The notes under the pieces: model-generated
What the model was told of the DNA's origin: nothing
Database searches by the model: none
The model's input: the letters and a program-made list of their open reading frames with translations, nothing else
Position numbers and translations under genes: made by a program
DNA from: Dimorphilus gyrociliatus
Lineage: Eukaryota; Animalia; Annelida
Direction: 5' to 3'
Assembly (NCBI GenBank): GCA_904063045.1
Contig: CAJFCJ010000014.1
Span: forward strand, 1,423,643-1,487,642
DNA length: 64,000 nucleotides
Shown here: positions 1-64,000 of the stretch, in pieces
Position numbering within the stretch: position 1 is the stretch's first letter
Layout of the letters: each line of letters begins with the position of its first letter

Positions 1-552
1 CATCTTTTCATTACTGCGAAACCAATAATTTACTTGATCAATATGTCGATAAAAGATTATGTACGGAAGAAGAACAAGTGGCTCCCAAAAATCAAAGAAT
101 GGATTGACTCTCATGATCCTGGAGCAATGATTATTCCCGTAAGTGCAGCGATGGAGTTGGAATTGATGGATTTGGATGAAGAAGGCAAGAAAAAGTATCT
201 AGAGGAGAAGGGAGGGGTTACTTCTCAACTAGAAAAAATAATTGTGCAAGGCTATAAAGCCTTGCAACTAATGTACTTTTTCACTGCTGGTGAGGATGAA
301 GTCAAAGCTTGGACGATTCAAAAGAATACCAAGGCTCCTCAAGCGGCAGGAAAAATTCATACCGATTTCGAGAAGGGTTTCATTATGGCTGAGGTCATGA
401 AATTTGATGACTTCAAGGAATACAAAACCGAAGTTGGTGTTAAAGCCGCGGGGAAATATAAACAAAAGGGAAGAGATTATATCGTAGAAGATGGTGATAT
501 CATCTTTTTTAAATTTAACGCTGGATCCGGTTTAACTGATAAAAAAAAGTAA
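1..552 (+). CDS. OLA1: Obg-like ATPase 1, C-terminal part (5' end outside window)
   Basis: Frame is open from base 1 ([28 protein letters not shown]). Contains [36 protein letters not shown] and the TGS-domain end [14 protein letters not shown]. Confidence 0.97.
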
Positions 553-1208
553 ATCCCGCATTGAATACATATGCCAACTAAGTTAATTATTGAATAAAAA
601 TTTTACCAAAATATACTGACGTAAATAGTCATTATTAACTAATTAATTGTGCCGATTAGGGACACAACAAAGTTCCACTGATCCTATTATTCCTTTGAGA
701 ATTCGACTAGTCAAGATTTGATTAATTATCCTTCAAACAATATCTCGTTAGCAGGAAAATATGAGAGAAATTGCAGGACCGTCAGATGGCGTATTAAGGG
801 CTAAGAAAGAAATTTCCCTTACTTTCTCTAAATCATTCTGACTAGGAAGGAATCTGTCAAAGACGACGTATTTTTCATAGTCTTTCACGGTCTATGGTCC
901 TCTTTCGTTCTCTTGTCACTTGGTAAACCCTTGTTAAATATTTCAAAAGATAAATCCGGCGAAAAAAGATTTAATTAAAACAAGGAAAACGGGAAAGATG
1001 CAGTCAATTGTCTTAAATAATAAGATATTATCTGGCTGTTTTTAAAAGTTCTATTATGAATTTTCAACCGTGGCCCTTTTAACCATCTTGGAAAATAATT
1101 AGTCATTAATTACAATAAATTGGGCGCCACCTATTGGTGCGACAAACAGGCAGAGAAGCGCGATTGCAGATTCGAAGAGCAGGTTGACGGTTTTACGACA
1201 AACAGGTG

Positions 1209-3916
1209 ATGGCGTTTTGTAAACAGTTAACTTTTAGAAGAAGTCGCATAGTTATCTGCTTAGTATGTTTTTTATTATGCATTCAAGTATTGAATTTGGC
1301 ATTATTTCATCGTATGGATTCGAAGAAAACAAACAGTAGAACAGGAACGGATTTATTAAGGAATATATTAGAAACCATTTCTTCAAAAACTGTGATGGAT
1401 ACTAGTGGCTTATATCAAATCGTAAAGGATGTTATTAGTCGAAATCGTTCAGTTAGTTTGAAACAGAAATTGACTATAGTCACTCATTGTTCAGCTGACG
1501 ATTTACATTATATAATCGATTTAACAAGACATTGGAAAGGGGAAGTTTCTATATCAATTTTTGCCTTAGATGGAAAATTAGCGAATTTGGTTAGGAATCT
1601 AGTTAATATCTTCTATTGTTACAATATGGTAAATGTAAACTTTCATATTGTCTTCCCCTTACCCACAAGAACTGTTATTTTGACGGATGTTGATGAATTC
1701 TTCCCAAATTGCACTCTACCAGTTAGGCTGGAAAGGACAAGTCGATATTCTAAACTTCTTTATCCAACCAATTTACTCCGAAATGTCGCCTTATCTAGCG
1801 TGTCGTCGGAATTCTTTCTTATGATCGATGATTCGACCCTGCCAAATTCTGATTTGTACTCCCATTTTCGGTCAGAAATAGATAAGGGTTTCTTGTCTAA
1901 AACAGCCTATATCTTGCCTTCTTTTGAAGGAGACAAAAATTTAAATGTACCGACATCCAAGGCTGAATTAAATCGTCATTGGTTGGCCGGTCGAGTACGG
2001 CCTTATGGCGTTAGAAAATGTTGGGATTGGGAAAAACCGACTGACTATCAGAAGTGGAGAACGGCTAATAAATCTTACGAGGTCAATTGGCAGTCCATGT
2101 GGAGACCTTCTTTTATTGCTAGAAAGAGCGAGACTCCCAGGTTCGACGAGAGATTTTTTCAATATGGCTTTAATAGAATCAGTCAGGTAAGATATGTGAA
2201 AATTTGATTAGAATAAAGTGCCCTCTTCAAGAAAAAGGCACCTTAAGGGGTCTCAAACTCCTTATAACTACTTTTATCTGTTCTATATGCTTTATAGGTG
2301 TTAAATCAGATTGACGCTAGCGTTACCAATCAATAAGTTCTCTCTCCAAATATAAATTAGCTATTGTATAGTTACGTATATTTATATAATGTATACATGT
2401 ATACACACACTTGATATATTTCACATTAAGTAGTTACATTAGTTGTTACGTTTAGTTTCATTTTCCCATTAGTCTCTTAGCCACCAGGCCTATGTATATG
2501 AGGTACTTGTAAGCGGCCATCTCTAACATGCCGCTTGACATTAGCAACAACGCCTGAAACGTTTCAAAGTTATTATTTTGCGTTTTTTTTTGTAGTTGAA
2601 TCAGAAGAGCGTATCATGTGATATTATGAGAAAGAGACAGAGAGACAAAGACAGAAAAGAGATGGAAGAAAAGGGCGTAACAATTTAATAGATCTATAAA
2701 AAGCCTATTTATAAAATTTTCGAGTGTAGCAGTTGTTTTCACGAGAAAAAAAATCTGCAAACAACCTCTAGTTAATCAGAATTATCAATGAGATGATGTT
2801 CAATACTATTGCATAGTAATTAGGTAATTAGTATGCGCAGATCGGACAAATCAGTAATTAAATATACTTCATATTTATTCGTTTAGGAAAACTTATTGGA
2901 AAGCAGAAATATTCGATAATCAATTGAAATAAATGAATATTTAAATAAATTTAGATAAGATTTTCCATTTTTTGAAGCAGTATTCAAACTAACTTCGGTA
3001 TTATTGATTCCTCATGGGAATATTGGATACCAATCAGTCTGATTGCATATTTTCTTTCTTATATACATCACAAACAAATGGTGGAATAACAACAGCAAAT
3101 ACCATTAGGGTCATAAACAGTTTTTAATATTGGTAAATATGGAAAATTTATTAATGGAAGGGAAAAAAATTTATTCCAGACACGTAGTGAATATTAAACG
3201 CTATTTATACCGTAAACTGGAATGCCTTTAAGCAGACGACATATGGATGAGAATTCTTTTCCCGCCAATTTCTTTAAATTGGATTGTTTCTCTATTTTCG
3301 AACATTTTATAAGAGTTAAAAGTTTCTGGTATATCATTACTTCTTTAGGATTATTTCTTATATGAATGACAAAAAAAGACAAACTTATTTCCCAGGATAG
3401 AAAACAGTCGGCTGTCCGTCTCCAATTAAGAGCAGCATTTGACATGAAGAGATGCAAAGCCTCATTATGCAGTGGACTGTGCTCGGCTCTTTTTCCCCAT
3501 TCTCTTCTCTTTCTCTCCGCCCTATTCCCTTTACTTAGAATACTGCAAATTTCATTATGCAAATTCTCTTTACGATTTTCGTTTAAATGTAACAATAGGC
3601 TATCAGCTTTTAACGGTTGTTATAAACTGATTCGGTTGGGTAACGCTAAATTCAGTGATTCGTAAACTTCACTACACCGTAACCATAATACGATGAATTT
3701 GTTCATTGGACCGTTTTTTTTCAGGTATGCGAGATGTACGTGGCGGGATTCCGTTTCATCGTACATTCTAAGCTATTCCTTATAAGAAGAGGATTTACTA
3801 GTTCGAATAGTTTGACAAACATGGAAAAGGTTCAATATAAACGAAATGAGAGATTATACAGATTATTCAAGGAAGAATTGCAAAAACGGTATCGACAATC
3901 CAACAGGCGTTGCTAA
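1209..3916 (+). CDS. B4GAT1: B4GAT1/LARGE-like GT49 glycosyltransferase-fold type II membrane protein with degenerate catalytic motifs
   Basis: Exons 1209-2186 and 3725-3916; 1538-nt GT-AG intron joins FNRISQ|VCEMYVAGF. Has an N-terminal TM anchor, YPTNLLRNVA, WRPSFI and PRFDERFFQYGFNRISQ. The DxD position reads IDDS. Confidence 0.8.
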
Positions 3917-4732
3917 TACATCACAGTATACGTCATTATTCTGCACTTCATCAAAATCCCATTCCGCTCGCCAAATAAAGGGGTGAGCCGCACGAAAACG
4001 TGCTGTATAACAAAGGCAAAAGACGAGAGAGTTGCCGAATGATCCGAGTCAGTCTAATGTCATTGAACAGGGAGCACGACGAACAACTTTGAAGAAAGAA
4101 TGAGATATTATATATTTGATACACTATAATATATTCCATAGAAGAAACCATGTCATCTTATCCCGTCTCAAATGCATGACGTTTACGAATAAGTCGGCCG
4201 TTTGTTGACGTCGTGCACCTGCTGCTATTGGGGGGGCGTCTTTTCCTGGCCTCCTTTCTAATAAGAAATCAACAATACAATTAATAGGAAAAAAAGGAAT
4301 ATAAACAAAGAGAACGGAAATAAAATACGATTTATTCTTTTCTGATAATATCGTTTTCTATTATTCCTCATTAACTACAAAGTAGAAGGATAGTAACGCT
4401 CGTCGTAAAATCGACACGTCTATAGTAGTATAAGTTAATTCTCAGATTACGATATTCCCTAGCCCAATCAATAAAAAAAATCAGACTTTTTTCGTTTTTT
4501 TTTCTCTTTGGCATAGAGCTCGTCCTCCTTTCTTACTACAAACATATCATCATAATAATAGCGTCACCTACTCGTCTTTTATAAATAACCTACCCTTTCC
4601 TTGTATTTTTCAATTTCAAATAATACATGTTTCCCTTAACAACCAACTATAATGCTCGGGTTTTTTTTTACCCTTTTTCTTTTTATATAAGAAAAGTAAT
4701 TTTCTCTTTTTCTTTCCTTACCCCGTCCGTTT

Positions 4733-4736
<4 letters not shown>

Positions 4737-4769
<33 letters not shown>
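4737..4769. repeat. (TC)n microsatellite in a pyrimidine-rich tract
   Basis: About 16 perfect TC units, read directly. Confidence 0.95.
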
Positions 4770-4773
<4 letters not shown>

Positions 4774-6110
4774 CTTTCTTTCTTTCCCTTCTTCCTTTAT
4801 TCTCTCATATCTCTCTCGTTTAATTAATATTCGTTTGCTACATTTCCAATAAGAAGACAGTCAAGAAGATGGTAAGCTGATTTGGCACAAAAAAAAGATT
4901 AAAAAAATTGGAAAAAAGGAAGAGAAAGAGATGCCTGACCTTAACGGAGCAGTTAATCGTCAAGATTAGAAGAAGACAATTGCTTTTGGTAAATATGCAA
5001 AAGCAATTAGCATTCTAGGGGAACTAGGCTGGTATATGATGTAATACTCTACTCACTGTCTATACGGACATACAAACTGCCGATTTTGTAAATATATATG
5101 GAGTATTAAGAAAAAAATACTGCTTCCTCAGGTTACTTCCGTTTCCGGAAGAGAGATCGCCCAAGCATTTGTATAGCTTCTTCTTCTTTTTAGAGAATAT
5201 AATAAAAGTATACAGCTTAGGAAACGGAACGCAATAAGGGCTATGAGTCGGTACTCGTACTTTAGGCCTCATAACAGTTTGTCCCTACAAACAAATCAAT
5301 TTGAATTACTCTTCAACCTTCAACTTTTCCCTAATTTTCAAATTTAATTAATAATTTGTTTAAAAATAAAGAAATTAATAATTTACTTGATCAATTAATT
5401 AAATATATAAATAATAAAATAATAAATAAAAATAGACTTAATCCTCTTTACCACTTTCTCTTCTGTTTTTATCTTATTTTAAATTCTTTTTCTTTTTCTT
5501 CTTCTGCGTCTTCGTGTCTTTTTTCTTTCCTTCAAAGATAGATAATCCCAAATTATAGGCCTACTCGGTATCGAAATTACCTTATCTTAAGGATAAATTC
5601 GCATCTGTGTCACGCAATCAATTAGACTTTTGACATTCGCCTACCTCCTCTCTTGCATACGTATATGAATACCTTTTACATAGAATATCTTTTTGTTTAA
5701 TCCGTCAGATTAACGGATGTACTACATTTTTGTCAATTGAACCTAATCCATTTTAATAGCTAATTTGACTACTTTTTAATATCCACTCTCATTTTGTCTA
5801 TATTTAGAGACTCACTTAAGATTTTTTACGTACATAGATTTAGCGACATCTAGTGGATATTTGAGAAAAACTTTTGATAGGACAAACATATTTTTATTTC
5901 TATTGTAAAATTATATAGTTCTCATTTTTTTGTTATAGCATTATAATTGCATTCATTTACAGGGATTTATATAAAGTTTTAGTTTGCTTTATATGCGATA
6001 GATGGCAGTTTTTAAAGAGAGCACTTTCTTAGCATCTCAACAATAAAGTAATACACAACAGTAGGGTTAGATAAAAAGCTTCTATTTCAGTGAAATACTA
6101 AAGATAGATA

Positions 6111-6113
<3 letters not shown>

Positions 6114-6172
<59 letters not shown>
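6114..6172. repeat. (AT)n microsatellite
   Basis: About 29 perfect AT units, followed by the palindrome TACTGTATATACAGTA (6175-6190). Confidence 0.97.
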
Positions 6173-6176
<4 letters not shown>

Positions 6177-6474
6177 CTGTATATACAGTATATATATATA
6201 ATATTGTAAACATCAAAGGCGCCACCTTCGTTTGCTCGTAGGCCACAAAAATTGTTTTGGAAGTTGTTTTTGGAAAAAGGGAAAGTTTATTCTATAAAAA
6301 CATTGTTCTACAAACAATTACGCTTAGATAGAATACTTCTAAGAACATATGTAGACTTAAAACAGCCTTTTGAATTCTATAGTCTAACGAAGGAAATAGG
6401 TAGACGTTTCTTGTGCGTTTTAGGAAGAAAGGTCAAGAGTAGGTCATATCTCTGCTAATAATTCATTACTATTA

Positions 6475-7321
6475 TTATAAAAATGCTGGCAGATGGGCGG
6501 ATCTTATTCGGTATAAATCAATGGGTCTGCCGTATTCTGGAGCCGATATTCCCTCCAGATTATCCAATCTACATTTTTCCCTAGCGTATGAAACTAATTG
6601 CTTCATAAAGCCTTCGTTACATAAAAGTAATCGACGTTTGTCCTTCAGCGATCTAGTCGCTTCAAATAGGGTGAAACCTTGTGATATTAAGTAGGACAAG
6701 GCTAAAACTCCGGATCGACTCACTCCAGGGCATGCTATTAGTACCCTATGACCCAATGTTCTGGCTTCGTTGATAAAACGGTGAGCCATTTCGAAATAAT
6801 GCCGTACCATGAACTCCTCATCGTCTTCAATCGGAATAATATTATATTCAATATCAACTGGCTTTTTTCATTATTTTAAAGAACGAATGAAATAATTACT
6901 GCTACAAAACTACCGCTAGAGTAGGATTATATTTTGGTTTTTTTCCCCACCTGTTTACCTATTAATTCACAAGGAAACAAGGATCTTAAGCTCTTTATAT
7001 ATAAATTGCTAGATTATAATTTAAATTTTAATAACCATTCATTCGTACTTTAAACATATCATCAATTCGTCTTCTTCGTATTGGCGAGACGTTTTCGCAT
7101 ATGATTATTCTTTCCATTCTATAAGCTTTCATCATTGGTATATTCTCCGCATCAGCCAGTGAACCAAGAAACACGTTACCAACAACAATAGATGGTTCAG
7201 GAGGTACGCCAAATGTGGGCGGAGCTGAGAGAATATTTTTCAATTTCTTTAAGTAATCATTTTCCGTAGGATCCCTGTCCCTTTGCTCAACTTCGAAGGT
7301 CTTTCTAATGTAGTAATCCAT
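6475..7321 (-). CDS. Atypical dual-specificity phosphatase-like protein with a shortened P-loop
   Basis: Exons 7321-7049 and 6861-6475 (GTACGA...AAAG intron, phase 0). DSP hallmarks: PSIVVGNVFLGSL, IPIEDD, FINEA, VLIACPGVSRS, SYL, NEGFMKQL. Confidence 0.85.
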
Positions 7322-7923
7322 CGTTGTTGATTAGGCAGTGCTCTCTCAACGTATAAAAATAGATGAATACAAGCACTCTGCAAAGTCACACTAGGCCTAA
7401 TTCTTCTGACTTAGAATCAAATAGGTTTTTTATCGAAAAATTTATTTGTTATTTTAATCCAATAAGTTTAAAAAAAATGACAAAAAAATGATTTTATTCG
7501 TGCAGAAATATGACAATTATTTGCAAAAAATTCTACTTTTATTCACATTTTCCTTTGTAAATTTTTACGACGATAAACTGATAATCATATTATAGTTATT
7601 ATGGAAAAACAAGAGTTTCCTAATGTACTATCATATTCTTCACAAATGAATTAAGAGAATTAATTACGTAATTAACAACAAAGGGAAGGGTAAATATTGG
7701 AAGTCAATAAAAATGCAGCAACAATGTTACATCTTTAAACATTCTCGTATCCACTAAGATTTGCTAATAATCCAACCTGTATCAATTAACAAATAATTAC
7801 TTGTGATCTTTATACTAAATCAATGTTAATTACAAGTTACTGATAATCGACCGAGTATATCATGTTGTTTGTAAGCTTTAATTATGATAGACTAATCATT
7901 TTTTATATTGGGAGGAATATTAG

Positions 7924-10900
7924 CTAGGAATTCTTAGAATAAATCTTTATGGTTAACTCACTTTTTGGATTAAAACATCTCCACTGAGGGCACAGTGTAT
8001 GAGGACATAGCCTCTGGAAAGTACTTGTTTTTGATTTCTCATCGTCATATCCATTTTTTCTTTTGTTCCTGGTTATAAAGTCTTTGTCTGACTTTAAACT
8101 ATCAATTTGAACTCGACTTAAGGGCAAAATTTCTTTTGAATTGCTATTACTTTTAACTCTCTCTCGATTATGTAATGATTGCAATTTCAAATCAGTCATA
8201 GCCCCTTCCAAAGCCTCTATTATTCGACAAGTTGACCAGTAATCTTCTATTTGCGTAGAACTCTGACAATGTTCTACTATGCCCTCTAGGCCTAAACTTA
8301 AAGCCAAATTAACGTCTCTGATAATTTTTCCAAGTTGAGAAATATTCGTCTCAAAAGTAGTTGGTACTGCTTTCTTGAAAATTTGATCGCCTCCAGCGTG
8401 TTTAGTTGGAATTTTATTATCAAATAAGCAATCTCTTACACCACTCAGCATATGCGCTTTAGCAAAATTAGTTGGCCTAGGACAAGACCATCCTCGACCT
8501 TCAACATATCTGCTAACAAAACTTGATTAAACAAAAGACCTTGCCCAAAGATAAAAATACCCACCTCATTACTATATTATTTAATTTTAAATTGTTGATA
8601 ATGATAAGTTTTCTATGTAATCTTTGAAGTATTTTCGTTAGTTTGAGAAGTATCTTCACCCATCTCCAATCTTCTAGTATCTTGTCACCTCTCTCTTCCC
8701 TTGAGATAACTTCTTGAAGAAGAATTCTGTCAAGAGTGGCTACCTCAAAATTGTCTGGATCACCGATCAACGCCGTGACAATACCTATTGGAAGGTACTC
8801 ATCAGAGTAACTCATACTAACAAAGCCCATAAGAGTTGGTCCAGCATAGGGTACATTCCTATTAACGTAATCTAATACCGTTGCTTCTTTAACTAGATCA
8901 ATTGCGGTTAGGCCTTTACCTTGATTGTTTCTGTACAATTTTACAACAACTCCCAACTTTCCATCGCTATTTCGGCATTTCATGGGTGCATGTTCACCGG
9001 AGAACTCATCCATTTCTTTGATCAAACTTTCGTCCATATATCCTCCAATATAAATTGCATTTTTACCCATCCCAATCAGAACTCTAATGATAAACATTTC
9101 AAATTTTCGGATTATTCAAAAAAGCTTTTAAAATTACGTTTTACTTACTTATTGCCTGTAAGTTTGTCGTTGGGTAATTCTAATGTATTTGGATCGATAA
9201 ATTCCAGGGAGGAAAGTGTTCTCTCCAGTCCGTCCACGTTTCTCGGTTTATTGGTCGTTTGTTCCCAATGTTTACAATAGATCATTTTTAAGGAGTGCAT
9301 TCCAGTCATTATCGTCTCACCCCTTTTCGGAACGGGAACAGCAAATGCAAAATCAGCTACTGGCATGTGAAATTTTCCTCTAGTTAGGCCTTCATAGCGA
9401 CATTGTATCATAAGATTCTCGATAAATATCTTTCTGTCTTCTTCTCGTTTTTTAATTGCGTTCTGGTCTGAAATTATTGGATGTCGTTTTGCCTCTGCCC
9501 ATGCCCTTTCCTCAATACATTTCTCTATATTTTGATTAGCCTTTTCATCATGCGATGGTGTAGTTTTAGAGAAGTTATTGAATAATTTAGAAGCGGACAC
9601 TTTAGGATCAGATTTCACCCATTTGGAAGAGAACTGTGAAGCTTTACTAGCCACCTTATTCAAGATTGTAGTATAAACATCGCTATCGTTTCCATTTCCT
9701 CCATTTGTTGTCATCCCGTATAGATTTTTCGATTGGGACCTAAGATCCTTTAGATATTTAATTTTGTTCCTAAATTTTCCATCGGCATTCGAATATTCCC
9801 TCTTTAGCTGTTTGGTTTCGTCAAATATATTAATCAGCTCATCTTCATCCTCCAGCATTTGTTCAAGTTCTCTTTGGATGATTTGAAATGGCCTTGAGCT
9901 TTTTAATAACAAATTTTCATCAGCCATAATAAACCAAGGATCATCCAAGTCAAAAGGCGGCTTAACTGTGGAATAATTTTTTTGGATAAAAAATGGTATT
10001 AAACGACGATTTCTTTTGCGGTAACGGTAATTTATCTTCCGCTCATTTGAATCTAGTGAACTTTCTTCCGCTTCTTTCTGGAAATTGAATTTTTCTTTTG
10101 GTTTCTTGACCACTTTCTCGGTCGATTTCCCATTTTGTACGAAGAATGAATTTTCTTGTTTAAACTGTGAGCCGTACTCCTCAAATTCTCGCTCTCTTTT
10201 AAAGGTCTCAACAAGAGCAGATCCTTTTCTCTTTTTATCATCTTCCTCTATGTTTTCTTCATCTTCTTCAGGTGTGTCTTTATTGTCCTTTTTTCTTTTC
10301 TTTTCTTCATCATCTTCGCTTCTGGTTTCGCTTCTTTCCGGAGTATTTTGAGCGACAGGTTCCGGAGAAGACTCTCTCTTTTGTTCTACTTGTATCGTTG
10401 GGATAACTGCTACCGGCTCTGCAGGAGTAGATAAATGTTGCAAGTTCACCCTATCCTCTGGAACGCTGTCTCGCGGTAACTCAGGTGGACTAGGTGGGGA
10501 ATTTGAGCGGGCTGGTTGCGTTTGTCTTTCTTGAGGAATCATCTGAGGCGGAACATAGTATGCCTGTTTGTATCGAGGGTCGGAAGAAGTATTCGTTTGC
10601 ATTTTGTCTCTTGCCATGTTAGGAGGCATCTTTTGCATCATGGGAGCGCTGCTCCTAGTAGTATTTTGCGATTTGGAATAATCACCACCTATGGAGGCCG
10701 GTGCGTTTCTTCTCTTGTTTTCTAGTTAGTAAAAAAGAGCCAATTAACACGGTAAACATACGCCTCGATGTTAAATATTCAAATATACTAAACTATTTGA
10801 CCCTCCTAAGCAACCACAGCAGTCATTTTCCAGTTGCTGGTGAATGCTAGTCTTGCTTTTAATGTGAGATTTACTTTTATGCTTACTCTTTGATTTGCTC

Positions 10901-11178
10901 ACTGACGATTTGGATTTAGATTTCTTATGGGAAGATTTTGAGCTCCCCTTGTTACTACCACTTTTAGATTTCGACTTATGCACACTCTTATGACTACTCT
11001 TCTTCCCCTCTTTTCGTGATTTTTTAAGTACAAGAGAACTTGTTGAACTTAATCTTCTTCTTTGTATTTTCCAACTCCTTCCAATACTCTTAGATCGTTG
11101 TTTTTTTTCATTTTCTCCACAAAAATCATTCAATTTACTTTCCATTGATTTTGTTTCATTAATTTTCATATTTTTCAA
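7924..11178 (-). CDS. ~1020-aa protein with K/S/H-rich and acidic low-complexity N-terminus and C-terminal protein-kinase-like (pseudokinase) domain
   Basis: Exons 11178-10794, 10721-9149, 9083-8565 and 8509-7924 total 3063 nt in one frame. Kinase landmarks: LIGMGKNAIY, VVVKL, KEATVL, IIINNLKLNNIV, PTNFAKA. The first exon junction is the least certain. Confidence 0.75.
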
Positions 11179-12832
11179 TTTTTTTTCTCCTAAAACAATT
11201 TCATGGAGTCAAAGGGTTACGTAAAAAAAAGCGGACTACTATATATAAATCATAAAACTTACTTTTTAATTATTTCTTTACTATTAATAATTTGTATGCT
11301 ATTTTTTTTATTATTATTTAGTTTTCTTCATTCTCTTTTAAATTTGATGAACAATTTTATGATGTCATCAATTATTAACCGAATAAACATTTATATTAAT
11401 TTTTATAATTTGGTGCTATTTAGATTTCAATTACGAAATATCTTATTCCTAATTTATTATTTCAATATACAATTATTAATTGTTTACATATGTAATAAAT
11501 ATAGATGGTATAATTATTAAAAATTATAGAACGGAATAGTTTTACTTGTTACATAAAGATAAATAGAGAATGTTAAGGTTTAACTAGTTGAATTTTATCA
11601 AATTAATTCTTTATGAAGGATCGTTTAAATCTTCTCAACTTACCCTTTGAATTATAACTTACACGAATCGTCCATTAAAATCGTTTTATTTTCACTCGTA
11701 TCTACTTCTTTTAGATTTGATATTTTTTAATTATTTATAATTTATATACTTTGTTAAAATATCATGTTATTAAGGAGAAAATTCTTGGAGTGTGTTCTTT
11801 CAAAAAAAAAGAAACATTCTACGACAGAGAACGTTACTCATAGAATACTCCGGTTCCTTCATATCGAAAACCATACAGTTACTAAATACTAAATTATAGA
11901 TTATAGGGAATTAAAATTATATAATTCAGTTATGTATGACAATTAATTTCAATTAAGAAATCTAATATTACCTATATATTAATATATTGTTTCAAATTTT
12001 GCGGCAAACCGGAAATTGTTAAGGTCATTTTCGTATTCTGACTTTATCTTTATATGTACATATATAACTCAATTGTAACAGTAAATTTATATAGTTCATA
12101 TTCACATCGTTGAAATATACTTGAATTTTTCATATATGGCTATTCGCCATTTTAACATAGTATAGTTCCGGTTCAAGGTTAAGATACTTTATAAATATTT
12201 GTTTGATTCTTCTTTCGGAAAAGCATAAGTAATAGGTTTGCTGAAAACTAATAGTAAGAGAAATAGTAGAGCTTTTTAATAAAATATTGTCATTATTCTA
12301 ACTTTTTCTAACGATGAAAAAACAATCACTTATTAAAATTCTAGGTTTCCATGCTTTAGTACTATAACTGTAATATAATATTTAAACTTGAATAGAACGT
12401 AGACAGTCCTAAATGAACAGATCTTCAATCTTTTCGCAGGATCGCTTTATTTCATTTTAAAATATTAACAATTCCCCCTCAGCTAACTTAAACATTTTGC
12501 AAAAGCTTAGAACCCTATTGAAGGGGCTTAATTTAACAACTTTACAATTAGGAAGGCTTTAGTTTTAAAAATGCCCAAGGTCATTTATGAATTATTCTCT
12601 TAAAAGATAATATAAAAAAGACTTGTTATACTTTTTTGTTATTAATGAATGAGAGAGAAAATCTAATTTTTTTTTATCATTGTGTGCACCGAAGCTGAAA
12701 AGGTCTAATTTAGGTTTCAAGATCATCTTTATTCCTTTTACAAGATGCTTGATCAATTCTTATAAGAATATATCAGTCATGCAGTTTATTACTTGCTTTA
12801 CATTATTACGTTTATTTATTATATAGGAAAAA

Positions 12833-14797
12833 ATGGTTGAAGTTATGAATGGTGATGACTTCTTTGAAGGTACCGAAAAATTGTTGGAAGTTTGGTTTTC
12901 ATCTTCCAATCAAAACGATAAAGCAGATATAAGAGTAATATCCAGGTTAGAAACATTTCGTACAAGTTCAATTTGACAATAATTGATATATATATATATA
13001 TATATTAATTACAGGAATGAGTGGGACAACTTATTAGATTTGGTTCACTGCAAAATTATTAGTAAGAAATCAAACAGTGAAATGGATTCATACATATTAA
13101 GGTAATAATTTGTTTAATATTATACCTATAATGTTAAAAACAAAAGGGAAAAAACAAGTTTTTATCTGTAACCAATATTAAATCGATATATCATACTCTA
13201 CGTGTGACCACTATATTTCTATGATATAAAGAAAACTTGTTGTGCGATTTAGCATTTGTTATAAACCTTTCAAAGTGCTTTTTTCCCCCTTATTCATTAT
13301 TATTTTGCACTCGAAAGTTTAATTATGTAATAGGTACTAAAATTGACATATTTTAAAGAAACGCCGGTATTTATCTACATTTATTTGACGGTGATGACTA
13401 AAGCTGTATATAATTAAGTATAGTTGATTAATATAGTTCTATATTTTGTTTGTTATCCAGCGAAAGCAGCATGTTCATCTCCCGTAATCGTGTTATTTTA
13501 AAAACTTGCGGAACCACAACGTTGTTAAAAGCATTGAAACCTCTTTTGAAACTTATCAAAGATCAATGTTCCATGGATATTGTTCAAGTAATGACCATTT
13601 ATATTTGACATTTAAAGCATTGATTTGTGAGATCAAGTTTAATGAATAGAGACACGTTTTATATGTTAAATTATAAATGTAATATACTGTATATATATAT
13701 ATATATATATATATTCATACATACATTAAATAGACTTTTTTTCAACCAAAAGGTGAACATCTATATATGTTTCTTTAAAAATTCTATTGCTTTTTTACAG
13801 GATATTTTCTACTCGAGAAAAAACTTTGAAAGACCAGAATTGCAAGATAAGGTACATCAGAGTTTTGATGATGAAACGAGAATTTTAGATGAATTAGTCG
13901 AAGGTGATCAAATTTATGTCCTCTTACTTAGTGATTAAACGCAAAATGTTATCTAATCTGTAGATGGTGCAGCATACGCCTTAGGAAGGTTAAATAGGGA
14001 TTGCTGGTATCTTTATACAAAGGATATAGTTGGAGTAGTGGAGCCTGATCAAACAGTTGAAATATCCTTTAAATAGATCTATATATCATGTCTTATAGCA
14101 TATGAAAGATTACTTTCCTTAACTAGTGATCACCTATTAATGACAGAACTTGATCAAGATGTTATGCAAATATTCTTTTCGACCAGTGGCAAAACTGGAA
14201 AAGAAGCTACTATGGTAGAGAGAATTTATTCATAAATTTTTTTTAAAAAAATTCTTTTTATTCTAATAGAAATCTGGAATTGATCAAATAATACCAGGAG
14301 CCACAATTGACGAGTTCTTATTTGAACCCTGTGGTTATTCGATGAATGCAATTATGCCAGATGTATTATCACTTTATTATTTGATAATTTCTACTTTATC
14401 AATGTATCGTAGAACGAGTTATTTTTTTTTTTTGCAGTCGAAATACTTTACAATACATATAACGCCAGAAAAGAATTTCTCTTACGTTAGTTTTGAGAGC
14501 AATGTGCCCCAGAGATGCTATAAGGAATTATTATCAAAAGTTCTTGATCTTTTTAGACCTGTTCGATTTGTAATGACAGTGTTTGCTAATGAGGTAAACC
14601 TGAGCAGCTGCATTTAAAAAAATTAAATCTTTAATGTTGCTTATTAATATCATATTTTTGGATTTCAGGCGTCACTAGCTTCTCAAACCCTTAGTGAAAA
14701 TTGCAACTATGATAACTTCGAAGGATACAAGCGGTCCGACAAACAACTATGCCATTTTAAAAATTATTATTTGTTTTACGCTCATTTCAAGAAATGA
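12833..14797 (+). CDS. AMD1: S-adenosylmethionine decarboxylase proenzyme
   Basis: Exons 12833-12945, 13015-13101, 13461-13587, 13801-13903, 13964-14061, 14134-14214, 14270-14362, 14438-14593 and 14669-14797. Contains [13 protein letters not shown], the self-cleavage site [24 protein letters not shown] and TIHITPE...SYVSFESN. Confidence 0.97.
14062..14133 (+). other. U12-type (minor spliceosome) AT-AC intron, 72 nt
   Basis: 5' site ATATCCTTT, branch TTTCCTTAAC at 14114-14123, 3' end CAC. Removal restores PDQTVE|LLMTELD. Confidence 0.93.
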
Positions 14798-15874
14798 GAT
14801 GAGGCTGACAACTGCAGAATATGTAAATTTTGCAGTTGTCGAAGAAGAATCAATAATGATCAAAAACTTAGCTTCCTATTTTTCAGTTTTCTGCACTGTG
14901 CGGTTTCTATTTGCTTAAGCGTGGTATTAATAACATATTGTTGGGTCAGTTACAGAGAAAGACGTAAAAAGTGGTTTCTTTACATTATGGTCTGTATACG
15001 ACCCTCATGAGTTTTGGCTCTGAACATATATATAAATATCTATTACTCTTTTATTGAAAATAGTTTTCATTCAATGTAACCAAAAACTGACCTTTTCCCT
15101 AATAAATTCATACGCAAATTGAAACAATTCCTTTATGCCAACTTTTATCAATCTTAGTGCAAATGGAACAAATAAGCAAACTGTATTAAACTTCATACGA
15201 AAGAAGATATTGATACGAAACGCGTTTGATCCATGACAACGTTTATACAGACTCTTTCAAGTTAATGTTCATTAAAGAACACTGTTTCTTATAAAAGACA
15301 TTCAAGGAAATATTTTTGAATACAAAATTAGAAAAAGAGGAATGCTTTTCAAAAAATAAACCATTGGCGAATGTTAAGAAAAAATCACAACAAAAAAAAA
15401 AAGGAATGTTTTAGAGAGTAAGCTCATCACAACATAAATTATACCCATTCACATAACCATACCAACTAACCCAAATAAATACAATTATATAAGAAATCAA
15501 TACAACAGACACGCAAAATGACTAGTATAAAACATGGACAGTGACTAGAAACACAAAAGGCCATAAATTTCTTTGATCTAGTAAACTTGACTAGCCTTTA
15601 CCGAAGCTGTATAAAGAGTATTAGGTCATCTAAGACTTGAACGTAACAAGAGTTCTACATAGAAAAAAAATGATATAATTAAAACTAAACTAAGAAAAAA
15701 CAAATCAAACTTCTCTTTAATTATTTAGAGTACTTGGTGCTCTAGGAAATTTGATTATTTTTTTATCGGACTAATTATTAATTTCCCATTTAAATCCCAG
15801 TCAACAATTTTGCAAAACTAATTAGATACCCTAACACTCTTTATAAAGTTTCCGAGATAACAAAATATTTAAAA

Positions 15875-17822
15875 CTAGACATCAGGCTGTTGCATAACAT
15901 GCAATAGTGAAGACGCTGCTGGATGCGGTGGATTTGGGAAAGACGGAGATTGTAAAATAGGAGTAGGAATTCTAGTATTGGCCCCATTATTACTATTACC
16001 ACCATGAGCCAAATGGCGGAGTCTTGCCGGCAGCATATTATGAGAAAGTCGTTCGTGGCGTCTCAGGTGAGTTTTATGGTAAAACGACTTATCACATCCT
16101 TTTATTTCGCATTTGTGTGGCTTGCTCTTAGAAAGCGCTGAACGACGTACTTTTTTCCCAGGCATCCAGGTGTTGTGATCATCCTTGTCAATATGTAGGT
16201 CCTCTTTAGGCTACAGAAATAAGGAATATTATTATGAGTTATTTTAATTACATACAATCGAATATTCACGTAATGTACGTGACTAGATAATGGACAATTC
16301 GTAAATAAAAACATACATCGCCTGGTTGATGGATAACAAATTTCCCCTCAGAATCCTCGTCCATTGGTATATTTTGACTCCTTTCTTCCCAGACTCCAGC
16401 CTCGAATGTTTTACTTTCGCGCTCAATTTTTACAGGCTCGGCAGTATCTTCAAAAACAGTCTCTTCCTCGCTTTCCATGTTTTCAAATTTTGCCCTTCGC
16501 GCGTTGATATTCAGAGGCTTCCTTGACTTTCTACGATCGCCCCTTTCTTCTGTTGAGCTTGTGGAACAAGCAGTTGTTGCATGGTTGCTACCTTCACTAC
16601 AGTCACTATCGTCCATACCTTTAGCCTGCAACAATATCAATAGCACACGTTAAATCTATTAGCGTATAGAGATCTAATTATTAACATAAATCAGGTGAAA
16701 ATTGGTTGAATAAACGTTTACAAAGATGACATTCCATTGTTGGAGAATAAAATAAAAAAGAATTAAGCTACGCTATTTACGATTCCTTTCAGTAACAATT
16801 CATAAGATAATAGATGGTCAACTTCAAACATAGCTAATTGCATTTTATAAAAGACATTAGTTATTCCATTTCCGTATCGAACATAGACAAATGTAGACAG
16901 AATAAATCTAAATTCAATTTACTATAAACTAGCAAGGTGTCATGTACGACATTGAAAATGTCCTAGTTCACGTTATATATTAAAGGTTATATCACCTTTA
17001 CAATATACACTATTTAACAGCAGATAAGAGATTGATATGACACCTTTATAGTTTGATACGCAAATTTAGTTTTTTTAGGGCGAAAGTTAACAGAAACATC
17101 CTCCATGAGAAAAAGACACTGTATCCGCAAATATATTAAGAACGGTTAATCAGATTCAACTAAAGGGCTATTTTAGCTAACAATTAAGAAACTTGCATAG
17201 TGCATTTTTTCATTACAAGCTAAGCACGCAAATCTGACGTTGACATGAATGTAAAACTAGCTCTTAAAAACATGCATATAAAACAATATTTTCTAGCTAG
17301 GATAAAAGTTCCTTTACAATGATATAATGAAAATGAGATAAATACCTTTAATTTCTCAACAGCTGGTAGTACGACTTTTAGGAGATGATTCTCTTTTTTC
17401 TTTCTCTCTTCTTCGGAACCAATTCCATTTGTTGAGTGAACCTTTTGTGGGGTAGAAAATGTGCTTCCTTGATTTGGGTCTGAATCACCGGAGCTTCCTA
17501 AATCCTCTCTGCTACTGCGTCTCCTCTTTTTCTTTCCTTCACCACTCCGCCTCTTCCTCATTAATCTTTCTAAATCATCTGACATAATTTCTTCGCAAAC
17601 GTTTGCATCTTCGACATCAAAAGTTGTATCAGCCGAACATCCCGATTTAACTTTACGATTTATATGAACAAGTAGAACTTCTTTGTCATCGAGAGTTACA
17701 CCCACTACTCCCTGTACGCACATGTGACTTTGAAAATTCCATTCGAACGTGTTTCGACAAAGAAGCGTGACAGTGTCTGTTAAAAGAGTTCTCAATTTTT
17801 CTCTGTCTGGTTTCATATTCAT
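15875..17822 (-). CDS. C2H2 zinc-finger nuclear protein with an unnamed N-terminal globular domain
   Basis: Exons 17822-17346, 16625-16317 and 16210-15875, all phase 0. Single C2H2 finger KCEIKGCDKSFYHKTHLRRHERLSH and NLS-like RKRRSGEGKKKRRR. Confidence 0.75.
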
Positions 17823-19401
17823 CTATTCATCTGTTAAGAAAATAGTTAATTTTAATTAGTAAATAAGCAAACACTGGCTACGTGTAATAAATCATTCAAA
17901 TTAAAAAATTTGACATAATTGAGAGGTATTTTCGTGATCCGTCTGACTTCTTGTAATGATACTTAATTTCATACACCACAAATAGAAAGCATTGATCAAC
18001 ATTTGAATTTAATAGACAAAACAACTATAAAACTCTCAATTGATCGGCATCCCAAATGACAATACAGAACAGTTTATTTATTGTATCGTTCTTTCAACTA
18101 ATGTAAAAAAAACAACTGTTGAGTAAATGATATTTTAATTTTCTAGATAGTAAATTACATCGAATTCTATAAAATCCTTTAGATAATCTTACTCAATATC
18201 TTTCCAAATGAGAATTGAAGAAAATCCCACAATTAACGTTATCAGTTGTCTCGTCGGGATGTTTATTAGTTAGTAATTACATCATTCATTACGTAATAGT
18301 GTAATTCGCGTACTACTACTCTAGCTTTAGTTGTACAATTCTAGTCTTAATAATCACGACATTTGCACTCATTCTTTTTGTCCTCCTGACGGCAAACAGT
18401 CATTGTATCATAAAGAAAGACGTGACTCATTTTAATATTAAAGGATCAAAATATTTTTAAGAAAAAACTTTAAAACTCAGCTAATAAATCTGAACTTTAT
18501 ATGCCAAGACAAAACGAGAATAATGAAATAAATTGACAAATAAGGAAATTTTCTTTGTTCCAGGAACAACACCTGTCCCATGAAAGGGTCCGCCATGAGA
18601 CCACAACAAAAAACCGTTAGTTTGTAGCTAGTAATACAACAAAATAAACATAACAAACTAAATCAAATTTAGAAATTATAGAAACACATAAAATATTTAA
18701 CTTTGTCTGAAAATGGATTAACAGATTAAGGCCTTAATTAAGTATTTGTTTTACCTGGAAGTATCACAATCACGAGTATGACCCTCGCCCTTTGTGTTTT
18801 CTGTACTCTTGTGCCAGAGATTTCTCGCGTCATGGGGATCATAAATTGTCTTTCATTTATATTTTATTTTGAAAGAATGTTGAATTTTAGTTTTCGAAAA
18901 ATAATAGTAATTAAAAAACTGTTATAATTTTTTAACAATTTATAAAGTACTTTTATTAGAATATTAAATATAAAAATTGAATTGTTATGTTTCCGTTTCC
19001 GGTTGAAATTTCAAATTCTATATCTGTTTCGAAATTTTTCAAGGAGACTCATCAGTTACATTTAGATAACAACCAATGTTGATAAATAAAAAAATTAATA
19101 TCTGATAAAATTTTTACAAGAGTGTGTATTTTTCGTTGAAACTTTTAATAAAAAATCTGCTAAAGCAGTACATTATAATTCGTAAGGTGTGCATAGTTGT
19201 TCTCGAATTTATTAGCAGCACACGTTCAACCATTAATCAATAGATACTAAAACAAAATCAGTAAAACAAGCCTGTATATATTCAACAAGTTCACAAGTTT
19301 ATAAACGTGAACTAAACAATTGTCTGAAGAAAATAATTTGCACCGTCGAATTTAATATGATTGACATACGATAAAGATTCTTTTGTTAAATTGACAAATA
19401 G

Positions 19402-22400
19402 TTAGCTAATTACACAGTCTCTAGATTGATTTTCTGTGTCTTCTTCTGGCTCTGTCTCTTTCTCTTCAACTTCTTCTGTACTGCAATCTCTTTCAAAGGG
19501 CTTTGTAATATTTTCTGTAGGAGTTGTAGGTGATGGTAACGATATTTGACTATTTGAACTTGAATTTCTTGTTCTTGGTCTTTCCTTACTAATTAGCATG
19601 CCATTTAGACGGAGTATTTGATTTTGAATAGCTGTGCAGACGGCTTTATATCCAGGACTAATAGAAATAATGAAGAGTAATTAGAAAACTAATATTATTA
19701 ACCAGAGCTATTAATTACCAATTATCTTGTGACCACTCTTCCAGCTTCTGTAAACCATTACGCATTCGTAAAACTATGTCAGTCGTTGTATCGGGTAATG
19801 AAGCTAAATTGACAGTTCTAACAACGGCTGTTATATCTCGAAGCAAAATTGATAAAATAAGAGCCCACTCCAAGCAGCCAGCCTCTTGTACGACTTGTAG
19901 CAAAAATCTATTAATTATATTAATTTTTATTATATAAGTAGTTGTAAAAAGTTAGTATAAATTTAGAACCTTAATTGATGTTCACTTTCGGGTGGTCCTT
20001 TATTGGCTAATTGTTGGGATAAATTATGTAACAAATTTGAATCCATATCAGAATACATAAGAGCATCTTGCGCACCATCTAAATCACTTATTTCGCTTAT
20101 TTCAGTATTTGCGTAACTTGAACATTCTAAGCAAATTATGCCAAATGAATACATTTACAGATAAAAAGATATTAAAAACCTTGACTCTTTTGCGGAAGTA
20201 GTTGAATATTGGCACTGTGTGGGCTTCCAGGACTCGTGTCATACTAAAATGAAGCAACACATGCAATGTTAGTAATGATATAGATTATATCTTGAAAATT
20301 GTTTACCCTTTTAAGTGGTATATCCAGTTTATCAGGAGGCTTAATTATAGTCTCATCTTTTGTAACTGTACTTGGAGCTGAAGATGCAGGAGTTGAACCA
20401 GGGGACAAACTGTCCAAAGCTATTTGACATCAAAATAAACATTACATTGTAATATTCTTGCAATCACGTATCATAATTCAATAATTACATAATCTGCTCA
20501 AATTAACTGAGGTAAGAGGGGGTAAAGGTAACGGCCAACAGAAATCTTGATGTAGTTTGTTGATAGCAGTGATAAAATCGTCAACTCTAGCTGCCCTTAA
20601 TCTGTTTGTTTTTTTTTTCATAGAAAAGTTTAAATTTACTTTCTGTTAACTAGCAAGAATAAGCTACTTAACACGTACTTTTCTCTCTTTAACCATCCGA
20701 TTAGTTGATAATCATCCAAATTTGCGGCAAAACAAGCCAAATCGTATAGTCTATACGAACTTAATAAATGACGTGCATGTCGATTTAATATAACATCGAT
20801 AAATAATTTTTCCGAATTAATTTCTTCAGATTTTTGAGGAATTGTTTGATTAGCTTGCTTTTTAGGGACTTTAATATTATCGCAAGATAATGTATGTTTA
20901 ACTTTTTCCTTTTTATCCTTTCTCTCAGCATCCGATTTTGCCCTTATTGACGGATTAAATATAAATGAACCACCTTCCTATATTCAATAAAAAAAAAAAC
21001 TCATAAGACATTCTAATATGTTAATAAATTAATAAAATAGTTTTCTTTTTTCATTTAACTGAGATAGAAAACAAATGAACTTCCGTCCATTTTTTTTTCA
21101 TTTCTCAGTTAGCGTTATCTTTTAAAATTAAAATTATATTTTTAGCAAAAGCAGATAGAATATAACCTATAATCAGAAAAGATAAGCACGTCATTTTTTA
21201 TTTTGATGTAACCATGTTATTTCTATTTTTTTTATTAAAAGAAAAAGATTTTATTCTTAGAAAATTAGTTTGGAAAATAGTTAATAATTTTTTCTTATTA
21301 AAATAAATTTCTTTTTCTATATTTCAATTGGAAATATTATTTTGTCTTAAATTTAACAAAAAACGTCTCTTTCTTTAATGTAAAATTATTAAAAATTTCA
21401 ATAATAGTAAATATTTTAAGTAGATCGTCTTTCTCTCTTTTTTTTTTAAAACTGGCATAGATATAAAAAAAATGTGAAAAAAAAGCTCAACAAGGTCCAA
21501 ATTGATAAAGTTGATTTGATCTAATCTGAAACTTTTATCATTTGTCAGCAGTTACGTGAATTTTGTGACATAAGAAAGAGAGATAGAGGTCATTACAATT
21601 TAAACGAAAGTGAGATAGGTGATATTCAAATAATAGACAAATGAGTAATTGAGATTGACTACATTAATTAATCTCATTTCGAATAAAAAAATAGTAAAAT
21701 AAAATAAGTCGTGTCATAAAAGCTTGAACAACACTATAGCTTTTTAACTACTTTTATAACGAACCTTGGGGCTAGATAAACTAGACGGCCCCATTAAACT
21801 TGCACCGTAAATGCATAAACTACCCACCCTTGTTCTCGGTGAATGAGGTGATTCAGCTTCAGAAGGATCTATTTATTAATAAATAGTAACAATTATTCAA
21901 TTAAGGTAAGACAAAAATTATAAATAGTACCGTTTATAGAAATAAAATATTAATAAAACCTTTTTATAAATTACTGTTATATCTTATAAAATAAATATTA
22001 CATAGAATAATTTTATTAAGGCTAATGACACTAAAATACTATACTAACCAATTGCCTTAAGAAATCTTACTAAATCTCTTGCTAATTCCCATTCACAGCT
22101 TTCTAAAGCAGCATCCAGTAAAAGTGTAGCATGCTTTAAATGAAAAAATCATAGCTCAAATTAATTAAGACAATGAATCATAGAACAAGAAACAAAAAAG
22201 AAATCTTAATAAGTAGCACTGTCACCAGGTTTATTTCTTGTCAAATAATTTAAAAGATTATTATATTATTTTTACTTCTTTGGGATGATTTCCTTTAAAT
22301 TTTTAAACTTTCCTTATAAATATAAATAAAGTAGTGAAAAATAAAAAGAAAACTCATCTTTTTCTCTTAAATATTTCATTATTTTTCTTAATTTTAATTA

Positions 22401-25400
22401 ATAATATATATTTAAAGATAAATGACAATAAAAGAAGTTTAACTTCTTTCACTTTTCTAATTGGTTATGATAATAATAAATCATTAGTTTAAAAGTGGAT
22501 AAAGGAAACAAAGATATAGGAATAAATGATTAAATGATTCCATTTTTACATAAAAAATAAATACAACTAAATACAACAATTAAATGATGACGTCTTATTC
22601 ATTTCCTTTCAATTACTCACATGCTCATAATCCTGCATGCCAACATTGTAAGGATAGAAAAAAAAATATAAAATCTAATTAGAATTACAAACAAAAGGAA
22701 TTTAGAATATTTAAAGAAATATATATATATATTAATATATATACAGTATATATTTCAAATATATATATGAAGAAAATATTTCTAATATCCTTTAATTGAT
22801 TTGTAATAAAGGAGGAAGGAATAGAAATAATCACATTTTGTTTTTGTTTACAACAACTAAAAGAGGTATTGAAAGTTATGAGAAATGGTTAAGGAGGACA
22901 AGGATAATAACAATAATTCACATATTATTGAATCACTAATAATAGGTATAAGAATAATTTTTAACTGAATTTCAAATTCAACCTGGTTTGAATGTCTGGT
23001 TTGAATGTCTTATATAAATATATAAATATATACATATATATACATATTATGTGTCTTTTTTTTACTACTTATTGAATATTTTACCTGTCTTGAAACCATC
23101 GGTTTCTCCAAATTTTGTAAGATAATAAGATAAGAAGAGCCAGTTTGTAACTTCTTATTTAAAAGGCAGTCCTTTTTTTTAGCAGAATGATTATTGTATT
23201 TAATAAGATATTATTTATTAATTACCTCGAATAAATCTTTTGGATTACCAACAACAGCAAAAAGATGGGGCCATAGAGCAACCTCAGTTTTTCTTGCGCA
23301 ATGAACAATAGTTTCATGATGAAACTCTGGAAATTCTTGAATAAAAGCAACTACCCTTGGTAGCAGTGGATCTGGTGTTGGATCTTTACTAGTAGCTTCT
23401 TCTTCTAACACTTCGTGCAATAATAATTCGAGAACATGTGGAAAATAAGGTAAACTTTGATAACTAAACGCCAACTGAAGAGCATGAACACCCAAGCTGT
23501 TGTTTAAAGAATTTTTGGTAAATATACTCAAATACATTAGTATATATATATAAAATAAATAATATAATGGAATAGCCTACTTTCGTCTGAGCAGCTGACG
23601 TAGAACATGATGCAGAAATATCTGACTCTGTTTAAATGTTATACATTCATTCACTGAAAAGAGTATATAACTATAAAAAAACAATTACTTACAGTTCTTT
23701 CTAAAGCCAAATAAGGCCAGCTATCATGAAATTGATCCCCACTAGTTTTATAAGTGACAGCATCACTAATTGTTCCTAAAATCACTCCAGCTTCAAAGAG
23801 AATTGCTAAATATATAAAACTAATTATATGCCTTTTTTCATTATTTATTATAATTGATAATAATATACCCAGTGGATAAAGGTCAACTTTTATTGGTAGC
23901 ATAATTCTTTTAGACATAAAACTATGAGCTTTTGAATCTTCACTGTGAGGGAGAGGTAACCAAACTTTTATTCCAAAAGCTCCGCAACCTAACCACAATG
24001 CGTCACATATATATCTTGTATCTTTCTTTGAATTTGTTGCGCACATAGACCACATATTCTCAACTGAAGATGCTACCATCACAGGTGCACAGAAAGGCAA
24101 CTAATAAGGAAAAATGATATAATTCCCAAAAGCTTATATAATTGTTTTCATAAGGTATTACCGGTTTATCTTCAGTTTGAGACTTCAGTTGCATTCCCGA
24201 GCGATCTCTTTGAAACATAAGCAATTTTCCTGCTACATTTAGGAGTATACTCTCTGCTTCGAACTCAGTTTGTTGAGGTATTTTCACAGATGCTAAAATA
24301 TTCAATCATAACGAATTACTTGTCGTTGCTAATAAATTAAATAATATAAAATAACCAGTTTCTGTTCTAAATGGCGTCATGGCTACCCAGGTTACTAGAA
24401 GAGGTTGGGGTACAAAGTTCCCAATAGGAACTTCTTGAATTTTTGTTGTTATGACAGTAGCATCTGCAGAAGAAATATTATTAATCAAACAGGTAATTTA
24501 ATCAATTATAGAATAATATAAAAGTCATTTAAAAACATACAGCTGCCTTTATTCTTCTTCCTCTCCATTTTTAAGAGCATTATATGTGCATCCAGACATA
24601 AAACAACCAATAAATCTTTAAATGTGTTCAATAACAATAGCTGAAAAGGAACTTTAACTACTTCACTAAATGTATTATCCAATTTTGTTTCTCTTGTGTA
24701 AAATCGAATCTATTCAGGAAATGATTAGATTACAATTTAAAATTGAAAAATATTTAACAATATTAGAATATTTACTTCATCTCTCTGTTCTGGAATATTG
24801 TAACAAGCAGCGCATATAAATTCTTTCCACCAAGTTAAACCACCTGAAACAACTACTTCTCTCTCCTAAAACATTAAAAGGGAATTTTAGAAGGAAAAAG
24901 CTAATAAAATTAATATTTTTAATCTATTTTTAATAATTTACCTGATTTTCATTGCCAAATAATTTCCATCGTCTTGAGTTTAAGGCAAAGTGAGCAAGTC
25001 CCGTTTTACCAGCTACTGCTACACATTTACCATTAGAATCAACGGCAGAATACTGTAAAATAAACAAAGATTTTGATTTATTAAGAAATATCAAAAGAAA
25101 AAATACAAACTCTTATTGGAAAATTATGAGTTAAATATGCTTCTGGTATTGGTAATACTGTCCAATGTCTACCACCAAAAGCGCTAATTAGCTCTCCATG
25201 TTCAACTTGAGAGTGCCAATTTTTAGATGAAAATTCATCAACGCTTAAATACAGTCTATCTTCTCCTTGAAGAAGTATTTGACCTTGATTGGTCTTCAAA
25301 ATCGTGAAATTGAAAATATTTAATTAATATAATATGATTTTTTAAAGAAACAAAATTAAAACTAACAGTTCCGCAATTCGAATTTGATGCACTCTTAACA

Positions 25401-27403
25401 AATGACAAAACTTGAAGTGATAGATTACTTTTTCCAGATTCCTCATTAGTTGTTTGTTCATCATCGTTGATTATCCACAGATGATAACCTTCACAACTCC
25501 ATTCCTATTTGATTAAAAATACATATTATATATGTTTATGAAATAAATAGAAAGAAATTTGATTTTCACTCACAAGAGATTTAATTCTTGAATTAGGATT
25601 AGAAAAGAGTTTATGATTTGAACTATATGCATGAAAATAATAGTTATTATTTTATAATTTATAGTTTTTAATTAAATAATAAAATTTCAATCTTTACCTG
25701 TGATCAAACGTTAAAGAACACAATAAAAGTGATCCAAATACACTCCATAATCCAAAACCTCCGTGTTGCCAAGTCATTATTAAAACACGTCCGTCAGGAG
25801 TCCATTTCAACATTTCAGCACTACCACAAACATGTCTAGCATCTAAGTAAACATAAAACATTTTAATTTCCTATACTAAAGAAATTAGCAGCGTTGTATC
25901 GTTTTTTAATCTATTTACCAGGAAAATCTCTTGTTGGAACTACTAATCTTGAGGAAATTTGTAAGGCACCAGTCATTTCATCAAGGCAATAAACAATTCC
26001 CTCTCCACTATATTGGTAAATTAACACTAATTAATATGCACAAGTACATAAAATAGAATGGAATAAAAGACCAGCTTAAGTTATCTATTTAAACGTACTT
26101 TTCGCATCCAAAAGCCATAAGAAGATACTTATGATTAACGCCACAACTTACTGCATCATGTAAATCAGGAGCCCACACAGCTTGCATTTGCTTTAATAAA
26201 GACAAAAAAATTATTTAACTTATAACATACGACGCTACATGTAAACGAAAAAGAATCTTACTCCTGGATCAAACTTTACTGAGCTAGAAGTTAAATAAGC
26301 AGCTTTTCCATTTGATAGCACTATTAAGAATCCATGAAGTAGGGAGTCATACTCCAAATGTGTTATATAAACATCCGGATCTGAGAGTTGAGCGGCTATA
26401 ACAATTATGAAAACATTACAAATCTTATTTCTTCTATATTTGATTTCTTTACGTTACCTCCAGAATTTTCTAGATCAGTAGAAAAAGGCACATGGGCTAA
26501 TGTAACTGTAAATTCACCATTTAATAAACCATCCCATCGAAGTCTTTGTAATAATCCATATCCAGTACATATTAATAATTCGTCTTTAATACATTCAATA
26601 CTATTTAAAAAATACGCATTATTGCCATTTACAATGAATATAAAATTATATACCATTTAACATTTCCAGGAATTTGAGTAGAACCTGATGGACTAACGAC
26701 TAAAGCAGGAATATGCTCATCTTCAACGCTTGTTTCCTGAAGGTGTTTCCTTTGGAAAATAAGGTGTTCGTTCATAAAAGATACATTATAGATTATATTA
26801 CGGGTTACATAGTTAAATAATTAACAACACTAAAATGACTATCGAAAATTATAAAGTAATTTACAATCAGTCTACTTTTTCAATATTGCCTAAATTATTA
26901 TAAAATTACATTTAAATATATTTAACAGCATCCATTTTTATATTTTACCTCTGTTCAAAAGTTGTATACACTGCACAAGGATGCTTCGTTTTGTCTAAAG
27001 AGATCTTGAAGAAGAGAATATATCCTTTAGAAGTCTAAAAATTAGGTTTTATTTAATAAAGGTAAATTGTTATTTAGGAGGAAGTAAGCTACTACTTACA
27101 CATATCGCAACCATAGATGAGTCCGGTCTCCATATAAATAGTTCATTCTCCCCATATTCTTTTAAGGATTCTGAATCTCTTGTATACAAAATAATTTGCA
27201 CAGCAGGCTATATATAAATTGATAACATTAAAAAGTAACCAAAATATAAATTAAACATATCTTACTTTGCAGTACCAAATAGAAAAATGTCTTGCAGATA
27301 ATAAGCCCAAAAAAATTCTTTCTCTATTGGAACTAATTTGCAGCCAATTTTCTTCTGCATTCAAAGGTCTTAATTGCCTAGGCCAACCAATTGGAAAATA
27401 CAT
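19402..27403 (-). CDS. RIC1: RAB6A-GEF complex subunit RIC1 (Rich), many short exons
   Basis: Starts [11 protein letters not shown]. Contains [75 protein letters not shown] and [10 protein letters not shown]. Not every exon boundary was verified. Confidence 0.95.
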
Positions 27404-28453
27404 TTCTTTTATTAATTTTTTAACTCAACTTTCCTGTAATGTGGAAAAAAAGTTTTAAAATATATTAAATACTAGAAGGTATTGAAAATATTTGTTAGCT
27501 CTCTGTTATTCTATTATTGTTACGATTATTGTTATTATTATTATACAATAACAACAGTTCTTCTTTTCTGTTTCTGAAGCTTAGCTTATTTAAAATCATA
27601 TATTTGAGTATTAAAAAGGATTTCTTTCATTGAGTACTTTTATGTATAAAATACTTTTAACTAGTTACCAACTATTTTAAACTAGTAATATTTACTGTAA
27701 TATTCATTTCTTTCAATAAAAAACATATGCTGTCTGCAGAAAGCTAAATGGTTTAGATCAAAATTCACAAAATAATCAATTGATTAAATAACATAATATT
27801 TTGTGACAAATCTTTGTATATTTACTACGTTATCTGTCAACATAAAATGACTAGATTATTACCATTGCAAGATAGATTCAGCAATTATCCAAATTTCGTT
27901 TTTGGTCTATTCGTTTAAACGCATCTAGACATGATCAATAACTAAATAGAAGAAATTCCTTTTAATACAGTAACAATTTTTAACTGTATTATTTTTCAAC
28001 TATTTCTTGAAAGTAATAGTGATCCGATATACGGTTTGAACAAAGAATCAACTTAAATAAAATAGGGGATTAGAAGAATACACGGCAGCTTTCTACTGAA
28101 TGTTTTACTGCCACAGTACAATTTTATTGGCCAATCACAATCACGTATGTTTATAAAAACTGGTATTTTACTTCTTAAGACATACAGATGACATTAAATT
28201 CTGTCACTATGAAAAAATATACTATCAAAATATTTCCTTGATTTTCAATATTCCAAAAACAAACTAATTTCTGGCATATTTATCACGTGATTATCATGTG
28301 ATAGTCGGTTTCACTTCATATTTCTTACTTGCCCTCTAATACTACAGTAAACTATCAAAGATTTGGACTAAATAATATACTTAGCAACAAAACTGTATTC
28401 AAACAAGAATAAAATTTGAACATTTCTACAAACTATACATTAAAAATAACTAG

Positions 28454-30155
28454 CTATTCTGCTTTCGCTTTTTTACAAATTAATTCTTCATCAGAGGATG
28501 ATTCTTCATCTTTATCACTATTTAAGTCTACAACATCTGAATCTGAACTAGAATCTGGTATTAAATGGCGTTGATGCTTCTTTAAATCGCTAATTTTCTG
28601 GATCATAATAACACCCTTAGCAGTTTTTCTTGTTTCTACAACGTAATGTATTAAATAAACCACTTTAAGAAAAATATGTGTTTATCATTAAAGTACTCAC
28701 CAGCTCTTGATAAGACATTCAAACAATTTTTACCTACTGTAGCTTTTCGATACGATTGATTCATATCAAATAAGCAACATCTATAATAAAGTATAAAGTA
28801 TAATTTAAATGGAAAAGCCAGTAGGTTACTTACAAGTTAGAAACGTCAGCAGGTGCTCTTAAGAGCATGATCTGCAATGAAAGTTAAAATTATGTAAGAA
28901 AGTAATTATAATCACAAACTACTTACATTATCACAAGCACTTGAAAGAATAATATTCTAAAGTGGGAATATATGTTAACTATAATGAAAACTGGAATTTT
29001 CTGAGAAATTAACTAACCTTATTTTTACAGATTGAAATTAAAGATTGAGCGTTACATATTATATTGACCCTACTAAAATGGTCATTTATCATTGGTGTGT
29101 ATATTATTTCAAAATGTAATCCTCTTCTTATAGCCTATATAGAATAGTGAACAACAAACATTGCATATACATTATAGATACAAATATAATAACTTATATA
29201 TACCACTCCAATTGACGTTCGTTTGAAGTGAAAGCCCAGACTTTCCGTTAAATCCAAAGATATTATATCAACTTCTAATTGATTGCAAGCCATCTGCGTT
29301 AAATACGATTATATAAATATTATTTTGATTAAAAAGTTGACAACTTACATGTAAAACCTTTTCGTTTGTTGGCAGAACAGCTTGAATGTCGTACGCTTGA
29401 ACCTCTTTATGAGTCTAAAAGGATATTTTATTCTATTAAAAAGTTAAAGCACTTTTTTAAATGTCTATTTTAAGTACTTGTGCGAAATGAGCAGCAGCAG
29501 GATCCGATAAAATCCATGTGCATCTTGTATATTGAGTAAAATGAGGACAAATTTCCTTTGAAAAAAGTATAGCATTATTATAATAACAATATCATTTTTT
29601 ATTAATTTATATACTTGAAGCTTTTTAACATCATCTTTGTTTAATTTTATATTTTCTGGGTTAACAACGGTTGGTTTTGGCTGTAAAATAAAGTAAATGT
29701 GTTAAATTTAGTCTACATATATATATATATTTTATACATACTTTTTTGGATTTTTTTTCTTGAATAATATTTTCTACAAAGTAATTTATTGCAACGGCAT
29801 CATATCCGACTGGAAAGAAGTTAACAAAAATTATATTAAGCAAGAAAAAAACTCTTTGGCTTAGTATTTATTTTGGAATTAATAATGCATAATTTCTTTA
29901 TTTCTAACATTTATAGAACTTTGAAAAGAAATTCTTTTTATAATTTTATTACATAAATACTCTTTGATTAAGAGCCACATGGTTAAATAGTGCTAAATTA
30001 AAGTATATGGTATTATCGTCCATTATGGTCGGCTAATCGCAAAAGTTACCAAACAACTTACGATTCACTGCTCTTTCTACTCTTTTATACAACTCCTTTT
30101 TATCTGGTGTATACAATATATTTAAGTCAATGTTTTGGTGCCGAAATTGAGTCAT
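28454..30155 (-). CDS. RPP30: Ribonuclease P/MRP subunit p30
   Basis: Multi-exon and mostly absent from the ORF track. Spliced product reads MTQFRHQNIDLNI...GYDAVAINY...YDIQAVLPTNEKVLHMACNQLEVD...AIRRGLHFEIIY...NIILSSA...LRAPADVSNL...ETRKTAKGVI, matching RPP30 motifs. Confidence 0.88.
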
Positions 30156-30672
30156 GTCCAAGAATATCCGCTAAATACACACTATTGACAGAAATTCATC
30201 CGAATTCTTAGAATACGATGTCCATAAAAATTTATGGCCTACAAAAAGCTCCCTACTTTATTAAAGAGTTATTTTTTCATAAAGTAGGCAGACTTAGTAT
30301 CCAATTTAGAATTATATACTTAAAAAATGACTTTAAATGGCGCTGTTATTATTTTAAAGAAAATAAATTCTGTTTAATCAAATTATTGTAGTTTTAAAAC
30401 TGTTTCAACAACAATGCAACTTTTTCTTTAAAGTAATTGATGCATGATGAATGTTTCATGAATGTACTTCTGTGTTTTACTCCAAATTAAACACATAAAT
30501 ATTTAAGTGGGTTATTGGGTCATCATTGATTTTTATTTATTTGCTTTCTCCCTTACAAAGTAGACAAAGAATATACTTTGCGCTGAAACGTAATGGCGGT
30601 TATCACGTGATCAATACACAATAAGTAATGTCATTTCAACCGACTCATGATTAAGTGAAAGAAGAGTTGGAC
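30156..30672. promoter_or_regulatory. Bidirectional promoter region RPP30/SEPSECS with a TCACGTGA E-box (30603-30610)
   Basis: Divergent start codons at 30155 (-) and 30673 (+); palindromic E-box read directly. Confidence 0.55.
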
Positions 30673-32258
30673 ATGAATTCTGATAGTGAGAAGTTTTTAT
30701 CCAAACTGATACCAGAATCCTATGCAAGGATGGGTATAGAGTCTCGGCGAACTCATCAAAATTTAATCAGACAATTGATGGAACAGAGAAAATTGCCGGC
30801 AAATGGATGGCCAGTAAAAACGATAGAATCATTCCTCTCAGAAGTTTCATTAATGGATTCGAACAATTTTGTTGATAGATGCGGTGTCGGTGAAAGAGAA
30901 GGAAGAGTTATTAGCGATTTAGTTGCCAAAAGACATTTTGGACTGTCTCATGGAATTGGAAGGTAGATATATATGTCATATATGTTTATCTTACTTAATT
31001 GTGCTTTTTATCAAAGGTCAGGTGATATATCGGCTCCCCAACCAAAAGCTGCTGGTTCTAGTCTACTCTCGCAAATCGCTAATTCCTTGGTACTTGATCT
31101 ATTAAAGGCAATGGGACTTCCGACAACAAAGGCTGCAGTCATAATACCATGTGCTACTGGAATGTCGCTAATGCTGTGCATCCTAGCCCTAAGACGAAAG
31201 CGATCTACAGCTAATTATGTGCTTTTTCCAAGAATCGATCAGAAATCTTGCGTTAAGAGTATTGTCTCAGCCGGCCTTGAACCAATCATTGTTGAGCCGA
31301 CAATATCAGGAGATGAACTCTGTACAAACATAGACTTATTAAAGAAAAATATCGAGGAATACGGTTCAGATAATATTGTTTGTGTTATGTCAACAACATC
31401 TTGTTTTGCTCCGAGAGTGAATGATAATCTTATTGAAATATCAAAATTGTGCGCTGCAATGAAAATTCCCCACGTAGTAAATAACGCTTATGGATTACAA
31501 TGCACAAAATGTTTGCATCAAATCGAACAAGCAACAAGAATTGGACGAGTTGATGTATTTGTTCAATCGACTGATAAAAACCTTTTAGTGCCGGTCGGTG
31601 GATCTATAATTGCAGGTAAATACTGAAATTCTTGGGTAAATGACATATTACTTTTATCATTTTTACTATTCTTTGCATAACTCTTCCCTCTTTATCTAAT
31701 AAATTATTAAGATGGTTTTTTTTTATAGGTATTGATCGTTGCTTCATTCAAACTGTTAGCTCTACATATCCAGGAAGAGGTTCTTCTACTCCGTCTATAG
31801 ATGTATTGATAACTTTATTACAAATTGGGAAGGAAGGCTATTTGAAGCTTGTCGCTGAAAGAAAAGAGATATACATATACTTGAAGGAAAAACTCAATGA
31901 AATCTCCATGAAGTATGGTGAAAAATTATTGAAAACTACTCATAATGGAATATCAATGGCGATGACTTTGAATAGTTTCGGATCAAATGTTACAGAAATC
32001 GGTTCTATGCTTTACAAAAGATTAGTATGCGGATCTCGAGTTGTTTTATGTCAAGGTCAAAAAGAAGTTTGCGGTATAAATTATACAGCTTGGGGTAGTC
32101 ATTGCAATAATTACCCCCATAATTATTTAACTGCTGCAGCAGCTTTAGGTACAAGTAAGACTGATGTTGATGTGTTCATTCAAAGATTAGACAAAGTTTT
32201 AACGAAATCCAGAGGCCAAAATGGATCTCGAAAGGAAGAAGTTCAAACAAATGAGTAG
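30673..32258 (+). CDS. SEPSECS: O-phosphoseryl-tRNA(Sec) selenium transferase
   Basis: Exons 30673-30962, 31017-31615 and 31729-32258. Contains [46 protein letters not shown], the PLP-lysine motif [13 protein letters not shown] and YPGR. Confidence 0.97.
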
Positions 32259-32649
32259 TATTAAGTTTTTAGAAAACTTTTTAGTTTTGAGTGAATATTA
32301 AATGTATTTAATTATATTAATTGTCTCAAAGTCAACATTTTTTTTTCCATATTTTGTAAAAATATTTTATATTATTCTTTTGCTTTTCTATAAAAAATGA
32401 TCTATTTTGAAAGTTTTGTTTTTATAATATTCAGATGTTTTTTTCTCATTTTGAACAAATGTTAAACCTTAAAGAAATATAATTAGTAAAAATAAATAGA
32501 ACTTAACATAATAGACTAAAGAAAAATAATTTCCAACAAATAACTCTATCAAGCTTAAAAACTGGTCAAATACGTTAACATGTTAGTATATATACAGTGT
32601 ATACTGTATATATGCAAAATTATCCTGTAACAAAAATAGTTTTACATGC

Positions 32650-33923
32650 TCATAAGTCACTCTTTGACGGTTTGCTAAAGTTATTAAGAACTTTATCGAA
32701 AAGTTCAGCTAAACTCTCAAAATAACCATCACCATCTATATCATTTGCTGCCAATACCCGATATTCATCTCTCAGGACCTTTAAGTTACTTCTATGCATT
32801 AAGTCATTTGTTTTGCAATTCATTGCAACTAATGATTTAACAACTTTCTCCCTTGAATCATGTTCGTCAACTTGAAGCAAACTCCAAGAATTCTCACACC
32901 AATTTCTTTCAGATAAAGATGTTAAAACTTTATTGTAAATTTTCTTTGCTGTTTCTCTTTCCAGATGTTTTGAATTCTCACATTCCGTCATCATATCAGT
33001 TATAAAAGTCAATATTTTTATTTTAAGTTTAATTAATCCTGGTCTTTGTAATATTTTTTCAAGTTCGTCCAAGCCGCCATGTTGAATGAAAGTGTGCAGA
33101 CCAACTGGAATATTACGTACTAAGGCAGAGGTTGCGTATAAAATTTTTATTGATACGTCTTCATCGGTAATAATCGCCAATCGTCTAATTAATACTGATA
33201 CGTGGTGTATAACCTTAACTTGAACTTGTGGATTTGACTGAACAGCAGCGGCGAAACATAAAGCTGTATTGAAAAGACATTTTTATTTAATATTATGATC
33301 TTAAGACTTTAATGTATCTATATTAACTTACCAGCTGCTTTAGCGATTTCAAAATCAGTCGAGTTCATATCATTTATTAATAATGGTATTCCACCCATCT
33401 TCATCCATTCCTGGCCATTATCAACTTGATGCAGAAGACCGTCCAAATCATTTAATATACGAAGGTGTGTATCTCTAGCTTTTCTACCATTATATTCTTT
33501 AAATAGAGATTTAAGAATTTCAGCATCAGTCTGGTAGTTAGCATTTAGAGCTTCAAAATCTTTCTTTAACTCATCCATAGAGCGTAATTTTTTTTCCTTA
33601 AGGAGACTTTTAAGATATATCTCATCGGTTATAGACGGTTGATCGTCGGGTACCACTACCAAGTTATCATTCTGCCCTTTATTGTCGTTTTCATCCATAA
33701 GCTTAGCTTCTTTCTTTCCAGTTTCCAGATTTAATCTCACATGAAGACCTGGTGGAATAGCTTGATCTTCTTTTACAGTTTGCCATTCTTTGGTAGGGTA
33801 AAATTTTTCTCCAGAAATTTTATGTTTGTCTTCCGAATAACGGATTTTTACTCCCTCCTTTGCTTGACTGTAAGACCACATAGTCAAAGCAAGTAAAAAA
33901 GTAGCTAAAACAAATTTATTCAT
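32650..33923 (-). CDS. SIL1: Nucleotide exchange factor SIL1
   Basis: Exons 33923-33332 and 33263-32650. Has a signal peptide, FYPTKEWQTVKEDQAIPPGLHVRLNLETGKKEAKL, LLHQVDNG, SNPQVQ, KILYATSALVRN and C-terminal KSDL. Confidence 0.93.
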
Positions 33924-34280
33924 AATGACAATCTAATCTCTCGAATGTATATTTCGTTAAATAAGTTTTTCAGTAAACTGAACAGGTAATGATATGTACA
34001 CGAGTATTTTGGGGTATATATATACTCTTCGACTGTTTTATAAACGTGTACTTCCGATTTTCCTCTACAAATTTTTCGTATTTTGTATAAAAAAATATTT
34101 TAAAAAGCCCTTTTATAAAATTATGTACAAATTAAATTAATCAGTGATATTTTATAATTTTTTTAGAATTCGAAACTGTCTGTTTGATTTATTCGGTGCG
34201 AACCTTGTATCGGTGAAGAAATATTGTCCATATTAAAACGTTTTAGTATCGAATTTTTTTTGTTGATTAAGTCAGAAACA

Positions 34281-34763
34281 ATGCCAAAATATTTTTGTGA
34301 TTATTGCGATACCTATTTAACTCACGACTCACCATCTGTCAGGAAAACTCATTGTAACGGTCGTAAACATAAAGATAATGTTCGGATGTATTATCAAAAA
34401 TGGTTGGAAGAACAAGTACAAAAATTAGTTGATGATACTACCGCCGCTTTCCGAGCAGGAAAAATACAAAATCACCCGTTTCAAGGAGCTCCTGGAGTTG
34501 GAGCTATGATCCCACCTCCAGGTGCTCCTGGAGCGCCGGGAATGGTACCAGGTAATATTAAAACAAAATTTTTTTGTTACTTTTTATTGCTTTATATTAA
34601 AATTTTAAAATTAACAAAGCGTGTTGATAACGATTGCTATATATTGTCTGCTATAAAAATAGTAAATTAGTTTTTCATTCTTTCAGGTATGAGACCTCCA
34701 ATGCCACCAATTGGAATACCTCCTCCTATGATGGGAATGCCACCAAATATGCCTCCACATTAA
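34281..34763 (+). CDS. SNRPC: U1 snRNP protein C
   Basis: Exons 34281-34551 and 34687-34763. [30 protein letters not shown] zinc finger with a Pro/Met-rich tail. Confidence 0.97.
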
Positions 34764-35053
34764 ATTTTATTGTTTCCATTAGTTCTAGTTTAAAGACGAG
34801 TTTACAAAGTTTGTTTTTTTATGATAAATATATTTTAGCTCGGATCGAAAATAATTTTGGTATGTTTTAATTCACAGTTCCTGGTATATAATAAATATTA
34901 AACAGTTGCTTCTAAGTAATTTCTTCATTAACAAAGGAGGTAATTGCTGTATGAATCAAATTATTCCAGCTGAAAATTTGAGACAGTAAAATTAAGCATT
35001 CTTTTAAAAAAAAATTTCACAAGTTATTTTGAGATGTCAATTAAAATAAACGT

Positions 35054-36511
35054 TTAGAAAGAATGAGGATTTATCTTTTGAAAACGAGCAATCGGGCCAA
35101 CAATAGATCCCGATTTTGCTCGAACAGTTACGAACATTTTAGTCTTAATTTCTTTCAGATAAGCAGTTACTGGCAGTTGTTTGGCAGGTAGAGTATGTAG
35201 AATTGTCAAGTTTTTACCATTTAATGTTCCTAAAATTTGATATGAATCAATATTAACTGGTTTAAAGTCTGATTTATCGTAAGTCCACGTAATCTTGAAA
35301 GTTTTATTACAATTTTCGTGTGCTCTTTTAATTGTCATTCTTAGAACTGGCAAATCTTTAAATGAGATACTTTTGTTAAAACCTTCTTCCCCTATTATTT
35401 CTACGTCATCATCTTCATCTTCATTTTCTAAATTGCTGATCAAACTATTTCCGTTCTGTTGATTTATACCATTAAGTACACGTGTATTTGATATACTATA
35501 AGAAGATGGCGGTAGAAATCGTTCAATGCATCTTCTTTTAGTTGGGGGTTCAAAAGCCGACTGTACACCTTTCTTTAAAATGTACAATATATAAAATTAA
35601 AAATATTGAATTTCACTTTAAAGATATGACTTACTTTCAAATTATTGAGCTCAGTTTGTAACTTTTGAACTTTGTCAGACGCCTCCTTAAGTTCTTTCTT
35701 TAGGGTACGATTCTCTTGAATTAAATCTTTACCAACACTCTCCTCCATATTTTCTACGATACTAATACTTTTTCTATATCTTCCATAGATTTTCTCTAAT
35801 GCATTTGTGAGCCTTTGATTTCTCTCGATTTCAGTGTAGACGAACTCATAGACTTTTTCTTGATCGGCTTCGTATTTGCACAGCTCCTCAGCGATAGCTA
35901 AAATAGCTTCTCGTCTACCTTCTGCCTTGGCTTTAGCAATCAAGTTATTTTCTTTGAATGTTTCTCTTTCGTCACTTGAAACGAAATTTTCTAAAGAGAA
36001 ATCGTCAAATGAAGTTTTTATGTGAAGAGTAGAAAATATTCGGTGCGCAATATAGGATGATTGACGAGTAACTTTTCTAATTTTAGATTTAATATCTTCG
36101 TCTGGAAATTGTTCAGCATCAGTAAACAGCTTTTCAATGTTTGATTTTCCAGAGAGTAGAGCTTTTGCTTCGTCTGTAAGCATGAATTTCGGCATATTCG
36201 GTCTATCTGCAATTAAAATGGTAGCTCAAACATCAAGTACAAATCTTTGATTTATTGGAGTTTTACCACTTTTACCTAAATTTTCACTTAGGCTATCTGA
36301 TGCTATACCTTTACAATTTATTGTAGTTTCTAATGACAAGGGAGGTGTTTGTTGGACAGAAGGGTCTTCTTCCTTAGAGTCACTATCTGAAGTAATATAC
36401 TCTTCTTTTGGAAACTCTGATGAAATGTTAAACGTTTCTTTAGAATGTTGATTTAATTCAATAGAAATAAAACCGCATATAATAAATTTTGAGAATTTTG
36501 TATTTACCCAT
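35054..36511 (-). CDS. ATF7IP: ATF7IP/MCAF/Windei-like protein (helical region plus C-terminal FN3-like domain), divergent
   Basis: First exon ATG-G at 36511-36508, then exons ending near 36276, 36206-35635 and 35572-35054. The C-terminus ITW..IDSYQI..LPAKQLPVTAYL..FVTVRAKS..GP resembles the ATF7IP FN3 pattern VDSYHL/ALPLPMACTL/FAVRAKD..GP. Confidence 0.6.
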
Positions 36512-36927
36512 ATCTCCTTTTAAACAATCTTACTGCAAATATACGTAAAAATACATCGATTTATATTTCATAGATGTATTAAATATTTGCTTATAGGATT
36601 AATTGTGGTAGAATAAAAGTGTATTAGTTCGAAGCCATATTGTTTTCGACCGGAAAAAGGTTTTGCAGACGATAAAAATAAGAGTTAGTGAGCTATTTGA
36701 AGAAAGGCATTTGTAATGACCAATCATATTTAAGAAAAAGGTATATGTTGCAATACGTATTTCCGGTTCCGGGAACCTTAAACGTTAAGCGCGAAAAGCT
36801 AGAAAGACATCATAATGTTTGTGACATTTTAACTATCATTAAATATCTTTTACCTATAAATAATTTAAATCTTTAAGCTTTTCTTTTTATCACTTTAATC
36901 GGTGAAATCAAAGAATCAAAACAAATT

Positions 36928-39900
36928 ATGGAAGATGAAGAAGCGACATCTTATAACTTTTACAAGAAAGAGGCTGCAAAATACGGAAAAACTGGAGAAG
37001 TATACTCTAATAATAATATTTATTGCCAAAATAATCTATTCTTAATATTTCTAGTTGGAAAAATGTCTTAAGTTTCTAATAAAAATGAATACGATACGTC
37101 CATCATCGAAAAATCAGGATCGTATTGAAAAAGTTACGGTTAGTTGTTTAAATTGGTTTTTAAGTTTTAAAGATTGTGTTTTTATTATTATTGATATTTT
37201 TCACTTATTTATTGATCTTTTACAATTTCATTGTCATTCAAATATCTTCTATATTTATTATAATTAAAGAACGTAATATTCTTTCAAATTTTAATCTCTA
37301 GGAAATGATAAAAGATGAAAAATCGAGTGATGATAACTCAACAAAATCATCGAAAGACTCGCCGTCTCCCTCATACTCTAGAATAAAACAGGAAAATCTG
37401 TCCTCTCCATCATTTTCTGAAAAAAAAGCTCCTCAGAATGCGGCTGAACTGATACGGCCTGAAATATACAAACGACTTTATGAGCATCAACGTCAAGGTG
37501 TTGAATTCTTCTTCAGGTTATATAGAATGAATTCAGGAGGAGTTTTGGGCGATGATATGGGGTAATTCTTTTTAAAGGCAACAATAAAATTTGGAATGTA
37601 TTTTTATTGATGGTTTTACTTTAACAGTCTTGGAAAAACAATTCAAACAATTGCATTTCTAAGTGGAATGTTTCAGAAGAAATTGATAAAGAGTGCTATA
37701 ATTGTTGCTCCTCTATCTGTTATTAGTACTTGGGAGAAGGAATTCGATAGATGGTTTGATCTATATTTTATCATTGCTATTATTGTACTTTTAAAATTTT
37801 CAAATTTAGGGATAAAAGTATTAATATCTGTGTATATCATGGACCTAGTAAAACAGAAAAGCATAGAAATTTGAAACGTATTCAAACGTTAGGTGGAGTG
37901 CTTATGACAACTTATGGAACACTTTTATCGGGTTCTGACCTTCTTTCAGAAGATATTCACACTCACAGATTCTTTACATATGTAAGTATGATATATACTA
38001 ATCTTAGCTAAAATTATTATCATATATCTAATTTTTAGGATTATATTGTTCTCGATGAAGCTCATATGATAAAAAATCCTGCTTCAAAAACAACGGTTGC
38101 ACTCTTTAAAGTCAGGGCCAGATGGAGAATTGCCCTTACGGGTACACCTATTCAAAATAATTTAAGAGAAATGTGGGCGTTATTCAATTGGACTCACAGT
38201 GGAACTCTACTAGGAATTCAAAAATCATTTAATGATATTTACGACAAACCAATTACGAGGGGTCGTGAAAAAGATGCAACCAATTTTCAAAAGAAACAAG
38301 GAGAAATGAAGGCTAGAGACTTGTTTAGAAAAATTAATCCGTTTTATTTGCATAGAAGTAAGGATGAGGTAACCGCTAAAGAAAATTCAAGGCCGGTCGA
38401 TGAAAATTCATTAGTACCAAGGTAAAAAGGTTAATATTATGTTTTGATTTATAGTAAGCTTCTTTTAACTATTAACTATTAGAATGCCTAAATTGTCAAA
38501 AAAAACCGATTTTATTATTTGGTGCTATCTATCTGAGACGCAAAAAGAAGTTTACAAAAAGTACTTTGAATCAGATGAAGTTAAAATGGTAAATTATATG
38601 TTTTTCCTGCTATTCAGTTTATATCGTAAGTTTTTCCCGATAGATTCTTAACAGTAAGAGATCACCCCTAGTCACTTGTACCGTATTCAAAAAAATTTGT
38701 GATCATCCTTGCCTCTTGACTGCTCGTCAAATTATTGAACTTGATATTCTTGATCCTGTCGACGATTTCAAAGGAAGCATAACCGAAGATCTGTTAGATA
38801 AAGCACCTTCACCCGAAATTCTTTCCTCAGTTGATCTGGAAAAAGTTATAGATATGTGTGGAAAGTTTAAATTTTTACTTCCTCTTTTAGAAGATTTGAC
38901 TTCGGAAGGTCATCGGGTGCTATTGTTTTCCTTGACAAAAACTGCTCTATCAATACTGGAACGATGCCTTAGAAAAATTGTAAGGCTGTTATCTCTGATA
39001 AATAGCAATTATACACACTGTTTCTATCTTTTAGGGTATTCGATTTCTCAGATTAGATGGTTCGGTGACAGGCCAGATGAGATTTGAAATGATTGAAAGG
39101 TTTTCTCGTAGTCCACCAGGTACGGTATTTCTTTTAACAACGAAAGTCGGTGGATTGGGCCTAACTCTTACGGCGGCAGATAGAGTTGTTATTTTTGATC
39201 CATGGTGGAATCCGGCTGTTGATAGCCAAGCTATAGATCGAGCATTTAGAATAGGGCAGGATAAAGACGTCGTCATTTATAGACTAATGACTTGTGGAAC
39301 CATAGAAGAGAAAATTTACAGAAGACAAATATTCAAGACCGGAGTTAGCCAACAAGTCACTGAACAAAATTTAAATTCTATGAGGTTTGTAGTGTCTGAA
39401 TAATTAAATCTTTTAAGTCTTTGAAAATTTTTATTTCTCAGATACTTTAGTTCAATTGATATTCGTTCAATTTTACTGTTGGAAAATACCGAAGCATCTG
39501 ACACACACGGTATGCTCGAGGCCATTCACGGACCCTTGGATTTGAGTGATCCAGTAGTTGAAAGTCACGTTGAATTCTTAACAACTCTTCGTAAGTTTTT
39601 CTTTTGTTATAAAACGCCTTGAAATAATAATTTTTAACCTAAATTTAGCGACTTTCGGAATTACTGACCATAAGAAAGTATTTCAACACGATGACGATGA
39701 CATAAAAATCTCAGCCGAAGAACGGACAAGGATGAATGAAATGGTATTTTATTATAATTCATATTTGGCGTTTTATGTAATTGACATAAATATCTTTATA
39801 ATCTTTATAGCAAACATTCGACGATAAAACACTACAGAAAGATCATGAAATGACGAGCACTTTTAATTCTGAAACAAATCACGAACAGCTACTAGACTTT

Positions 39901-41313
39901 ACCATGGGGTCTAACTTTGGCAATCCAAGAAATAATTTCAATGAAAACTCAAATTCATCCTCATCTCTGAGGACACCTTATGACGATGGAAGAATTGGTG
40001 ACGGAGTACAGTTTCTTGATGAAGTTGTTCCTACTCCTCCTATTTTCAAAAAACCTCCTCAACAAAATGTTGAGGTTATCGAAGTAAACGATGATCCTAT
40101 GACTGTCGATGATGATGTTATTGAAATACTTGAGGATAATAATCCTGCCAGCAAACAGTAATTTCAATTGAATAATTGTTAATGATTTCAAACTACAATA
40201 TTATTTTAACAAGGTCGTTAGAAAAAATGTCCGACGGTCTTGGATCTAGACGTTCTCCCTCATGTTCTTCAAATATTACAAATGATAGTTCTACAAATTC
40301 CCCATCATCAAATTCTGAGCCATCAGCTGTTGAAGAGAACGCTGACACATCCCTAACACAGTCACTATTGAATAAGTTGGATGTGACTTCAAAGAGTGAA
40401 GAAAAAGAAGAAATAAGTTTTGAAATTGATTGTGAAACTGCAGATAGCGCGCTACAGACATCACTACCTGACGAAAATCAGCAACCAAGCTTAAACTCCT
40501 CCAGAGCTACAAACAATATCTCCAATACGTCACATAATATATCTCAAGAGGAAAATTTATCATTTAACTCACCTTCAAAATCTGATGCTACACGTAGAGG
40601 AACTCCCTTGTCAGAAGTCAGACGCTCAACTCCAAAGTCTACTGCTTCTAACAAAGTAAACTCGGGTAATAGTTTTGCAGAAAATTCGACACCGGGATCA
40701 GAGGAAATTGAAAACATTTCAGAATCTGCTAAACATTCAGAGACACTTTCTACACCATTATCAGATAGATCTAATAGTTTCCATAACAGTTCAAGAGGAT
40801 CGGCAATGAGTAAATCATCCCCCAAATCTAACATAACTAATGAATCGAATAAATCGGCGAATAGCTCTATGAAATTAAGTCTAGATTTAGACTATGAAGA
40901 GAGCAGCGAATCTAGAAATGAGTCAATTCAGTCGAGCAATAAATCAGAGTTAGATTTTCAAGGATTTCAAAAATCTTTTGAATCTAAAACCTCAAATTCT
41001 GCCAGCAATGAAGCAGATTCAGGAGGAGATACAAATGACAGCGAAAGTAGTGATGATGTAATAGAGGGTAGTGATAGTGATACAGAAAGTAGCAAATATG
41101 ATAAATATTTGACAATGATTCAAAAGAGCCGGTAAGATTACTTTTAGTAAATATTAACTTTTGAAAGTTACAAATATTTTTTTTTCAAGAAATTTAAAGA
41201 AAGAGGGTAAATTGGCTGATGCTCTGGAAATTGCAAAAGAAGCTATACAAGTTTGGGATGGCGATATTAGAATAAAGTCATATATCAGTAAATTAACAGA
41301 AATGTTGAAATAG
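36928..41313 (+). CDS. ERCC6L: DNA excision repair protein ERCC-6-like (PICH), SNF2 translocase
   Basis: Contains [67 protein letters not shown] and TIEEKIYRRQIFK. Ser-rich linker with short TPR-like helices at both termini. Confidence 0.92.
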
Positions 41314-42064
41314 GTAATTGCAAGCCATATAAGTATATACTCAGTCCTCGTATAACAAACTGGACCTAAAATATTGGGTCGAATAGAGGTTAAGAAATGA
41401 TTTTTGACATTTAGATATTATACAAAAACAGATATTTGTCTGGAAACGGTAAAATTATTGTTTTACAATATAAATCTCTAGTTGAAAAATGCCTATCGAA
41501 AATTTGGGAAGAATGATTAATATCTTGAACTTTAATCGAAATATTATCTTATTTTGTTGAGAGCTTTCTTGTTTAAGGAGGCAGACTTCTCTAATCTCGT
41601 AAAATAACCATTCTTAAGACCATTATTTTCATCATTTTTTAGATATGTAAACAAATTTCTTAACTTTCTGAAAAGTCTAATCATGTGTTGCATAGCATTC
41701 TTCGACAACACTTCCTATAATGAGCACTGAGCATATATATTGATGACTATATGTACTGTATAGAAAATAATGGGTTCAGCAACTGAATAAAATTCAAAGA
41801 AATTTTATAATGTATATCTAAAGTTTTGTCACTTACCCTACTTGTTATATGTAAGATATAAGTTTAAAAATACAAATTAATATTCCTTTTTGATAATTAA
41901 ATAATTGACGCTCGATTATCTATTTTCTAAAGAAAAATGATGCTTTAATAAATTCAGATAAACCAAATTTATTATTGATTTTAATAGGAATAAATTATCC
42001 CAATCATGTAATCAGTTTAACTATTATTTAAAGATTGTTCAGAAATTAATTTATTAATTGTTCA

Positions 42065-43374
42065 TTATAACGCCTCTGTCATCTCAGGTACTGCTTTAAA
42101 TAAATCAGCTACTAATCCATAGTCTGCGACTTGAAAAATGGGAGCTTCTGCGTCTTTATTAATAGCTACGATGACCTTTGAATCTTTCATACCGGCTAAA
42201 TGTTGAATGGCCCCACTAATTCCAACGGCTATGTATAATTGAGGAGCAACAATTTTGCCTGTTTGACCAACTTGCATGTCATTAGGTACAAAACCAGCAT
42301 CTACTGCAGCTCTTGAAGCTCCAACTGCTGCGTTTAGTTTATCAGCCAATTTGTAAAGTAGCTCAAAATTTTCTCCGTTCTTCATTCCTCTTCCACCAGA
42401 TATAACTGTCTTAGCACTCGTTAATTCTGGTCGATCGCTTTTAGTTAATTCAGCTCCCACCCATTTTGTCAAGTCATTAGAAACGGATGCACTAAAATTT
42501 TCGACAGATGCAGATCCACCTTCAGGTGCTGGGTCGAAGGAGGTACCTCTAACTGATAGAACTTTTACAGCGTCCAAGGACTTCACGGTTTGAACGGCAT
42601 TTCCAGCGTAGATTGTTCTAACGAAGGTATCTTTATCTTTAATTCCTATTATATCAGATACAGGAGAAACATCAAGTTTCGCTGCAATTCTTGGAATAAC
42701 GTTCTAAATAAAAAGCAAAATTAGATCATAATACGTGATTTTAATAATGAAAACAAACTTTTCCGAAAGCGGAAGCTCCGGCAACAATATGGGAAAATTT
42801 AAATTGGTTATGGGCTTCCAAAACAAGTGGAGTTATAGATTCTAAAGTAAAAATGATTCTTTTTACTACTCTTCTTTATTCAAATATATATCATTAAATG
42901 TTTACCTGGAAGTAGCCCTTTGAAAGTAGCGTTGTCCGAAACAAGGACTTTCGAAACTCCATCGATCTTACTAACTTCTTCAGCAATCTAAAGTGTATAT
43001 AAGGGCAAATTATATGCATTTGAGTATAAATTAAGTGATTTTTGCAATAATTTTTAATATATTTAATGAAAATTTAAGAGCTCTAATTTCTCACATTTGC
43101 ACACTGTTCTCCGGCTACCAAACAAGACACATCACCAAATTGCTTAGCTGCCGTAATGGCATTCAGTGTGATGGGAGTAAGTTTACCATCAGCGTGCTCA
43201 CCAATGACTAAAGTTGACTGCCATCTCATAGAAGGTCTTTTCTGAAATCAAAGGGCAAACGACAATGAGTGATATTAAGTCAACTTCTAAATTGTGACTT
43301 AAAAATCACTAATTAACATTTATACTTACTAAATTGTCAAGACATAAACGGCGGAAAATTGGATTGGCAAACAT
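42065..43374 (-). CDS. ETFA: Electron transfer flavoprotein alpha subunit
   Basis: Mitochondrial-type leader [39 protein letters not shown] and [33 protein letters not shown]. Confidence 0.97.
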
Positions 43375-44380
43375 ATTTAAGATTTTAAAGATTAAATGAA
43401 AATATTTAATGAATAGGAGACAAAATAGGTTATTGTTGATTATTAGAGGAGAGAAGCTGGTAAGAGGTCACCGAACGTTTTGTATATTATCGCCCAAGAG
43501 TATTAAATATCAATATAGCAGTTTTTAAAACTCAATTTTTAGATATAAATAAGGAAAAAAATTATAATAAAAATACAAAGCAACTGGGCGTAATTTTACA
43601 AAACTTAAGCAAATTTTACAATAGTTTTCTAAAATAAAACGAAAATCTATATCTTTTCTAAAAATATCCAATAAAGAATCAAAACTTTATAAAATAATAT
43701 AAAATGAAAGTAAAAATGTATTATTTTTCACTAATTAATAAAAAAACAACTATTCTAATAAACTTTTTCTTAATGGTAAAGGCCTATAGTTACTAGGAAT
43801 GTTTTACGTCGCAACATCTTTGGCGTATGCCATCATTGCGTTGCTGCCAGTCTCACATATTCTGTATTACTTTTTTTGACTGAAGTCAAATTAGTGTAAT
43901 TGAATTTATAATTTTAATCTGGTAAGTCTATTCTTAATTTTAATATTAATCTCATATAAGAAAGTAAGGAGGGAAAACGTTATTTTTAAGGAGAATAACT
44001 TTTTAGTGAGCGATAATAAATAAATATTGAATATTCTCTTCTTAAAATTATAATCTAGGCAATTGATAGAGTAAGATTAAGTAAAATGAATAGCGAATGA
44101 TATTATATAAACTTTATAGCTGTAATTTCCTTAGGAAAAATAGATTTTAATTATTTGATTACATATTATTTGTTGAGCTCTTTCCAAACTGTATATTACA
44201 ACAGAAACAGACAAAAGTTACAATCAATCAATTCTTTTAAAACTGTGTAAGCAGTATTCAATATCTAAAAGTAATACAGTTCATAATTTTTCATTGATGT
44301 TGTCTAAAAATACTTAATTTCTTCAGGTTCATAATGAACTAATGGAGGAAAACTAAAACATTCTTTCTTGAAAGAATAAA

Positions 44381-47300
44381 ATGGAAATAAACTCTCAGAG
44401 TAAGTTCTGTTGTACACTTTTTTACTATAATATAAATATTAATATTGTATAAACTGCATATGCTCATATATAGATAACACTGTTGAAGAGAGATTGCAGG
44501 ATACAGTATGCAAACTATTAGATAAATTGATAAGCCAGAAAAAGGAAGAAGTCTATAAAATTGATCATGTGTATATTTATACTTTTCTCTTTGCTATATA
44601 GCTTTTACTTACTCTGTTTTTATTTTTAATTGTTTGAAGGGAGTACGAGAGTGTAAAGAAACTTTGGAAAAAGTCAAATATAAATGCGTCTTGAAATATT
44701 ATCCCTCAAGGTGGTCCGATCTTGGCAAGAGGGTATGATCGCTATATGCTATTAAAAGATTATTATCTTCTATAGAGAATACTCATTTACATTGTTATTT
44801 TTTAATTAGGAAGAAAATGATAGATTAGAAAAAAAAGAACAGTTCCTTCTTCATCCAACTGTGAAAAGATATCTTCATAAAAAGCCAAAAAATTGGTATA
44901 TTGATTCTGAAGAGTGTTTAAATACTTTTGATTGTTTGAAGAGACAGGTAGTTATGCAAATAATTTAATCAATTACCTAAAAAAAAGCTTATATTACTTT
45001 TTTATACAGACCTTACCCGATAAATTATCAACAGCAGATAACGATGAATCGAAAACGGAGGCAGACACCCATGAAGGATCTAGATTTTCCAAATTTAATC
45101 TTAAGAAAAAAATTATAGTTGGAAATTTATCAAGGTATTTTTTAGTTTATATTAATAAATGTTGTTATTTATGAAAAGTTCCTTTAATACTCTTTGAAAT
45201 TCTTTATTAATGAATAATATACTTTATCTTAAAGATTTCTTCTCGAAGAAGATAATCCGTCTGATAATGCAACACATAAATGGATGGTATATGTAAGAAC
45301 ACCACCAAACGAGAAAAAGTTGGAAACTTTTGTAAAAAGCGTTACTTTTTATCTACACGAAAGTTACGCACCAAATACTGAAGTTGTTATAAAGTAGGCA
45401 GAAATTAAAATATTCAAAATTATTATTGCTAGCTAAACCTTTACTCCTTTTTTTAGTAATCCACCATTTAATGTTACTAGAAGAGGTTGGGGAGAATTTC
45501 ACCTAAAAGTGTTATTAAAGTTTAAAGATGAGAAAAATAAACCGATACTATTGCATCACAAAATTAAATTAGACAAAACTCTCTCAGGTTTACAGACAAC
45601 AGGAAATGAAACTGTACTTATTTCTTCAATATTTTAATATTTTCAAATTTATACTTATGCTCATATTTATGTTTTCAAAGACTACAACAATTGAATTGGA
45701 ATCTCCTGGTTTTGATGATATTAAAACTGAAAAGAATGATAATAATACTGAGTTATCTGATAATAATGAAGTATTTATTAAATTTTTTATTAGTTTATAT
45801 TCCATTAATATCGTCAATCTAACTTGGTATTTCATTAAATTTTTTCAGTATAATGATAAAGAATTTGATGAATTTAGCAATATTAGAATTAAGGAAGAAG
45901 TTCCAGAGTCTACTGAAAGAGTTATAGAAGATATGGATATTAATATAACGGTTTTTTTTCAAGTAATTCTAGTTTCTTCTCTATCTTGTTTTCTCCAATA
46001 GGAATCCGCTATAGAATCTTCATCGATAAATGTTGAAAATATCAAAAAGGAAGTCATAGACGACCTTTCAATTACTACTTCATACACTTCTCCAGTCGAA
46101 AATGCTCCGTGTATAAAAACAGAAAAAGACGATTCACAGGATTATACAGCTGCAATAAATTGGAATAATTCATTAACATCTGCTAAGAGCCCTCAAATAA
46201 AAAATTCCAATCGAAGAAAGAATACGTCTCCCTTATCGAATTTTCCTCAAATAAAGAAAATTTGCATACTTAATAGCGATTTGAGAGTTAAAGAGAGAAG
46301 AGAGGAGAAGATTGTGAAGGTTGGATCTACTAATCCAAGATCAATTCTTAAAAGCAATTTGGTCTTTTCACTTTCTGGTCCAGAAGGAGTTATTACTGAA
46401 GAAGAACCTTTGTGGATGAAGACAATTCAGTTTGTAATTCTATTAACAACCTACAAAAATTAATAAATCGTTTATCTTTTAGTTTAAATAATTATCCTAA
46501 TTTGGAAACATTAATCAATATGATTGCTCGAAAATTTCCTCTTATTGCGGAAACGTTTAGTGGTAATCGTGTATTTTCAAATGACTTTAAAATATTTTTG
46601 AAATATTTAACTCATATAGATAAGCCATTATGCTCATACCAAGCTAGCAGTATTTCTGAGTATCTTTCGTGGCCTATCGGGAAAAGGAGAGCATGCGAGG
46701 TTAGTTTTTTCTATTCTTAGCACCATTTCTTGGAATAAAATTTATCTCCTATTTAAATGACATTGCAGAGATTTAGAGCCTATGAAATTCGTCGCTGTGT
46801 TAGAAGCTTGTTAGGAAATAAGGATATTTTTCATAAAGAAATTTTATGGACTAATTCAAAAATTCTCAAATATCTTAGGCAACATGGTTTTACATTTTTA
46901 GACTCTGGTTTGTGTTTCCTTATTCTTTATTCTATATGGATTTTTTATTAACTGTATATACTGTATAAGTAATAAATATTTTATGTTTTAATAGAATATT
47001 TGTCATTTATAAAACGTGTGCGAGTTTCTGAAAGGGAGACTAACGCAGAATTTCGTACATGGACACCATCAAACACTATCATGGATAACTTGAAAAAGAG
47101 TTCACATTTGGCAAACACCTCTACTTTAAATAACCTATCTTATCGTAATATTTCATTAAATGTTCACGATTCTGATGATGAAGATATAGACATTGTAAAC
47201 GTGGCTGAAAACGGTATGAAAATGAACAAACAAATAATTATGAAAGAAAACAGAATTTTTTAGCATATTTTTAATCCAATTAGATTCTCCTAAAAAGATG

Positions 47301-47829
47301 ATTGCATTAAATTATAGTCGAGAAAAAACTTCAAAAGATGAGTTATCAGAGATGAGTAAAGAAGCTGCGTTCGTTCATCATCAAGCGGAATTAGTAATAT
47401 AATTTTCTATTCCTTATACATATATTTGCCTTATATATATTTATATGTCTTTAGATTGGGATCAGACTTAAATCTGTTCAAGTTGGAAAAACAAAAAGTA
47501 CTGGTTTGACTGAAGAAATTATTTTCAAGGTTAAAAGCATATTTTAATATATCAATATATTTTTGATTCAGTTTTATTTCTCTTTCATAAATTATAGTCT
47601 GCAACTTTACTCATGGAAGATCTAGTTAGGAAATCATTAGCAGTGGCACTTGCTCAGAATCAGTAAGTCATAACAGCCTAATTAAAAAATATATACCGCT
47701 TATAATATTTTCTTTTCTTACAGAAATGACCTAGATATAAATAGTCAAACTGTTCAAGCTGTTTTAAAATCTGAAGATAAATTTGATCTATTTACCAATG
47801 CTGGTAGTGGTATAATAGTTGAAAACTAG
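44381..47829 (+). CDS. YEATS2: YEATS domain-containing protein 2 (compact form)
   Basis: Contains KKKIIVGNLS, THKWMVYVR, FYLHESYAPN, RRGWGEF, KLDKTLSGLQTTGNET, LSWPIGKRRACE, LRQHGF and a C-terminal segment ending GIIVEN. Many short exons; start inferred. Confidence 0.9.
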
Positions 47830-48268
47830 AATGTAAAAGAATGTAAAATTTTTGTTTACGATTTCCTTTTGTTTAAAGATAAATAATAATTGAAAAAAAG
47901 GGTGATATAAACGAAAAAATCAACAATTGATTAAGCGATTAAGTATAATATAGCTTTATCTATTAATAAGAAGAAACGACTGGCCGTTCCTAAGAATTTA
48001 ACTTTTGTAATAAATCCAACACCAATTTGTTGATGGAGCTATCGATCTGAGAGGAAACTCCTCGTCTCACTTTTTCCTATGCAAAGTAAAAAGGAAATTT
48101 ATGCAAATAAAGGGTTGTTCGTTTTAATTCGAGAAGACTTACTTCTTCGAAAGCTTTTGAGCTTTGAGCATGAGAAAGAGCCTCTTCGGTCTTATTTAGT
48201 TTATCACAAATAACAGCTAATAGGTAATACGTCTTACTGTCAGCTAGATCAGGAATCTTGGAGGCTGC

Positions 48269-50568
48269 TCAATTAGAATGTTTATCTTTTTTCATTCGAC
48301 TAGATGCTATATTTAACAAATATAACAATTGTTAATTACCTTCGATAAGTAGTTCATATGCCTCCTCAAGCAGATCGGGGCAATCATCCTACATGACAAG
48401 AAAAGGGTATATTTTAGAAAAACTTGTTAGATATCATTCATAAAGAAATCACTGACCGCTTCATTAAGCTTTAAAATAGTTGACGCTAAATTCTGTCTAA
48501 ATGTTACACATAGCACGTTCATCTCTGCTACAACCTTTTCCCTTACATACTCTAGTTCTTCAGTATTACGTAGAGTTCTCATTCCCAAGTTGTATACATT
48601 TTCTGATATATCCATATAATCTTCCCTTAAAAGACACGAACTACCGATTTTAGCACAAATTCTGGCAACGTGCAACAATAAAAGCTACAAAATTGTTTGA
48701 AATAAATAAAAACTGTTATTTCAAAGGGGAAAGAAGTAAAATAAACTTTAGTAAGATTTTTCTAACCTCCTTATAGTCTTCATTCAATCTATCATAAAAT
48801 AGATCAAACAACGTCAATACTTGATGTTCATACCTCGGAGACAGGAGCATAAGTCTAACAACGGCGCAAAAATTGATAACCTAAAAACAAATGTTCAATC
48901 ATCTTCAATAAATTGCTAAATTTCTTTAGAATATTTAGAAACTTAACAGTATATTTCATTGCGCAATTATCATTCCAGAATGCTAACTTTGCAGGAGTAG
49001 AATTTATATGATAAGTATAATCAATCTCTTGCCTAATTTCTTCATCAATACACGAACAATTAATTAATGATAACCAATTGAAAAATTCTATATGACCAAT
49101 ACAATATTTTAATCTATTATTAGTAAATTCCGAAACGGAAGGTTTAAAGAGCAGCATCGACTTAAGCCAAAATGAGACTTTATGAATGAACTATTATTAT
49201 TGAATGAATAAAAATGATATTAGGAGAAACAAATACAAATTAATTAACCTTATTATCGTTTTTTTTCCATCTTCTTTCAGTACTAAATTTTCTTAAATAT
49301 TTATCAAATTTATCAATTTTCTCATCAAGTAAAGCATCGCTATCCGACTAAAAGAATATTAAAAGTTGGTTAAGGTTAAAGCAGTGAGAGGATAATCCAA
49401 TAATTACTTTATGGTCTTTAGCCAACTTTAAATATCTTCGAGACATTTCGAGTTGATTAGCTTCTTTCCATAAAACAGCCATAAAATATTGTACTTTTCT
49501 ATATACTTTATAATTTTTCTTTACGTGAAATGAAGCTATTTTTAAAAAAATAAAGTTTATTTTATTAATAATAGTGAAAAAATTTAGGTGAATATTTAAT
49601 TACCATAATAGCAATGGACTAGCATACTTTTCCAGGTATCTAACTGTTTTGACTATATATATATATGTATTTGAAGAATAATATTCTATCATTATTATCT
49701 ATTAGTTAGAAAATATATATATTATTTATATATATGCTTGTTTACCTTTCGATAGATTTTAAACATCATATAAGCGTTATTATAAGATAGTATTGCAGCT
49801 AATTCGCTTTGTTCACGGGTTAACGTTTCAACTCTTAAATATTTATAAAAGTGTTCGGCAATCATATGAGCCGTTGCGTAAAGATATAATGCCCAACTTG
49901 AAAGTTTCATATTCATTAACTCTTTTCCAATCTCTAAGAATATTCTTATCCATGAAAATACAACATCAACATCTACTAAATTATAACAAAAATTTCCGTA
50001 ATACTGCAAAAAATCTTGATGAAAAATTTGATTAGCTTTCAGTATACATTTCCTTCTTATATAACTTCTAACAAGAACTTCCTATTTAATATGTAAATAA
50101 AAAAAGTGATAGAACTCAATTAGATCTATATATACAGTATATACAGTATAATTTATATACTGTATATATTTATATTGGTAAGAAAGAATGAATAAATGAT
50201 TGGTTCTAGTCTTACCTTTATCTGATTGTTAGGTGAATCATATTGAACAACTTCTGAACCAATGTCTTCTACCATGGAAAAAGCTCTATCAACGAATGAT
50301 ATAACTCTTACATTATATTTTGTATCAATGTAATAGCTTTCCAATAAGAGATAATTTTCCCAACAGATTTCTAATCCTCTTGTTGAGAGGATAAAATCTT
50401 CAACAGAAGGTGTATAACTCATAACTGCACATCTTAAATACCATTCCATAGGTCTTTTTAATAGCTTTAGAACTTTAGTCATCCATTCTTTCTGTTTATT
50501 TATTTATTTTAATAAATTAGATGTAGACTATTGTTAAAATTTTTACTTACATTGTACTCTTCAAGCAT
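48269..50568 (-). CDS. Helical-repeat protein, possibly a very divergent KIF-binding protein (KIFBP/KBP) family member
   Basis: About 11 exons joined in one frame through canonical sites. Segments WENYLLLESYYI, GHIEF, EIDYTY, LFDLFYDRLNED and LHVARICAKI line up loosely and in order with remembered KIFBP motifs. The 3' end is ambiguous. Confidence 0.5.
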
Positions 50569-50948
50569 TGCTAAAGAATGAAATATACGAAATTATGTAT
50601 TGCCGAAATTGCAGTGAAGCCGGTTTATTTAATAAGACTGTAGACAACTTTCAATTTTATATTTATATCTCGGAATAAGTACCTTGCTAGTCACGTGAAA
50701 TTTTTTCAAAAGAAGTAACACTTCCAGAAAGTAGAGTCAAATTAAGCGGATATCATTAATTATTCTATAATTATTCATTTGACACTACTCACTATTTGAA
50801 ACTTAATACCTCTAACGTTAATCTTATTGAAACTCATAACAATGAGCATTTATTTACATTTTTCAACATTAAATTATACTAGTTTGTTAAAGCGAATGTA
50901 TTATGGATAGAAAAAACCAACAAATATTAAACGAGTTATTAGATTACT

Positions 50949-53630
50949 TTATTGTGACTTTTTACACTCCTTCTTTAAATTTGTTAAGTCGTTAAATACT
51001 TGTCTGTTCAAACAAGCGGCAGCAGTAATAACTCCTCCCATTGCTGCTCCAACCAAACCAGCTGAGAAAAGATCTTGACCAGTAATATACAAGCCAGGAA
51101 CGCCAATGTCTGGTCGAAGATTCATTGCAACTTCTGCCGAAGCAAATCTCTTCATATTGTGATCTAAACCATAAGTTTCACCTTCTAAAGCTCCAATGTA
51201 AAAATTATTCGATAAAGGTGTTCCAAGGTCCATGTATTCAACACAATCTTTTAGTTGAGGGTATAGTGCGAGAACTTGCTTCCACATTTTCTCTTTCATG
51301 AGTTCCTTCTTTTCCTCATAAACTCCACCTCTGTGTTTAACTCTTTCGTCTTTCCAGCTACTGAACCAATCCCATTTTGCCATAGTAATAACAGTACATG
51401 TCGTCTTTCCTGGATATCTCTTTTGATGAGCTGGATCCTTTGCGGATGGGAAACCAATAAAAAGAAGGGGGAAATCTCCGTCCAAGAAATCTTCCTCACT
51501 CTTGTTATAATATTCTCTAACTTCCTTATTTACGTCAGCGTTAGTGTAAGCCCAAATATTTTGGCCTTTAATTCCTAATTCTTTGGACGAACCCTTCAAA
51601 CCAACGAATAAGGATAGACAACCCATACCAGCTTTGATATGTTTATTTGTCATAGATTTATATAGCGGACTTTTAACAGCCACTTCATTATCTAATAACT
51701 TATGCAGAGTGTTGTTAATTCCGGCATCGGATATGATAATGGGGGCTTTCAAATCTATATCACCACCAGTTTTAGATATTCTAACGCCATTGGCTTTGCC
51801 CATGGAGTCTACTAGAATTTTGGATACAGGCGCCCTCACCAAGACTTTTCCACCACTTTTTTCAATAGTTGGAATAATATGGAATGCTATCTCACTGGCG
51901 CCACCGAGAGGATAAAACGCTCCGTATAAATAGTGATTTGCTAAAACAGCCTGCATTGCCCAAGAAGCTTCGTCAGGAAGAGTACCATAGTCACCAAAGT
52001 TGTAAGCAAATATTAATTGTAAGTCCTTGTTGTTAGTGAGACTTTCAACAACTTGTTGAACACTTTTCGAAGAAATCTTTTTAAAATATGGTGACATATA
52101 GTGAATTAGACCAAGTTTAATAAGTATCTTTGCAATAAATTTAGGGAATGCTTTAACCATGATAAATCCCATCATACTCCTTCTAGCTTCTACTAGTAGT
52201 TTCAAATAGCCATCAATAGCTTTTTCTTCCTTTGGAAAATGTTTTAAAAGTGCCTGCTTGTAAGCATCTTTATTGGACAATATCGAGTACAATTTTTGCT
52301 CTCCAGGTTTTCCTATAGCAACCTTATCATATTCTTGATCGAGAGGTGTCCATTGCAATTGACCTTGAGTTATTTGATCAAAGAGGAATCGAACAATCGT
52401 ATTCTCTTGCATTTCACCAATATAATGAATACCAACGTCAAATTCATATCCGTCTTCAACAAAGGTATGACAACATCCACCAGCTTGATCGTGTTGTTCT
52501 AAAACCAATACTTTTTTGCCAGCCTGTACAAACAATCAAGTTCAATTTAAATGTTTCTTGCTTTCATTCCCATATACATTAACATTAGATAAGAGAATTA
52601 AAATAAAACTCAATTTATATATATTTTTCTAATTAGTAAAAGTACTAAAAAAGTTTGTTTTTCAAGGTTATACAATTAAATAACTAAATTAACTTTATTC
52701 TCGGTAATATATTAATGTAATTTATTATTTTATCTAAAGCTTTCAAGTAATTTCTATATAAATTAGAATAAATCATTAATGGAAAATTTGTGCCGTACTA
52801 TATACAGTGTATAACATTTATACGTATACACATAAACATGTTTTTATACGTATATACAAAAGTTCTATTTATATAATATTGATATATGTTCTATCGGTTC
52901 CAGGTATCTTCTTTTGTCTAAAAAGATTCTTAAAAACTGATAAAAATAGAATATTTATTCAACAAGCTCAATCCTATTTCAATGATTCAACAGTTTTTTA
53001 AAAATATAATCTCCTACTTGAACTTTGAACGACTTGAAAAGTTATCATAAGAATAAGATTGTTATTATCTAATGGAAAAACTTGTTTTTTACGCGATAAT
53101 TTTCGTAGAAAAATACGTAAACTTGTGTTTGGATAGAACAATGAAATAAAACGTTCGATAGAATCATTGAAAATTCGAATAGTTTCGGAAAATCTTTTAC
53201 AAATATCCATACAATCTATACAAATATTACATTAATATTATATTTATAAATTTATTATTACCTTTGCTAGAATACTTGCTGTTGTAAGACCTCCAATACC
53301 ACTCCCAATAACTATGGCATCGTACGAAGAGTCGAGCTTCTTTGCGGCAAATCCTAAAAAATTTTATTGCATTGAAATCTTTCAACTAAAAATTGAAAGA
53401 AAGAAATTTATTGAACGTTTACCTTGTTTAAGTATTTTGTCCCTCTTTGCTTGATCAATAACCAATTCGGCAGGTTTTTTTCGAGCATCGAATTTAAAAG
53501 GATTCTTGCCCGATTTATTTCTACTCATAAATATAGACAGAAGAAATAGAACAACATATACAAGGATTCCCAGAATTAAATATAAAGGATTTGATGCCAA
53601 GAAGTCAATAGCTTGCGTTATGATCCCCAT
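50949..53630 (-). CDS. RETSAT: All-trans-retinol 13,14-reductase-like FAD oxidoreductase
   Basis: Exons 53630-53423, 53353-53262 and 52523-50949. Has an N-terminal TM, the Rossmann motif DAIVIGSGIGGL, VLEQHDQAGGCCHTF..GYEFDVGIHYIG, YPLGGASEIA and PGLYITGQD. Confidence 0.93.
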
Positions 53631-54547
53631 CCTTATTTATTACCTTGAAAATCTATAATTAATTTCGAGTAATCAGTTTGAAAGCCAATGCTTTACTTAT
53701 ATAAGTAATTTATTTTGACCTTCGTCGTCTGCTAGCACACTAGCATTTGAATACCGGTATTGCCAATCAGAGGTATATAAATGTTTTGAATCGATAAAAA
53801 TAAGCCTATGAAATTTGGTACAGGTCAGCCGGCTCCTTGACCTTTCATAATCGGCTGTCTACTCAATATAGTAAAATTAATTATCTTAAGTGCGTTTGAT
53901 TCTCTATTACCCAACTATAACTTTTCGAAAGCTACTGTTCTTTGGACTCTTTTACTTTTAGCCTTTGATTGATTGCAAAGTAATTGTAATATTGTGGTAT
54001 CGTTCAGCAGAATTAATAAACATAAATGTGTTAATTATTTTTTACAAGAAATGGATTGTTTTATACGAGAGATTTGCAAATATTTCACTTCAAATCTTAA
54101 AGAAAAATTCTCCCATCCAAGATAAATAAATACGCAAATTGTTAAAAAATATATCATTTAAAAATACAATCAAAGGAAATTTTTATTAAAATATTTTAAA
54201 AAATTTTTGTATTCGAATATGTGAAATGAACAGAATGAAATAAATTTCAAAGGATAAAATGCCCGAATGCAACCAAAAAAAACCCAAAGATTTCGTCTGC
54301 TTTCAACCAATTAGCATTGAGTATTTATTTCCTGCGTCGAATGGTTTTTAAGGATGTTTTGAAGACATAGAATTTGTCTATTAAAATCTAAACGAAGAAT
54401 AAGTAACACATTACTCACACACTTCGCTTTAAAATGTGTGTATTAAAATATATAGCCATTTATACGTGACTATTTCTAAACCTTCATGCAATTGCAGAAA
54501 ACATCTGATTTTCGTCCAATTCAACAAATTTATATCGTGTGGATTAA

Positions 54548-56636
54548 ATGACGTCTCCAAATAATTCTCCAACAAACCCAACGGAGAAAGAAGTGGAAAG
54601 TGCTGAAAAAAAGAGCCGTTTTCTTCCTTACCAAGAAGGTCACTCAAAGAAGCGATTGTGTAATCGTGAAAGTGACAACTCTGAGGAAGAAAACGACAAC
54701 CAGGTTAATGTTAACCTCCCTGACAGTGAATTAAAAAATTTGGACATAGCATCAGAGAGTCAGAATGAAGATATCTTTCCAAATTTACCTTTCTGTTTAC
54801 AACAAGACGGCGAAGAAAACAATGCAGATTCACGATCAGAATCTACAATGCCTTCCCCAGGCAGAGAAGAACATGACGAAGATGTTGACGACGAAAGGGA
54901 AGACAGCCAATTAAGTACAAGTTCACTAGATACCGATAGACCCTTATTCTTGAAAGAAATTAGGTCAAAAAGAAGGAAACTTTTAATTCCCAGTGAAACT
55001 ACTAGTAGCGAACATAGTGATGATAGTGATTCTGACGATTCTAATGATTCTGACTCTAGAATAACAGATAGTAGTCCCGCAAGCGTTGAAAACGATATTT
55101 TAAAAAGCCAGAGAATATCTAAATCACTTGATAGACAATCAATTGTTAATAAATACAACTTGACAGAACTTATCTTTTGCAAAGAAACAGGAGTGAAAAA
55201 AGCAAAAACTTTCTCAAGAGATGTTATTTCACTTCAACATAACATAACTCGTTTGTCAAAATACGGATTATTGGATGAACATAATGGTTGTGTAAATGCT
55301 TTACATTTTAATGAAACAGGAACTCTTATAGCTTCAGGTAGTGATGATATGAATATAATTCTTTGGGACTGGGAAAGACTAAAACCATACGTTATTTATG
55401 GTAGTGGTCATGAAGCTAATGTATTTCAATGCAAATTCCTACCCGCTTCGAATGATTCTGTCATTATAAGCGCTGCGCGAGATGGTCAAATAAGAATAGC
55501 TGATATTAGTTCCTCAGGTACATGTAAAGGAACGCGTAGATTGGCTCGACATGAGGGACCTGCTCATAGGGTAAATAAACAATCTCCAACAAAGCGATAT
55601 GTAATTTCAACTTCCATAACAGATAACGCTATTCCATGATTCTTGTCATGAATTTTTAACTTGCGGAGAGGACGGACTAGTCTATCAAATTGACTGTAGA
55701 GAACCGAAACCAGTGAAGTAAGATTCTTTCTCGGAAATTTTCCTAATTATCCTAGAAATTTGCTTATCTTTTTTTAGATTATTGATTGTGAAAGAAGAAT
55801 CAAAGCTCATGCCTCTATATTCAATTCATGCAAATCCTATGAATTCAAATGAATTTTGTGTTGGAGGAAAAGATCCCTATATTAGAGTTTTTGATAGAAG
55901 AAAAATTAAAAGATCGAATAAAGTCCTTTCCCCCGACCCAATTAAAAAATACTGTCCACATCATCTCACAAAAAAAGATAGGGCCAATGTTACATGCGCA
56001 TGTTATAATTACGATGGTTCAGAGATCCTTGGAACATATAACGACGACGACATTTACCTTTTCAACAATAATCATTCGGATGGAGATGATTTTAAGCACA
56101 GATATTCTGGACATAGAAACAATCAAACAGTAAAAGGAGTTAATTTCTACGGACAGAGGAATGAATATATAGTCAGTGGCAGCGATTGTGGAAATATATT
56201 TTTCTGGGAGAAGGAGAGCGAGGCTATTGTTAGCTATTTTAAAGGTGATAACGGTGGGGTTGTGAATGTTCTTGAACCTCATCCAACCTTACCAGTATTA
56301 GCTACTAGCGGATTAGATAACGATGTTAAATTGTGGATGCCAAACCCTTCGGAGGACAATTCTCTAGAAGATTTAGAAGTGTTAATGGACAACAATTGGG
56401 ACGACAGAAAAGCAGATAAACGATTGATGCCATATGCAGATGATGAAAGCATGATACGGCATTTGATGAGAACTTTATCACAGAGACGAACTGTAGGCTA
56501 AAACAAAATAAAAGTAGCTTATTAAGTAATAATTGTTTATTATTTTTTTTTGCAGACTGCTGATGATTCTAGCAGGGACTGGAATATTACTGATGATGGC
56601 GACGATAGCCATCAAATACAGTGTGCCCCTCAGTGA
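54548..56636 (+). CDS. DCAF8: DDB1- and CUL4-associated factor 8 (WD40)
   Basis: Exons 54548-55570, 55623-55717, 55778-56492 and 56556-56636. Acidic N-terminus, HNGCVNALHFN, SGSDD, YSGHRNNQTVKGVNFYG, VSGSDCG, LATSGLD and a QCAPQ end. Confidence 0.93.
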
Positions 56637-57297
56637 AACTCTTCACTAAATTGAACTGCTCCATTTAGTATAAATGATTATATACAGTATATATATATTA
56701 TATTTATATATGTATTTCTGCTCGTGTATTTATGTTTATCAAATTAATATTAAAAGTTCTGTTTTGATTATAATGAGTTTATATTTTAGAAATAAATAAT
56801 GTAAAATGACTGAATATCTATAAATTTGACAGATTTTATTTTGGTAAAATATTCTTTTATCCCTTGATTTATACATTTTCTTTTCATTGAATTTAAAAAC
56901 GAAAGAAGAAACTGTATAATTACAGGTATTCTGTAATCTATAAATGTATTTTCTATGTGTCCATACAATACGTATTGTCATATGGCAGAAAACTAGTCAA
57001 TATGGTGTTCTTAAAATTGTTTATCATAAATAAAATACTTGTTTATCTCCGTTATTTAGTTTATTTTCTTAATTAAGTTTACAATAATGGTATTTCATGA
57101 TTGTTTCATTTTGTGGAGCATTTATAGAAATGACTAAAAGAAAATAGAAAAATAGCGTAGTGTGAGAGAAATAATCATCAGGAGTCTTTTATTTAGTCTA
57201 TAGACACTATTGCAAAAATAAATACTGTACAGGTGAAAACGGTACAAATAACAACAAACTAATTATTTGATAAAAAATTGAAACTATAAAACAATAT

Positions 57298-58338
57298 CTA
57301 TGGAGGTAAGTGACGTGGTTCAAAATTTGCTTTAAATAAACGCTTCTCAGCCGGCTCCTCAATATCCATAAAGTTCTCAACGCTATTAAAGTATTTGTTT
57401 AAAATATCATATTGCTTAACTGACACAAAATCATCCAGATTGTCCGTTTTAATATCTCTTAATGTTAATTTTCTTTTCCGACTACGCATACTACTGGTCA
57501 TTGATTTATAAGCAGACTCTTCGCTTGTTTCTTTACTAGAGAAAGAAAATGTTGAAGCTATTTCTAAATTTAAAGACCAATCATCATTTGAACTTGAAGA
57601 GCTATTATCATGTAATGCTTGGTCTTTAATTGTGACCTTTTCTAAGTTTGTATTGATGTCTGAATCTTCATCTATTTTGCATACATATTCCTCAATGCTT
57701 TTAAAATATCGATCTAAGTTGTTGATTTTCTTTTGATGCATAGTGAAAACATCTACATTATCCTCAGAAGTAAGATCTTTTAGAGAGAATATATTATCAC
57801 TTTCTACAGATTTGCTATCGTCTTCTGAACTTTCCCAAATAGAATCAATAGATTCTTCGTCAGAGGTTGCACTCGAAGTTGAACTTCCAATTGTTTCCTC
57901 ACCAGATGATCTTTTTGAAATATCTTCATCTATACTAAAATTTCCCAATCTTGGTAAGACTGAAGTTATCCTCTTTCCGAATTTCCAATGGTCTGTCCTA
58001 TTCGTTAAAAATCCTATTATGAAAGAAACATTAAAATATATATTATCAAATAGAATCATTTCCCTTACCATTATCTTCACAAATTCTTAAACTATCTATG
58101 TCCACGACGTCGGAGGAGGTAAACTCATGATTATACTGAAAAAGGCGCGTAAGATTTATAATAACACTTGTATTATCGCTCACAAATTTAAAATTAAATT
58201 TTGAACTTGACCTGAAAAGTTATTAAATATTAGAATAAGTTCAATCTTTACCTTTTTACAAATTTTATCAAGATTGGCTAAGTAGAAATCTTTTAGAAAG
58301 ATATCTGGTTTGATGATATTATCTCCTCCTGAAGCCAT
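57298..58338 (-). CDS. Candidate Scm3/HJURP-like CENP-A chaperone, 289 aa
   Basis: Exons 58338-58252, 58135-58069 and 58013-57298 (870 nt). The spliced N-terminus LDKICKK|YNHEFTSSDVVDIDSLRICEDN|GFL matches the Scm3 domain pattern. Confidence 0.7.
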
Positions 58339-58429
58339 GTACGCTAAAAATAGGCTCGCATTTAAATTTGACCCGACTGTTTTTTGCCGTTTTCTTAGAC
58401 AACGTAGTTGGAACGTATAAACGATAAAT
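58339..58429. promoter_or_regulatory. Ultra-short (91 bp) divergent intergenic region
   Basis: Lies between the ATG at 58338 (-) and the ATG at 58430 (+). Confidence 0.55.
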
Positions 58430-60265
58430 ATGGGGAAAAAGAAAAAATCAAAGCATAGGCATCGTTCTTCCAGTGATTCTGACGAACTAAGTGAAAAAAT
58501 AGATCGAATGAATTACAAGAAAATGTTAAAATTAAAGGAACAACGTCGAAGGGAGAAAGAAGAACTGAAAGCGACTGAATCAATTGAAGAGAAACGTCGT
58601 AGACGTATGGAAAAGAAGGAGGCCAAAGAGAGGAAAAAGAAGGCTGCAATGGGTTGGACAGAGGAAGATTTACGCTATTCGAATACGGAAAACCCTTTCG
58701 GAGATGATAAGCTGTTGGAGCCATTTGTTTGGCAAAAGAAGATAAAGGCTGAGGGAAAAGAGTCCTTACAAGAGCAAGAAATAGAAAAAATGACTCGAGA
58801 GAAGATGATTGAAAATAAAGCTGAACTTGAAAAAGTTCGAAGACGAAGGATGGAAAGAGAAAGACAAATAGAAGAAATGGCAAGTCAAAGAGAAATGTTA
58901 CAGAGAGAAAAGGAAGCGGATTATTATAAAGCTTGGGAAAAGCAAGAGGATGACTTCCATCTGAAGCAGGCAAGACTTAGATCTGAAATAAGAATAAAAG
59001 ACGGTCGAGCAAAGCCTATCGATATTTTAGCAAAATATCTTACTCTAGAGGATGACGAATGTTCCTTAAACATAAATATGCAAAAACCGCACTCATTATT
59101 AGTGGGATTATCAGTTTCCGATCTACTGGATTTACAAGAGGATATAAAAATTTATTTGGAATTAGAGGAAGGGAAAAATCAGCAATATTGGAGAGATTTA
59201 TTGGTTGTAGCAGAAGATGAACTATCCACGGCTCGTACTGCGGAGGCGTATGGCAGTTTTACAAGAGACAGGTCGTCAGGTTTAAATCAAACTGTTAATG
59301 AAGACGTCGAAAAAATTTTTAGGGGCAAAAGTCTCAGGCAATTAGAGTTATTACGTGATGAAATATCTACGAAACTTCAGAAACCTAATGAAGGGGTTGA
59401 TACAGGTTATTGGGAAAGTTTGCAAGTACGACTAAAAACGTACGTTGCAAAACAAAGATTAACCGAAAAGCATGATGAGGTGATGAAAAAACGTTTGTTA
59501 AAGATTAAGGAAGAGCAAGGATTAAGGAACAGCCCTATTGAAAAAGTCGAACAAGACAGGAATACTCCTTCTCCTGAGCCTAGTCAGGATGAAAACCCTC
59601 AGAGGGAAGAAGACGAAGAAGTCGATGATAATCCCTATCGAGAATATGAATTAGGAAATTTTTCTCCCACTTTTTTGAGACCTCAAGATTTAGATGCAGA
59701 AATTTATGTCGTTGATGAAGAGGAGGATTATAGAAATTTATTGAAAGCTAGAATGCGTCTCCAGACGACTGGCTCAACTGCACTTACTGAGGCAGAGAGA
59801 GAATTTGAAAAGAAAGCTAGAGAAGGAATGGATGGGGCTGAAGCTATTTTCGGGGTGGAATACGCTCTTACCAAACAGTCTGCAGCTTGGAATGATAAAT
59901 ATCGGCCAAGAAAGCCAAGATTTTTCAACAGAGTTCACACAGGATTCGAATGGAATAAATATAATCAAACTCATTATGACATGGATAATCCACCACCAAA
60001 AGTTGTACAGGGTTACAAGTTTAACATCTTTTTCCCTGATTTAATAGATAAAAGAAAACCCCCAAATTACTCGATAACAACGATTCCTGGTGAACAAGAC
60101 TTTTGCGTTTTAAGATTTACAGCCGGTCCACCATATGAAGACATCGCTTTTAAAATAGTTAATCGAGATTGGGAAACAAGTTTTAAAAGAGGTTTTAGAT
60201 GTCAATTTGTAAATAACATTTTCCAATTGTGGTTTCACTTTAAGAAAATGAGATATCGCCGATAA
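58430..60265 (+). CDS. CACTIN: Cactin, intronless
   Basis: Contains NPFGD..L..PFVW.KK, EDDFHLKQARLRSEIRIKDGRAKPID, KYRPRKPRFFNRVHTGFEWNKYNQTHYDMDNPPPKVVQGYKFNIF and FQLWFHFKKMRYRR. Confidence 0.98.
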   Translation: MGKKKKSKHRHRSSSDSDELSEKIDRMNYKKMLKLKEQRRREKEELKATESIEEKRRRRMEKKEAKERKKKAAMGWTEEDLRYSNTENPFGDDKLLEPFVWQKKIKAEGKESLQEQEIEKMTREKMIENKAELEKVRRRRMERERQIEEMASQREMLQREKEADYYKAWEKQEDDFHLKQARLRSEIRIKDGRAKPIDILAKYLTLEDDECSLNINMQKPHSLLVGLSVSDLLDLQEDIKIYLELEEGKNQQYWRDLLVVAEDELSTARTAEAYGSFTRDRSSGLNQTVNEDVEKIFRGKSLRQLELLRDEISTKLQKPNEGVDTGYWESLQVRLKTYVAKQRLTEKHDEVMKKRLLKIKEEQGLRNSPIEKVEQDRNTPSPEPSQDENPQREEDEEVDDNPYREYELGNFSPTFLRPQDLDAEIYVVDEEEDYRNLLKARMRLQTTGSTALTEAEREFEKKAREGMDGAEAIFGVEYALTKQSAAWNDKYRPRKPRFFNRVHTGFEWNKYNQTHYDMDNPPPKVVQGYKFNIFFPDLIDKRKPPNYSITTIPGEQDFCVLRFTAGPPYEDIAFKIVNRDWETSFKRGFRCQFVNNIFQLWFHFKKMRYRR

Positions 60266-60430
60266 AATTAGTTTTCAATATTACTTTTATGATATACATA
60301 TAAACCTTTTTCATTAAATCATTTGTTTGTTCCGTTTATAACTTTTAGATACAAAATATACATTGAAGAAAAGTTATTAGTTAATAATCGCTTGCTATTA
60401 TTCTTAAAGAATGCTTCTAATTCTTGCAAT

Positions 60431-60958
60431 TCAGAAAAAGCAAAATTCACCAAAAAAGCCACATTTCTCCCAGAAATCCCAAGCTATATCGTCCGCAGTT
60501 ATAAGATGAACAAAAAGCATTCTTCCTATTAAGGCAACGTATGACATAATTTGAAACATATAGGAAGAGCTAGATGGACCGAAAAGACAAAAAACAAATA
60601 AATCCCACCATGAAAGATTGGCGAAATTGACACCTAACAGGCAGAAAACAATCATTAATAAAATCCTTTTATTCTGACCTAAGCTGCTTTGTTTCGTCTG
60701 GATTTCCCTTTGGGAATTTTCTCCGTTTTGACAGAGGAAGCATTCTTTCAGACTAATTTGTGCCGTATCGACATCTGTTTCCTGGAAACTCGAACGTTTC
60801 CTATTAATTTTATGGGTTAGTGTATTTCTTAAAGGTTTTTCACGAGTAATTTTTTGGCATTTGCATCGTCTTTTTACTTTTAAATAAGGTTGAAGATTCT
60901 GTGTAGAGGTAGACTTTTCTACTTTTTTTATACTACTATTTCGTTTAAAATTTAACAT
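60431..60958 (-). CDS. Unknown small protein with a basic N-terminal half and hydrophobic C-terminal segments
   Basis: 175-codon ORF filling the gap between Cactin and GSTCD. A possible in-frame 45-nt intron near 60646-60690 cannot be resolved. No family recognised. Confidence 0.45.
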   Translation of the reverse strand: MLNFKRNSSIKKVEKSTSTQNLQPYLKVKRRCKCQKITREKPLRNTLTHKINRKRSSFQETDVDTAQISLKECFLCQNGENSQREIQTKQSSLGQNKRILLMIVFCLLGVNFANLSWWDLFVFCLFGPSSSSYMFQIMSYVALIGRMLFVHLITADDIAWDFWEKCGFFGEFCFF

Positions 60959-61403
60959 ATGTTGTTAGATGATATAATTTATATTTGAATAATTTTTTAA
61001 TCATTTTTGACGTCAATAACCTAGAAATTTAATTATATATATAAATGTATATCCTTAGGTATTAAAGAAATAATAGAGAACAAACTAATTCTACAACCTT
61101 GAAAAAATTTTTTCATAAAGATATTCGTGGAATCTATAGATTTTTTATATCTCTATTCGTATTATACAAAATTAATAAAAAGCATGAAGCTATTCACTAT
61201 GAAGATACTCTTAAGGGCATTTTTAGCTCTTTGAATTTGAAAATTGTTGCGGGCCTATAACTACTGTAAATTATAAAAACTGGTAAAGGTATTCCACGAG
61301 TTTCACCCAAGGCTTTATTTGGCGTGTATAGTATGTGTTTTTTTTTATTAGAATAAATGAAGTATAGTTATCAACAAAGAACTAATTAATCTGTTCAGGC
61401 AAT

Positions 61404-63086
61404 ATGCTAGGGGATAAGGTATTGATTTTATATACTTGCTCTTGAAGAATGACAATAAAATTTTACTTTTACTGTTTTTCGAACAGAACTATAAAATTTA
61501 TTTAGCAAAATACGATTGTATCTTTTCAAAGATAGTCCAATTCGTATTGGAACTCTGTAAAGTAAAACAAAGTAAAATTATCTGGAAAGATGAGATTGAA
61601 ACCTGTGATTTTCCTTATCTGGAAGATTCAAGAAGAAGTCTAACTGTGTCCGGATTATGCAGTGTATTGAGGTATATTATAAAATGTAGCGATGATGAAG
61701 AAAAAAAAAAATTACTGAGCCATAAAGGAAATTGCTTGAAGGCTCCATCTGAAGTTAGTGCATGGACAAGGTATATATACCTTTTCTATTATCGATTTCA
61801 TATTGATGTTACAATCTCAAAAATTAGGTATTGCGAAATTGAACTGCCAACAGTCGTAAGCGGAGTGGATGACAAACAAATAATTCGTTTTGAAAATCAT
61901 CTCTCTACACCAGTTTCTTTATCGAATGGAAGGTTTGAAGGATTGTCAGCAGATCCAGAATTGGAAAATTGTTTGGAGTGTAGAAAGAATTTTGCTGGCG
62001 ATCACTTATTCACTGATGGACCGAAAATGACATTGGCTGACTTAATCTTATTTATCAACTTTTCGTTAATTAACAAGGAACGGTTAGAAACCTTTCGCTT
62101 GATACGGAACTGGTAAGTAGAAATATGTATAGACCTGCTTTCTTTATTATATTATTCTCATTGACAGGTATAGAAGAGTTTTGCAAGTTCCATGTATTAT
62201 TCAGACTTCCTTTTCATTAGGCTTAACTACGCATGACTTTTCGTGTGCTTGTTCTTGTGAAAAAACTAAATTTTTCGAAACAAACTCTATTTCTATTCGA
62301 GAGAACGTAAAACCTCCACAAAGCTTTTCAATAAGCCAATTATCTTCTTCAGAGTCCAGAGCTGAAAAACATTTTAATACTATTAAAACTGTTAATAAGG
62401 AATATGACCCTCTTGATTGGGACACAATACCTTTGCCTTTACACCCGTCAGTTCCAGATAAAAGAAAACTTCGAAAAAAACAACAATTAGATTACATTAT
62501 TGGCTGCGTTAATTCTTTTGTTGAACCAGGTCAAGTTATTGTTGACATGTGTGCAGGGAGTGGACATTTGGGATTGGTACTAGCTAATCTTCGACCGGAT
62601 TGTACAATTATAGTGGTAGAAAGTAAAGAAGAAAGTATTGAACGTTGCTATAATATTCGAGAGAAATTAGGTTTAAATAATCTAAAAATCTACTTCTCTC
62701 AGCTATCACATATCAGAATGAAATTTGATTTTGGCGTTGCTCTGCATGCTTGTGGTTCTGCCTCAGATTCTGTTATAGAAAAATGTCTTGAAATGGCTGC
62801 TTCATTAGTATTGGTGCCTTGCTGTTACGGTTCAATTCGTAGGACACATAATGTAACTTATCCTAGATCCAAGCTATTTAACGAACTGGAATACGAGAAT
62901 TATCTAGCAATATGCAGAATAGCTGACCAGCATAGTTCCAATAAAGAGAGATCTAAACGTTCATCAGATCTAATCGATACTGACCGTCTAAAGTACGTAG
63001 AAGAGTGCGGGTATTCAACATGTTTCTTATCACAATTGCCAGAGGATTCTAGCCCTAAAAATAATTTACTGATATGTCTAAAGTAA
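61404..63086 (+). CDS. GSTCD: Glutathione S-transferase C-terminal domain-containing protein (with methyltransferase domain)
   Basis: Exons 61404-61418, 61487-61770, 61828-62112 and 62168-63086. Contains SGLCSVLR, GNCLKAPSEVSAWT, TLADLILF, RKKQQLD, VDMCAGSGHLG, ALHACG, LVPCCYG and SPKNNLL. Confidence 0.93.
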
Positions 63087-63385
63087 ATACATTTATATAA
63101 TTAAATGAATGCCTAAAATACGCTAGAGTTGTAAAATCTCTCTTTGAATAGTTCTATTTACAAAAGTAAGGTAAAGACAGTAAAAATTTAAAGATGAATA
63201 TGGATAATTCGAATTTTTATTCTCTAAGTTTGAACACCGGCGCATTATGATACAACCATTTATAAATAATAAACTAATTTTACCTATTTTAAATAGGCTA
63301 AAAATCTTTTGCATAAGATAAGCGAAGCTCGCTCAAGAACTTAAAAGTATCACCAAATGTAAAAAGAATAATAACAATGTAATAG

Positions 63386-63972
63386 TTATCTGTCGTATTG
63401 CAGGAGAATTACAGGTATTGTTACAGCTAATAGATGAAAAATGTCTAAACTAATAACTCTAGAAGAATTAAGGATTTCTTTAGATTCCTCGTAGGTTGTT
63501 GGACCATTTTCCCTTTTGGGAGGCTGGTACGAATCGTCTCTTGTACCTTTAGGGAAAATTTCTGATAAAATTAGATAATTAAATGAAAATCTTTAGGATT
63601 GTTAGGACACTTACTTATGTTCTTTCGTGTAGTATTTGGTAAAATGGGAGCAGGACCCTCGCAAACCTTTTCTCTGTGATCTATTAATAGGTCAATGTAT
63701 CAAATATAAGCTATTGTCTTACGAAGATCACCAACCTTTATGCATTTGGACAGTTATATCGACTTCAGTTGTATCGACTAATTGTCTGGCAGAACTTAAG
63801 CTACATTGAGCGTCTCTCATTCGGGCAGCTTGAATCCAAGTAGGGTAAGGGGCGCTATGAACAATCGAATCAATAACCCAACAATTGTACTTGTAAGGTT
63901 CGTGTCGTCCATAACTAGTAATCAAGTAGCTTTGATCCGAATTTATTTTATAGAAAGCTTCGCACTTGTAAT
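63386..63972 (-). CDS. 3' exons of a Cys-containing extracellular, probably GPI-anchored protein (5' end outside window)
   Basis: Three exons join in frame: YKCEAFYK..YLIT..YKYNCWV...KVCEGPAP...NSSRVISLDIFHLLAVTIPVILLQYDR*. The C-terminus is hydrophobic. Confidence 0.6.
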
Positions 63973-64000
63973 CTGTATAGTTTATAAAAATTTTATCAAA

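Follow-up and report, generated by a model that had tools for sequence, protein, structure and literature searches.

The analysed window, a stretch of 64,000 nucleotides from Dimorphilus gyrociliatus, carries on its plus strand the gene AMD1 for the S-adenosylmethionine decarboxylase (AdoMetDC) proenzyme, whose reading frame stays open for 70 codons past the stop. Over 7,965 nt the window shows 100% identity to the assembly GCA_904063045.1. For comparison, the Logan transcript L001 was used, which stems from a related dinophilid and whose enzyme is 84% identical to that of Dimorphilus. The gene, the tail following it and the elements within this tail are located as follows:

12833–14797, plus strand: AMD1, nine coding exons; the exon peptides were located and the whole exon model matches L001
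14669–14797, plus strand: last coding exon of AMD1, ending in ...YAHFKK and UGA; the C-terminus aligns with other AMD1 proteins
14795–14797, plus strand: first stop UGA in the context AAG-AAA-UGA-GAU, candidate readthrough site; UGA and context are identical in L001
14798–15007, plus strand: 70-codon in-frame tail ORF (putative readthrough extension), kept in L001 without indels and with homologous tails elsewhere
14813–14839, plus strand: Cys cluster C-x2-C-x2-C-x-C, tail residues 6–14, overlapping the hairpin described below
14867–14941, plus strand: hydrophobic TM-like segment (Kyte-Doolittle), tail residues 24–48
14942–14974, plus strand: conserved motif W-V-S-Y-R-E-R-R-K-K-W, tail residues 49–59; W49 and K57 are invariant in alignment A2
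14999–15010, plus strand: tail end Arg68-Pro69-Ser70-UGA (CGA CCC UCA UGA)
15101–15106, plus strand: first AATAAA past the stop codons, likely poly(A) signal, 91 nt beyond the tail stop

The UGA at 14795–14797 is the genuine AMD1 stop, since in alignments the YAHFKK end coincides with the point where the deposited D. gyrociliatus protein and the AMD1 proteins of other animals terminate. The frame closes at TGA 15008–15010, and both stops and the 70 open codons match the preliminary description exactly; the Cys cluster, the hydrophobic stretch of ~25 residues, the basic patch and the terminal Pro-Ser reported there are all present. The first stop is preceded by A-rich codons and followed by G rather than C, and UGA followed by G is common to Tubulanus, Owenia, Helobdella and an insect locus. 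The leakiest readthrough contexts typically carry C or CUAG after the stop.

Between the AMD1 stop and 15101 no AATAAA or ATTAAA was found on the plus strand, and the tail should therefore lie within the mRNA. In L001 an AATAAA is located at 1215, 15 nt past the tail stop (1198–1200), and the contig extends for 16 nt beyond it. On the other side of the gene, candidate uORFs are present upstream of AMD1.

Chance and selection in the tail frame

Stop triplets make up 6.8–6.9% of the positions, in the whole window as well as locally, resulting in a chance of ~0.007 for 70 open codons, in agreement with the earlier rough estimate of sub-1%. Past the AMD1 stop, the remaining two frames close after 39 and 0 codons, respectively. 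The G+C content of the tail (35.7%) compares with 34.9% for the last coding exon and 27.9% for the next 860 nt, and in a neutral simulation the tail ORF was still open in only 0.5–0.9% of the trials.

L001 shares the UGA and a 70-codon tail with 0 indels, in which 46 of 70 residues are identical. Peptide conservation between the window and L001 begins with the first codon past the AMD1 stop, and the alignability of both sequences ends at the second stop codon. The dS of the tail (1.09) corresponds to that of the CDS (1.06), with an omega of 0.21 for the tail. For tail codons 17–70 a pS of 0.69 was obtained versus a pN of 0.24 (Fisher p = 5.7e-7), and frames +1 and +2 of the tail gave pN/pS values of 0.88 and 0.97. 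These values show purifying selection on the tail peptide, confined to this frame. This dN/dS test represents one species pair, as a further search for dinophilid AMD1 sequences gave only P0153 and P0154.

An open frame without function could arise by chance in an AT-rich 3′ UTR, and since ~0.7% of positions give such a run, some are to be expected when many genes are scanned. However, length, stop position and peptide of the tail are kept at saturated synonymous divergence, its G+C content is coding-like and homologous tails occur in three phyla (see below), which refutes a mere accident. As judged from these patterns, the 70 codons are very probably a selected, translated C-terminal extension of AdoMetDC.

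Three further candidates for the coding signal were rejected. Independent initiation within the tail would need an in-frame AUG, and none is common to both species (Met64 in the window only, Met23 in L001 only). A +1-frame ORF starting from an AUG just past the stop has 39 codons in the window, 34 in L001 and a pN/pS of 0.88, and the sole minus-strand ORF of at least 30 aa touching the tail has 38 aa and lies at its 5′ edge (14747–14863).

The predicted hairpin past the first stop

Immediately downstream of the UGA, the first tail codons contain two further elements:

14798–14805, plus strand: 8-nt spacer GAUGAGGC between stop and hairpin
14806–14841, plus strand: predicted 15-bp hairpin with arms 14806–14820 and 14827–14841 and loop 14821–14826

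The window hairpin folds with −20.4 kcal/mol (z = −6.75), a stability matched by 0 of 200 shuffles; the hairpin predicted for L001 has 14 bp, −19.7 kcal/mol and z = −6.5. Tail codons 1–16 exhibit zero synonymous changes between the window and L001 (P ~0.002), compared to a pS of 0.57 elsewhere. At the foot of the stem a single base pair differs and still pairs (U·G versus U-A), and with only two dinophilid sequences the comparison holds no true compensatory change. Readthrough-stimulating structures usually begin 8 nt past the stop (PMC3159437), and the spacer together with the predicted hairpin is the classic layout of a readthrough stimulator. Conservation of the hairpin could also reflect another RNA-level role. 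Among nine other species no significant structure was found in the 80 nt past the stop (z −1.0 to +1.0); local hairpins of 7–9 bp past the stop occur in Tubulanus and at the insect locus.

The tail might also be translated without any readthrough if alternative splicing took out the stop or A-to-I editing turned UGA into UGG, in which case the conserved nucleotides past the stop would represent a splicing or editing signal. The conserved stretch indeed holds a branch-point-like CUGAC and two acceptor-like ...UGCAG, editing needs double-stranded RNA and a strong predicted duplex lies nearby, and splicing or editing may account for some readthrough candidates (Firth et al., PMC3159437). Against this, L001 is colinear and keeps the UGA, both acceptor-like AGs reach the tail frame only from a phase-2 donor, and the exon-8 donor is of phase 0 and, by reading the sequence, gives a stop after six codons. 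Furthermore, the peptide is conserved from the very first codon past the stop, and the stable hairpin fold leaves the UGA itself unpaired, with the hairpin at the distance at which such structures act on the ribosome. We regard removal of the stop as improbable; the tail is probably reached by ribosomal readthrough of the UGA at 14795–14797.

Tails in other species and their endings

In-frame tails past the AMD1 stop were found in Tubulanus (UGA and 117 codons), Owenia (UGA and 71), Helobdella (UGA and 424) and Mya (UAG and 143). In Capitella the UGA is followed by 7 codons, another UGA and 58 codons, and this second in-frame stop could indicate a decay of the system there. Conserved open tails, which the preliminary description had proposed to look for, thus exist in annelids, a nemertean and a clam, and also in skate. 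In Smith-Waterman comparisons against shuffles, the Dimorphilus tail matched those of Tubulanus (p = 0.001), Mya (p = 0.001) and Owenia (p = 0.01), the tails of Tubulanus and Mya matched each other with z = 6.8, and the last 100 aa of the Helobdella tail gave p < 0.0005 to 0.0075 versus all five tails compared. The homology of the Capitella tail is weaker and its link runs mainly via Owenia and L001.

Common to the tails is a module of CxxC, a hydrophobic run and then W-x-S/T-x with a basic cluster. Tubulanus, Owenia, Mya and Capitella have their CxxC about as far from the conserved W as Dimorphilus, the distance from W to the stop is 21 residues in 5 of the 6 tails keeping the W (22 in Helobdella), and K57 is still invariant in alignment A4. 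Dimorphilus has the minimal version of this module, which five annelids, a nemertean and a bivalve carry past their AMD1 stop. When a profile made from the spiralian tails (A2) was run against a collection of 5.8 billion proteins, it gave 46 word candidates, none with E ≤ 10, indicating that the tails are not in this collection as separately called proteins. A Pfam scan of five tails gave nothing above threshold, with only weak TM-segment matches for the window tail. As none of these extensions is annotated, they constitute an annotation gap.

With respect to hydrophobicity the tails differ. The best 19-residue Kyte-Doolittle value is 2.44 in the window (residues 27–45, followed by 25 residues) and 2.46 in L001, whereas the maxima in other phyla are 0.5–1.8, with 0.98 for Tubulanus; Owenia reaches 0.75 and the Helobdella C-terminus 0.51. 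A TM-grade segment is therefore restricted to the dinophilids and borderline in Mya. The hydrophobic tail claimed in the preliminary description holds for Dimorphilus and L001, but it is not the conserved core, since Tubulanus, Owenia and the leech C-terminus lack a TM-grade segment.

The extension may alternatively yield a functional isoform, in which AdoMetDC would be anchored to a membrane by a C-terminal TM helix with juxtamembrane Cys and a basic flank, and selection would act on localisation and not on translation. The window tail has one TM-grade segment within ~30 residues of its C-terminus, as in tail-anchored membrane proteins. In both dinophilids the hydropathy maximum (2.44–2.46) is preceded by the Cys cluster and followed by RERRKK, and a TM-grade segment with a subsequent basic cluster has the look of a real membrane anchor. 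The weak sub-threshold Pfam matches concern TM segments only, and purifying selection covers the entire tail and not its end alone. In addition, in the arthropod sequence P0121 the first stop is replaced by a Cys codon, rendering the tail constitutive in that lineage. On the other hand, TM-grade hydrophobicity is not kept in Tubulanus, Owenia and the Helobdella C-terminus; conservation concerns the W/basic motif and how far it lies from the stop, a fixed spacing needless for an anchor, and the first stop is kept in 7 of 7 spiralian species examined. From these sequence comparisons an anchored isoform seems rather unlikely.

The same homologues bear on a decoding of the UGA as selenocysteine, by which the tail would become part of the normal protein. 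Such a decoding would agree with the stop being UGA, with the Cys-rich tail, with the arthropod homologue having Cys at the stop position and with the SEPSECS gene reported earlier in the window. The preliminary description had already ranked it lower, and this judgement is reinforced here. An Rfam search with E up to 10, covering window positions 12000–16500 and L001, revealed no SECIS and no credible match, and in L001 the tail stop is followed by 36 nt, into which a SECIS would not fit. Moreover, the homologous tail of Mya follows UAG, Capitella has two stops and the AMD1 proteins of many animals end at this very position. Selenocysteine insertion is accordingly considered extremely improbable.

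The tails end in RPS-UGA in the window, RPT-UGA in L001, REPS-stop in Helobdella and LKPS-stop in Capitella, and a basic-(x)-Pro-Ser/Thr-stop ending is therefore found in 4 of the 5 annelid tails. Those of Tubulanus (IRM-stop), Mya (KCR-stop) and Owenia (NCS-stop) end without P-[ST]. The Pro-Ser-stop highlighted in the preliminary description holds strictly for the window, Helobdella and Capitella, is replaced by Pro-Thr-stop in L001 and is lacking in the other three tails; by sequence, P-[ST]-stop appears to be a conserved ending at the annelid level and not a universal feature of the tails.

The preliminary description had read the Pro-Ser-stop as a possible polyamine- and eIF5A-sensitive termination sensor past the CDS, at which high polyamines would hold ribosomes at 15005–15010 and feed back on AdoMetDC synthesis. 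It named HOL1, for which the secondary account in PMC10855120 confirms a Pro-Ser-stop, and AZIN1, for which the same account gives PPW as the sensor motif of the uORF, so that the latter precedent is inexact. The sensor is compatible with the Pro-Ser-stop in the window, Helobdella and Capitella and the close variant in L001; across these endings P-[ST] stays and the neighbouring residues differ. In the HOL1 uORF, termination at the Pro-Ser-stop depends on eIF5A and is reportedly inhibited by high polyamines (secondary citation in PMC10855120), and vertebrate AMD1 translation is polyamine-controlled via the MAGDIS uORF (PMC13025110). Furthermore, 74 of the full-length (>300 aa) AMD1 matches retrieved, evidently from arthropods as judged by their K[FY]PS ending, terminate their main ORF in Pro-Ser-stop, which hence recurs at AMD1 termination sites. 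However, the motif is not kept outside the annelids (Tubulanus, Mya) or in Owenia, the closest relative L001 has Thr instead of Ser, and the stall in the vertebrate tail is itself not known to depend on polyamines. By analogy the sensor is conceivable, though doubtful; it refines the explanation preferred below without contradicting it.

Proposed explanation and known systems

AMD1 is a textbook gene for a 3′ "UTR" that is translated by readthrough and on which ribosomes are stalled, and the purpose of the vertebrate tail is disputed between counting or queueing and a degron. The vertebrate C-tail is said to go back to Yordanova et al. 2018 (Nature 553:356). To our knowledge, an AMD1 readthrough tail has so far been described as a vertebrate feature.

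For Dimorphilus, we moderately favour a selected extension of AdoMetDC that is reached by UGA readthrough and acts as a cis brake on enzyme output. A minority of ribosomes would read past the UGA at 14795–14797 and produce extended AdoMetDC. Thereby, the hairpin would stall or strain the ribosome at the UGA and increase near-cognate decoding, as with the MuLV, alphavirus and Drosophila kelch structures. The tail would then slow AMD1 output in cis like the vertebrate C-tail. With a ribosome at the second UGA, the W/basic motif would reside in the exit tunnel, 10–22 residues from the peptidyl-transferase centre, and Arg-Pro-Ser/Thr would occupy the positions of the vertebrate Arg125-Pro126-His127, for which reason slow or blocked termination would be expected. 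That the tail arrests ribosomes is proposed by analogy and is the more tentative part, which we rate somewhat short of even. Once released, the extended enzyme should be marked for triage or degradation by its strongly hydrophobic C-terminal segment. A polyamine response of the pause via Pro-Ser/Thr-stop would be a sub-hypothesis of this scheme. The Dimorphilus version is compact (8-nt spacer, 36-nt hairpin, 70-codon tail) and can be mutated at clear targets (hairpin arms, W49, RRKK cluster, R68 and P69), so that the cause of readthrough and the role of the tail are directly testable.

The spiralian tails in annelids, a nemertean and a mollusc would constitute a previously unrecognised invertebrate counterpart of the vertebrate AMD1 tail, unrelated in sequence and parallel in architecture. 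The Dimorphilus and vertebrate tails share the gene, the UGA and a conserved in-frame ORF filling most of the proximal 3′ UTR, as well as a peptide under selection and hydrophobic stretches (PMC13025110, PMC8831848). The vertebrate tail stalls ribosomes, with its third-last residue Arg125 as a "hook" blocking eRF1 (PMC13025110), and work disputing queueing favours a degron role (bioRxiv 10.1101/2022.07.20.500724). Arg-Pro is found at the third- and second-last positions in skate (FRPH-stop), the window (IRPS-stop) and L001 (IRPT-stop); Helobdella has the Arg hook in a shifted position (R-E-P-S), Capitella has Lys in its place (K-P-S), and Tubulanus, Mya and Owenia lack it. In contrast, the vertebrate tail comprises 125–127 codons versus 70 in Dimorphilus, and a Smith-Waterman comparison with the skate tail (p = 0.43) as well as hhalign of the spiralian profile with it (probability 0.07%) gave no similarity. 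Where the vertebrate FRK clamp has Lys117, Arg121 and Phe124 (11th-, 7th- and 4th-last), the window has F, M and I, and unlike the vertebrate tail the conserved core of Dimorphilus is the W/basic motif 10–22 residues from the end. The strong hairpin predicted for Dimorphilus at 8 nt is opposed by a modest, non-significant fold in skate. Stalling is shown for the vertebrate tail and proposed for that of Dimorphilus.

The predicted hairpin resembles the extended 3′ stems beginning ~8 nt past the stop in MuLV, alphaviruses, tobraviruses and Drosophila kelch and headcase (Firth et al. 2011, PMC3159437). UGA, the 8-nt spacer, a stem of 14–15 bp and suppressed synonymous variation over the stem are shared, whereas Dimorphilus and L001 would form a simple local hairpin with a loop of 6–8 nt and many of those elements have loops of 50–270 nt (PMC3159437).

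Arthropod tails represent a third set on AMD1. AGAP009619, the SamDC orthologue of Anopheles gambiae, is a PhyloCSF readthrough candidate (Jungreis et al. 2016, PMC5100048, supplementary file 3), given there as a table entry only and classed as clade-specific since D. melanogaster SamDC scored as non-readthrough. Like Dimorphilus, this AMD1 orthologue has UGA-G and a long conserved second ORF (268 codons; 252 at the insect locus L010). The arthropod tails end in ...WWRNKIS-UGA, and their match to the spiralian module is not significant (hhalign E = 0.038, probability 1.3%). As the profile comparisons gave no significant match, common ancestry of the spiralian, arthropod and vertebrate tails is not demonstrable. 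Nevertheless, these parallel tails suggest that selection keeps rebuilding or retaining a tail on AdoMetDC, and the recurrence on this enzyme speaks for a true regulatory function connected with polyamine metabolism. As a speculation to which we give limited credence, AMD1 readthrough tails may be an ancient, bilaterian-wide device, by descent or by repeated convergence, in which the spiralian module, the arthropod WWRNKIS-stop and the vertebrate FRPH-stop would serve as sensors working by nascent-peptide arrest or slow termination past the AdoMetDC stop, coupled in annelids to polyamines and eIF5A by [RK]-(x)-P-[ST]-stop. If true, no programmed readthrough known in animals would be conserved as deeply as that of AMD1, and its dissection would be simplest in D. 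gyrociliatus, with a minimal tail of 70 codons and a strong hairpin.

Finally, HOL1 shares with the Dimorphilus tail the terminal Pro-Ser-stop in an mRNA of polyamine metabolism (Vindu et al. 2021, as cited in PMC10855120). The HOL1 motif closes a 6-codon uORF upstream of the CDS, whereas that of Dimorphilus closes a 70-codon extension downstream and is varied to Thr in L001. The vertebrate AMD1 tail with its Arg-Pro-His-stop is the closer precedent.

The AMD1 gene and its in-frame extension

The window and the locus of the deposited protein DgyrCDS9985 (GCA_904063045.1, CAJFCJ010000014.1) are identical over 7,965 nt. AMD1 and the open frame behind its stop codon, here called the tail, are arranged as follows:

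12833-14797, plus strand: AMD1, nine coding exons
14669-14797, plus strand: last AMD1 exon, ending ...YAHFKK-UGA; the AMD1 proteins of other animals stop at the same position
14798-15007, plus strand: tail ORF, 70 open codons in the AMD1 frame, closed by UGA at 15008-15010

In agreement with the preliminary description, the tail has clustered Cys residues, a ~25-residue hydrophobic stretch, a basic patch and Pro-Ser at its end, and the sub-1% chance estimated there for such a frame matches the ~0.7% computed from the stop-triplet frequency of the window. The G+C content of the tail (35.7%) is close to that of the coding exon (34.9%), compared to 27.9% in the downstream spacer. The plus strand is free of poly(A) signals from the first stop up to 15101, which speaks against an mRNA ending ahead of the second stop; 3' ends were deduced from poly(A) signals and one assembled transcript.

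The deposited protein (306 aa) is mis-spliced at exon 5 (window 13963-14064) and lacks 26 conserved residues, which are encoded by the window and confirmed by L001, a transcript of a related dinophilid, so that the correct D. gyrociliatus AMD1 protein has ~328 residues. Short AUG-started ORFs lie just 5' of the AMD1 start (12745-12765 and 12779-12826) and are candidates for presence in the mRNA; one of these candidate uORFs encodes the hexapeptide MLDQFL-stop, 67 nt 5' of the AMD1 start. In vertebrates, a uORF for a hexapeptide controls AMD1. The downstream neighbour gene is convergent, its last exon (15875-16165, minus strand) encoding a C2H2 zinc-finger-like peptide (...HKCEIKGCDKSFYHKTHLRRHERLSH...), and the stop codons of the two genes are ~865 nt apart.

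Relatives were sought by an exhaustive HMMER search seeded with a 52-residue exon and by word-indexed searches. Beyond the window's own protein one close relative was found, P0153, encoded at locus L001 of the Logan transcript assembly SRR31837527, whose enzyme is 84% identical to that of the window. In L001 the same UGA is followed by a 70-codon in-frame tail up to a UGA, without any indel relative to the window and with 46 of 70 residues identical, and the alignability of both sequences ends at the second stop codon. For this single species pair, on which the selection test was carried out, dS is saturating and alike in CDS (1.06) and tail (1.09), while omega (dN/dS) is low in both (0.08 and 0.21, respectively). 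Past codon 16, the synonymous differences of the tail in frame 0 clearly exceed the non-synonymous ones (pS 0.69 vs pN 0.24, Fisher p = 5.7e-7), compared to pN/pS ratios of 0.88 and 0.97 in the two alternative frames, and in a neutral simulation the frame stayed open in <1% of trials. A chance open frame is excluded. Because of the conserved ORF, the contrast of pS and pN confined to frame 0 and the neutral simulation, the tail is very probably translated and its peptide subject to purifying selection.

A predicted hairpin behind the AMD1 stop codon

Codons 1-16 of the tail carry three non-synonymous and zero synonymous changes (P ~0.002 given the background), indicating a constraint on the RNA itself. 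Folding of this site unveiled the following element:

14806-14841, plus strand: predicted 15-bp hairpin, loop 14821-14826, -20.4 kcal/mol, z = -6.75

The predicted stem starts exactly 8 nt past the UGA, and none of 200 shuffles folded equally well; since folding was examined only at the site predicted by the model, no discount for multiple testing was applied to the z-score. L001 keeps the same predicted hairpin (14 bp, z = -6.5) with two differences, a basal U.G turned into a U-A pair and an opened apical pair; across these two nearly identical sequences no compensatory covariation was detected. Readthrough stimulators have an established layout, an 8-nt spacer followed by a stem of 10-15 bp, found in MuLV, alphaviruses and tobraviruses, and the readthrough stem of Drosophila kelch has 14 bp and an 8-nt spacer (PMC3159437). 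Judged by their sequences, both dinophilid genes possess a selected peptide-coding extension behind a retained stop codon and a conserved predicted hairpin at ribosome-acting distance.

With respect to this layout, the tail is likely accessed by ribosomal readthrough. The hairpin would raise near-cognate decoding of the UGA at 14795-14797, and a small fraction of the ribosomes would go on to translate the tail. Removal of the stop by splicing or A-to-I editing would open the same frame; the colinear transcript L001 argues against it, as does, for splicing, the unsuitable reading phase of the acceptor-like AGs. Decoding of the UGA as selenocysteine is unlikely, as had already been proposed: a SECIS element was sought with Rfam in 12000-16500 and in L001 and none was found, L001 comprises only 36 nt past the tail, the clam Mya has UAG at this stop and Capitella has two stops.

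Tails behind the AMD1 stop in other animals

AMD1 loci of other animals were fetched and translated beyond the stop codon.

Open frames behind the AMD1 stop codon
Tubulanus polymorphus (nemertean): UGA + 117 codons
Owenia fusiformis: UGA + 71 codons
Helobdella robusta (L008:20767-22044): UGA + 424 codons
Mya arenaria: UAG + 143 codons
Capitella teleta (L005:6097-6300): UGA + 7 codons + UGA + 58
Insect-like Logan contig (L010:3292-4053): UGA + 252 codons
Limulus (L012:19285-19410): UGA + 40 codons, ending LLWERVS-stop
Leucoraja (skate; known vertebrate tail): UGA + 125 codons
Nematostella: UAG + 2 codons only

The preliminary description had suggested searching related groups for in-frame tails, and homologous ones were indeed found in annelids, Tubulanus and Mya. 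The Dimorphilus tail aligns with those of Tubulanus (p = 0.001, z = 4.4), Mya (p = 0.001, z = 5.1) and Owenia (p = 0.01), and Tubulanus with Mya (z = 6.8). The last 100 residues of the Helobdella tail match all five others (p <0.0005 to 0.0075), and the Capitella tail aligns with Owenia at p = 0.0025 and with L001 at p = 0.04. In the alignments of the spiralian tails (A2, A4) the common module consists of CxxC, a hydrophobic run and [VI]-[FYC]-x-W-x-[ST]-x-[RKQ]-x-[RK]-[RQ]-K. The genome of Dimorphilus is very compact, and its tail is essentially the core module and little else.

The distance from the conserved Trp to the stop is exactly 21 residues in the window, L001, Owenia and Mya, 22 in Helobdella and 31 in Tubulanus, the residues between motif and stop being poorly conserved. 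A readthrough product serving as a functional membrane-anchored isoform would fit the hydrophobic segment of the dinophilids, but not the other phyla, where hydropathy reaches only 0.5-1.0. Furthermore, a membrane anchor has no requirement for a fixed distance between motif and stop, which makes this spacing across phyla the strongest hint of ribosome arrest.

The 424-codon frame of Helobdella sits in an AT-rich genome and gave no Pfam match; its likeness to the other tails is confined to the last ~30 residues, the other ~390 codons being unlike. In Capitella two in-frame UGA codons, seven codons apart, precede the homologous tail; double readthrough, a polymorphism of the strain, a mistake in the assembly or incipient decay could account for this. 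Tubulanus (L003:6862-6873) and Mya (L009:13848-13859) carry stop-GGG-UAC-G directly at the AMD1 stop, with UGA and UAG, respectively; for rice stripe necrosis benyvirus, Firth et al. 2011 describe readthrough in the context UAG-GGG-UAC (PMC3159437).

In arthropods the AMD1 main ORF closes almost without exception with K-[FY]-P-S and UGA (P0008, P0045, P0244 and others; L010:3268-3294), and hence Pro-Ser-stop stands there at the primary, read-through termination site. Among the retrieved full-length AMD1 matches (>300 aa) 74 end with PS, all inspected ones being of the arthropod type K[FY]PS; mollusc AMD1 proteins commonly end R-P-V-I. Insect-like tails close with a conserved hydrophobic run, F-S-W-W-R-N-K-I-S and UGA, an Ile-Ser-stop ending that resembles the vertebrate AMD1 uORF peptide MAGDIS. 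Such a tail is included in several database 'proteins' (among P0013, P0030, P0035, P0083, P0121 and P0138) because the gene caller took UGA as Trp; P0121 has Cys where the first stop would be. The Anopheles SamDC orthologue is a PhyloCSF readthrough candidate (268 codons, UGA-G) in the supplementary list of Jungreis et al. 2016, and the D. melanogaster orthologue was scored as non-readthrough (PMC5100048).

The end of the tail and comparison with vertebrate AMD1

The annelid tails end with IRPS-stop (window), IRPT-stop (L001), REPS-stop (Helobdella), LKPS-stop (Capitella) and NCS-stop (Owenia), the non-annelid ones with IRM-stop (Tubulanus) and KCR-stop (Mya). The proposed Pro-Ser-stop signature therefore holds as Pro-Ser/Thr-stop for four of five annelids; it is not universal, being absent in Owenia, Tubulanus and Mya. 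In analogy to the yeast gene HOL1 with its Pro-Ser-stop uORF, polyamine sensing via P-[ST]-stop is plausible as a device; that an arrest at this tail in fact senses polyamines appears unlikely. The Arg-Pro codons are CGA-CCC in the window (14999-15004) and CGA-CCG in L001 (1189-1194). In yeast, CGA-CCG ranks with the strongest inhibitory codon pairs, and by analogy the Arg-Pro codons may help, at the RNA level, to slow decoding near the end of the tail.

At the second UGA the W/basic motif would be 10-22 residues away from the catalytic centre, within the exit tunnel and in the working range of known arrest peptides. The final Arg-Pro-Ser/Thr would occupy the catalytic centre, so that ribosomes would terminate slowly or not at all, as they do on vertebrate AMD1; we propose only tentatively that the tail arrests ribosomes. 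The C-terminal segment of a released product would be strongly hydrophobic (Kyte-Doolittle 2.44), a type of signal which routes the vertebrate AMD1 tail to BAG6-dependent degradation (bioRxiv 10.1101/2022.07.20.500724).

Cryo-EM of the human AMD1 tail unveiled that the third-last residue, Arg125, enters the peptidyl-transferase centre and blocks eRF1, while a clamp of Phe124, Arg121 and Lys117 grips the exit tunnel (PMC13025110). Both dinophilids have Arg-Pro at exactly the corresponding positions of the vertebrate tail (skate FRPH-stop), whereas the clamp is absent in both. No overall similarity between the spiralian tails and the skate tail was detectable, and that between spiralian and arthropod tails is at best suggestive. 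An AMD1 tail is well known from vertebrates. For annelids, molluscs, nemerteans and invertebrates generally, the full-text literature searched (the 2018 Nature paper being outside its coverage) contained nothing on AMD1/SamDC readthrough. From sequence comparison, the present case shares its gene and its logic with that of vertebrates, but has a different, previously unannotated tail family with its own predicted stimulatory hairpin.

Follow-up and report, generated by a model that had tools for sequence, protein, structure and literature searches.

A three-exon gene of the annelid Dimorphilus gyrociliatus encodes a candidate Scm3/HJURP-family loader of the centromeric histone

Which protein delivers the centromeric histone to the centromeres of the tiny marine annelid Dimorphilus gyrociliatus? 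For this animal, a study of annelid histones reports a conserved single-copy cenH3 with high expression during cleavage (PMC12153100). The question is raised by a locus in a stretch of 64,000 nucleotides of AT-rich eukaryotic DNA from scaffold CAJFCJ010000014.1 of the D. gyrociliatus assembly GCA_904063045.1 (the whole of this stretch is called the window, and positions refer to it unless a locus handle is given). The list of open reading frames contains only three disconnected pieces at this place, of 52, 45 and 260 amino acids, and conceals the Scm3 domain, as the initial annotation had pointed out. By joining three exons at GT-AG sites, that annotation arrived at a CENP-A chaperone whose K-Y and EDN-G elements are both created by the splice junctions. 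Our analysis makes it probable, judged by the sequence of the spliced product, that the gene does encode the Scm3/HJURP-family chaperone of D. gyrociliatus (DgyrCDS9999, 289 aa), and it is very probably this protein that loads the centromere histone in this species.

The gene is located on the minus strand and starts with the ATG at 58338 (see Table 1 for all coordinates). Exon 1 codes for an amphipathic helix and for the lysine of the KY motif, the product of exon 2, YNHEFTSSDVVDIDSLRICEDN, is the core of the Scm3 match, and exon 3 encodes an acidic, serine-rich and mostly disordered polypeptide. The sequences at the boundaries are AAG/GTAAAG at the end of exon 1, TTTCAG/TAT between intron 1 and exon 2, AATG/GTAAGG at the end of exon 2 and ATAATAG/GA between intron 2 and exon 3. 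The first junction falls exactly between K29 and Y30, and the second one cuts the codon of G52 into G and GA; thus, both elements are indeed generated by splicing. The spliced coding sequence of 870 nt is in frame and gives 289 amino acids and a stop codon. Its product has the N-terminus written in the initial annotation, and it is letter-identical to the deposited protein CAD5121494.1 / A0A7I8W017 "DgyrCDS9999" (P0001). The expectation that the protein would be found annotated as hypothetical was right in substance: the product name is just the locus tag, even though the Pfam family PF10384 has already been precomputed for the protein in a public collection.

Is the three-exon gene real, or is it an artefact of annotation or assembly, with the acidic ORF of 260 amino acids as the only genuine coding sequence? 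We found no point in support of an artefact, and the evidence from transcripts refutes it. The region 56900-58900 of the window was compared with contigs from two sequencing runs, each belonging to an independent study. A 288-nt contig of run X1 (RNA-seq, labelled coral metatranscriptome) contains both junctions, and so does a 3771-nt contig of run X2 (2017, "organism A", from the second study). The contigs skip 116 and 55 nt, with the ends CT..AC on the plus strand that correspond to GT..AG on the strand of the gene, and they have zero mismatches to the window. Run X2, the type of which is not on record, is read as cDNA because its contig lacks both introns. Moreover, the exons are conserved and the introns diverged in a relative of D. 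gyrociliatus (see below), leaving the artefact with practically no probability. We conclude that DgyrCDS9999 is a real, expressed three-exon gene. The X2 contig continues through the gap that separates DgyrCDS9999 from the divergently oriented cactin gene and on into cactin; this shows an overlap or merging of two head-to-head transcripts rather than a single RNA. As a separate observation, the contigs of the coral metatranscriptome X1 are identical to D. gyrociliatus at positions 57895-58353 and 58607-58900, that is in both DgyrCDS9999 and cactin; presumably, D. gyrociliatus or a near-identical strain was living in the coral sample or in the aquarium.

Table 1. Coordinates of DgyrCDS9999, its features, its neighbours and its relatives. 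Positions with a locus handle (L) refer to that locus, all others to the window.
Feature	Position	Strand	Remarks
Exon 1	58252..58338	-	87 nt, 29 codons, phase 0; Met1-Lys29, MASGGDNIIKPDIFLKDFYLANLDKICKK
Intron 1	58136..58251	-	116 nt, GTAAAG..TTTCAG, phase 0
Exon 2	58069..58135	-	67 nt; Tyr30-Asn51 and first base of the Gly52 codon
Intron 2	58014..58068	-	55 nt, GTAAGG..ATAATAG, phase 1
Exon 3	57298..58013	-	rest of Gly52 to Pro289; stop codon 57300-57298
3' UTR	57099..57297	-	extent given by the reach of the X2 contig (contig piece 57099-58012); AATAAA at 57193-57188 (motif scan)
Scm3 domain, coding span	58000..58311	-	residues about 10-56, both introns included
Repeat R1	57673..57786	-	residues 128-165, SLKDLTSEDNVDVFTMHQKKINNLDRYFKSIEEYVCKI
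Basic patch SRKRK	57469..57483	-	residues 229-233
Repeat R2	57352..57468	-	residues 234-272, LTLRDIKTDNLDDFVSVKQYDILNKYFNSVENFMDIEEP
Head-to-head gap	58339..58429		91 bp between the ATG of DgyrCDS9999 and the ATG of cactin
cactin	58430-60265	+	ORF and Pfam
Exon 1 of the orthologue in the relative	L002:4413-4499		87 nt
Paralogue B	L011:3001-4226		scaffold CAJFCJ010000009.1; DgyrCDS7477 (P0006), 253 aa; adjoins a PPR gene
Paralogue B, conserved first exon	L011:3220-3318		99 nt, MASEDNQ...
Paralogue B in the relative	L007:3450-4462
Paralogue C	L001:4697-5618		scaffold CAJFCJ010000001.1; CAD5110897.1 (P0004), deposited 205 aa; adjoins an Arf-type GTPase gene
Paralogue C, upstream exons	L001:4697-4768 and 4872-4932		conserved in the relative
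Paralogue C in the relative	L013:2722-3636

The orthologue of the relative, which was taken from Logan contigs, lies in synteny between cactin and the same WD40 genes. The two species share 86% identity in the cactin protein, and their synonymous sites are saturated. The orthologous gene has exons of 87, 67 and 716 nt; these sizes as well as both intron positions are identical in the two species, and the protein again comprises 289 amino acids and can be aligned without gaps. Its introns of 114 and 48 nt have GT..AG ends and are diverged, and intron 1 contains in-frame stop codons. At the nucleotide level, the identity to the relative is 84% in exon 1, 69% in intron 1 and 59% in intron 2. At the level of amino acids, it reaches 83% in exon 1 and 91% in exon 2, as compared to 68% for residues 61-289 and 30% for the linker formed by residues 166-200. 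Since the synonymous sites are saturated between both species, constraint is expressed as dN only rather than as a dN/dS ratio: dN is 0.049 for the Scm3 domain (residues 10-56), 0.199 for residues 61-289, 0.587 for the linker and 0.087 for the neighbouring gene cactin. Constraint is thus strongest in the Scm3 domain, in a protein that evolves fast elsewhere, and such a combination is the pattern described for HJURP.

The head-to-head arrangement with cactin is found in the relative as well, there with a gap of 90 bp. Blocks such as ACGG[CT]AAAAAACA and TGCGAGCCTA..TTTAGCGTA in this gap are conserved despite the saturation of the synonymous sites, and the gap is presumed to be a shared bidirectional promoter of DgyrCDS9999 and cactin. 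A cell-cycle element of the CHR type was considered for this promoter and dropped, since a TTTAAA motif occurs in the D. gyrociliatus sequence and has no conserved counterpart in the relative. On the other side, tail to tail with DgyrCDS9999, there are two WD40 ORFs of 363 and 239 amino acids on the plus strand (54548-56501). The public annotation has one product of 637 amino acids at this place, and the two ORFs are evidently exons of one WD40-repeat gene, which is the same neighbour as in the relative.

How good is the evidence for an Scm3 domain? Residues 1-75 of DgyrCDS9999 match the Pfam profile Scm3 (PF10384) with 31.7 bits (E 1.2e-7), and the N-terminus of the relative's protein reaches 32.0 bits; the gathering cut-off of the family is 24.3 bits. 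The profile search envisaged in the initial annotation is thus positive in both species. The alignment extends over residues 23-55 of 289 (33 residues) and over positions 16-49 of the 53 profile positions. With 29.4 bits, the whole protein of 289 amino acids is above the cut-off, too. The ORF of exon 2 alone scores 20.9 bits (E 3e-4), which is below the cut-off, and the ORFs of exons 1 and 3, taken singly, give no score with PF10384. The idea that the signature becomes visible only after splicing is therefore correct in so far as the threshold is passed only by the spliced product, but exon 2 by itself already gives a match below it.

Moreover, the individual elements of the domain can be read in the sequence. 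According to the description by Hollis et al. 2026 (PMC13322267), scm3 domains are characterized by (i) a helix with hydrophobic residues spaced three to four positions apart, (ii) the dipeptide KY, in contact with a conserved glutamate in helix alpha-2 of CENP-A, (iii) a subsequent stretch in which E/D residues alternate with I/L/V residues, forming a beta strand together with the CATD, and (iv) a DXGXL motif, which is ancestral and relaxed in metazoans. All four features are legible in DgyrCDS9999, in the right order and with the right spacing: the helix covers residues 12-29, with the hydrophobic positions F14, F18, L23, I26 and Y30 at a distance of three to four residues; the KY dipeptide is K29-Y30; the alternating acidic and hydrophobic stretch is D38-VVDID-43; and the DXGXL motif reads D50-N-G-F-L54. 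The domain is N-terminal, and the remainder of the protein is largely disordered and polar, belongs to no Pfam family and yields models of low confidence.

It might be argued that the resemblance to Scm3 is due to chance, and that DgyrCDS9999 belongs to an unrelated, lineage-restricted family of acidic and disordered nuclear proteins defined by its twin repeats. The match spans no more than 33 residues, and a phmmer search of all PDB chain sequences with the whole protein and with residues 1-75, at E values up to 10, reached no Scm3, HJURP or CAL1 chain, so that the assignment to the family rests on the one profile match. The PDB matches at E 0.4-6 (an archaeal OB-fold protein and macrodomains of alphavirus nsP3) were rejected as noise. 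In addition, an exhaustive phmmer search of 1.84 billion representatives found the dinophilid family alone, with 4 proteins, and the family includes paralogues with the same C-terminus and without a detectable Scm3 domain. A word-indexed search with residues 1-75 recovered just the query, and NCBIfam gave no match to the protein, as expected for a eukaryotic protein. Several observations speak against chance. First, the scores exceed a curated cut-off in two species, with E values of about 1e-7. Second, four independent features of the signature occur in the correct order and spacing, and the domain has the N-terminal position typical of the family. Third, this very region is the most constrained one. 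Finally, when residues 1-75 are compared to the ESM Atlas, the two closest structure clusters (TM by query 0.54 and 0.47) contain nothing but PF10384 proteins, the nearest neighbours being Scm3 clusters from Ascomycota; these neighbours are to be taken as a lead, not as a test. An AlphaFold2 model of the monomer (residues 1-80) computed without an alignment was unusable, with a pLDDT of 43.5. A poor model is not surprising for a domain whose folding takes place on its partner, yet it also provides no support. Taken together, a chance match appears very improbable to us, and we favour a genuine Scm3-type domain.

What does the rest of the protein contribute? Residues 57-127 are acidic and rich in serine. 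They are followed by two related repeats, R1 and R2, and outside the Scm3 domain no other block is as conserved as R2. BLASTP aligns R1 with R2 over 35 amino acids (34% identity, 71% positives, E value 5e-4), and a comparison of six-sequence profiles with hhalign gives a probability of 91% (E 1e-6). Both repeats conform to the pattern L-x-D-[LI]-x(3)-[DN]-[LV]-D-x-F ... L-[DN]-[RK]-Y-F-x-S-[IV]-E-x-[YF], and residues D152, Y154, F155, S157 and Y161 of R1 are invariant among the paralogues compared. Directly before R2, the sequence RKRK is invariant in all members of the family, and the SRKRK patch is a possible nuclear localisation signal. The AlphaFold2 model of residues 118-289, based on six sequences, has one helix in each repeat at low confidence (pLDDT 54.4); like the model of residues 1-80, it is of too low a quality for a fold search. 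With residues 53-289, a Pfam search at E values up to 10 found no family, including HJURP_mid (PF12346) and HJURP_C (PF12347). The neighbours of the C-terminal half in the ESM Atlas, fragments of BRCA1 at 0.79 with TM values of 0.33 or below, are at chance level and were discarded. Since human HJURP possesses two interchangeable repeats that bind Mis18 (PMC6731319), and since CAL1 and NEFR-1 have conserved C-terminal motifs, we infer that R1 and R2 may target the protein to a centromere receptor. Any link to the R1 and R2 repeats of vertebrate HJURP would be one of analogy only, as there is no detectable homology.

The genome of D. gyrociliatus encodes two further members of the family, paralogues B and C, and in each of them half of the Scm3 domain is degenerate. 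All three copies (DgyrCDS9999 being copy A) have a syntenic counterpart in the relative, agree in their exon phases (0, then 1) and share the twin repeats. Paralogue B has kept the beta half of the domain (SPDTFDIENLKICED; FDIENLKICED) and has QT in place of KY and no DXGXL motif. Its 99-nt first exon is conserved in both species and not used by the deposited model, DgyrCDS7477, which starts upstream with MKTPLFDCRV; in the relative, this start does not lie in frame. The PLFDCRV stretch upstream of B (L011:3001-3040, and about 3150-3200 of L007) is conserved as DNA without conservation of the frame, possibly as an element of a promoter or of a 5' UTR. In paralogue C, the two upstream exons add a basic helix (MAERNK..KIKMK/YKLN..) with the KY dipeptide exactly on the junction of exons 1 and 2, and a polar stretch is present where the beta strand is expected. 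The deposited model of C is probably truncated at its N-terminus; here, as for the first exon of B, the gene model is based on sequence and conservation. A scan of the N-termini of the spliced D. gyrociliatus model of C and of the relative's spliced B with the Scm3 profile gave no match, and no Pfam domain is recorded in the public collection for the deposited DgyrCDS7477.

The existence of this family suggests another possibility, namely that the Scm3-type domain of DgyrCDS9999 is genuine and the protein is nevertheless not the main cenH3 loader but one of three specialised members, for example with a role in the germline or in early cleavage, with another H3 variant as its client, or with loading being shared with, or carried out by, B or C. 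The maintenance of all three paralogues in conserved synteny in two divergent species would fit with such a division of labour, and there is a precedent in mosquitoes, in which Cal1 paralogues are co-retained with Cid paralogues (as cited in PMC13322267). On the other hand, copy A alone passes the Scm3 profile among the N-termini that were scanned, KY and the helix pattern are missing from B, just as the beta stretch and DXGXL are from C, and the cenH3 gene of this species is reported to be single-copy (PMC12153100). We therefore regard a specialised, secondary role of DgyrCDS9999 as unlikely and prefer its assignment as the loader. As for B and C, it is tempting to speculate that in this compact genome, with a three-gene family derived from HJURP and a single cenH3, the half-domain copies compete for the centromere receptor or act as partial chaperones. 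This is a tentative idea to which we give a rather low probability; if true, the half-domain copies would represent a new way of tuning cenH3 loading. In B and C, whose half-domains complement each other, the Scm3 domain has been dissected naturally, and a three-gene family of this kind is the part of our results that could surprise the specialist, the mosquito Cal1 paralogues mentioned in PMC13322267 being a partial precedent.

How might DgyrCDS9999 work as a loader? Binding and deposition of cenH3 by this protein, like a targeting role of its repeats, are predictions. In our working model, the N-terminal domain would fold onto the cenH3-H4 dimer: its amphipathic helix, with K29-Y30 at the end, would pack against helix alpha-2 of cenH3, the stretch DVVDID..LRI would pair with the histone as a beta strand, and DNGFL would close the domain. 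Bound in this way, the cenH3-H4 dimer could be held soluble and off the DNA until its delivery. The acidic, serine-rich middle part would serve as a disordered linker, and R1 and R2, beside the RKRK patch, may guide the protein into the nucleus and from there to the centromere receptor. By analogy to the repeats of human HJURP and to the C-terminus of CAL1, a Mis18-type licensing complex or CENP-C are candidates for this receptor.

The Scm3/HJURP family is known, and DgyrCDS9999 adds a member to it rather than another family. The novelty that was implied in the initial annotation is overstated in this respect: orthologues of HJURP have already been reported for most metazoan lineages, including the protein ELT94853.1 of the annelid Capitella teleta (Hollis et al. 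2026, PMC13322267). Our literature search retrieved no paper naming the Dimorphilus gene, and neither Dimorphilus nor Capitella is mentioned in the supplementary text files of PMC13322267, to which its table S1 of representative metazoan candidates does not belong. The present work provides a named candidate for the cenH3 loader of D. gyrociliatus, an annelid kept in the laboratory whose genome is among the smallest of any animal. It also raises to two the number of annelids in the recent picture of HJURP conservation across the animals, the domain of the added one being unusually canonical. With 289 amino acids, a delimited domain and two short repeats, the protein is a compact subject for the study of centromere targeting by a minimal metazoan HJURP. 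Finally, the locus illustrates that a reading of ORFs alone conceals the Scm3 domain; standard gene prediction had recovered DgyrCDS9999 already.

Human HJURP is a protein of 748 amino acids, and its structure in complex with CENP-A and H4 has been determined (3R45). DgyrCDS9999 resembles it in the overall order of its parts: an N-terminal Scm3 domain is followed by disordered sequence and then by two related C-terminal repeats. However, with 289 amino acids the Dimorphilus protein differs in size, it has no match to HJURP_mid or HJURP_C, and the two proteins have no pairwise similarity detectable with phmmer. The repeats of Dimorphilus are helical motifs of about 35 amino acids with no detectable sequence relation to the human R1 and R2. 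The fungal Scm3 proteins are represented by those of Saccharomyces cerevisiae, Kluyveromyces lactis (2YFV/2L5A) and Schizosaccharomyces pombe. With them, DgyrCDS9999 shares the small size and the signature of helix, KY, beta strand and DXGXL, whereas it is devoid of the Myb-like domain and of the C-terminal features of the fungal proteins. Moreover, unlike the fungal genes, the Dimorphilus gene has two introns, one interrupting it precisely at KY and the other at the glycine of DXGXL.

Among animals, CAL1 of Drosophila and NEFR-1 of C. elegans are diverged orthologues of HJURP according to PMC13322267. As in these proteins, a chaperone domain is combined with a separately conserved C-terminal motif in DgyrCDS9999; the motif of CAL1 binds CENP-C, and a corresponding targeting function in Dimorphilus is conceivable. 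Paralogues exist as they do for the mosquito Cal1. In contrast, the scm3 domains of CAL1 and NEFR-1 are far more diverged, and constraint on KY has been lost in a subset of the dipterans as described in PMC13322267, whereas copy A of Dimorphilus is canonical. Like the metazoan HJURPs as they are portrayed in PMC13322267, DgyrCDS9999 is a short and fast-evolving protein, polar and for the most part disordered, which carries its scm3 domain at the N-terminus; further shared traits are the KY dipeptide, the alternating acidic and hydrophobic stretch, the reported co-occurrence with cenH3 and the little similarity outside of the domain. The Dimorphilus protein passes the Pfam threshold directly, whereas PSI-BLAST, with an E value of 4e-3, was needed for the Capitella candidate (PMC13322267). 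Unlike the metazoan HJURPs described there, for which DXGXL is reported to be relaxed on the metazoan branch, Dimorphilus has retained this motif as DNGFL.
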